The notes under the pieces: generated by a model
The model's input: only the letters and a program-made list of their open reading frames with translations
The model's database searches: none
What the model was told of the DNA's origin: nothing
Assembly: GCA_950097015.1 (NCBI GenBank)
Contig: CATNEN010000035.1
Coordinates: 1,302,001-1,366,000 of the forward strand
Length of the DNA stretch: 64,000 bases
Reading direction: 5' to 3'
From: Macrostomum hystrix
Lineage: Eukaryota > Animalia > Platyhelminthes
Position numbers and translations under genes: made by a program
In this document: positions 1 to 64,000 of the stretch, in pieces
How the letters are laid out: each line of letters starts with the position of its first letter
How positions within the stretch are numbered: the first letter of the stretch is position 1

Positions 1-407
1 TCTGTGCTTTCGTATCGGCTACTGAAAATTTATAAGAGCCATTGTAAGCTGTCAGCCAAAAAGTTAATTCTGTTCAATACAATTTAGGGTTTTATCGTAA
101 AAAATTACTGAATTTTTAACAAAAAACTTGACGCTATCTAGCTATTTTCTGTAAGTTTAAACTTTTCTTTAATTCACTGCTGGTTGTCCAATTCCGTACT
201 GTGTATTGTGTCTAACCCACTTGTCCTGCCGAGAATTCCTTATATACTCAAGCCGACATTCTAGTTGTCCCATGTGGCTAGACGGGGCTAGTCCTAGTCG
301 CGATCAATTAAGTTTGATTAAAACAGAACTTTTTCTAGTTCTACATCTATTGACTTTTTTCTGATGCCAAACATTTTTGTCTCTCTTACTTTGCAGCCAT
401 ACTCGAA

Positions 408-2163
408 AACTCTACTCAGTTCTCGGGTAGAGTGGCCAAAGTCTACTCAGTTCTCGGGAAGAGTGACCATAGTCTACTCAGTTCTCGGGAAGAGTGACCA
501 AAGTCTACTCAGTTCTCAGGAAGAGTGACCAAAGTCTACTCAGTTCTCGGGTAGAGTGACCAAAGTCTACTCAGTTCTCGGGAAGAGTGACCAAAGTCTA
601 CTCAGTTCTCGGGTAGAGTGACTAAAGTCTACTCAGTTCTCGGGAAGAGTGACCAAAGTCTACTCAGTTCTCGGGAAGAGTGACCAAAGTCTACTCGGTT
701 CTCAGGAAGAGTGACCAAAGTCTACTCAGTTCTCGGGTAGAGTGACCAAACTCTACTCAGTTCTCGGGAAGAGTGACCAAACTCTACTCAGTTCTCAGGA
801 AGAGTGACCAAAGTCTACTCAGTTCTCGAGTTGAGAGACCAAAGTCTACTCAGTTCTCAGGAAGAGTGACCAAAGTCTACTCAGTTCTCGGGTAGAGTGA
901 CCAAAGTCTACTCAGTTCTCGGGAAGAGTGACCAAAGTCTACTCAGTTCTCGGGTAGAGTGACCAAAGTCTACTCAGTTCTCGGGAAGAGTGACCAAAGT
1001 CTACTCAGTTCTCTGGAAGAGTGACCAAAGTCTACTCAGTTCTCGGGAAGAGTGACCAAAGTCTACTCAGTTCTCGGGAAGAGTGACCAAAGTCTACTCG
1101 GTTCTCAGGAAGAGTGACCAAAGTCTACTCAGTTCTCGGGTAGAGTGACCAAAGTCTACTCAGTTCTCGGGTAGAGTGACCAAACTCTACTCAGTTCTCG
1201 GGAAGAGTGACCAAAGTCTACTCAGTTCTCTGGAAGAGTGACCAAAGTCTACTCAGTTCTCAGGAAGAGTGACCAAAGTCTACTCAGTTCTCGGGTAGAG
1301 TGACCAAAGTCTACTCAGTTCTCGAGTTGAGAGACCAAAGTCTACTCAGTTCTCAGGAAGAGTGACCAAAGTCTACTCAGTTCTCGGGTAGAGTGACCAA
1401 ACTCTACTCAGTTCTCAGGAAGAGTGACCAAAGTCTACTCAGTTCTCGAGTTGAGAGACCAAAGTCTACTCAGTTCTCAGGAAGAGTGACCAAAGTCTAC
1501 TCAGTTCTCGGGTAGAGTGACCAAAGTCTACTCAGTTCTCAGGAAGAGTGACCAAAGTCTACTCAGTTCTCGAGTTGAGAGACCAAAGTCTACTCAGTTC
1601 TCTGGAAGAGTGACCAAAGTCTACTCAGTTCTCTGGAAGAGTGACCAAAGTCTACTCAGTTCTCTGGAAGAGTGACCAAAGTCTACTCAGTTCTCAGGAA
1701 GAGTGACCAAAGTCTACTCAGTTCTCTGGAAGAGTGACCAAAGTCTACTCAGTTCTCAGGTAGAGTGATCAAAGTCTACTCAGTTCTCGGGAAGAGTGAC
1801 CAAAGTCTACTCAGTTCTCGGGGAGAGTGACCAAAGTCTACTCAGTTCTCTGGAAGAGTGACCAAAGTCTACTCAGTTCTCTGGAAGAGTGACCAAAGTC
1901 TACTCAGTTCTCGGGTAGAGTGACCAAAGTCTACTCAGTTCTCGGGAAGAGTGACCAAAGTCTACTCAGTTCTCGGGGAGAGTGACCAAAGTCTACTCAG
2001 TTCTCGGGTAGAGTGACCAAAGTCTACTCAGTTCTCGGGGAGAGTGACCAAAGTCTACTCAGTTCTCGGGGAGAGTGACGAAAGTCTACTCAGTTCTCGG
2101 GTAGAGTGACCAAAGTCTACTCAGTTCTCGGGGAGAGTGACCAAACTCTACTCAGTTCTCACT
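408..2163. repeat. Minisatellite, 31-bp unit AAAGTCTACTCAGTTCTCGGGAAGAGTGACC, ~56 copies
   Basis: Direct 31-nt periodicity upstream of Rab3. Confidence 0.95.
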
Positions 2164-2362
2164 CTAATGTTTCAGTCAAACTATTATTGTCTTATGTATG
2201 CTTACAGTTTTCATACTAACTCTGCACAAGCTGGAAGTATAATTTATTGTAAATAATTTAAAATTAAATTTCCGAAATCTATTCCAGCTAGTTAACGACC
2301 AGCCACTCTAGAAATTCAACAATAATTTTGAACACATCAAATCAGTCAACAAAGCACACACA

Positions 2363-5300
2363 ATGGGTACTCGCGATGCAGCAGATCAGAATTTTGACTA
2401 CATGTTCAAGCTGCTAATTATTGGCAATTCGTCAGTTGGCAAAACTTCATTTCTATTTCGCTACGCCGACGACTCGTTCACGTCCGCTTTTGTGTCCACT
2501 GTTGGCATCGACTTCAAAGTGAAGACCGTCTTCAGGCAGGACAAGCGGGTCAAGCTGCAGATTTGGGTAAGCAGGTCTTCAGGGACTTGGTCAGCGGCCC
2601 TGAATCTACGAGTGCTTGAGTAATGGCCCTGAAGCTACTTGGTTAGCGGCCCTGAAGCTACGAGTACTTGAGTAATGGCCCTGAAGCTACTTGGTCAGCG
2701 GCCCTGAAGCTACGAGTACTTTGTTAATGGCCCTGAAGCTACTTGGTTAGCGGCCCTGAAGATACTTGGGTAGCGGCCCTAAAGCTACCTGGGTAGCGGC
2801 CCTGAAGCTACTTGGTTAGCGGCCCTGAAGATACTTGGGTAGCGGCCCTAAAGCTACCTGGGTAGCGGCCCTGAAGCTACTTGGTTAGCGGCCCTGAAGA
2901 TACTTGGGTAGCGGCCCTAAAGCTACCTGGGTAGCGGCCCTGAAGCTACTTGGTTAGCGGCCCTGAAGATACTTGGGTAGCGGCCCTAAAGCTACCTGGG
3001 TAGCGGCCCTGAAGATACTTGGGTAGCGGCCCTAAAGCTACCTGGGTAGCGGCCCTGAAGCTACGAGTACTTGAGTAATGGCCCTGAAGCTACTTGGTCA
3101 GCGGCCCTGAAGCTACGAGTACTTTGTTAATGGCCCTGAAGCTACTTGGTTAGCGGCCCTGAAGATACTTGGGTAGCGGCCCTAAAGCTACCTGGGTAGC
3201 GGCCCTGAAGATACTTGGGTAGCGGCCCTAAAGCTACCTGGGTAGCGGCCCTGAAGATACTTGGGTAGCGGCCCTAAAGCTACCTGGGTAGCGGCCCTGA
3301 AGCTACCTGGGTAGCGGCCCTGAAGCTACTTGGTTAGCGGCCCTGAAGATACTTGGGTAGCGGCCCTAAAGCTACCTGGGTAGCGGCCCTGAAGATACTT
3401 GGGTAGCGGCCCTAAAGCTACCTGGGTAGCGGCCCTGAAGATACTTGGTTAGCGGCCCTGAAGATACTTGGGTAGCGGCCCTAAAGCTACCTGGGTAGCG
3501 GCCCTGAAGCTACCTGGGTAGCGGCCCTGAAGCTACCTGGGTAGCGGCCCTGAAGTTACTTGGGTAGCGGCCCTGATGCTACCTGGGTAGAGGCCCTGAA
3601 GCTACTTGGGTAGCGGCCCTGATGCTACCTGGTTAGAGGCCCTGAAGCTACCTGGGTAGCGGCCCTGAAGCTACCTGGGTAGCGGCCCTGAAGTTACTTT
3701 TTTGCTTAGCTCAGCGAATTCCAGCCCGAACCGTCTCACAAAAGTGCACAGAATAAAATTTAAACGTGCGTCCTTTTTTGACTGGCCAGTTCCATGTGGC
3801 AATACAATGCGGGGGGTTGCGAGCGCTGTGCCAACTGCCAGATCACAGCTGTTGTGCACGGCACAATGAGCTGGGGCTGGCCAGAATTTGAGAAAGTGCT
3901 GTTTGAGGTTGGGAACAATTTCTTGGCTCTCCTTTCTGCCTAGCACACCCTCACTACTAGGTGTCAGATGTCCACACTGGGCTTTTGAATAGCCCAATTC
4001 GTGTATCAGCTAAATATAAGAGATTAGTAATTCTGCTAATATATATTATATATTTCTGCTAATGGTTTTAGTCATTTGGGACACAGAGATCAGGTTTATT
4101 AAGACTACTGATTGGAATTTCGTATTGTATGTACTTCTTCCGGATGCTTATTTCACACCTGTTCACCTGTTCTCTTCCCTGATATGATCAGTGTGGGTCA
4201 CACCTGTTCACCTGTTCTCTTCCCTGATGTGATCAGTGTGGGTCACACCTGTTTACCTGTTCTCTTTCCCTGGTGTGATCAGTGTGGGTCACACCTGTTC
4301 ACCTGTTCTCTTCCCTGATGTGATCAGTGTGGGTCACACCTGTTCACCTGTTCTCTTCCCTGATGTGATCAGTGTGGGTCACACCTGTTCACCTGTTCTC
4401 TTCCCTGATGTGATCAGTGTGGGTCACACCTGTTCACCTGTTCTCTTCCCTGATGTGATCAGTGTGGGTCACACCTGTTCACCTGTTCTCTTCCCTGATG
4501 TGATCAGTGTGGGTCACACCTGTTTACCTGTTCTCTTTCCCTGGTGTGATCAGTGTGGGTCACACCTGTTCACCTGTTCTCTTCCCTGATGTGATCAGTG
4601 TGGGTCACACCTGTTCACCTGTTCTCTTCCCTGATGTGATCAGTGTGGGTCACACCTGTTTACCTGTTCTCTTTCCCTGGTGTGATCAGTGTGGGTCACA
4701 CCTGTTCACCTGTTCTCTTCCCTGATGTGATCAGTGTGGGTCACACCTGTTCACCTGTTCTCTTCCCTGATGTGATCAGTGTGGGTCACACCTGTTCACC
4801 TGTTCTCTTCCCTGATGTGATCAGTGTGGGTCACACCTGTTCACCTGTTCTCTTCCCTGATGTGATCAGTGTGGGTCACACCTGTTCACCTGTTCTCTTC
4901 CCTGATGTGATCAGTGTGGGTCACACCTGTTCACCTGTTCTCTTCCCTGATGTGATCAGTGTGGGTCACACCTGTTTACCTGTTCTCTTTCCCTGGTGTG
5001 ATCAGTGTGGGTCACACCTGTTCACCTGTTCTCTTCCCTGATGTGATCAGTGTGGGTCACACCTGTTCACCTGTTGTCCTCCCCTGATTTTAATTATCTT
5101 AGCGTTATTTATGTTTTGCTAAAAATTGTCTTCAATTTGACTTTCCTTATAAAATGGATAGCTAAGATTAGCCTCAATTACTGCAAGCCTAAGGCTTAGC
5201 TAGTTAGTTAGTGTGGGTATGCTGGAGTAGCTAGTCTTAAATCCGAACACAAGCCATTGCTAATATGCAAATATACTCATACGCATATCAGTCAAGTTGG

Positions 5301-8300
5301 GCTAAGCTATAAAGTTTATGGAGCGAGAAATAGCTTTATGCCGGCCTATTCCTTCTTCTCCTCCTCAAAATCCCATCATATCCCGATTGCCGGATCGTGG
5401 ATCGTTTATCGCCTCGAGGGAGTTGCAAGCAGATCTTGCTCCTCAAATATACAGCAGCAGCAGCAGTGAAGGCTGCGTGTAAATGCATCCCATTTCTCCC
5501 CTTCTTTTTGCTAGCGTCAATACTCTAATAGTCTAATAGCGAATCCCACTAAAGTATGGTGCTTCCCACTCAATTTCCCCTGTCCTAGACTTCCCCTGTA
5601 TTGCTCCCTACGCAGCCAACTTTTATATTTAGCATTGTAAAATCCAATCTACTGATTGAGTATCTACAGAAAATATATGAAAAATGAAGAATTTGTTCTT
5701 CAACTGTTGGACTGCCTAGATCATTTGTTACTAGTCCTAGTGTCTCCTTTAGACCTGTAATTTGATACGGTATCGTGTGTCCCAATGAGACTTGAGATTG
5801 TACCACACACACTAGAGGGGCAAAATTCTTTGACACTTCTGCTTATCTCATAACCCGAAATCCTCTGCCCATTCTCTTCCGTCAGGCCTGCATCCCCTCT
5901 GTCTTTACATTTTCCCCCCTCCTCCACACTCCAATTTCTTCCTGACTCTCCGATCTGCCCTCTCCCCTCAAATCTGCCCTCTTCCCTCAAATCTGCCCTC
6001 TCCCCTCAAAACTGTCCCACTACCCTCAAAACTGTCCCTCTCCCCTCAAATCTGCCCTCTCCCCTCAAATCTGCCCTCTCTCTCTCCCCTGAAATCTGTC
6101 CCGATACCCTCAAAACTGTCCCACTACCCTCAAAACTGTCCCACTACCCTCAAAACTGTCCCACTACCCTCAAAACTGTCCCACTACCCTCAAAACTGTC
6201 CCACTACCCTCAAAACTGTCCCACTACCCTCAAAACTGTCCCACTACCCTCAAAACTGTCCCACTACCCTCAAATCTGTCCCACTACCCTCAAAACTGTC
6301 CCACTACCCTCAAAACTGTCCCACTACCCTCAAATCTGTCCCACTACCCTCAAAACTGTCCCACTACCCTCAAAACTGTCCCACTACCCTCAAAACTGTC
6401 CCACTACCCTCTCTATATAATCGCTCTCTCTATCCAGTCTCTTTCCATTGTATTCCCCCAATTCCCCCAATTTCCCCAAGTCCCCACATGCAGGCTCTAG
6501 AGTGTAGTTTTTTACCCGCCTAGAATCAGCAAGAAAATGCCGCCTCCTTGATCCGCAGGACACCGCGGGCCAGGAGCGATACCGCACCATCACCACCGCC
6601 TATTATCGCGGCGCAATGGGTTTCATCCTAATGTACGACGTCACTAACGAGGAGTCATTTAACGCTGTGCAAGATTGGTAAGCATTCTGGAATGCTTCAT
6701 TTTAATTATACTCAAAGACAAAGAAAAACTAGATCACTGCATCATTATTGTTTCGGCATTAGCAAAAATATTCAGCAATATAATATAACGTTATATTAAG
6801 CTATATAGACTGAAGAACCAAACATTTTTTTCGGCTACGCGAGCGCCAAGAAAATAACGAATATTTTCTACCCAAAGAAACTCCACATTGTAAAACTGAC
6901 ATTCCATTGCGTTTCCACGAAGTGCCGTTGCACTTTTAAGCAAAAATGAGATCGCCTAGCAGCTATTTGCTTTCCTGTTTCTATAAATAGCAACTATGCA
7001 ATAATACTTGTATATTCCAGTTATGACAAATAATCATTGATCTTATCTAGTAAATTATCAGGCTCTAATGCTATCATGAATTGTTGATTACTATCATTAT
7101 TACTTACTGTTGCTCTCAGGGTCACTGCCATTCAGACGCATTCTTGGTCCAACTCGCAAGTGGTCCTAGTTGGCAACAAGAGCGATTTGGAAGACGCTCG
7201 CGTAGTTTCCACCGAGCGGGCCGCCAGACTTGCCCGCGAATTGGGTTAGTTAGGGGCTTAGGGGGTAAGGCTTGCAGTCGAAAACATCATCATGTGACAT
7301 CAGCTGGCCTGACCTGAAGGCATTCTAGTGACGTCATAAGCAGTTCATAGTAGGCGTTGTCGCACTCTCGACTGGAAGGTCGGGGGTTCGATTCGCGACT
7401 TCACTAGAACAGCGGGTACTTGAAATTTCCCCGTGTTCTTTCTGCTGTTAAATTGATATCAGCATTAGCTGGGGTAATTGGGGGTGGGTGTGGCGTCCCA
7501 CCAGTCCATGGACTGAACATTCGTACACACATGTAGTCTTATTGGGGCAGGTGTAATCAGTTATTATTAGTAAAAAGTATGGTAGTTTGGCACCTAGACA
7601 TTTATACTGATTTAATTTGGGATTACCAATGAATTACGTCATCAAAATTTTATCGCATTTTTCGGGTAGGGCGTCGTTATTGAAACGTAGAAAATTTGTT
7701 AATTCTCAGTTAATTAAAGCAAGTAGAAGTGAACAAAAAGGAATCTAAATTGGCTACATTTCATTTTCTAATTCTGCTTTGACTTCTGATTTCTGATTTC
7801 CTAATTTCCTACCCTATAAATAATTTATAAATGACATGCGTATGAATTTTACATCGAAATGTTTTTTCCTATCGCTGCCTATATGACGCTGTCCTGTTTC
7901 ACTCTGCGATTCTTTGATATAAACAATCTAATTTTAATAATTGCACTTTAAATTAGACGATAAATGAATGGTTGCTGACATTGCTGCTTTTAATTGCTTT
8001 ATATGCATGCAGTGATTTTCTGTTTCAGATAGGGATTAAATTAAGATTATCTAGCTTGTCTAGATAAATGAACAGTTATTATCGGATAATTATCCCTTGT
8101 ACACAGGTGCACACAGATAAAGACTTACTCTTGGGACAATGCCCAAGTGATTCTAGTTGGCAACAAGTGCGACTTGGACGACGAGCGAGTAGTCAGCACC
8201 GAGAGGGGAAAACAGCTGTCCGACCAGCTTGGTAAACTCACCCGGCTCCCACAATTCCCGCCTATAGTAGTCAGGTCTTTCCATCTTCTTCCCTTCCACC

Positions 8301-10994
8301 TCCCCGTTTTTCCTTCCTCTTTCCCTGTGCTCTCTTCCTCTTCCCCTGTGTTCCCGTCCTCTCCGTTTTCCCTTTCTCTTTCCCTGTGTTCTCTTCCTCT
8401 CCCCTGAGTTCTCTTCCTCTTCCCCTGTGTTCTCTTCCTCTTCCCCTGTGTTCTCTTCCTCTTTCCCTGTGTTCTCTTCCTCTTTCCCTGTGTTCTCTTC
8501 CTCTTTCCCTGTCTTCTCTTCCTCTTCCCCTGTGTTCTCTTCCCCTCCCCTGTGTTCTATTCCTCTTTCCCTCTGTTCTCTTCCTCTCGCCCTGTGTTCT
8601 CTTCCTCTCGCCCTGTGTTCTCTTCCTCTCGCCCTGTGTTCTCTTATTTTTCTCCTCTCTATAATAAGTTGTAGTGAAAGCAAGCCATGAAGGGTCGCTT
8701 GCAGGTATTCCAGTAATTCCTCGGTTCATAATTTTCTATCACACAAATAGTGGTGTCAGTTGATGTTTTTTAATCCGCTTGATTATTTTAATTTACGTCG
8801 TCACATTGCCAAACCGCTAACTACGTTTTTATTATCGGTTTATGTATGATTAATTGTTAGCATATAAATTCTGGATTAAGATGTCACTTTCTCAGTGTTG
8901 TCCTCAATTTCAGGTCTAGTTCTTTTAAAATTCCGTATTCATTAAATGTATTTCATGTATAGGGATTTTTGTGGACTCTTCCTGACCCGCTTAACTAAGG
9001 TAAACTCAGCAACCTCTAGGAAAAAATAAATAAATATATTTTTCTCTCCCTATCTTTCCCTTCCTCTCCCCAATCCTTCTTCTCCTCTCCCCAATCCTTC
9101 TCCTCCTCTCCCCAATCCTTCTTCTCCTCTCCCCAATCCTTCTTCTCCTCTCCCCAATCCTTCTCGTCCTCTCCCCAGTCTTTCTTCTCCTCTCCCCAAT
9201 CCTTCTCGTCCTCTCCCCAGTCTTTCTTCTCCTCTCCCCAATCCTTCTCGTCCTCTCCCCAGTCTTTCTTCTCCTCTCCCCAATCCTTCTCCTCCTCTCC
9301 CCAATCCTTCTCCTCCTCTCCCCAATCCTTCTTCTCCTCTCCCCAATCCTTCTCCTCCTCTCCCCAATCCTTCTTCTCCTCTCCCCAATCCTTCTCCTCC
9401 TCTCCCCAATCCTTCTTCTCCTCTCCCCAATCCTTCTTCTCCTCTCCCCAATCCTTCTCGTCCTCTCCCCAGTCTTTCTCCTCCTCTCCCCAATCCTTCT
9501 CTTTCTCTCCCCTATCCGTCTCTTTCTCTCCCCAATCATTCTCTATCTGTCCCCAATCATTTCCTATCCCTCACTTTTATATTATTTATATTTTTTAGTG
9601 CAAAGAAGCATCGTAATCATTATTAAATTCTGATGGCTACCTTACCTGTTACATCGTACATAAAAATGTGCTTGATTTTACTATATCTTTAAACGTTCTG
9701 GCGCAAGCGATTCAGCTACCATTTAGTATAAGTAATATGATTAGTTCTGAGAAAAATCGATGGCAATGATTCTGATTTCCTAGAAAATACATTCCAGACT
9801 TTTCTGTCTATCCATTATAGTAGACCAAAGCGTTTCACATATGCCTAAACGTTGTCATGCTTACCCTTTCAAATGCACTTCTTAATATCGGCAATTTTTA
9901 TTTACCCAAATTTATGCCATTTTCATACTCGCTTATCAGACTACTTATAGTTAGTAGAATTAAGAATATTATTATACTTTCCTTCACATCCGCACCGTTC
10001 ACAGGCCTCGAGTTCTTTGAGACTTCCGCCAAGGAGAATATCAACGTCAAGGCCGTCTTCGAGCGCCTGGTAGACATCATCTGCGAGAAGATGTCTGAGT
10101 CGTTGGACAGCGACCCGAGCATGGCGCAAAATTCAGGTTTGACTTCTACTTCTGTGCTTTCTGTGTGCCGTGCTCTCATCATCTCCTCTCATCTCATCTC
10201 CTCTCATCTCATCTCCTCTCATCTCCTCTCCTCTCATCTCCTCTCCTCTCCTCTCCTCTCATCTCATCTCATCTCCTCTCCTCTCCTCTTCTCTCCTCTC
10301 ATCTCTTCTCCTCTCCTCTCCTCTTCTCTCCTCTCATCTCTTCTCCTCTCCTCTCATCTTCTCTTCTCTCCTCTTCTCTCCTCTCCTCTTCTCTTCTCTC
10401 CTCTCATCTCCTCTCCTCTTATCTCCTCTTATCTCCTCTTCTCTCCTCTCATCTCCTCTCCTCTCATCTCCTCTCATCTCCTTTCCTCTTATCTCCTCTC
10501 CTCTCATCTCCTCTCATCTCCTCTCATCTCCTCTCATCTCTCATCTCTTCTCCGCTCCGCTCCTCTCCTCTCCTCATCTCCTCTCATCTCTCATCTCTTC
10601 TCGGCTCCGCTCCTCTCCTCTCATCTCCTCTCATCTCCTCTCATCTCTTCTTATCTCCTCTCCTCTCATCTCCTCTCCTCTCATCTCCTCTCCTCTCATC
10701 TCCTCTCATCTCCTCTCATCTCTTCTTATCTCCTCTCCTCTCATCTCCTCTCCTCTCATCTCCTCTCCTCTCATCTCCTCTCCTCTCATCTCCTCTCATC
10801 TCCTCTCATCTCTTCTTATCTCCTCTCCTCTCATCTCCTCTCCTCTCATCTGCTCTCATCTACTATCCAATCCTCTGGTCTGTAATGCGTGGCACACAAC
10901 ATGCGAAAGTGACCCTGATTGTCACCAATTTTCGCGCGCAGGCAATCGTCTTGAAGGCTTCGAGCAGCAGTCCTCATCTGGTTGCAGCTGCTAA
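2363..10994 (+). CDS. RAB3: Ras-related protein Rab-3, 5 coding exons (2363-2566, 6559-6677, 8107-8231 [or alternative 7120-7244], 10005-10136, 10942-10994), 210 aa
   Basis: Exons join in phase through GT-AG introns. Translation gives [100 protein letters not shown] and a C-terminal GCSC* prenylation motif, all typical of Rab3. Confidence 0.95.
2585..3693. repeat. Minisatellite, 23-bp unit TAGCGGCCCTGAAGCTACTTGGG
   Basis: Direct periodicity, Rab3 intron 1. Confidence 0.95.
3700..3997 (-). mobile_element. Possible degenerate hAT transposase fragment
   Basis: VLGRK...LKQHF...HCAVH..DLAV, plus a frameshifted HCIA(H)..ELA..KDA-like segment (3767-3809), resemble the hAT CxxH region. Recognised by eye only. 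Confidence 0.3.
4152..5085. repeat. Minisatellite, 45-bp unit TCACACCTGTTCACCTGTTCTCTTCCCTGATGTGATCAGTGTGGG
   Basis: Direct periodicity with occasional 46-bp variants, Rab3 intron 1. Confidence 0.95.
5950..6410. repeat. Minisatellite, 20-bp unit CCACTACCCTCAAAACTGTC
   Basis: Direct periodicity. Confidence 0.95.
7120..7244 (+). CDS. RAB3: Alternative (mutually exclusive) exon 3a of Rab3
   Basis: Acceptor ctctcag, donor gttagt, same length (125 nt) and phases as exon 3b (8107-8231). Encodes (W)[42 protein letters not shown], which aligns without gaps to exon 3b. Confidence 0.85.
7345..7570 (+). mobile_element. Possible tRNA-headed SINE of a second family (Rab3 intron between exons 3a and 3b)
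   Basis: tRNA-like head with B box ggttcgattc (ggaaggtcgggggttcgattcgcga) and a short ttatta tail. Only one copy seen. Confidence 0.35.
8290..8650. repeat. Pyrimidine-rich 21-bp minisatellite TTCTCTTCCTCTTCCCCTGTG
   Basis: Direct periodicity, Rab3 intron. Confidence 0.9.
9045..9560. repeat. Pyrimidine-rich 21-bp minisatellite CCAATCCTTCTCCTCCTCTCC
   Basis: Direct periodicity. Confidence 0.9.
10170..10860. repeat. 5-bp-based satellite (TCCTC/TCATC)n
   Basis: Direct periodicity, last Rab3 intron. Confidence 0.9.
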
Positions 10995-12534
10995 GTCACC
11001 TGTGTCGGTCGGGCCTAATCAAACCTGCTCGCCTGTCTCTGTTCAACCCAATTTATCTGACCTGCCTGTGGCCGAGTCGAAATTCTGTTTTTTAGCTGCC
11101 CTCGTGTTTCGCTTGATAAGCAAGAAACTGCTTTTTGAAAGCGATAAATTATAATCGTAAACTCGTGAATTTAAAGCATATATTTAATTAGCATATTATG
11201 TAGCAGTAAAAGCACTGTGATATTGTTGTCGAATAAAGTTAGTTTTTCCCCTCTACTTTTCAAGAGAGCAAACTCATTGCTAATAGTTGATAGAGAGACA
11301 GAGAGAAAACTGCATCACACCTTCTATTTGATATTGTATCATTTTATTAGAACAATTGATAATTAATTTTAGTGTCCCAGTGTAGTTCAATTGTGTTTTG
11401 TGTTTCTGTCTCCGATTTGTTTAAACTGTGTTACATGGCTAAAATCACAAAATGATACCCTAATTAGGTCATTGTTTATTAGAAATGTGCTAATTCGGTG
11501 TTGTTGTCTCTGTTGCTGGTTTTCTAGGAAAATAAGCTAAACTATGTGTCATTTTTTTTCAATCTCCAGTCATTCTAGCCACTCATTCATCATTCTTAAT
11601 CGTTCAATACGCAGATAAAAAATAAAATGAACAAAAAAGACAAATGTCACTACTAAACTTGCTTGCAGTACGGTAGCGAGTGTTTTATGTGTTGCATTAT
11701 ATTCAAGTGTAAGTGTAATAAGTGTAATTTCTGAATCGCATAGTCTAATCACACACTTTTACTCTAAATATATTCCTTCTATTATATAGTTATTCCGATC
11801 AAAAATGCTTTAATCCCATTGTGCATAATAGTAAATCTCACTGCTGTTTATAGAATGCATTACTATGCTATTATACTGTTACTAAATACTTACATTGTTT
11901 ACTCATCTAATAATATCTTTCACGGGTAGCAAATTGCTTTTTTGTTGTTTTTATTATTACATTATTAATATTATTTAACTAATAGAAGTTTGGCTTCAGT
12001 AATCGTGTGTGTGCTTCTATTACTTTCAGTGTTAGTATATTGTAATCTATTGTTGTTTTAATTCAATGACATTAGCTGATACTGCAGTCCCTTGTTACAT
12101 TACGGCTTCATTGAAGTCATGACATGCGACCGTTACATAAGCTGAATGTATATTATTATTTCAATATAACTGGTTAAATATAATATACAATAAAACAAAG
12201 ACTGGAAGGCGCTTAAAACCGTTGAGTTATTATTGAGTCCAGCTATTTAATATAGCTCTTTGTTTCAATTGACTGCTTTGATTTGGTTTGAAGGATTACT
12301 AATACAGGTAAAGAACAGGAGGACTAATTCCCCAAGGAAATAGGAGTAAATTGTCTTCTTCATAGACAGGTTGTCAGTCCGTTGTTACCCTTTCTAGACA
12401 AAAGTTAAGAAGTAAGGTTTTAGCCTTCCTGAAGTCATTCTAGCCGCTCTTTCATCATTCTTAATCGTTTAATGCGCAGATTTAGTTTTTGTGATGATAA
12501 AAATGAAATGAATTTAGGGAGCAGTCATTACCCT

Positions 12535-13045
12535 TCAGTTCAGATGACAGTTGTCAGAGTTGCTTAAGTTCAGGGGACAGTTTTCAGCCTTCCTGAAGTT
12601 TAAAGGACCGGTTTTAGCCTTCCTGAAGTTCATGGGACAGTTCTCAGCTTTCCTAAAGTTCAGGGAACAGTTATCAGCCTTCCTAAAGTTCAGGGAACAG
12701 TTATCAGCCTTCCTAAAGTTTAGGGGACAGTTACCCGTATTCCTGAAGTTCAGGGGATAATTATCTGGCTTCCTGAAGTTCAGGGGACATTTAGCAGCCT
12801 TCCTAAAGTTCAAGGAACAGTTATAATCAGCCTTCCTAAAGTTCAGGGGACAGTTACCAGTATTCCTGAAGTTCAGGGGACAGTTGCCAGTATTCCTGAA
12901 GTTTAGGGGACAGTTACCAGTAATTCTGAAGTTCAGGGGATAATTATCAGGCTTCCTGAAGTTCAAGCGACAGTTACCAGTATTCCTGAAGTTCAGTGGA
13001 CAGTTATCAGCTTTTCTTGACGTTCAGGCCTTCCTGAAGTTCAGA
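12535..13045. repeat. 30-bp minisatellite (AGCCTTCCTGAAGTTCAGGGGACAGTTATC-like)
   Basis: Direct periodicity; ends just before the RING gene acceptor and ATG. Confidence 0.9.
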
Positions 13046-13069
13046 CTTGCCGGCAAATATTTCAGCATT

Positions 13070-14487
13070 ATGCGCTCTCCGTCGCCGCTAGAGGAGGCGG
13101 CAGCTGGCGAGAACAGCGAGCTGTCCAGCCTCCGACATCAGGTTAGCCGACTGCGGCGCGAGAATTCCGGCCTGCTGCGCCGACTGGACGATGCCGAGAC
13201 CGGCAGGGCGGCGGTCACCGCTCGCCTTCGCCGCTGTCGACAGAGGGCGGCGCGGCTGCGGCACCGGCTGGCTCTGGCAGAGGCGCTGCGTCGGGAGGCG
13301 ACCGCTGCGGCTACGCTGGCCCGCCTCGGCGACCTGCTAGCATCGGCAGAGGCCGCTTGTCGTCGGCCGTCGAACGCCTTGTCAGCTAGTTTGCAGGCTT
13401 GGCGGGAACAGCTCCGATTGGCTGGGTGAGGACTTCCCTTCTTATTCTGTGTTATTATAGACAAGATTATGATATGTTATCTTGTTCCAATCGGCTATAC
13501 TTGGCTTCTTCTCGGGGGAGCAGTCTAAGGCGTTTGCCTCTCGCGCCAAGGTTCCTGAGCTCGAATCCGCGGCGCGGTCACATTTATTTGGGGCAATTTA
13601 CGCCCTAGGAGGGCCAACCTCCAAGGCACAGTGAGAGTATACGCTGCCTGACGATGAGAAATTCAGGGCAGATGTACACACCTGTGTGAGCGTGTGCCTG
13701 CGTACAGTATCTGCGTGTGTCAGCGAAATTTGCAGATTTGCCTCCTCGCTGACTGCGGGTCTAGTGTCACCTAATGATGTGCCATTCTCTGCAATTAGCT
13801 CGTATTATTTTTATTATTAGTTTTCTTCGTGCCGAAGCTGATAGCAGTCTCGCCGCGTTCAATCACTCGCCTTCGTCTCCGCCGCCGACGCCGCCTTCGC
13901 CGGAGTCGCCGCCTTCTTTGCCGCCGCAGCCAGACTTCGACTTGCTTCGCCGATTATCAGCCGAATCGCCGTCGCCGTCGCCTTCTCCACAGCGGCCGTC
14001 GTCCTCTCATTCAACATTGTCGCCACGGGCTGCTGGCGCCGTCGCCTTCAACCCCTTTGTCGAGCCGCTCGCTTGTCGAGTCTGGCATCGTGTAGTTGAA
14101 GTCCTGCCAGACGTATCGCTGGCCTCGGTTGAGTCGGCTCTGTCCAGCCTGTCCGCCATCGACCGGGTGCGCGCGTCCGAGGCCGACCTGGCGGCCAGCG
14201 TCATCGCCAAGCTGCTCCTCGAAGTCGACGCTGACGTTGCATCGTCTTCTTTGCCGCCGCCGCCGCCGCCACCGCCTGGTTTGGCGTTCGACGCGCCATT
14301 GTGTGCCGTCTGCCAGGAGGCACTGGTGTTGACTCCGGCCGATGATGGCAGGTTTCGACTGCGCCAACTGACCTGCGGTCATCGATTTCACGACGCTTGC
14401 GTGCGCAGATGGCTGGCCGAGTGCTCTGCTTGCCCTACCTGCAGGCGGCACTATCTGATGCCCGAGGATTTCCCGCCGCTGACTTGA
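13070..14487 (+). CDS. Coiled-coil plus C-terminal RING-H2 protein (probable E3 ubiquitin ligase), exons 13070-13425 and 13821-14487, 340 aa
   Basis: Phase-2 GT-AG intron joins two ORFs. N-terminus has heptad-like LRHQVSRLRRENSGLLRRL; C-terminus has CAVC...CGHRFHDAC...CPTC (C3H2C3). Layout loosely recalls the DZIP3/TTC3/RNF214 group, but this is unconfirmed. Confidence 0.8.
13514..13779 (+). mobile_element. tRNA-derived SINE-like element, copy 1 (RING gene intron)
   Basis: A-box-like gagcagtctaagg, B-box-like gagctcgaatcc, and body gcaatttacgccct..gagggccaacctccaaggc shared with two other copies. Confidence 0.65.
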
Positions 14488-14509
14488 CAACCTGCCAACA
14501 CTTACAGAT

Positions 14510-15070
14510 TGGGATTTATTGCTCTACCGTCAGTAGTATGTGCTAGAATGCATTGTGTTTGCTCTACTGTCAGTAGTATGCGCTAGAATGTATTGTTTTT
14601 GCTCTTCTGTCAGTAGTATGTGCTAGAATGTATTGTGTTTGCTCTACTGTCAGTAGTATGCGCTAGAATGTATTGTTTTTGCTCTACTGTCAGTAGTATG
14701 CGCTAGAATGTATTGTTTTTGCTCTACTGTCAGTAGTATGTGCTAGAATGCATTGTGTTTGCTCTACTGTCAGTAGTATGTGCTAGAATGTATTGTGTTT
14801 GCTCTACTGTCAGTAGTATGCGCTAGAATGTATTGTGTTTGCTCTACTGTCAGTAGTATGCGCTAGAATGCATTGTGTTTGCTCTACTGTCAGTAGTATG
14901 CGCTAGAATGTATTGTGTTTGCTCTACTGTCAGTAGTATGTGCTAGAATGTATTGTGTTTGCTCTACTGTCAGTAGTATGCGCTAGAATGCATTGTGTTT
15001 GCTCTACTGTCAGTAGTATGCGCTAGAAGGTATTGGGTTTCCTCTACTATGAGTAGTATGTACAGAAGGT
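14510..15070. repeat. 40-bp minisatellite GCTCTACTGTCAGTAGTATGCGCTAGAATGTATTGTGTTT
   Basis: Direct periodicity immediately 3' of the RING gene stop. Confidence 0.95.
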
Positions 15071-15619
15071 ATTGATTTTCTTTACTATTAGTAGTATTGA
15101 GTTTTTCTTGTATAAGAAGTGTGCTCAAGGAGATATTGGGTTTGTTATTCTATCATTTGTATAATTTAGAAGGTGTTGTAGTGCGAAATGTTTCTGTCGC
15201 TGTACAATTAATTAGATGTACTCTGATTTGATGTTAACTACTTTAAGTAGTAAAATTGTTCATAAACCTTCAATGGCAAATATTTGTTCAGGCAGTCAAC
15301 TTGAAAATCCTGTAAATTTGCAATTAGTGTGATTATTAATTTGTTATGTAAGTGCCTTATTGTGTGCATTTACGCTAAATAGATTTTTACAGTGATTTTA
15401 CGTTGCTATAACTACGTGTTATTATATTCTGTTCATCGCAACCTTCAATTTTGACGACATCGCGTTTCTTGTCAATTTCATCACTGCACTTTACCGTAAG
15501 CGAATTGTGCATCTTTGTCAGGACAATACTTTTTAAATTTAATGTTATTTTAATTAAATTGTTTTTAAATTGTTTTAACTTCTTTTAACGACCGATTTTG
15601 CTGTAAGACTACACTACTA

Positions 15620-16725
15620 CATATATCTACCCTGGAACCAAATCTGCATCCACTGTGTCTACCCTGCAATCCTATCTGCCTCTACTGTGTCTACCCTGCA
15701 ATCCTATCTGCCCCACCTGTGTCTACCCTGCAATCCCATCTGCCTCTACTGTGTCTACCCTGCAATCCCATCTGCATCCACTGTGTCTACCCTGCAATCC
15801 AATCTGCATCCACTGAGTCTACCCTGCAATCCAATCTGCCTCTACTGTGTCTACCTTGCAATCCTATCTGCCTCAACTGTGTCTACCCTGCAATCCCATC
15901 TGCATCCACTGAGTCTACCCTGAAATCCCATCTGCATCCACTGAGTCTACCCTGCAATCCCATCTGCCTCACCTGTGTCTACCCTGCAATCCCATCTGCA
16001 TCAACTGTGTCTATACTGCAATCCAATCTGCATCCACTGTGTCTACCCTGCAATCCCATCTGCATCCACTGTGTCTACCCTGAAATCCCATCTGCATTCA
16101 CTGAGTCTACCCTGCAATCCAATCTGCATCCACTGTGTCTACCCTGCAATCCCATCTGCATCCACTGTGTCTACCCTGAAATCCCATCTGCATCCACTGA
16201 GTCTACCCTGCAATCCAATCTGCATCCACTGTGTCTACCCTGCAATCCTATCTGCCTCTACTGTGTCTACCCTGCAATCCCATCTGCCTCAACTGTGTCT
16301 ACCCTGCAATCCCATCTGCCTCACCTGTGTCTACCCTGCAATCCCATCTGCATCAACTGTGTCTATACTGCAATCCAATCTGCATCCACTGTGTCTACCC
16401 TGCAATCCCATCTGCATCCACTGTGTCTACCCTGAAATCCCATCTGCATTCACTGAGTCTACCCTGCAATCCAATCTGCATCCACTGTGTCTACCCTGCA
16501 ATCCCATCTGCATCCACTGTGTCTACCCTGAAATCCCATCTGCATCCACTGAGTCTACCCTGCAATCCAATCTGCATCCACTGTGTCTACCCTGCAATCC
16601 AATCTGCATCCACTGTGTCTACCCTGCAATCCAATCTGCATCCACTGTGTCTACCCTGCAATCCAATCTGCATCCACTGTGTCTACCCTGCAATCCAATC
16701 TGCATCCACTGTGTCTACCCTGCAA
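15620..16725. repeat. 32-bp minisatellite CCACTGTGTCTACCCTGCAATCCAATCTGCAT
   Basis: Direct periodicity upstream of FUCA. Confidence 0.95.
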
Positions 16726-16766
16726 AATATAAACCCGATTTTCAGAGTCTAAAAGTCATCGCACAG

Positions 16767-16809
16767 ATGAATTGTTTTTCTCTTCCGTCGCAGTCTCGGG
16801 TGCCGCCAC

Positions 16810-16842
<33 letters not shown>

Positions 16843-19800
16843 CCAACTGCTCGCAAGGCCGCTACGAACCCACCTGGCAGTCGCTGGACAGTCGACCCCT
16901 GCCTGCCTGGTACGATCAGGCCAAGATTGGCATCTTTATTCATTGGGGCGTGTTCTCAGTGCCAGGCTTTGGCAACGAATGGTTCTGGTGGCGTTGGCGC
17001 GGCGTGCCACCGTTTGTGCAGCCTGAGCAGCCGTTTGTGGACTTTATGAATGCCAACTATCCGCCTGGGTTTACCTATGCGGACTTTGCCAGAGAGTTCA
17101 AGGTAAACTAGGATGTGGACTGTTTCTTTAGTTAGCTGTGTGAATCACCCTCCATTCATGAAAATCGATCTGCGCTACTTGAGAATCAATTGCCACTTTA
17201 ACTAATGAGAATCGCCGACCACCCCATAAGATTCGCCCTCCACCACATGAGAATCGCCCTCCTCCCTATGAGAATCGCCTCCACCACATGAGAATCGCCC
17301 TCCTCCCTATGAGAATCGCCTCCACCACATGAGAATCGCCCTCCTCCCTATGAGAATCGCCTCCACCACATGAGAATCGCCCTCCTCCCTATGAGAATCG
17401 CTTCCACCACATGAGAATCGCCCTCCTCCCTATGAGAATCGCCTCCACCACATGAGAATCGCCCTCCACCCTATGAGAATCGCCTCCACCACATGAGAAT
17501 CGCCCTCCACCCTATGAGAATCGCCTCCACCACATGAGAATCGCCCTCCACCCTATGAGAATCGCCCTCTAAACTATTAAAACCGCCCTCCTCCCTATGA
17601 GAATCGCCATATTAACCCATCAGAATCGCCCTCAAACCCATGAGAATCGCCCTCAAACCCATGAGAATCGCCCTCTAACCCTTGAGAATCGCCCTCCTCC
17701 CCATGAGAATCGCCCTCCTCCCTATTAAAATCGCCCTTTAACCCATGAGAATCGCCCTCTAACCCATGAGAATCGCTCTCTAACCCATGAGAATCGCTCT
17801 CTAACCCATGAGAATCGCCCTCCTCCCCATGAGAATCGCCCTCCTCCCTATTAAAATCGCCCTTTAACCCATAAGAATCGCCCTCTAACCCATGAGAATC
17901 GCCCTCTAACCCATGAGAATCGCCCTCCTCCGCATGAGAATCGCCCTCCTCCCCATGAGAATCGCCCTCCTGAAAGCCTACTTTCTATTAATTGCTGCAG
18001 GCGGAGCTGTTTGACCCGGATGCGTGGGCGGACATCCTCGCCAAGTCCGGCGCCAAATACGTAGTCCTGACAGCCAAGCACCACGAAGGCTACTGCCTGT
18101 GGAACACCAGCCATTCTTTCAATTGGAACTCCGGCCAGGTTGGGCCGAATCGAAATCTGGTAGCTGAGCTGGCCGACGCTGTGCGCAGGCGTGGAGGGCC
18201 CCGCTTCGGCTTATATCACTCGCTGTACGAATGGTACAATCCGCTCTACCTAAAAGACACGAAGAATAACTTTGCCACGCAAGACTTTGTCCGCTACAAA
18301 ACCATGGCCGAACTGTACGAATTGGTGTTGCAGTACCGGCCCGAGGTCATCTGGAGCGACGGCGACGCCGGTAAGACGCGTTGGCGGGGTCAACTGACCT
18401 CCCATACTTGATCTTGACCTCATTGACCTCCTCACCTCTCCTAACCATCCTTTCCAAAATGTAACTTTAAAAAATTCCTTTTTAGAGGACACTTTTGACC
18501 GGACCTTTTGGGAGGGTCAGGTCACCCAAATTCGAAACTCTCACTGACCCCATGGAGAGGTCAGTTGACCCCCTCACCAAGAACTTATACTTTATCTCCT
18601 GAAGAGGTCACTTGACCCCCTTACTCAAAACCCTCACTTTCATCATGAAGTGTCAGTTGACCCCCTCACTTGAAACCGTAACTTAATTTTAAACAGTCAG
18701 TTGACCCCCTCAATCGGAACGGTCGCTTACCTCATGGAGAGGTCAGTTGACCCCCTCACTCAGAACCCTCACTTATCTCATGTAGTGGTCAGCTGAAGCC
18801 ACTCACTCAGAACTGTCACTTACCTCACGGGGAGGTCAGTTGACCCCCTCACTTAAAAATGTAACTTAATTTTAAAGAGTCAGTTGACCCCCTCAATCGG
18901 AACGGTCGCTTACTTCATGGAGTGGTCAGTTGACTTCCTCACTCAGAGCCCTCACTTATCTCATAGAGTGGTCAGTTGACCCCCTCACTCAGAACCCTCA
19001 CCTATCTCATAGAGTGGTCAGTTGACCCCCTCACTTAAAAATGTTACTCAATTTTAAAGAGTCAGTTGACCCCCTCAATCGGAACGGTCGCTTACTTCAT
19101 GGAGAGGTCAGTTGACCCCCTCACTCAAAACCCTCACGTATCTCATGGAGAGGTCAGTTGACCCCCTCACTCAAAACCCTCACGTATCTCATGGAGAGGT
19201 CAGTTGACCCCCTCACCAAGAACTTATACTCTTGAGTGAATGAGGTCAGCTGATGCCCTTCACTCAGATCTGTCACTTACCTGATGGGGAGGTCATTTGA
19301 CCCCTTTCACTTGAAACTGTAACTTAATTTTAAAGAGTCATTTGACCCCCTTAATCGGAACTGTCACCTCATGGGGAGGTCAGTTGACCCCCCTCACTTG
19401 AAACTTTAACTTAATTTTAAAGAGTCAGTTGACCCCCTCACTCAGAACTGTCACTTACCTCATGTGGAGGTCAGCTGATCCCTTCTCTCAACCAGGTGAC
19501 CCCCAATACTAATCCTGTCGCACGCATCTCTCGCAATGAACAGGCGGGCCGGACTACTGGAATTCCACCCAGTTTCTGGCCTGGCTGTACAACGACAGTC
19601 CCGTTCGTGACTCCGTTGTCACCAACGATCGCTGGGGCTTCGGCACGGCCTGCCTGCACGGCGGCTATTTCACCTGTCAGGACGGCTACAATCCCGGCAA
19701 GCTGGTGCCCTATAAGTTTGAGAACGCCATGTCTCTCATTAAGGGCAGCTGGGGCTATGTCAGATATTCTACACTAGCCGACATCTACAGCCTGGACGAA

Positions 19801-21098
19801 ATGCTTCAGACGGTAATTAGCACCATCAGCTACGGTGGCAATGTGCTTATGAACATTGGCCCTACATCTGATGGCATCATTCCCGCTGTCCTCGAAGAGC
19901 GACTATTGCAACTCGGTGGCTGGCTTGCCATCAACGGCGAGGCCGTGTACAACAGTACGCCTTGGCTGCCGGCTCAGAAGGATACCAATTCATCTCAGGC
20001 GGTAAGTTCTAGATAATCTTACCTATTTGGAAATCTCTCTAAATTGCATATTCTTCCCGAAAAGTTATTATCCTCATGCGGAATGTTCTTCTCGGAACTG
20101 TCTCTTACCTTATGGAGAGGTCAGTTGACCCCCTCACTCAAAACCCTCGTCTCATAGAGTAGCCAGCTGACCCCCCCTGACTCGGAACTGTCTCTTACCT
20201 CATAGGGAGGTCAGTTGACCCCCTCACTCAAAACCCTCGTCTCATAGAGTAGCCAGTTGACCCCCCTTGACTCGGAACTGTCTCTTACCTCATGGGGAGG
20301 TCAGTTGACCCCCTCAAGTGAAATAGTCACTTACCTTATGGAGGGGTCAGTTGACCCTTCACTCAAAACCCTCGTCTCATAGAGTAGCCAGTTGACCCCC
20401 TGATTTAGAACTGTCTCTTACCTCATGGGGAGGTCAGTTGACCCCCCTCAAGTGAAATAGTCACTTACCTTATGGAGGGGTCAGTTGACCCTTCACTCAA
20501 AACCCTCGTCTCATAGAGTAGCCAGTTGACCCCCTGATTTGGAACTGTCTCTTACCTCATGGGGAGGTCAGTTGACCCCCCTCAAGCAAAATAGTCACTT
20601 AAATCATGGAGGGGTCATTTGACCCCCTCAATCGAAACTCTCACTAACCTCATGGTAAGGAGGTCAGTTGACCCCCTCACTCGAAAGGTGTGTCCCTCCC
20701 ACACCAGGCACACTCGCACAGGGGTGTGTACATCTACGAGTATATCTGCCCTGGCTTTCTCATCGTCAGGCAGTGAATTGCATAATCGCCTGAAATTAAT
20801 TCCTCAACCGCAGGTGTACTACACCAGCCGGCCGGACCTGCGCTCAGTGTACGCCTTCCTACTGTCCGGCCCGCCTCCGCCCGGCTCCGAGCCCGTCCGA
20901 TTGGCCTCGCCAAACTTTTCCGCCGCAGGAGCAGCCGCCCAACTGTTGGGCTGCCCAGCCGGAGCTGGCCAAGTTCGACTGGCGTACAAACCCGGCGTGC
21001 CCGGAGTCAGCCTCAGCCTGCCAGCTCTGGCCGGCTGCCCGGAACTGGCCGCAGGTCCTGGCGGGGCCTGGGTTGTCCGGCTGACTGGCCTGCTCTAG
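16767..21098 (+). CDS. FUCA: Alpha-L-fucosidase (GH29), exons 16767(or 16794)-17102, 18001-18370, 19544-20001, 20814-21098, ~474-482 aa
   Basis: Poly-Leu signal peptide followed by [46 protein letters not shown] (catalytic nucleophile), VTNDRWG and GNVLMNIGP. All four exons join in phase. Confidence 0.95.
17205..17975. repeat. 20-21-bp minisatellite ATGAGAATCGCCCTCCTCCCC
   Basis: Direct periodicity, partly as alternating dimers, FUCA intron 1. Confidence 0.9.
18500..19490. repeat. Degenerate ~42-46-bp minisatellite with core GAGGTCAGTTGACCCCCTCA (FUCA intron 2)
   Basis: Recurrent core motif. Confidence 0.85.
20040..20680. repeat. Same GAGGTCAGTTGACCCC-core minisatellite (FUCA intron 3)
   Basis: Recurrent core motif shared with the intron 2 array. 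Confidence 0.85.
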
Positions 21099-21112
21099 TA
21101 TGGGCCGGATCG

Positions 21113-21742
21113 CGGTGACTGATGGACTGAGTGACTGATGGATTGAGTGACTGATGGACTGAGTGACTGATGGACTGAGTGACTGATGGACTGAGTGACT
21201 GATGGATTGAGTGACTGATGGATTGAGTGACTGATGGACTGAGTGACTGATGGACTGAGTGACTGATGGACTGAGTGACTGATGGATTGAGTGACTGATG
21301 GATTGAGTGACTGATGGATTGAGTGACTGGTGGACTGAGTGACTGATGGATTGAGTGACTGATGGACTGAGTGACTGATGGACTGATTGACTGGTGGACT
21401 GAGTGACTGATGGACTGAGTGACTGATGGACTGAGTGACTGATGGATTAAGTGACTGATGGACTGAGTGACTGATGGACTGAGTGACTGATGGATTAAGT
21501 GACTGATGGACTGAGTGACTGATGGACTGAGTGACTGATGGATTAAGTGACTGATGGACTGAGTGACTGATGGATTAAGTGACTGATGGACTGAGTGACT
21601 GATGGACTGAGTGACTGATGGACTGAGTGACTGATGGACTGAGTGACTGGTGGACTGAGTGACTGGTGGATTGAGTGACTGATGGACTGAGTGACTGATG
21701 GACTGAGTGACTGATGGACTGAGTGACTGATGGACTGAGTGA
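21113..21742. repeat. 16-bp minisatellite GACTGATGGACTGAGT
   Basis: Direct periodicity starting ~15 nt after the FUCA stop. Confidence 0.95.
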
Positions 21743-22197
21743 ATGCTGTAGTGATTAAAGCTTTAAGAGTTTGTGTAATCAAGACACTGAAGTTTTTCTG
21801 TGTAAATCAGTAAATGCAAACATAATTGCAGAGCCTAAGTTATTGTGTCAGATTTTTTGCATTGATTTATGATTTTTTTTTATTGCTTTCATCTGATTAT
21901 GATGAAAGGGCATCACTATCAGTGCTGATCGACTATGAGTTCTACAGATAGTTTTTTAATAGTAGTTGAATTTTTTGGAACGAACAATATCTTATAAAAC
22001 TTTTGTTCTTTGAAAATTATCCGAAATTTTTCTGGCCTACTCTGTTATGTCATTCAGAATTATTCCGTTTTCAAATATTTTACTACACGCAAACCTCGCC
22101 TTTTGAGTTTTCCATTTAAAAAATTTGATTTGCATTGTCTACTTCTTGAACTAACAGAAATCTGATAGCTAGCTACAAGCACACCAAGAGACAGGAG

Positions 22198-23464
22198 GCC
22201 TAGCTGGAATCGTAGCAAGAGTTCCAACTGGAATCGCAGCTAGCTGGAATCGTAGCAAGAGTTCCAACTGGAATCGCAGCTAGCTGGAATCGTAGCAAGA
22301 GTTCCAACTGGAATCGCAGCTAGCTGGAATCGTAGCAAGAGTTCCAATTGGAATCGTAGCTAGCTAGAATCGTAGCTAGAGTTCCAACTGGAATCGCAGC
22401 TAGCTAGAATCGTAGCTAGAGTTCCAATTGGAATCGCAGCTAGCTGGAATCGTAGCAAGAGTTCCAACTGGAATCGCAGCTAGCTGGAATCGTAGCAAGA
22501 GCTCCAAGTGGAATCGCAGCTAGCTGGAATCGTAGCAAGAGTTTTAAGTTGAATCGCAGCTAGCTGGAATCGTAGCTAGAGTTCCAATTGGAATCGCAGC
22601 TAGTTGGAATCGTAGCAAGAGTTCCAAGGGGAATAGCAGCTAGCTGGAATCGTAGCAAGAGTACTAACTGGAATCGCAGCTAGCTGGAATCGTAGCAAGA
22701 GTACTAACTGGAATCGCAGCTAGCTGGAATCGTAGCAAGAGTTCCAAGGGGAATCGCAGCTATCTAGAATCGTAGCTAGAGTTCCAATTGGAATCGCAGC
22801 TAGCTGGAATCGTAGCAAGAGTTCCAACTGGAATCGCAGCTAGCTGGAATCGTAGCAAGAGTACTAACTGGAATCGCAGCTAGCTGGAATCGTAGCAAGA
22901 GTTCCAAGGGGAATCGCAGCTATCTAGAATCGTAGCTAGAGTTCCAATTGGAATCGCAGCTAGCTGGAATCGTAGCAAGAGTTCCAACTGGAATCGCAGC
23001 TAGCTGGAATCGTAGCAAGAGTTCCAATTGGAATCGCAGCTAGCTGGAATCGTAGCAAGAGTTCCAATTGGAATCGCAGCTAGCTGGAATCGTAGCAAGA
23101 GTTCCAATTGGAATCGTAGCTAGCTAGAATCGTAGCTAGAGTTCCAAGGGGAATCGCAGCTAGCTGGAATCATAGCTAGAGTTCCAACTGGAATCGCAGC
23201 TAGCTGGAATCGTAGCAAGAGTACTAACTGGAATCGCAGCTAGCTGGAATCGTAGCAAGAGTTCCAAGGGGAATCGCAGCTATCTAGAATCGTAGCTAGA
23301 GTTCCAATTGGAATCGCAGCTAGCTGGAATCGTAGCAAGAGTTCCAATTGGAATCGCAGCTAGCTGGAATCGTAGCAAGAGTTCCAATTGGAATCGTAGC
23401 TAGCTAGAATCGTAGCTAGAGTTCCAAGGGGAATCGCAGCTAGCTGGAATCATAGCTAGAGTCA
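22198..23464. repeat. 40-bp minisatellite AGCTAGCTGGAATCGTAGCAAGAGTTCCAACTGGAATCGC
   Basis: Direct periodicity. Confidence 0.95.
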
Positions 23465-24138
23465 TAGTTTTTGTGGCTGTAAATTTGCGAAGTTATTTTA
23501 TCTATTTCTTTCGTTCTTGTTACTTTGTTGCATTCCATCAAGTAGCATAAATGCATAAATGTTGCCACGGTCTGTCTCAACTGGTTTCTACTAATGGATT
23601 GGCAATTAAATTCTCAAAATTTGTCCACATATTTTATATTTATCCAAGAACCGTAAACAGAAGGCAAAAAATAAATCGTTTAAATGCTAAAGACAATAAT
23701 TTTTTGCAATTAATTTTACCAATATTTCTCTATTTCACTTCCTCATTTCAGATAAGCAAACCTAGTATTCTGTTTAAGGAAAGTGTATTATGTAAATGTA
23801 TACCTTTGTTACATCTTTTTCGATACATATCGGCTAGTTATTGACCCATCAGGTATGAAGCAATGGTGGATCGGTAACGCGTGTCGTATTTTTTGCTTAA
23901 GGTCCCGAGTTCGTCTCCACAGCCAGTTCACATATTTTAGAAGAACAACCGCTTGAGTAGTGTTTGGAAATCTGAAACTAAGGATTTGCTTCTGAAAGGA
24001 AATCAATAAAGCTTAATCCTAAGCCATTCTCCTCAAATTTAAAGAAATTCCTGAGTTACTCAAATCTGTACCTTGGTAATAACTTTTTCTATACATATCG
24101 GCTAATTGCTGTATTATCGCCCCTAATAATCTTGCAGC

Positions 24139-24849
24139 ATGATTGTCAATCCTCTATTCGACTATCAGTTCCGAGTAATAGTCATCGGCGACAGCATGGT
24201 CGGCAAGTCGTCGCTTGTTCGCCACTTTGTCGAATCCGACGCCGACTCGCCGCCGCCTTCTAGGCTGGCCTGCGAGCCAACAGTCGGCGTCGACTTCTTT
24301 GCCCGGACAGTTCAACTGCCGAATGGTCGCCGTGTGAAACTCACGCTCTGGGACACCGCCGGACAGGAGAAATTCCGCTCCATCACCAGGTCATATTACC
24401 GCAACGCCGTAGCCGCCCTAATCGTTTTCGACGTCGGCTGTCGGGCCAGTTTCGACGCCGTCCCAGCCTGGCACGCCGAAGCCAGGCGCTGCATGTCCAG
24501 CGAGCACGCCTGCTGCCTGCTGGTTGGCCAGAAAGCCGACCTGCCGCCCGGCCTGCGCTGCGTCGGAGCCGACGAGGCCGCCTACATGGCCGCCCAGCTA
24601 GGAGTGCCCTATCTGGAGACCTCCGCTATTAGCGGCCGAAATGTCGACGCCGCATTCTCTCACCTGGCCCAGCTGGTCTATAGCCAGTTCGCTGCAGGCA
24701 GTTACGATGGCAATCTGGGCAAAGCCGGTGGACCCGGCAACGATTGGGACGGAATTCGAGTCGGATATGCGCCCTACGGCACTTTTGCCGAATCCTCTTT
24801 TCGAATCGGAAGCGACTCCGCGAAGGGCGACGGCGGCGGCTGTTGCTAA
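24139..24849 (+). CDS. RAB39: Ras-related protein Rab-39, single coding exon, 236 aa
   Basis: FDYQFRVIVIGDSMVGKSS, EPTVGVDFFAR, WDTAGQEKFRSITRSYYRN, ETSA and C-terminal GCC*. The YQFR and VDFFAR signatures match Rab39. Confidence 0.9.
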   Translation: MIVNPLFDYQFRVIVIGDSMVGKSSLVRHFVESDADSPPPSRLACEPTVGVDFFARTVQLPNGRRVKLTLWDTAGQEKFRSITRSYYRNAVAALIVFDVGCRASFDAVPAWHAEARRCMSSEHACCLLVGQKADLPPGLRCVGADEAAYMAAQLGVPYLETSAISGRNVDAAFSHLAQLVYSQFAAGSYDGNLGKAGGPGNDWDGIRVGYAPYGTFAESSFRIGSDSAKGDGGGCC

Positions 24850-25275
24850 GGGCTACAGGGCGACATTAATGATGGTTGTTAAGGGCGTAAGGGCGACACT
24901 GGTGATGCTTGCCAAGGGCTAAGGGCGAAAGGGCAACATTGGTGATGGTTGCTAGGGGCGAAAGGGCAACATTGGTGATAGTTGCTAGGGGCGAAAGGGC
25001 AACATTGGTGATGTTTGCTAAGGTCGACAGGGCGACATTGGTGATGGTTGCTAAGGGCGACTTTGGTGATGGTTGCTAAGGGCGACAGTGCGACATTGGT
25101 GATGGGTGCTAAGGGCGACTTTGGTGATGGTTGCTAAGGGCGACTTTGGTGTTGGTTGCTAACGGCGAAAGGGCGACGTAAGTGATGCTTGTTAAGAGAT
25201 AAGGGTGAAAAGGCGACGATAGCGATAGTTGCTAAGGGCAAAAGCACGACATTGCTTTTGGTTGCTAAGGGCGAT
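24842..25275. repeat. Degenerate ~25-33-bp repeat (GTTGCTAAGGGCGACATTGGTGATG-like)
   Basis: Recurrent gttgctaagggcg; the first unit overlaps the Rab39 stop. Confidence 0.8.
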
Positions 25276-25504
25276 AGAGACGAATTATGCATAATTCTGA
25301 ACAATCCATTGTATATTTGATAATTAGCACCTGAAGTCAGCGGGTATATCGTACCGAATCCATTGGGTCTGTATTAAGTATTATACTCGTATATCTCGTA
25401 TTTTTTGGTTAATTAAACCTTATCATAATCTATGACCATACTACCTCCATTTTATGACTAGCTTAGAGTGAATTCGATTTGGTTAGTCTGTCTGTCTGGT
25501 ATTG

Positions 25505-25672
25505 CTGTCTATCTGTTCCGGGTGTCTATCTGTTCCGGGTGTCTGTCTGTTCCGGGTGTCTGTCTGTTCCGGGTGTCTGTCTGTTCCGGGTGTCTGTCTG
25601 TTCCGGGTGTCTGTCTGTTCCGGGTGTCTGTCTGTTCCGGGTGTCTGTCTGTTCCGGGTGTCTGTCTGTCTG
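25505..25672. repeat. 17-bp minisatellite TGTTCCGGGTGTCTGTC
   Basis: Direct periodicity. Confidence 0.9.
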
Positions 25673-26119
25673 CCTATAGAGTCGCTTCCATTGTTTTCTC
25701 AGTGTCGCTATTCATGAAGCATAATTAGCGCCTATTGCATATTTTGTGATTCCTACAAGATTACATTTTTAACAATGCTTTCATGCTTTTTTAGTTTAAT
25801 TTTGCAGTCTTTAAAGGTGTTTATTTCCTTAATTCTTTTTGCATAATAATAGTGTACGCAAATGTACGTAATGAGCACTTTCATATTCCTGATCAAGTAC
25901 CACAGATTTTTATTCAGCCTGTTATTATTAACTCGTATGTATTATATATTTCCTCTACTGTGCAATAAGTTGGTCTTTTTGTCATTCATTTTACTCGTTT
26001 ATTATTACTAATGTCATCTATTGCTTCATTAGATTAGATTTATCTATTTGCCATGACTTTGTTTTCTCTTTGTTTTGCTTCCTTAGCTACCACATAGTTT
26101 TGTTTCTTATTTTCTACTG

Positions 26120-26192
26120 CAGGGGTCGGCAAACTTATTAGCTTGCGGGCCAAATAGAGAATCTAAAAGACGACAGCGGGCCGCATTGACTA
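26120..26192 (+). mobile_element. hAT/Charlie-type 5' terminal fragment
   Basis: CAGGGGTCGGCAAACT followed by gcgggccaaa and gcgggccgca, a typical Charlie-like terminus. No matching right TIR was found. Confidence 0.45.
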
Positions 26193-26197
26193 TATAA

Positions 26198-26690
26198 ATA
26201 TGAGATAGCGGAGAGATAAGACAGGGAAGAGATGAGATAGCTGAGAGATAAGACAGGGAAGAGATAAGATAGCGGAGAGATAAGACAGGGAAGAGATGAG
26301 ATAGCGGAGAGATAAGACAGGGAAGAGATGAGATAGCGGAGAGATAAGACAGGGAAGAGATGATATAGCGGAGAGATAAGACAGGGAAGAGATGATACAG
26401 GGGAGAGATGAGAAACAGGAGAGATGAGACACAGGAGAGATGAGACACAGGAGAGATGAGACAGAGGAGAGATGAGACACAGGAGAGATGAGACACAGGA
26501 GAGATGAGAAACAGGAGAGATGAGACACAGGAGAGATGAGACACAGGAGAGATGAGACACCAGGAGAGATGAGACACAGGAGAGATGAGACACAGGAGAG
26601 ATGAGAAACAGGAGAGATGAGACACAGGAGAGATATGAGACACCAGGAGAGATGAGACACAGGAGAGATGAGACACAGGAGATGAGACAC
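26198..26690. repeat. Purine-rich array: 32-bp unit grading into 16-bp GGAGAGATGAGACACA
   Basis: Direct periodicity. Confidence 0.9.
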
Positions 26691-27109
26691 TTTTCTTTAT
26701 AATTTAGTATATCAAATTTGTATTAATTTTCTGTTCATATGCATTAGTCAGAGATATTATTGACATTGGCGCCATCAAGTGTGTTTTTACTATACATTTA
26801 TCGAGCATCGCACTTCAAATTTGTACTTTTGTGCTTGTTGCCATGCCGGCGACCGCTTTTTTGGTGCTTCGCTGGGTTTAAGGTTTTGAATCATTGCAGT
26901 ACTACCAGATGCTTTGTTTATGCTGTCACAGTCATCTTATCAAATTGGTATGCTTGGTTTATGAAGTAAATTAATTAACTGCTAATGTGAATTATTAGTG
27001 TGAAATCGATTTGCGCCAATCCTTCTGCTTTATTATCATTAAATCATCTTTCATTATACACAGAAACAGATATTGTTCACAAAAGAGCATTATTTTTCCA
27101 TAATATTAT

Positions 27110-28240
27110 CCCCGTAATCAATCCCATAGAATGAGATTTTCCGCATCTCATAATCAATGCCATCCAATGAGATTATCCCCATCTCGTAATCTATGCCATC
27201 AAATGAGATTTTCCGCATCTCATAATCAATGCCATCCAATGAGATTATCCCCATCGCGTAATCTATGCCATCCAATGAGATTATCCCCATCTCGTAATCT
27301 ATGCCATCCAATGAGATTATCCCCATCTCGTTATCAATGCCATACAATGAGATTATCCCCATCTCGTTATCAATGCCATCCAATGAGATTATCCCCATCT
27401 CGTAATCAATACCATCCAATGAGATTATCCCCATCTCGTAATCAATGCCATACAATGAGATTATCCCCATCTCGTAATCAATGCCATCCAATGAGATTAT
27501 CCCCATCTCGTTATCAATGCCATACAATGAGATTATCCCCATCTCGTTATCAATGCCATACAATGAGATTATCCCCATCTCGTAATCAATGCCATACAAT
27601 GAGATTATCCCCATCTCGTTATCAATGCCATACAATGAGATTATCCCCATCTCGTAATCAATGCCATCCAATGAGATTATCCCCATCTCGTTATCAATGC
27701 CATACAATGAGATTATCCCCATCTCGTTATCAATGCCATCCAATGAGATTATCCCCATCTCGTAATCAATGCCATACAATGAGATTATCCCCATCTCGTA
27801 ATCAATGCCATCCAATGAGATTATCCCCATCTCGTAATCAATGCCATCCAATGAGATTATCCCCATCTCGTTATCAATGCCATACAATGAGATTATCCCC
27901 ATCTCGTTATCAATGCCATACAATGAGATTATCCCCATCTCGTAATCAATGCCATACAATGAGATTATCCCCATCTCGTTATCAATGCCATCAAATGAGA
28001 TTATCCCCATCTCGTTATCAATGCCATCCAATGAGATTATCCCCATCTCGTTATCAATGCCATCCAGTGAGATTATCCCCATCTCGTTATCAATGCCATA
28101 CAATGAGATTATCCCCATCTCGTTATCAATGCCATCCAATGAGATTATCCCCATCTCGTAATCAATGCCATCCAATGAGATTATCCCCATCTCGTTATCA
28201 ATGCCATCCAATGAGATTATCCCCATCTCGTTATTAATCC
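27110..28240. repeat. 36-bp minisatellite ATCAATGCCATCCAATGAGATTATCCCCATCTCGTA
   Basis: Direct periodicity upstream of NOM1. Confidence 0.95.
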
Positions 28241-28344
28241 CTGTTATCTCCTGCATTCCATATAACAATCTAATGACATTGAAAAGGCAAAAAATCCTCT
28301 ACCTGAGATGATCCCCATGGCGTAATCCCGCAGCCAGAGCAGTC

Positions 28345-31300
28345 ATGCCGAAGTCAGGCAGTTCTAACAAATGGCGCAAGCGCCAACTACGCGAAGACAT
28401 CGCTCAGGACGACGCCGAGATCCGACGCTACTCTCGTCTGCTCAAGCTCAACAAGCGACGCAAGACTCAGTCGAGCCTGCCGAAAGTATTTCGCGACACC
28501 GGTTTGGACTATCTGCTAGACATTGTGGGCGATGATAGAGACGACGTTGATAAGACCGAGAGTGCCTGCGTAGCAGACGATTTGGACGAAGCTAAAGTGG
28601 CCGAAATAATCAAAGAATGTCCGGAGAGTGCAGCCTACTATAGCCAACTGCGGGCTAGCAGAGAGACCGAGTATTCTAAGAAACTGACGAAGAAGAAAGC
28701 AAAGAAAAGAAAACTTGGCTCAGAATCGGCTGAGAAGAAACAGTTTGAGCATGTCAAAGAGTCAATTGAAGAGGAAGAAATTATTCAAGAAGAAGAAGAT
28801 GCCGATAGTGGGAAAAATCAGGCAAAGGCAGCAAAGTGTGATATCTATGGCCGCGACGTCCCAATCGCTTCCGCTGTCCAATCAGCAGCGTCTCAGTTGG
28901 ACCACTCATCCACGGCCGAAGAAGAAGAGAAACTGCGCCGGAAGATGCGCGCCCTGGTGAACCGAGTCAGCGAGCGAGTCCTGGCCAGAATCTCCGCCGA
29001 CCTCGAGGCTGTGTACCTGGCTAGCCCGCGCGGCCCCGCCAACAGCGCCCTAGCCAGCCTGGTGCTCGATGTCGCTGCTAACTCCGGCGAGCCACTGTCC
29101 GACAGAATGCTGGTTGATCAGGCCTCTCTTGTAGCCATATTGTGCTCAAATATTAGCGGCTGCGAGCTGGGTGCTCACCTGGCCGAGGCTCTGGCACTGA
29201 GGCTTGGTACCGATGCTCAGGTGATGAGCTTGGGAGGATTAGCCATAGCTGAAAGCTTTTAGAATCCATGAATGCGGATCAATTTTGATTGGTCGAACAG
29301 GGTTATAGGTCGATTCTATTTTTAGGCACTTAGTTTGGTAATAATAATGATAATAATAATAATAATAATATCAACTATGCTGTCCATTCTGTCCATTTCG
29401 CAGACTCCTGAGAACACACGCACACAAATACCCATACGCAGGCATGCGCTCACCAATGTGCCTTGGAGGTTGGTCCTTAGGGCGTAAATTGCACGAAAAG
29501 CCCCCAAGCCTTCTCTCCGCTGCTGCGTCCAAAATAAAATATGGCCTCGCCGCGGAATCGAGCTCAAGGACTTTAGTGCGAGAGGCAAACTCTCCGGACA
29601 TGACCTTGGAGGTTTTAGCTTGGTGCTATATTTAGAAAACAACTAGCATGTTTTGCCCCCCTTCGGGGAGCAGAAATATTTTTAATTCGTCTTGTATATA
29701 CTTTTTAGCAGCTGTATTTTCAGCTTTTTTAAGCTACACTGATCACCCAGTTGACAATGATCACCCAGTTGACAATGATCGCCCAGTTGACGATGATCCA
29801 CCATTGATGATGATCCCCAGTTGACAATGTTCCCCCAGTTGACCATGATCCTTTAGTTGACAATGATCCCCCAGTTAATGATGATCACCCAGATGACAAT
29901 CATCTCCCAGTTGACCATGATCCCCTATTTGATGATGATTCCCCAGTTGACAATTATCCGCAGTTGACAATGATCCTCCAGTTGACAATGATCCTCCAGT
30001 TGACAATGATCCCCTAGTTGACAATTATCCCCCAGTTTACCATGATCCCCCAGTTTACCGTGATCCCCTATTTGATGCTGACTCCCCAGTTGACAATGTT
30101 CCCCAGTTGAATTTTTATATTAGCTGCTTTTGTAGAAATTTGAAAAGAACAACATGGCTCAGGTTTAGCCATGATTTAAACTCTGGTTGGCTATGATTCA
30201 AGCTCTGGTTTAGCCATGAAGCTAAGAAATATGTTTTTAAAATGCTTTAAAAAAATTTTTTATCATTTGGAGGCTGGCTGAAAAAAAGGGAGGTAAAATT
30301 TTCATGTTACTTTTAGTAGGCTATTTAGGCAAATTAACAATCAAAACAAATATTTACACAAAATTTCTTAATTTGGGATTCGAACTTGCGACCTATGGTA
30401 ACCTCCAAGCCCCCACCGTCTGTTTCAGTCGCTGTCTCGCGGCCTAGACACAGGCGGTAAGACCAGTCACAACCTGCTGCTGTTTGCGATGTTCCTCTGC
30501 TGGCTTGGCGTCACCTCGGCCAAGCTGCCATTCGATCTGCTGCAGCTGCTGGCGGATCTGGCCACCGAGGAAGCGCTGGATGCCATTGTGCTGTGCTTGC
30601 GACACGCCGGTCTGCAGCTTCGGCGTCTGGACGGTGCCAGGATGCGCGCCCTGCTGGACGGACTGCAACGGCGGGCGGAGAATGACGGCCTGGCCGAACA
30701 GCTCGGCGGGGAGGCGTCGCGCGGCCGCTTCCTATTGGAGCTGCTGCAGGCTGTGAGAAACAATAATTATAGAAAAATCCCCGGCTACGACTGCGAGTAC
30801 GTGGAGCGGGCCAGGAAGGCCGTGCGACAGTTGGCCAGGTGCGCAGCTTTACTAGACAGGAGCTGGGGTGATGAACAGGTGTTGTGTTGATAGACAGCTG
30901 CTGGGGTGATAGATAGGTGTTGTGTTGAAAGACAGGTGCTGGGGTGATGGACAGGTGCTGGGGTGATAGACAGGTGTTTGGGTGATAGACAGGTGCTGGA
31001 GTAATGGACAGGTGTTAGGGTAATGGACAGTTGTTGGGTTGATGGACAGGTGTTGGGCTAATGGACAGTTGTTGGGGTAATAGGCAGGTGTTGGAGTAAT
31101 GGACAGGTGTTGGGATGCTGCTCGACAGGTAATAGACAGTTGTTAAGGTGCTGCTCGACAGGTGTTGGGGTAGTGGACAGTTGTTGGGGGTAATTGACAG
31201 GTGTTGGTGGTAATGGACAGGTGTTGTGGTATTGGAAAAGTTTTAGGGCACGTGTGTAAAGGACAGGAATGGGGGGTAATGGACAGATTTTCGATAATGG

Positions 31301-32529
31301 AGACTGGGGTGGGTGTATTAGCAGGTGTTGGGGTGGGTGTATTAGGCAGGTGTTGGGGTGGGTGTATTAGGCAGGTGTTGGGGTGGGTGTATTAGGCAGG
31401 TGTTGTGGTGTGTGTATTAGGCAGGTGTTGGGGTGGGTGTATTAGGCAGGTGTTGGGGTGGGTGTATTAGGCAGGTGTTGGGGTGGGTGTATTAGGCAGG
31501 TGTTGGGGTGGGTGTATTAGGCAGGTGTTGGGGTGGGTGTATTAGGAGTACGTTTGGGTGTACAGCACACGTGTACGTTGAGCTGGGTTGTTAGAAAGGA
31601 TAGTGTTGGTAGGCTTAGTTAAATTTTGTAGGAAGAAAACGTTATTAACTGATCCTCAAGTAACCTGGAATCCCTGATTCCACAGGTCGGAGGCCACGCC
31701 AGTGGAATTCGGTCTAGCTGACGTTCGCGACGCCCCAATCAAAGGCCGCTGGTGGGTGGTGGGTGCCGCTTACACTTCGCAGGCCACTGACTTGCCAGCT
31801 CCTGTCGCAGACTCCGCCACCGCCGCTGAGGCCGCCGCCGTTACGGCAGGCGCTGCCTTCGCCGGCTCCGGCGCCTCCATCAGTCAGCAGCAGCTCGACC
31901 ATCTGGCTTCGCGTCTCGGCTTGAAGACTCCCCAGCGACGCGCAATCTTCTCCTCGCTAGTTGGCGCCGCCGATGCCGACGACGCCGCCGCTCGGCTGCT
32001 CCGCCTGGCGTCCTCGGCCGCCGGCTCGGCCGCCGTGGCTGACGTGGCCAGCATAGCGCTGAAGTGTGCGCTGCGTGAATCGGCCAGCTACAATCCCTTC
32101 TACGCAGCCGTCCTGCTGCGCCTTCGTCGAGCCAATCGGAGCTTCGCCATGCCGCTTCGGTGTGCCGTCTGGGACCAGCTGGCAGCGCTGGGCGACATGC
32201 GCCACGACAGGGCGGCCCGCCTAGGCGACCTGGCAGCCGACCTCATGCTGGCCGGCGCCATCCCGCCCGCTGCCGTCATGTCCCGCTTCCCCTTCGAGCT
32301 GGTGCCCTCGACCGGCTCCGCTGCCGCCGTCTGTCTGGCCGCATTCGCCGGCGCTTTGAAGCGTCGGGCTGGCGACTCGCCGGAGCTTCCTGGCCTGCTG
32401 AGCGGCCTGGCTGGCGACGCCGGGGTGGCTCGCTGCCTGCCGGCCGGCCTTGTGGTCGCCGGTCGTCAGCTCGACAATTCGGCCGATGCCGACTGGCTGC
32501 TGCATCGCCTGCGCTCGTTGACCAGCTGA
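28345..32529 (+). CDS. NOM1: Nucleolar MIF4G-domain protein 1 (NOM1/Sgd1), exons 28345-29220, 30429-30838, 31686-32529, 709 aa
   Basis: Basic/acidic N-terminus with GLDYLL, MIF4G (ALVNRVSE...), RFLLELLQAVRNNNYRKIPGYD, KGRWWVVGA and an MA3-like region with YNPFYA. Phases 0 and 2 are consistent. Confidence 0.9.
29338..29606 (-). mobile_element. tRNA-derived SINE-like element, copy 2 (NOM1 intron 1)
   Basis: Reverse complement reads tttgcctctcgcac...gagctcgattccgcggcgaggcca...gtgcaatttacgccctaaggaccaacctccaaggcaca, followed by a (TTA)n tail. Confidence 0.6.
29745..30112. repeat. ~20-bp degenerate minisatellite GTTGACAATGATCCCCCA
   Basis: Recurrent unit, NOM1 intron 1. Confidence 0.85.
30860..31550. 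repeat. G-rich arrays (GACAGGTGTTGGGGTAATG-like, then 24-bp GGGTGGGTGTATTAGGCAGGTGTT-like)
   Basis: Direct periodicity, NOM1 intron 2. Confidence 0.85.
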
Positions 32530-32814
32530 TTGATTTGTGGAGTGCGATATTTTCTCCTAGCTACTACTCACAGTAGGCTGATGAGTTGGAAAAATAGTGG
32601 CGCAATTTGCTATGCATTTTCTATTGTTATCTGAATATCTGATTCAACTCAAATTTGTTGTTCTACATTTTAATTATACATTGACTTGACTATGCATGTT
32701 ACTGTGAGTAGAATGAATGGAGAATTCCGGTATCGAATGAATGAAATTTATTTGAGTAATGCTTCTGTTTTCTTTTGATTTGTTTATGCAACCAATCAGG
32801 GTTTTATGATTTCA

Positions 32815-34740
32815 GGATGCAGGATTTGAGATTGTTGATCAACGACTCGAAATTCTTGATAAATGATTCAGGATAGTTGATACTGGATTCAGGATAGTTG
32901 ATACTAGATTCGGGATTGTTGATACTGGATTCAGGATTGTTGATACTTGATTCAGGATTACTGATACTTGATTCAGGATAGTTGATACTGGATTCAGGAT
33001 TCTTGATACTGGATTCAGGATTCTTGATACTGGATTCGGGATTATTGATACTGGTTTCGGGATTATTGATACTGGTTTCGGGATAGTTGATACTGGATTC
33101 GGGATTCTTGATACTGGATTCGGGATTCTTGGTACTGGATTCGGGATTGTTGATACTGGATTCAGGATTGTTGATATTGGATTCGGGATTTTTTATACTC
33201 GATTCAGGATTGCTGATACTGGATTCGGGATTATTGATACTGGATTCGGGATAGTTAATACTGGATTCAGGATAGTTGATACTGGATTCGGGATTCTTGA
33301 TACTGGATTCGGGATTCTTGATACTGGATTCGGGATAGTTTATACTAGATTCGGGATTGTTAATACTGCATTCGGGATTCTTGATACTTAATTCGGGATT
33401 TTTTATACTGGATTCAGGATAGTTGATACTGGATTCAGGGTAGTTGATACTGGTTACGGGCATGCTTCAACAGTCGAATCCTACCCATTCTTGATACTGG
33501 ATTCGGGATTCTTGGTACTGGATTCGGGATTCTTGGTACTGGATTCGGGATTGTTGATACTGGATTCAGGATTGTTGATACTGGATTCGGGATTATTGAT
33601 ACTGGATTCGGGATTTTTTATACTCGATTCGGAATTGCTGATACTGGATTCGGGATTATTGATACTGGATTCGGGATAGTTAATACTGGATTCAGGATAG
33701 TTGATACTGGATTCGGGATTGTTGATACTGGATTCGGGATAGTTTATACTAGATTCGGGATTGTTAATACTGGATTCGGGATTCTTGATACTGGATTCGG
33801 GATTGTTGATACTGGATTCAGGATTGTTGATACTGGATTCGGGATTATTGATACTAGATTCGGGATTTTTTATACTCGATTCAGAATTGCTGATACTGGA
33901 TTCGGGATTTTTTATACTCGATTCGGAATTGCTGATACAGGATTCGGGATTCTTGATACTGGATTCGGGATAGTTAATACTGGATTCAGGATAGTTGATA
34001 CTGGATTCGGGATTGTTGATACTGGATTCGGGATAGTTTATACTAGATTCGGGATTGTTAATACTGGATTCGGGATTCTTGATACTGGATTCGGGATTGT
34101 TGATACTGGATTCAGGATTGTTGATACTGGATTCGGGATTATTGATACTGGATTCGGGATTTTTTATACTCGATTCAGAATTGCTGATACTGGATTCGGG
34201 ATTCTTGATACTGAATTCGGGATTATTGATACTGGATTCGGGATTTTTTATACTGGATTCATGATTGTTGATACTGGATTCGGGATTCTTGATACTGGAT
34301 TCGGGAAAGCTGATACTGGATTCGGGATAGTTGATACTGGATTCAGGATAGTTGATACTGGATTCCGGATAGTTAATAGTGGATTCAGGATTGTTAGTAC
34401 AGGATTCAGGATAGTTGATGCAGGATTCAGGATAGTTGATACTAGATTCGGGATTCTTGATACTGGATTCGGGATAGTTGATACTGGATTCGGCATTGTT
34501 GATATTGGATTCAGGATAGTTGATACTGGATTCAGGATTGTTGATACTGGATTCGGCATTGTTGATATTGGATTCAGGATAGTTGATACTGGATTCAGGA
34601 TAGTTGATATTGGATTCAGGATAGCTCATACAGGATTCGGGATTCTTGATACTGGATTCGGGATAGTTGATACTGGATTCAGGATAGTTGATACTGGATT
34701 CAGGATAGTTAATACTGGATTCAGGATAGTTGATACTGCT
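32815..34740. repeat. 21-bp minisatellite GATACTGGATTCGGGATTGTT between NOM1 and MCM9
   Basis: Direct periodicity; interrupted at 33454-33487 by a copy of the unique sequence that follows the array. Confidence 0.95.
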
Positions 34741-34779
34741 TACGGGCATGCTTCAACAGTCGAATCCTACCCACCGCAG

Positions 34780-37700
34780 CAGCGTCAGCGGGAGCCAGAC
34801 GCAGCCGAGGTAGCTTCGGCAACCCTGGCCTTCCAGGCCTACCTGTGCAAGACTCACGCCGGTGAGCTGCGCGAAATTCTTCGCGACGTCGGCCCAACCG
34901 ACGCTCACAGATCAGTTAGGGTGCTCGGACACTCGTTGAACGACTCCTTGCCCGACCTTCTGGCCGCCCTCCTCACCTGCCCGGAGGGGATGCTTCCAGC
35001 GATGGACTCGGCCCTGTCGGCCGCCTGTCGTCAGCTGATGTCCGAGGCGGCCGACGAAGCCAAGGCCGGCTGGACTTTGAAATCCAATCTGCACGTCCGC
35101 CTGATCGACCTGCCCCGCATTCCCGAGTACTATCGATGCCGGACTCCAACGTCAGCGGATGTCGGTCGTTACATCTGCTTCGTCGGCACGGTTGTTCGGC
35201 GCACCGAGAACAAGCTGGTGGAGCATCACAGGCGCTTCGAGTGCACCAGGTGCCGCCTGCGCTTTCCCGTGGCCGCGGAGTTTGAGCGGCACTTTGTCAT
35301 CGAAGCGCCTAAGCGCTGCCCGGCTGACAACTGCGGCAGCCTCAGCGTGCGCCAGTGCGAGGAGACGCCCCGCTGCGCTAATTATCAGGAAATACGCGTC
35401 CAGGAACAGCCGCAGCGCCTGCCCGTGGGAGCCGTGCCGCGCAGCCTGCTGGTCAGTCCGACTGGGATTGGGATTTTCTAAATTCGATTTGGGATTGGCA
35501 TTTTCCTAATTCGATTTTGGATTAAGATTTTTCTTAACTCGATCTAGGATTAGGATATTCTAAATTGGATTTGGGATTGGGATTTTCTAAATTGGATTTG
35601 GGATTGGGATTTTCTAAATTGGATTTGGGATTGGGATTTTCTAAATTGGATTTGGGATTGGGATTTTCTAAATTGGATTTGGGATTGGGATTTTCTAAAT
35701 TGGATTTGGGATTGGGATTTTCTAAATTGGATTTGGGATTGGGATTTTCTAAATTCGATTTAGGATTCGGATTTTCTAAATTGGATTTGGTATTAGGATG
35801 TTTTAATTTGATTTAGTAGTTGGATTTTCTAAATTGGATTGGGATTGGGATTTTCTAAATTGGATTTAGGATTAGGATTTTCTAAATTGGATTTGGGATT
35901 AGGATTTTCTAAATTGGATTGGGATTGGGATTTTCTAAATTGGATTTAGGATTGGGATTTTCTAAATTGGATTTGGGATTGGGATTTTCTAAATTGGATC
36001 TAGCATTAGGATTTTCTAAATTGGATTGGGATTGGGATTTTCTAAATTGGATTTAGGATTAGGATTTTCTAACTTGGATTTGGGATTAGGAGTTTCTAAA
36101 TTAGATTGGTATTGGGATTTTCTAAATTGGATTTGGGATTAGGATATTTTAATTTGATTTAGTAGTTGGATTTTCTAAATTTGATTTATTAGTTGGATTT
36201 TCTAAATTGGATTGGGATTGGGATTTTCTAAATTGGATTTAGGATTAGGATTTTCTAAATTGGATTTGGGATTAGGAGTTTCTAAATTAGATTGGGATTG
36301 GGATTTTCTAAATTGGATTTAGGATTAGGAGTTTCTAAATTGGATTGGGATTGGGATTTTCTAAATTGGATTTAGGATTAGGAGTTTCTAAATTGGATTG
36401 GGATTGTGATTTTCTAAATTGGATTTAGGATTAGGATTTTCTAAATTGGATTTGGGATTAGGATTTTCTAAATTGGATTGGGATTGGGATTTTCTAGACT
36501 TTTCTATTTTTCAATGGTATTTTCTATTTTCAAGTAATCCTCGACCCAAGGTGTGTCTGGAGCATGACCTAGTCGACGCCTGTCAGCCTGGCGAAGACGT
36601 CCAGGTATTCGGCATCGTCATGCGCCGATGGCAGCCGCTGCTGCCAGGCCAGCCGGCCCAGTGCGATCTGGTCCTGCGCTGCTGCGCCCTGGAGGAGTCC
36701 CTGGGCTCAACGCGCACCTGCCCGATGGTCTCCGGGGAGCGCCGAGCCGAGTTCGACGCCTACTGGGCCGCGTCCGGTAATTTTATCTGCTCAGCTTTGC
36801 CTGAATTTCCACTTCTGCCTCTGCGAATCATATTCTTCTATCTCTGAATTATCCCCTATTATCCACGTGAATCATCGCGTAAAATCATTGAATTATCCCC
36901 TCTTATTATTGTGAATTATCTTTGAATTATCCCCTCAAATCTTTGAATTATCCCCTCAAATCTTTAAATTATCCCCTCAAATCTTTGAATTATCCCCTCA
37001 AATCTTTGAATTATCCCCTCAAATCTTTGAATTATCCCCTCAAATCTTTGAATTATCCCCTCAAATCTTTGAATTATCCCCTCTTATCTCTGTGACTCAT
37101 CCCTACCTTATCTTATGTGTAATTTATTTTCACTCTTTAGAGACTTATCCCCATCTCTCCAGGCAGGCGGCCCCTGCATGCTCGCGACCGCATCCTGGCG
37201 AGCATCTGTCCCCAGCTGTGCGGCCTCCGCCTGGCCAAACTGGCTGTCGCACTAATCCTGGCCGGCGGTGTGCAAAAATCCGGCGAAAGCGGGCATCGAA
37301 CTCGCGGCCAATCTCACCTGCTGCTAATTGGCGATCCGGGCACAGGTAAATCGCAATTCCTCCGCTTCGCCAGCCGATTAGCCGGCCGGTCGGTTCTCAC
37401 CACCGGAGTCGGCAGCAGCGCCGCCGGCCTCACAGCGGCTGCTGTTCGCGAAGGCGGCCAATGGGCCCTGGAGGCCGGAGCCCTGGTCCTAGCCGACGGC
37501 GGAGTCTGCTGCATCGACGAATTCAATTCCGTTGGCGAACGCGACCGAACCTGCATCCACGAGGCCATGGAGCAGCAGACACTGTCTGTGGCCAAGGCTG
37601 GCCTAGTCTGCAAGCTGAACACCCGCTGCTCCGTGCTGGCAGCCACCAACCCGCATGGCAAACTAGACTCTAGCCAGAGCCTCAGCGTCAATACCAACCT

Positions 37701-40700
37701 GGCCAGCCCGCTGCTCAGCAGATTCGACTTGGTGTTGGTGCTGCTGGACAGGGGCGATCCGGCATGGGACGCCGCCGTGTCCTCTCATGTGCTCACTGCT
37801 CTTATAGAACGGTGAGTCATTCTACATGCTTTGCTTCTATTAATACTCCTATTGGGGTGAGTGGCGGTCTGACGCGTTTGCCTCTTGCACCAATTCCGAG
37901 CAATGTCCCTAAGCTCGATTCTGCGGCGAGGCCACATTTGTTTGAGAGAAGGCTTGGTTGCTTGTCGTGCAATTTACGCCCTTGAGGGCCAACCTCCAAG
38001 GCTCAGTGAAAGTGTACACTAATAGACGATGAGAAAGGTCAGGCCAGACGTGCACACCTGTGTGAATATGTGCCTGGGTAAGGTATCTGTGTGCATGTGA
38101 GCTCAGGAGTCAGCGAAATGGGCAGAATTTCCCACTCGCTGGCTGTGGGTCTAGTGTCACTTAATAATAATAATAATTGCCTATTTTAAGGTATAAAGTA
38201 AAAAATTTTGTTTGTGTTATAGATATGAAAACAGATTCCATCATTTTAAGCATCGCGCTGTAAGGTCAGACTTGGTGGTACTGGTAGACCACAAAGCGAC
38301 ATTATATTTCTGTCTATACCAGACACTACCTGCTCTATTGTTTTTGAGTCTTTGTCATATATAAGATGTCAATCTATCTTTATCACTTGCTGCTCGGAGG
38401 CACCATCACACCAGCAGTGAGACGCTTCACAATGGCCAGGTAGCAGACGCGGTTGCATCGCTCAGACTCTTCACACAGGCACTCCGACGGCACCAGGCTT
38501 GGGTGGTTGACCTTGAACGCGGTCACCTCGCTCTGGATCCTCTCGTAGGTGAAGGAGTTGTCGGGACATCCGGTTCCCTCCAGGATGCAGGGTCCGTACA
38601 GCCTCTCAGCCTCCTTCATCTTCTCGCGCTGCTCGTCCTTCAAAACCAATAAAAAGTTTTGCCTACTCGATAAGTCAAGTGCATCTAACAAACGTGCGAT
38701 CCTGTGTGAAGGCTACTCACAGTCAGCTTGCTGCTGCTTCGCTTGCTGCTCGGAGGCGCAATCGCTCCAGCGTAAAACCGCTTCACAATGGCCAGGTAGC
38801 AGACGCGGTTGCATCGCTCAGACTCTTCACACAGGCACTCCGACGGCACCAGGCTTGGGTGGTTGACCTTGAACGCGGTCACCTCGCTCTGGATCCTCTC
38901 GTAGGTGAAGGAGTTGTCGGGACATCCGGTTCCCTCCAGGATGCAGGGTCCGTACAGCCTCTCAGCCTCCTTCATCTTTTCGCGCTGCTCGTCCTTCAAA
39001 CGGATTATCAACAAAGCTACGAGTCTAGTCCCCTGCTTATAAAAAGCATCTCAAAAACACACGGAAGATTTCTCACAGTCAGCTTGCTGCTGCTTCGCTT
39101 GTTGCTTGGAGGCACCATCACACCAGCAATGAGACGCTTCACAATGGCCAGGTAGCAGACGCGGTTGCATCGCTCGGACTCTCCGCAAAGACATTCGGAG
39201 GGCACAAGAGCCGGATTTTTGGCCTTGAACACGGTCACCTCGCTCTGGATCCTCTCGTAGGTGAAGGAGTTGTCGGGACATCCGGTTCCCTCCAGGACGC
39301 AGGGTCCGTACAGCCTCTCAGCCTCCTTCATCTTCTCGCGCTGCTCGTCCTGTTAGTTTTCACACGTGAAGAATCCGAATGAGATTACGAATTTACACTC
39401 CTGAATGGAGATGTTGGTGTGCAATAGTAGCTAAGCACTTACGGTTATGTCACAGACCGCCAGCAACGGCAGCATGATAAGTACGAGTAGTATGGCGCGC
39501 ATCTTTGCCTCTGGATTAATCTGTTGGTCACTTTAGAAGAAGGGCGATGTCTCGAATGTGGCGAATTTTGTCAAGTTTGAAGATTCATATTTATAGAAAA
39601 GTTTGCTGTGGGTGTGCCTTTGGTCTATGAATTCTCTTAGGCTGAGTTTGTTCAGCCGGTTTTGCTTATTTGAGCAAATCGTCTAATTGACTTCCTACAG
39701 AAATAGGTTTAGTTTGAACAAACTCATGATATAAATTTCAGTTTTGAGTTTTTTGTTCGCTTTATTCGCTGCAGTGAACTGTGAATCTTGTCCTAATTTT
39801 TTCCTTTAAGTTTTTAAAGTCCTTTTGTTGATCTTGTGCTCAGATGGCAGTTAACTTGAAATTGTTTTTCGGGCACTGATTGAACAGCCGGATCAATGTC
39901 TGTTCTCATTCTAATGGGCTTTTGTTTGATTAAATATATCTGTAAGTCATTGTTTGTACAGATCAATACTTTTGTCTTCGCTCGCTTAGTCAGCCGCCTA
40001 TTCCACCGTGTGCAATTCATTTGCAAACTTTAAATGTCAAATTCTGAATTAACTATCTGAGCATATTTTGTTGTCTCGTATTTTTTTCTGTTTTTGATAC
40101 TGGAAAAAAATCTGAAGACACTAAATAATTGAATCTAAATCTGGAACCATTTCACACTGGAACCATTTCACACTGGAACCGTTTCACACTGGAACCATTT
40201 CACACTGGAACCATTTCACACTGGAACCATTTCACACTGGAACCGTTTCACACTGGAACCATTTCACACTGGAACCATTTCACACTGGAACCATTTCACA
40301 CTGGAACCGTTTCACACTGGAACCATTTCACACTGGAACCATTTGACACTGGAACCATTTCACACTGGAACCATTTCACACTGGAACCATTTCACACTGG
40401 AACCATTTCACACTGGAACCGTTTCACACTGGAACCATTTCACACTGGAACCATTTGACACTGGAACCATTTCACACTAAAACCGTTTCACACTGGAACC
40501 GTTTCACACTGGAACCATTTCACACTGGAACCGTTTCACACTGGAACCATTTGACACTGGAACCATTTGACACTGGAACCATTTCACACTGGAACCATTT
40601 GACACTGGAACCATTTGACACTGGAACCGTTTCACAATGGAACCATTTCACACTGGAACCATTCGACACTGGAACCATTTGACACTGGAACCATTTGACA

Positions 40701-43700
40701 CTGGAACCATTTGACACTGGAACCATTTGACACTGGGACCATTTGACACTGGGACCATTTGACACTGGAACCGTTTCACACTGGAACCATTTCACACTGG
40801 AACCATTCGACACTGGAACCATTTGACACTGGAACCATTTGACACTGGGACCATTTGACACTGGGACCATTTGACACTGGGACCATTTGACACTGGAACC
40901 GTTTCACACTGGAACCATTTCACACTGGAACCATTTGACACTGGGACCATTTGACACTGGAACCATTTCATACTGGAACCATTTGACACTGAGACCATTT
41001 GACACTGGAACCGTTTCACACTGGAACCATTTCACACTGGAACCGTTTCACACTGGAACCATTTCACACTGGAACCATTTCACACTGGAACCATTTGACA
41101 CTAGAACGATTTCACACTGGAACCATTTCACACTGGAACCGTTTCACACTGGAACCATTTCACACTGGAACCATTTCACACTGGAACCGTTTCACACTGG
41201 AACCATTTGACACTGGAACCATTTCACACTGGAACCATTTGACACTGGGACCATTTGACACTGGAACCGTTTCACACTGGAACCATTTCACACTGGAACC
41301 ATTCGACACTTGAACCATTTGACACTGGAACCATTTGACACTGGAACCATTTGACACTGGAACCATTTGACACTGGAACCATTTGACACTGGGACCATTT
41401 GACACTGGGACCATTTGACACTGGAACCGTTTCACACTGGAACCATTTCACACTGGAACCATTCGACACTGGAACCATTTGACACTGGAACCATTTGACA
41501 CTGGAACCATTTGACACTGGAACCATTTGACACTGGGACCATTTGACACTGGGACCATTTCACACTGGAACCATTTCACACTGGAACCATTTGACACTGG
41601 GACCATTTGACACTGGGACCATTTGACACTGGAACCGTTTCACACTGGAACCATTTCACACTGGAACCATTCGACACTGGAACCATTTGACACTGGAACC
41701 ATTTGACACTGGAACCATTTGACACTGGGACCATTTGACACTGGAACCATTTGACACTGGAACCATTTGACACTGGAACCATTTCACACTGGAACCGTTT
41801 CACACTGGAACCATTTCACACTGGAACCGTTTCACACTGGAACCATTTCACACTGGAACCATTTCACACTGGAACCGTTGCACACTGGAACCATTTCACA
41901 CTGGAACCGTTTCACACTGGAACCATTTGACACTGGAACCATTTGACACTGGAACCATTTGACACTGGAACCATTTCACACTGGAACCGTTTCACACTGG
42001 AACCATTTCACACTGGAACCGTTTCACACTGGAACCATTTGACACTGGAACCATTTCACACTGGAACCATTTCACACTGGAACCATTTGACACTGGGACC
42101 ATTTGACACTGGAACCGTTTCACACTGGAACCATTTCACACTGGAACCATTCGACACTTGAACCATTTGACACTGGAACCATTTGACACTGGAACCATTT
42201 GACACTGGAACCATTTGACACTGGAACCATTTGACACTGGGACCATTTGACACTGGGACCATTTGACACTGGAACCGTTTCACACTGGAACCATTTCACA
42301 CTGGAACCATTTGACACTGGGACCATTTGACACTGGAACCATTTGACACTGGAACCATTTGACACTGGGACCATTTGACACTGGAACCATTTGACACTGG
42401 AACCATTTCACACTGGAACCGTTTCACACTGGAACCATTTCACACTGGAACCGTTTCACACTGGAACCATTTCACACTGGAACCATTTCACACTGGAACC
42501 GTTTCACACTGGAACCATTTCACACTGGAACCATTTCACACTGGAACCGTTTCACACTGGAACCATTTCACACTGGAACCGTTTCACACTGGAACCATTT
42601 CACACTGGAACCATTTCACACTGGAACCGTTGCACACTGGAACCATTTCACACTGGAACCGTTTCACACTGGAACCATTTGACACTGGAACCATTTGACA
42701 CTGGAACCATTTGACACAGTAAAAAACTGTATCCAGTTTAAAATTTGTAATCGATCTAAACCGATGGGCACTAAATGTATGCTTTTCTCTCCGCTTCCTC
42801 ACCGCAGTGATGATTCTGACTCCGACGATATCGATACTGACGTGAAAGAGAATCTACCCGCTGCGCAGCGAGATGGGACAGCAGGTGCACTAGATTCAGG
42901 CGAGAAACAGCAGCAGCAGCAGCAGCATTGGAGCCTGGAGCGGTTGCAAGCCTATTTCGCCTATATCCGCAGCTTCAATCCGAGCATCGGGCCGGAGGCT
43001 GGCGCAGTCCTCACCGCCTATTATCAGCGGCAGAGAGCGGCCACGGCGCCCGACCGGCTCGGCGCTGAGCGCGGCGTCGGCTCTCGAACCACCACTCGCC
43101 TGCTGGAGAGCTGTATCCGGCTGGCCGAAGCCCACGCTCGCCTGATGATGCGCTCGTCTGTCACTCTGCAGGACGCCCTAATGGCCGTCTCCGTTGTTGA
43201 GGCCTCGATGGTTGGCGCCGCCTTGATTGGCGGTAGCGGAGGCGGCGGCGGCGTCGGCGTTGGCCCTCTGGCTGGCTTTCCGGAGCAGCCGGACGCTGAT
43301 TTTGGTCGAGAGGCTCGCCAACTGTTGGCCGCACTGGGCTTGGATCATCTTACTTACACCGCCGATGGCGCTGCTCATCGCGATGGCATTGCTGAGCCGC
43401 CGCCGTCGACAGGACGGCCCATTCTCGCTCTGTCGCGTCACGAATTTCGGGGCGCTGCCGGCGGTAAATCCTTTCTGTCGACTTCCTCGACTACGCCTAA
43501 CCTGTCGATATCGGCGGCGAAACGTCGACGCATCGTAGCCGACGTAATCCACGACGACGACGGCGAAGCCGGAGGCGAGAGCACCCGCTGGGAGAACGCC
43601 AAATCGATGCTGGACGTCAATGACGCGACGAACATTTTCGCTGATTCAATTTCTTCAGCTTCGTTTGCTGTCTGTCAGTTCAATATTCAGACTGACTTGT

Positions 43701-44488
43701 TTCAGGACGCGCCCATTGTGGTGGGCCATGCCGCTTACGGTCCGACTGCTTCTGTTCCGACTGCTTTCATTCCGACTGCTTCCATTCCGACTGCTTCCGG
43801 TCTGACTGCTTCCGGTCCAGCAGCTTCCGTTCCGGCTGCTTCCGGTCCAGCAGCTTCCGTTCCGACTGCTTCCGTTCCAAGACAAGGTAGTTCGGCTGCT
43901 TCCAGTGAAACAACGTCCGCTGGCAACGTGAGCTCGCAGTTGCCAGTCTTCTCTATTGACGATTTTGAATTGCCGGGCATCAATGCAGACACCCCGATGC
44001 AGGCGGACATCAATAATGTGTCTGCAGCAGCAGCAGCAACAGCAGCAGCGGTTTCGGCAACGAAATCTAGCCGACTCTCCGGTGCTCCGATGCTGCCGCC
44101 GCCGAGTCAGCCAAGTCAAAGGTTTTCCTTTAAACGCTTGGCCGCTAGTTCAGCCAATACGGCTGCAGCCTCTGCTAAGGCTGTCAACGCGAACGTCGGC
44201 GTTGCTGGTCGCCTGGTTGCTGGAGAGACTCTGGCTAAATTGCGCGCTTTCGAATGCTCACAGGATCCGCGAAAGGCCTTCCCTGCTGAACACTCAACCG
44301 CTGCTGCTGGATCCGCTTCGTTGGTCGTCGACAAATCCGCCCCCGGGTCTGCTCCGCCCGTCGCCAGATCCGCCCCCGGATCCGCTCCGCCCGTCGACAA
44401 ATCCGCCCCCGGTTCCGCGCCTGAGACAAGCGTGGCCCAATTATTTAGCATCGACGAGCTCTTCAACGACTCAAATTTTGATGTTTAG
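34780..44488 (+). CDS. MCM9: DNA helicase MCM9, exons ~34780-35451, 36551-36776, 37163-37811, 42808-44488 (~1076 aa); start codon unresolved
   Basis: Zn-finger CTRC...[27 protein letters not shown], Walker [12 protein letters not shown], Walker B CCIDEFNS, arginine finger [27 protein letters not shown] and a long disordered tail. Exon phases are consistent. Confidence 0.92.
35463..36500. repeat. 27-bp minisatellite GGATTGGGATTTTCTAAATTGGATTTG
   Basis: Direct periodicity, MCM9 intron 1. Confidence 0.95.
36845..37085. repeat. 21-bp minisatellite TCCCCTCAAATCTTTGAATTA
   Basis: Direct periodicity, MCM9 intron 2. Confidence 0.9.
37853..38178 (+). mobile_element. tRNA-derived SINE-like element, copy 3 (MCM9 intron 3)
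   Basis: gcgtttgcctct...aagctcgattctgcggcgaggccaca...gtgcaatttacgcccttgagggccaacctccaaggc...gggtctagtgtcac, followed by a (TAA)n tail. Confidence 0.65.
38383..39502 (-). CDS. Nested antisense gene: secreted precursor with three tandem 6-Cys domains, exons 39502-39443, 39349-39077, 38993-38721, 38637-38383, 286 aa
   Basis: Exon 1 encodes the signal peptide [20 protein letters not shown] and ends at donor gtaagt. Three phase-0 exons (273, 273, 255 nt) have clean AG/GT sites and each carries C-x6-C-x28-C-x-C-x5-C-x3-C followed by KR. Introns are 93, 83 and 83 nt. Confidence 0.85.
39588..39596 (-). promoter_or_regulatory. TATA box candidate for the nested antisense gene
   Basis: CTATAAATA on the - strand about 90 nt upstream of the ATG at 39502. 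Confidence 0.5.
40140..42717. repeat. 16-bp minisatellite CACTGGAACCATTTSA, ~160 copies
   Basis: Direct periodicity, MCM9 intron 3. Confidence 0.95.
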
Positions 44489-45329
44489 CATTTTCGTGGC
44501 AAACATTTTCGCATTCTCGCGTTAGTGAACTTTAGTATTTTTTAGCAATAATTTTTGTTCAGACAAAATGCATAAGTTTTGATGGCAGGTAATTAATCTT
44601 TAATATCAATAAATACTCTTCTACTAAGGTTATTGTCTTCTTTGTACGTTTTGTAAAATTGCTTAGATTCGCTTTTTTTTAAAACAATATTTTTAATAAC
44701 TTCCAGTAGAAGTAGCAAAACCATAAGACGAAAAGTTTTCTAAGTGCCCCCTTTAGCAGAAAAGCAATGTCTATATTAGCAGAGTGTGCCCCCTATAGTA
44801 AAGAGACAATGTCTCCCTTCAACAGTCAAACAATGACCCCCTTTAGCAGAGAACTACCAAGCCATTTTGCCGCCCGTTTTTATTCCCCTGAATATTCCCC
44901 AGACTGATTGGTTGACAGACAGACTAGGCGATGGTTTCCTATGGTCCAGCAGCTCCGTCTATATAAAGGCAGGTGACCACCGAAGTCGGAGATGATCCAG
45001 GCACATCGGGTGACATGCTGATCAATTTAATTCAAGGCCTGGCAAGGCCGCACTGAGGCGCAGTGCTAATTCGTGTATAGGGGTGTATGAAATACACTAG
45101 CGCTTATGGGAAAAATCATAACTTCGGCCAGAACCATTGAATATCTCGACGGTCGGAAGAGCTGGCGACATGATTCTTGTTTCAGAAGATGCGCGACAAA
45201 AATTTGGCCCGTGTTCTTGAGTTTCGTGTGCTTGCGTTGCTCCTTTCAGGTGCAGCAAAAATTGTCAGGGGGGAAATGTTTTATAAAAATACTTGATTAA
45301 AGTTATGTATAAGCGAAAAAAAATTTCAG

Positions 45330-59953
<14,624 letters not shown>

Positions 59954-60009
59954 CATACAAACATAACTCGTATATCACTGATGCTGGCTGCAAGGCGTCT
60001 TGCATTGCT

Positions 60010-61518
60010 AAATGGATTGCTAGACTAGCCTCCTTAGATAATGGAATAGAATGGATTGCTAGACTAGCCTCCTTAGAGAGATAATGGAACAGAGTGGATT
60101 GCTAGACTAGCCTCCTTAGATAGATAATGGAATAGAATGGATTGCTAGACTATCCTCCTTAGAGAGATAATGGAACAGAGTGGATTGCTAGACTATCCTC
60201 CTTAGATAGATAATGGAATAGAGTGGATTGCTAGACTAGCCTCCTTAGATAGATAATGGAATAGAGTGGATTGCTAGACTATCCTCCTTAGATAGATAAT
60301 GGAATAGAGTGGATTGCTAGACTAGCCTCCTTAGATAGATAATGGAATAGAGTGGATTGCTAGACTAGCCTCCTTAGATAGATAATGGAACAGAGTGGAT
60401 TGCCTTAGACTATCCTCCTTAGATAGATAATGGAACAGAGTGGATTGCTAGACTATCCTCCTTAGATAGATAATGGAATAAAGTGGATTGCTAGACTATC
60501 CTCCTTAGATAGATAATGGAATAGAGTGGATTGCTAGACTATCCTCCTTAGATAGATAATGGAATAGAGTGGATTGCTAGACTATCCTCCTTAGATAGAT
60601 AATGGAATAAAGTGGATTGCTAGACTATCCTCCTTAGATAGATAATGGAATAGAATGGATTGCTAGACTATCCTCCTTAGATAATGGAATAGAATGGATT
60701 GCTAGACTAGCCTCCTTAGATAATGGAATAGAATGGATTGCTAGACTAGCCTCCTTAGATAATGGAATAGAATGGATTGCTAGACTAGCCTCCTTAGATA
60801 GATAATGGAATAGAGTGGATTGCTAGACTAGCCTCCTTAGATAGATAATGGAACAGAGTGGATTGCTAGACTATCCTCCTTAGATAGATAATGGAACAGA
60901 GTGGATTGCTAGACTAGCCTCCTTAGATAGATAATGGAATAGAGTGGATTGCTAGACTATCCTCCTTAGATAGATAATGGAATAGAATGGATTGCTAGAC
61001 TAGCCTCCTTAGATAGATAATGGAATAGAGTGGATTGCTAGACTATCCTCCTTAGATAGATAATGGAATAGAATGGATTGCTAGACTATCCTCCTTAGAT
61101 AATGGAATAGAATGGATTGCTAGACTAGCCTCCTTAGATAATGGAATAGAATGGATTGCTAGACTAGCCTCCTTAGATAATGGAATAGAATGGATTGCTA
61201 GACTAGCCTCCTTAGATAATGGAATAGAGTGGATTGCTAGACTAGCCTCCTTAGATAGATAATGGAATAGAGTGGATTGCTAGACTATCCTCCTTAGATA
61301 GATAATGGAATAGAGTGGATTGCTAGACTAGCCTCCTTAGATAGATAATGGAATAGAGTGGATTGCTAGACTAGCCTCCTTAGATAGATAATGGAATAGA
61401 GTGGATGCTAGACTAGCCTCCTTAGATAGATAATGGAATAGAGTGGATTGCTAGACTAGCCTCCTTAGATAGATAATGGAATAGAATGGATTGCTAGACT
61501 AGCCTCCTTAGATAGATA
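60010..61518. repeat. 39/43-bp minisatellite AATGGAATAGAGTGGATTGCTAGACTAGCCTCCTTAGATAGAT
   Basis: Direct periodicity starting ~55 nt after the CABLES stop. Confidence 0.95.
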
Positions 61519-61973
61519 AGGAGGATCGAGACCTTAGACCATAGAAGTTGAAGTATTTGCGTGTATATTCTATAATATCTTGTAATCTCTAGGGAATATT
61601 TTTCAGCTATACCTTTTTAGAGTTGATGCGGCATTGTGAATATTTTATTCTCGTTAACAGTTGTTTAATCGTTCGATAGATTTTGAAAGCACAACAGCTT
61701 TATGTTTTTATTGACAACTGTCTGTTTATTACTTTCTATGGTAACTAAAATTTTAAATACTTTGTTATTAGATTTTAGTAAACATTTTTTACAGAATCGA
61801 TAAATATATCTGCTCACAACTTTTTACTTTTTAGATTTTCTTCTTTCCTAAAGGGACATATCGTTGGTTGCATCGGTTGTTCTGCTTGTTCCCTTTCCAG
61901 TAGTAGCGGAACAAACTACCACTAGCGATATCAATTGAGTACTCAATCAAATGCGAAAAAATGCTGCTTTCTT

Positions 61974-62089
61974 ATTGGTCAGGACTGGAATAGATTGCCG
62001 CTCTCTGATTGGTCAAGAATATAATCGATTGGCAACGACAAAAACCAAACGCTGCTCTCTGATTGGCCAATAATAGAATATTGACCAAT
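61974..62089. promoter_or_regulatory. CCAAT-box cluster, candidate promoter of a downstream gene
   Basis: ATTGG at 61974, 62008, 62028 and 62062; CCAAT at 62067 and 62085; ctctctgattgg occurs twice. Confidence 0.45.
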
Positions 62090-62744
62090 TAAAAGTTTGT
62101 TTATATATTTCTTAGAATACAAAGGAAAATTGTATAAATATACTTTTTTAGCTGATAGGAAGCCTTTTGGAAACTTTCCAGATGTCCTACTGTGTCATTG
62201 CGCCCTGTTTTTATTGACCAAGTTTTCTGAAATCCTTGAATTTAATTTGAGGATTAAAAGCAGTTTTAAAATTTTCGGAGAGACTTCTTAACAGGGACCC
62301 TGCACTCCGTGCTAACTGTACTAAAGGCTTCACTGTCTAATCAAGACTCACAGGCGGTCCACACATGTCTTCTTTTTTCGACATTTTTTTCTTTCGGTTT
62401 AATCCGCTTCAGAAATTCATTTTTTTGCTTTAATTACTCGTAGTTGTGTGGGGACTTCGAGATGGATGCGGCTCGCGGAAATCTGATCCATTCTAATCCT
62501 CAGATCTGACAAAGAAAATCTCGTGCGACTGCCGGCTGATGTTACTCTGAAAAAAGTTCTGTAGCAGCATGAACGACAAAGCTATTAAAAAAGTAAAAAA
62601 CTACCTCATCATAAAGCCATTATTCATTCTTTGTGACAGATTTGCGAGCTAGGTGAAACACAAAGGCGAGTAATATATTGCAAATATATTATTTCAGAGA
62701 AAATGCTAATTCCAGCACACTGGAAAATCTTACGATTGTTGAAG

Positions 62745-64000
62745 ACTGGGATTTGGGATTCTCGAAGAGGCCATTGGGATAGAATTGGGATTCTTGAAGA
62801 GGCCATAGGGAAAGAATTGGGATTCTTAAAGAGACCATAGGGATAGAATTGGGATTCTCGAAGAGGCCATAGGGATAGAATTGGGATTCTTAAAAAGACC
62901 ATAGGGAAAGAATTGGGATTCTTAAAAAGACCATAGGGATAGAATTGGGATTCTTAAAGAGGCCATAGGGATAGAATTGGGATTCTTAAAAAGTCCATAG
63001 GGAAAGAATTGGGATTCTTAAGAAGACCATAGGGATAGAATTGGGATTCTTAAAAAGACCATAGGGAAAGAATTGGGATTCTTAAGAAGACCATAGGGAT
63101 AGAATTGGGATTCTTAAAAAGACCATAGGGATAGAATTGGGATTCTTAAAAAGACCATAGGGAAAGAATTGGGATTCTTAAAGAGGTCATAGGGAAAGAA
63201 TTGGGATTCTTAAAGAGACCATAGGGAAAGAATTGGGATTCTTAAAGAGGCCATAGGGAAAGAATTGGGATTCTTAAAAAGACCATAGGGAAAGAATTGG
63301 GATTCTTAAAGAGGTCATAGGGAAAGAATTGGGATTCTTAAAGAGACCATAGGGATAGAATTGGGATTCTTAAAGAGGCCATAGGGAAAGAATTGGGATT
63401 CTTAAAAAGACCATAGGGAAAGAATTGGGATTCTCGAAGAGGCCATAGGGAAAGAATTGGGATTCTCGAAGAGGCCATAGGGAAAGAATTGGGATTCTCG
63501 AAGAGACCATAGGGAAAGAATTGGGATTCTTAAAGAGGCCAAAGGGATAGAATTGTGATTCTTAAAAAGACCATAAGGAAAGAATTGGGATTCTTAAAAA
63601 GACCATAGGGATAGAATTGGGATTCCTAAAGACGCCATAGGGATAGAATTGGGATTCTTAAAGAGGCCAAAGGGATAGAATTGTGATTCTTAAAAAGACC
63701 ATAAGGAAAGAATTGGGATTCTTAAAAAGACCATAGGGATAGAATTGGGATTCTTAAAAAGACCATAGGGATAGAATTGGGATTCCTAAAGACGCCATAG
63801 GGATAGAATTGGGATTCTTAAAGAGGCCATAGGGAAAGAATTAGGATTCTTAAAAAGACCATAGGGAAAGAATTGGGATTCTTAAAGAGGCCATAGGGAT
63901 AGATTAGGGATTCTTCAAAAGACCATAGGGATAGAATTGGGATTCTTAAAGAGGCCATAGGGAAGGAATTGGGATTCTTAAAAAGACCATAGGGATAGAA
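62745..64000. repeat. 32-bp minisatellite ATAGGGAAAGAATTGGGATTCTTAAAAAGACC (runs off the window end)
   Basis: Direct periodicity. Confidence 0.95.

Follow-up and report, generated by a model that had tools for sequence, protein, structure and literature searches.

An intron of the MCM9 gene, within the 64,000-nt stretch of Macrostomum hystrix DNA that we analysed (hereafter, the window), holds a small spliced gene on its opposite strand. The gene is almost certainly real, and its translation consists of a signal peptide followed by three tandem six-cysteine modules that resemble no known domain. The best overall explanation, which we put slightly below an even chance, is that it encodes a secreted precursor of independently folding modules that would be cut at the dibasic Lys-Arg (KR) sites in the linkers between them.

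Automatic annotation probably misses this gene; no protein of matching length was found in a collection of 5.8 billion clusters. Its modules define a flatworm-specific family of predicted secreted proteins without a Pfam model, a solved relative or a literature. The family also illustrates how new secreted proteins can grow, with one phase-0 exon per module and tandem exon duplication leading to three modules in one copy of the gene and five in another. Macrostomum serves as a model in studies of sexual conflict, adhesion and regeneration, fields in which gland products are usually sought among the abundant secreted proteins that lack annotation, and a defined family with a confident structural model offers a practical entry point for experimental work in these animals. 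The finding has no bearing on any long-standing open question.

A nested antisense gene with one phase-0 exon per module

The sequence-only reading of this DNA had proposed a minus-strand gene of four exons, and exon 1 and the three phase-0 exons that follow it were found exactly where it had placed them (Table 1). The codons sum to 286 (20+91+91+84), all introns run from GT to AG, all junctions are in phase 0, and exon 1 is followed by a GTAAGT donor. Tandem Repeats Finder detects a 356-bp unit present in 2.7 copies with 87% matches. The TGA that ends the coding part of exon 4 takes the place of a CGA in the internal modules, i.e., of the Arg in the linker KR.

The same reading had assigned the gene a TATA-containing upstream region of its own; this region is present, and it is kept in a duplicate of the locus on contig C34 (see below), with only 3 differences in the 120 bp upstream of the ATG. 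We propose that the nested gene would be driven by this TATA-type promoter, and the true transcript start probably lies a little upstream of 39547, about 25-35 nt past the TATA box. A search of the 64-kb window against Rfam returned no match.

The host gene was identified as MCM9 by phmmer against PDB sequences (1.4e-75 for MCM9, as compared with 1.9e-53 or weaker for other MCMs). Together with the donor and acceptor positions, this identity upheld the proposed antisense nesting: the transcript, extending from 38244 to about 39565 on the minus strand, lies wholly inside a single plus-strand intron of MCM9. The arrangement is akin to that of other nested intronic genes of animals, in which a small opposite-strand gene with its own promoter likewise occupies an intron of a larger housekeeping gene. 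Nested genes are common in animal genomes and nesting implies no functional link to the host, here MCM9; the location of this gene is probably incidental.

Table 1. Positions in the window of the nested gene and of the surrounding part of MCM9, with the basis for each feature.
Feature	Position	Strand	Basis
TATAAATA box (TATA)	39588..39595	-	Read directly from sequence; upstream of transcript; putative promoter role
5' UTR	39503..39547	-	X1, X2 and X5 contigs extend to 39545-39547
Exon 1, coding part (20-codon signal peptide)	39443..39502	-	Translation; donor 39443/39442 in contigs of four runs
Intron 1, 93 nt, GT..AG	39350..39442	-	No contig on intron
Exon 2 (module 1, A-type, 91 codons, phase 0)	39077..39349	-	Translation; X1, X7 and X5 contigs
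Intron 2, 83 nt, GT..AG	38994..39076	-	Read from sequence
Exon 3 (module 2, B-type, 91 codons, phase 0)	38721..38993	-	Translation; X2 contig
Intron 3, 83 nt, GT..AG	38638..38720	-	Sequence identical to that of all four introns between modules in the C34 copy
Exon 4, coding part (module 3, 84 codons and TGA)	38383..38637	-	Translation; TGA at 38385-38383
3' UTR	38244..38382	-	X7 contig on 38244-38416
MCM9 exon (AAA+ core with Walker A, Walker B and arginine finger)	37270..37811	+	ORF; 37270 is ORF-based; GTGAGT donor after 37811
MCM9 intron holding the nested gene	37812..42807	+	Donor and acceptor read; frame joins GAA CG/T GAT
Next MCM9 exon (C-terminal part)	42808..44488	+	ORF and acceptor; assigned by position and joined frame

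Spliced transcripts in public sequencing runs

Contigs from four public runs, belonging to three studies of which one is a sediment metatranscriptome, carry spliced joints at 38636/39442, 38636/39076 and 38636/38720. These joints read CT..AC on the plus strand, equivalent to GT..AG on the minus strand, and intron sequence was covered by no contig in any of the four runs, bearing out a spliced minus-strand gene. The outermost positions covered by contigs are 39547 on the 5' side and 38244 on the 3' side. The donor 39077/39076 is joined to the start of a module exon, and an X2 contig of 303 nt spans the entire exon 3 and is joined across 38720/38636.

The first 29 nt are shared by exons 2 and 4, with exon 3 one base off, and the contigs overhang into the next exon by 29-34 nt, save for one overhang of 114 nt that stems from the C34 copy. 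Because of these near-identical exon starts and short overhangs, every donor is confirmed but its acceptor partner is ambiguous. In an X1 contig, the end of exon 2 is joined to an exon start that has the spelling of exons 2 and 4, and the specific 3' part of exon 3 is represented by no X1 contig and by slight depth, in one bin only, in X7. This joint could stem from a skipped exon, from an allele with two modules or from incomplete contig coverage; the contigs as such carry no information on strand, tissue or expression level.

A duplicated MCM9 segment with five modules

The whole MCM9 segment has a diverged duplicate on contig C34, which carries the same nested gene with five modules in place of three. 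This five-module copy is also transcribed, as seen in contigs; every frame is intact in both duplicates, and both have kept the nesting in MCM9. Near-identical copies of the repeat unit are confined to these two collinear segments and the unit has no Pfam match, on which grounds we rejected a transposon origin.

Comparing A-type with B-type repeat exons gave a pS of 0.26-0.28 and a pN of 0.066-0.071 (pN/pS about 0.25). Introns 2 and 3, by comparison, are identical at 32/83 positions, and exon GC3 is 0.78 as against an intron GC of 0.40. The module exons are under purifying selection, and the differences between the two types are concentrated in the loop between helices 2 and 3 of the module model described below.

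It is extremely improbable that the locus yields no protein, being either a recent duplication that is transcribed without having a function or a repeat that was misassembled or collapsed. The repeats are young and very alike, as such an origin would have it; however, open frames, splice sites and the six cysteines are kept in 8/8 module exons of the two copies, synonymous differences outweigh non-synonymous ones about fourfold, divergence has affected the introns but not the exons, and the spliced transcripts come from three independent studies.

A six-cysteine module modelled as three helices

The cysteine spacing initially read from the translation, C-x6-C-x28-C-x-C-x5-C-x3-C, holds for the module, placing Cys at positions 17, 24, 53, 55, 61 and 65. 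AlphaFold2, supplied with a 12-sequence family alignment, modelled helices at residues 2-20, 31-44 and 59-74, with residues 83-91 forming a disordered linker (pLDDT 84.6, pTM 0.74), and the same three-helix pattern was modelled for each module of an M. lignano two-module protein. With a pI of 5.1-5.4, the core of the module is slightly acidic. Cys4 and Cys5 are lost together in the second module of P0001, of P0021 and of the L014 gene, and one disulfide very probably pairs these two residues; for the remaining cysteines, the predicted pairs are Cys1 with Cys6 and Cys2 with Cys3.

The description of the domain as unrecognised stood up to searches of sequence and structure alike, and no confident match to a known domain or transposon protein emerged from Pfam, the PDB or the fold comparisons. 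Pfam, searched at E values up to 10 with the three modules and nine M. lignano relatives, gave nothing meaningful, and a sequence-profile search of the PDB with the module returned a single chance match (E 0.24). Foldseek against the PDB with the module model had a best E of 2.8 and no credible match; VIA-align over 48,161 chains reached a Z of 5.0 at best, for pieces of Cas13d and CARD domains, which is within the noise for helical models. A shape search of the ESM Atlas gave TM values below 0.5 throughout, and its feature search gave no usable match.

In outline, the gene product is similar to prosaposin and other SAPLIP proteins, being a presumed secreted precursor of tandem helical six-cysteine modules of ~80 residues; the tandem modules of prosaposin are released by proteolysis. 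Saposins, however, have C-x2-C towards the N-terminus and C-x5-C towards the C-terminus, a pattern that differs from the module spacing, and their fold comprises four to five helices with nested disulfides, as compared with three helices in the modelled module. We rejected SAPLIP membership, as neither the modules nor the nine relatives matched SapB_1 or SapB_2 in Pfam at E 10. Saposins are likewise absent from the Foldseek PDB list and from the VIA-align matches among 48,161 chains, although a missing match of this kind is weak evidence.

Assignment to the WAP four-disulfide core or the Frizzled CRD was rejected as well (six cysteines as compared with eight and ten, respectively, and no Pfam match), and so was assignment to the CHH/ITP-type helical six-cysteine hormones: there was no match to Pfam CHH/MIH/GIH and no such chain among the fold matches. 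The precursor-like layout is also reminiscent of the nematode polyprotein antigens/allergens (NPA; e.g., ABA-1) and of further precursors built as tandem-repeat polyproteins, in which a signal peptide precedes tandem near-identical helical units and cuts at basic sites produce many copies of a soluble protein. NPA units are about 130 residues long, poor in cysteine and cut at tetrabasic sites; cleavage of the nested gene's product is a prediction, and no relation of sequence or fold between NPA and the module was found.

A family found only in Macrostomum

A profile search of 1.84 billion protein representatives returned only nine proteins, all uncharacterised and all from M. lignano (including PAA82461/A0A1I8GAE8, PAA50938, PAA46481, PAA52638, PAA48680, PAA73435, PAA61428 and PAA75885), with E-values from 5e-37 to 8e-4, as compared with ~1e-25 for the modules of the nested gene. 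The genome that contains the nested gene holds at least 32 modules at no fewer than 18 loci, mostly as genes of one or two modules. These M. lignano proteins and own-genome paralogs confirm the suggestion of a lineage-specific family.

Residues C17, C24, C53, R63 and C65 are invariant in family alignment A1. The nested gene combines the profile match with Cys1, Cys2, Cys3, Cys6 and the Arg before Cys6, which characterise the family, and it has the family layout of a signal peptide exon followed by one phase-0 exon per module. A two-module gene at 1.5376 Mb of contig C35, an orthologue of the M. lignano two-module type, has the same exon boundaries, positioned just before [DN]x[DEQ]R[EQ]; throughout the Macrostomum module family, each module has a phase-0 exon to itself.

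The six-cysteine module, recognisable by the motif PC[IV]..G..CP...P.EC.C...ERCNR.CYY, is common to the M. lignano relatives, which also have a signal-like hydrophobic start wherever the N-terminus is present. They differ in module number (one or two), in the absence of KR from the linker between modules and in an identity to the nested gene's module of 37% at most. Their automatic UniProt labels ('Saposin B-type', 'WAP' and 'FZ' domain) conflict with one another and lack Pfam support.

A word-indexed search of 5.8 billion proteins with one module gave no candidate, and a search of the same 5.8 billion with the family alignment, at lengths of 106-338 aa, found three M. lignano proteins only, none of them like the spliced product. 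A full-text literature search with six M. lignano locus tags retrieved no paper, the relatives being unnamed and unstudied, and searches of the Macrostomum literature on gland, cysteine-rich and neuropeptide proteins yielded nothing attributable to the module family.

Secretion, cleavage and possible functions

The signal peptide attributed to exon 1 proved typical, resembling those of P0001 and the L014 gene, and each listed family member whose N-terminus is included has a hydrophobic, signal-like start. A cleavage site is predicted from the small residues at -3 and -1, and the product is very likely secreted.

The layout of a signal peptide followed by repeated units that are split by dibasic sites is that of a precursor. 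KR is present in 6/6 internal linkers, two in the nested gene and four in the C34 copy, and the linkers are Ser/Pro-rich and disordered in the AlphaFold2 model. Because the terminal module stops exactly at the KR site (CGA to TGA), trimmed modules would end alike. That the product is cut into single modules at these sites is nearly, though not quite, an even call. Another KR, right after the last cysteine and inside the modelled helix 3, is probably not a cleavage site. Cleavage would not be a trait of the family, because the two-module relatives lack the linker KR, and the Ser/Pro-rich linkers could themselves be O-glycosylated and shielded from cleavage.

Those same relatives argue for another possibility, doubtful in our view, in which the product is secreted but remains an uncut, multivalent chain of modules, for example in mucus, eggshell, adhesive or another matrix, with exon number setting its valency or length. 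Tandem modules whose linkers have no KR can evidently work uncut, disordered Ser/Pro-rich linkers resemble glycosylated spacers, and module number differs between the copies. Several features speak against an uncut chain: KR is kept in each of the six internal linkers, the final module terminates at precisely the KR site, and the modules are nearly identical to one another, as in multi-copy precursors.

The mature module would probably be an extracellular, non-enzymatic binding or signalling factor from a secretory cell. We consider it very unlikely that the gene encodes a hormone- or neuropeptide-like prohormone, from which neurons or endocrine-like cells would release, as signals, either the cysteine-rich module itself or short peptides lying between KR sites. 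A signal peptide combined with KR sites has the corresponding layout, and the single-module L009 and L010 genes and P0006 have ends that resemble amidation or cleavage sites (GKR, GRR, GKK). The nested gene, however, has no Gly-dibasic amidation signal, conservation within its repeat is lowest in the peptide between the KR sites, and the first KR falls within the modelled helix 3. Moreover, the literature search on the M. lignano relatives gave no support, and at least 18 loci with folded modules of 70-80 residues are unlike typical flatworm neuropeptide precursors.

We regard as quite unlikely a role in reproduction (as a prostate or seminal-fluid secretion) or in defence (including antimicrobial action), with rapid evolution driven by sexual or host-microbe conflict. 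The family is lineage-restricted, with the low identity to M. lignano given above, copy number has changed between the duplicates, and it is in the loop joining helices 2 and 3 that the differences between module types are concentrated; in addition, many prostate-limited transcripts of M. lignano code for unannotated secreted proteins (PMC5977470). On the other hand, the family motif is absent from the supplementary files of the in situ screen of the M. lignano prostate, and the pN/pS indicates constraint rather than diversifying selection. The acidic core is unlike that of cationic membrane-active peptides, and the antimicrobial-peptide reading in particular was down-weighted for it.

A broader proposal is that the module represents an undescribed disulfide-rich three-helix fold that founded a macrostomid-specific secreted family for signalling or partner manipulation (pheromone-, hormone- or seminal-fluid-like). 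On this view, the gene nested in MCM9 would encode a true polyprotein, and its output of mature factor would be adjusted as whole phase-0 exons are gained or lost (three or five modules), perhaps also by exon skipping. Taken as a whole, this is unlikely.

Under the precursor reading that we favour, the product would enter the secretory pathway through a 17-residue signal peptide, and each exon-encoded module would fold alone into a small three-helix bundle with three disulfides, spaced from the next by a disordered Ser-rich linker with one KR site. A proprotein convertase would cut at the linker KR and a carboxypeptidase would trim the ends, such that one transcript may supply a soluble, slightly acidic ~80-residue protein in several near-identical copies. 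Its yield would then scale with exon number, from three modules in the nested gene to five in its duplicate.

A spliced gene nested in an MCM9 intron

Direct inspection of 38200-39800 on the minus strand, with translation of each proposed exon, reproduced exactly the exon model of the sequence-only reading, with AG/GT at the borders of every exon and, as had also been claimed, every exon in phase 0. The 286 codons encode a signal peptide (exon 1) and three near-identical six-cysteine modules (exons 2 to 4; cysteines at positions 17, 24, 53, 55, 61 and 65), which share the same opening 17-residue sequence pattern, register as a 356-bp unit in 2.7 copies (Tandem Repeats Finder) and fall into types A (exon 2) and B (exons 3 and 4). 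A mechanical ORF list likewise gave only fragments of this gene. The host was correctly named as MCM9, since the plus-strand exon at ~37270-37811 had MCM9 as its best PDB match (1.4e-75; MCM2-7 and archaeal MCM, 1.9e-53 or weaker), and the MCM9 donor and next exon start therefore place the nested gene inside a 4,996-nt intron.

Coordinates of the nested gene and of features of its MCM9 host intron
Feature	Position	Strand	Basis
MCM9 donor	after 37811	+	sequence reading
Next MCM9 exon start	42808	+	sequence reading
16-bp minisatellite in the same MCM9 intron as the nested gene	40141-42717		
TATAAATA upstream of nested gene	39595-39588	-	read from sequence
Nested gene, exon 1	ATG at 39502, 20 codons, then GTAAGT	-	sequence and translation
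Nested gene, exon 2	39349-39077	-	translation
Nested gene, exon 3	38993-38721	-	translation
Nested gene, exon 4	38637-38383	-	translation

Transcript contigs from four public runs (three studies and three coded organisms, one run being a sediment metatranscriptome) were compared with 38200-39750, where they extended from 39547 upstream to 38244 downstream and covered none of the intron sequence of the nested gene. Their joints (38636|39442, 38636|39076 and 38636|38720) were all CT..AC on the plus strand, that is, GT..AG on the minus strand; transcript strand was read from this splice-site orientation alone, the contigs giving no direct strand. Because the first 29 nt of exons 2 and 4 are identical (exon 3 differs by one base) and nearly all contigs break 29-34 nt inside the next exon, the joints confirm three donors and a shared acceptor sequence rather than particular donor-acceptor pairs. 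The exons also carry the mark of coding constraint: synonymous divergence between module types A and B (pS 0.26-0.28) exceeded nonsynonymous divergence (pN 0.066-0.071), introns 2 and 3, each 83 nt long, had only 32 positions in common, and exon GC3 was 0.78 as compared with an intron GC of 0.40. Spliced joints, divergence pattern and GC3 contrast confirm that this is a real, spliced, minus-strand gene.

A second copy with five modules

A search of the own-genome assembly (42 contigs, 220 Mb; the window is C35:1302001-1366000) revealed on contig C34 an inverted, collinear duplicate of 36882-44716 at ~90-92% identity (G000:C34:3411000-3429499; loci L018 and L019), containing MCM9 exons, the 16-bp minisatellite and the nested gene. 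The two MCM9 segments are either old duplicates, segmental or whole-genome in origin, or very divergent haplotypes. In the C34 copy, an exon 1 that differs at two bases (39484 C>T and 39497 G>T) is followed by five module exons, all intact, bounded by GT..AG and in phase 0. The metatranscriptome contig with a joint between exon 1 and a module exon has exactly these substitutions, and the C34 gene is therefore also transcribed and spliced. A nested gene whose exon number varies between two diverged copies (three versus five modules) is confirmed.

Since all exons are phase 0, skipping one would preserve the frame. In one contig of run X1, exon 2 was joined at its end to an exon whose start has the spelling of exons 2 and 4, not that of exon 3; the exon-3-specific 3' part was found in no X1 contig, showed slight depth in one bin of run X7, and belongs to an exon fully covered in run X2. 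The X1 pattern could have arisen by exon skipping, from a two-module allele carried by other strains or species, or from contig gaps.

A lineage-specific family in Macrostomum

Single exons or natural database proteins served as queries in all searches. A single-module search of the own genome recovered the two neighbouring modules, the five C34 modules and weaker matches at nine other places, and in an alignment of 12 own-genome modules C17, C24, C53, R63 and C65 were invariant. Against 1.84 billion representative proteins, a HMMER profile of this alignment matched nine (8/9 below 1e-10), all from Macrostomum lignano, annotated 'hypothetical' or 'uncharacterized' and 108-193 aa long, plus some chimeric gene models; on the own genome, it found at least 32 modules distributed over 18 or more loci, many as adjacent pairs. 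The M. lignano relatives have one or two modules, with a hydrophobic start wherever the N-terminus is included, and a literature search found them mentioned in no paper. Identity of a window module to any M. lignano protein was at most 37%, and orthologues in M. lignano and the own genome were roughly 85% identical, which suggests that the window comes from a Macrostomum species distinct from the M. lignano of the database. The family is thus lineage-specific, as proposed, and so far undescribed, comprising six-cysteine helical proteins whose signal-like N-terminus suggests secretion. Nested genes and lineage-specific secreted cysteine-rich families are common, and the significance of the finding is therefore moderate.

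At C35:1.5376 Mb lies a two-module gene in which a signal-peptide exon precedes the module exons, one for each module and all in phase 0, and the exon boundaries fall at the homologous position. This layout is that of the window gene, and the three- and five-module genes are therefore exon-duplication expansions of a family-wide plan. Further loci, many of them two-module genes or tandem gene pairs, lie at C35:1537587-1538173 (L014/L015), at C38:31191247-31194691 (L009/L010) and on C2, C25, C5, C31, C7, C8 and C1.

UniProt's automatic names for the M. lignano relatives are mutually inconsistent ('Saposin B-type', 'WAP' and 'FZ' domain-containing), and Pfam supported none of them. A family module is fused to an unrelated protein (a tubulin-tyrosine ligase-like protein or RNase H) in the public M. 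lignano models P0005, P0011 and P0015; the genome is compact, and the fusions probably reflect chimeric gene models.

Module structure and possible processing

The observation made by the sequence-only reading stood, as did most of its structural interpretation, while its proposals on function and processing stay inference. That the module resembles no recognised domain was borne out: Pfam returned no family even at E 10, and structure searches found no credible relative, which does not prove a new fold, because helical bundles of this small size are difficult to assign. AlphaFold2 on the 12-sequence alignment (mean pLDDT 84.6, pTM 0.74) predicted three helices (2-20, 31-44 and 59-74) and, at 83-91, a disordered tail that corresponds to the ...NKRSSSKLT linker; in the model of a two-module M. 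lignano protein, the three-helix pattern recurs in each module. Joint replacement of Cys4 and Cys5 in the second module of M. lignano proteins P0001 and P0021 and of the own-genome orthologue points to a Cys4-Cys5 disulfide; the evidence is modest because the replacement was probably one evolutionary event.

The protein would be exported, its signal peptide presumably removed after ...AVC, and its modules would fold independently with three disulfides each. It may also be cut into single modules, a reading we hold tentatively and at close to an even chance: KR stands in the disordered linker at all six internal junctions of the window and C34 copies, whereas the linkers of two-module relatives lack it. 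The last window module ends ...PPSSK, with TGA replacing the CGA (Arg) of the linker KR, so that all modules would share one C-terminus after carboxypeptidase trimming. That the product instead stays an uncut, multivalent protein, its Ser/Pro-rich linker perhaps a glycosylated spacer, fits the KR-less relatives but is rather unlikely given the retention of KR in both copies. With its slightly acidic core (pI 5.1-5.4), the module is an unlikely candidate for a cationic membrane-active peptide. In some single-module relatives, the C-terminus carries GKR-, GRR- or GKK-like motifs, of which the window gene has none; their resemblance to prohormone processing or amidation signals hints at such processing elsewhere in the family.

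Surroundings of the MCM9 locus

Long minisatellite arrays crowd the window (1-64000), with periods of 10-46 bp, 15-160 copies and a different unit in each; besides the intronic array, examples lie at 407-2160, 22200-23462, 27113-28238, 32865-34738, 35463-36496 and 50885-53181. Those of the MCM9 region (about 32865-42717) occupy non-coding stretches between or upstream of coding exons, and the window arrays generate long spurious ORFs on both strands. Upstream of MCM9, several long plus-strand open frames at 28345-29262, 30489-30890 and 31702-32529 resemble the exons of another gene, with an acid-rich and then Ala/Leu-rich product.
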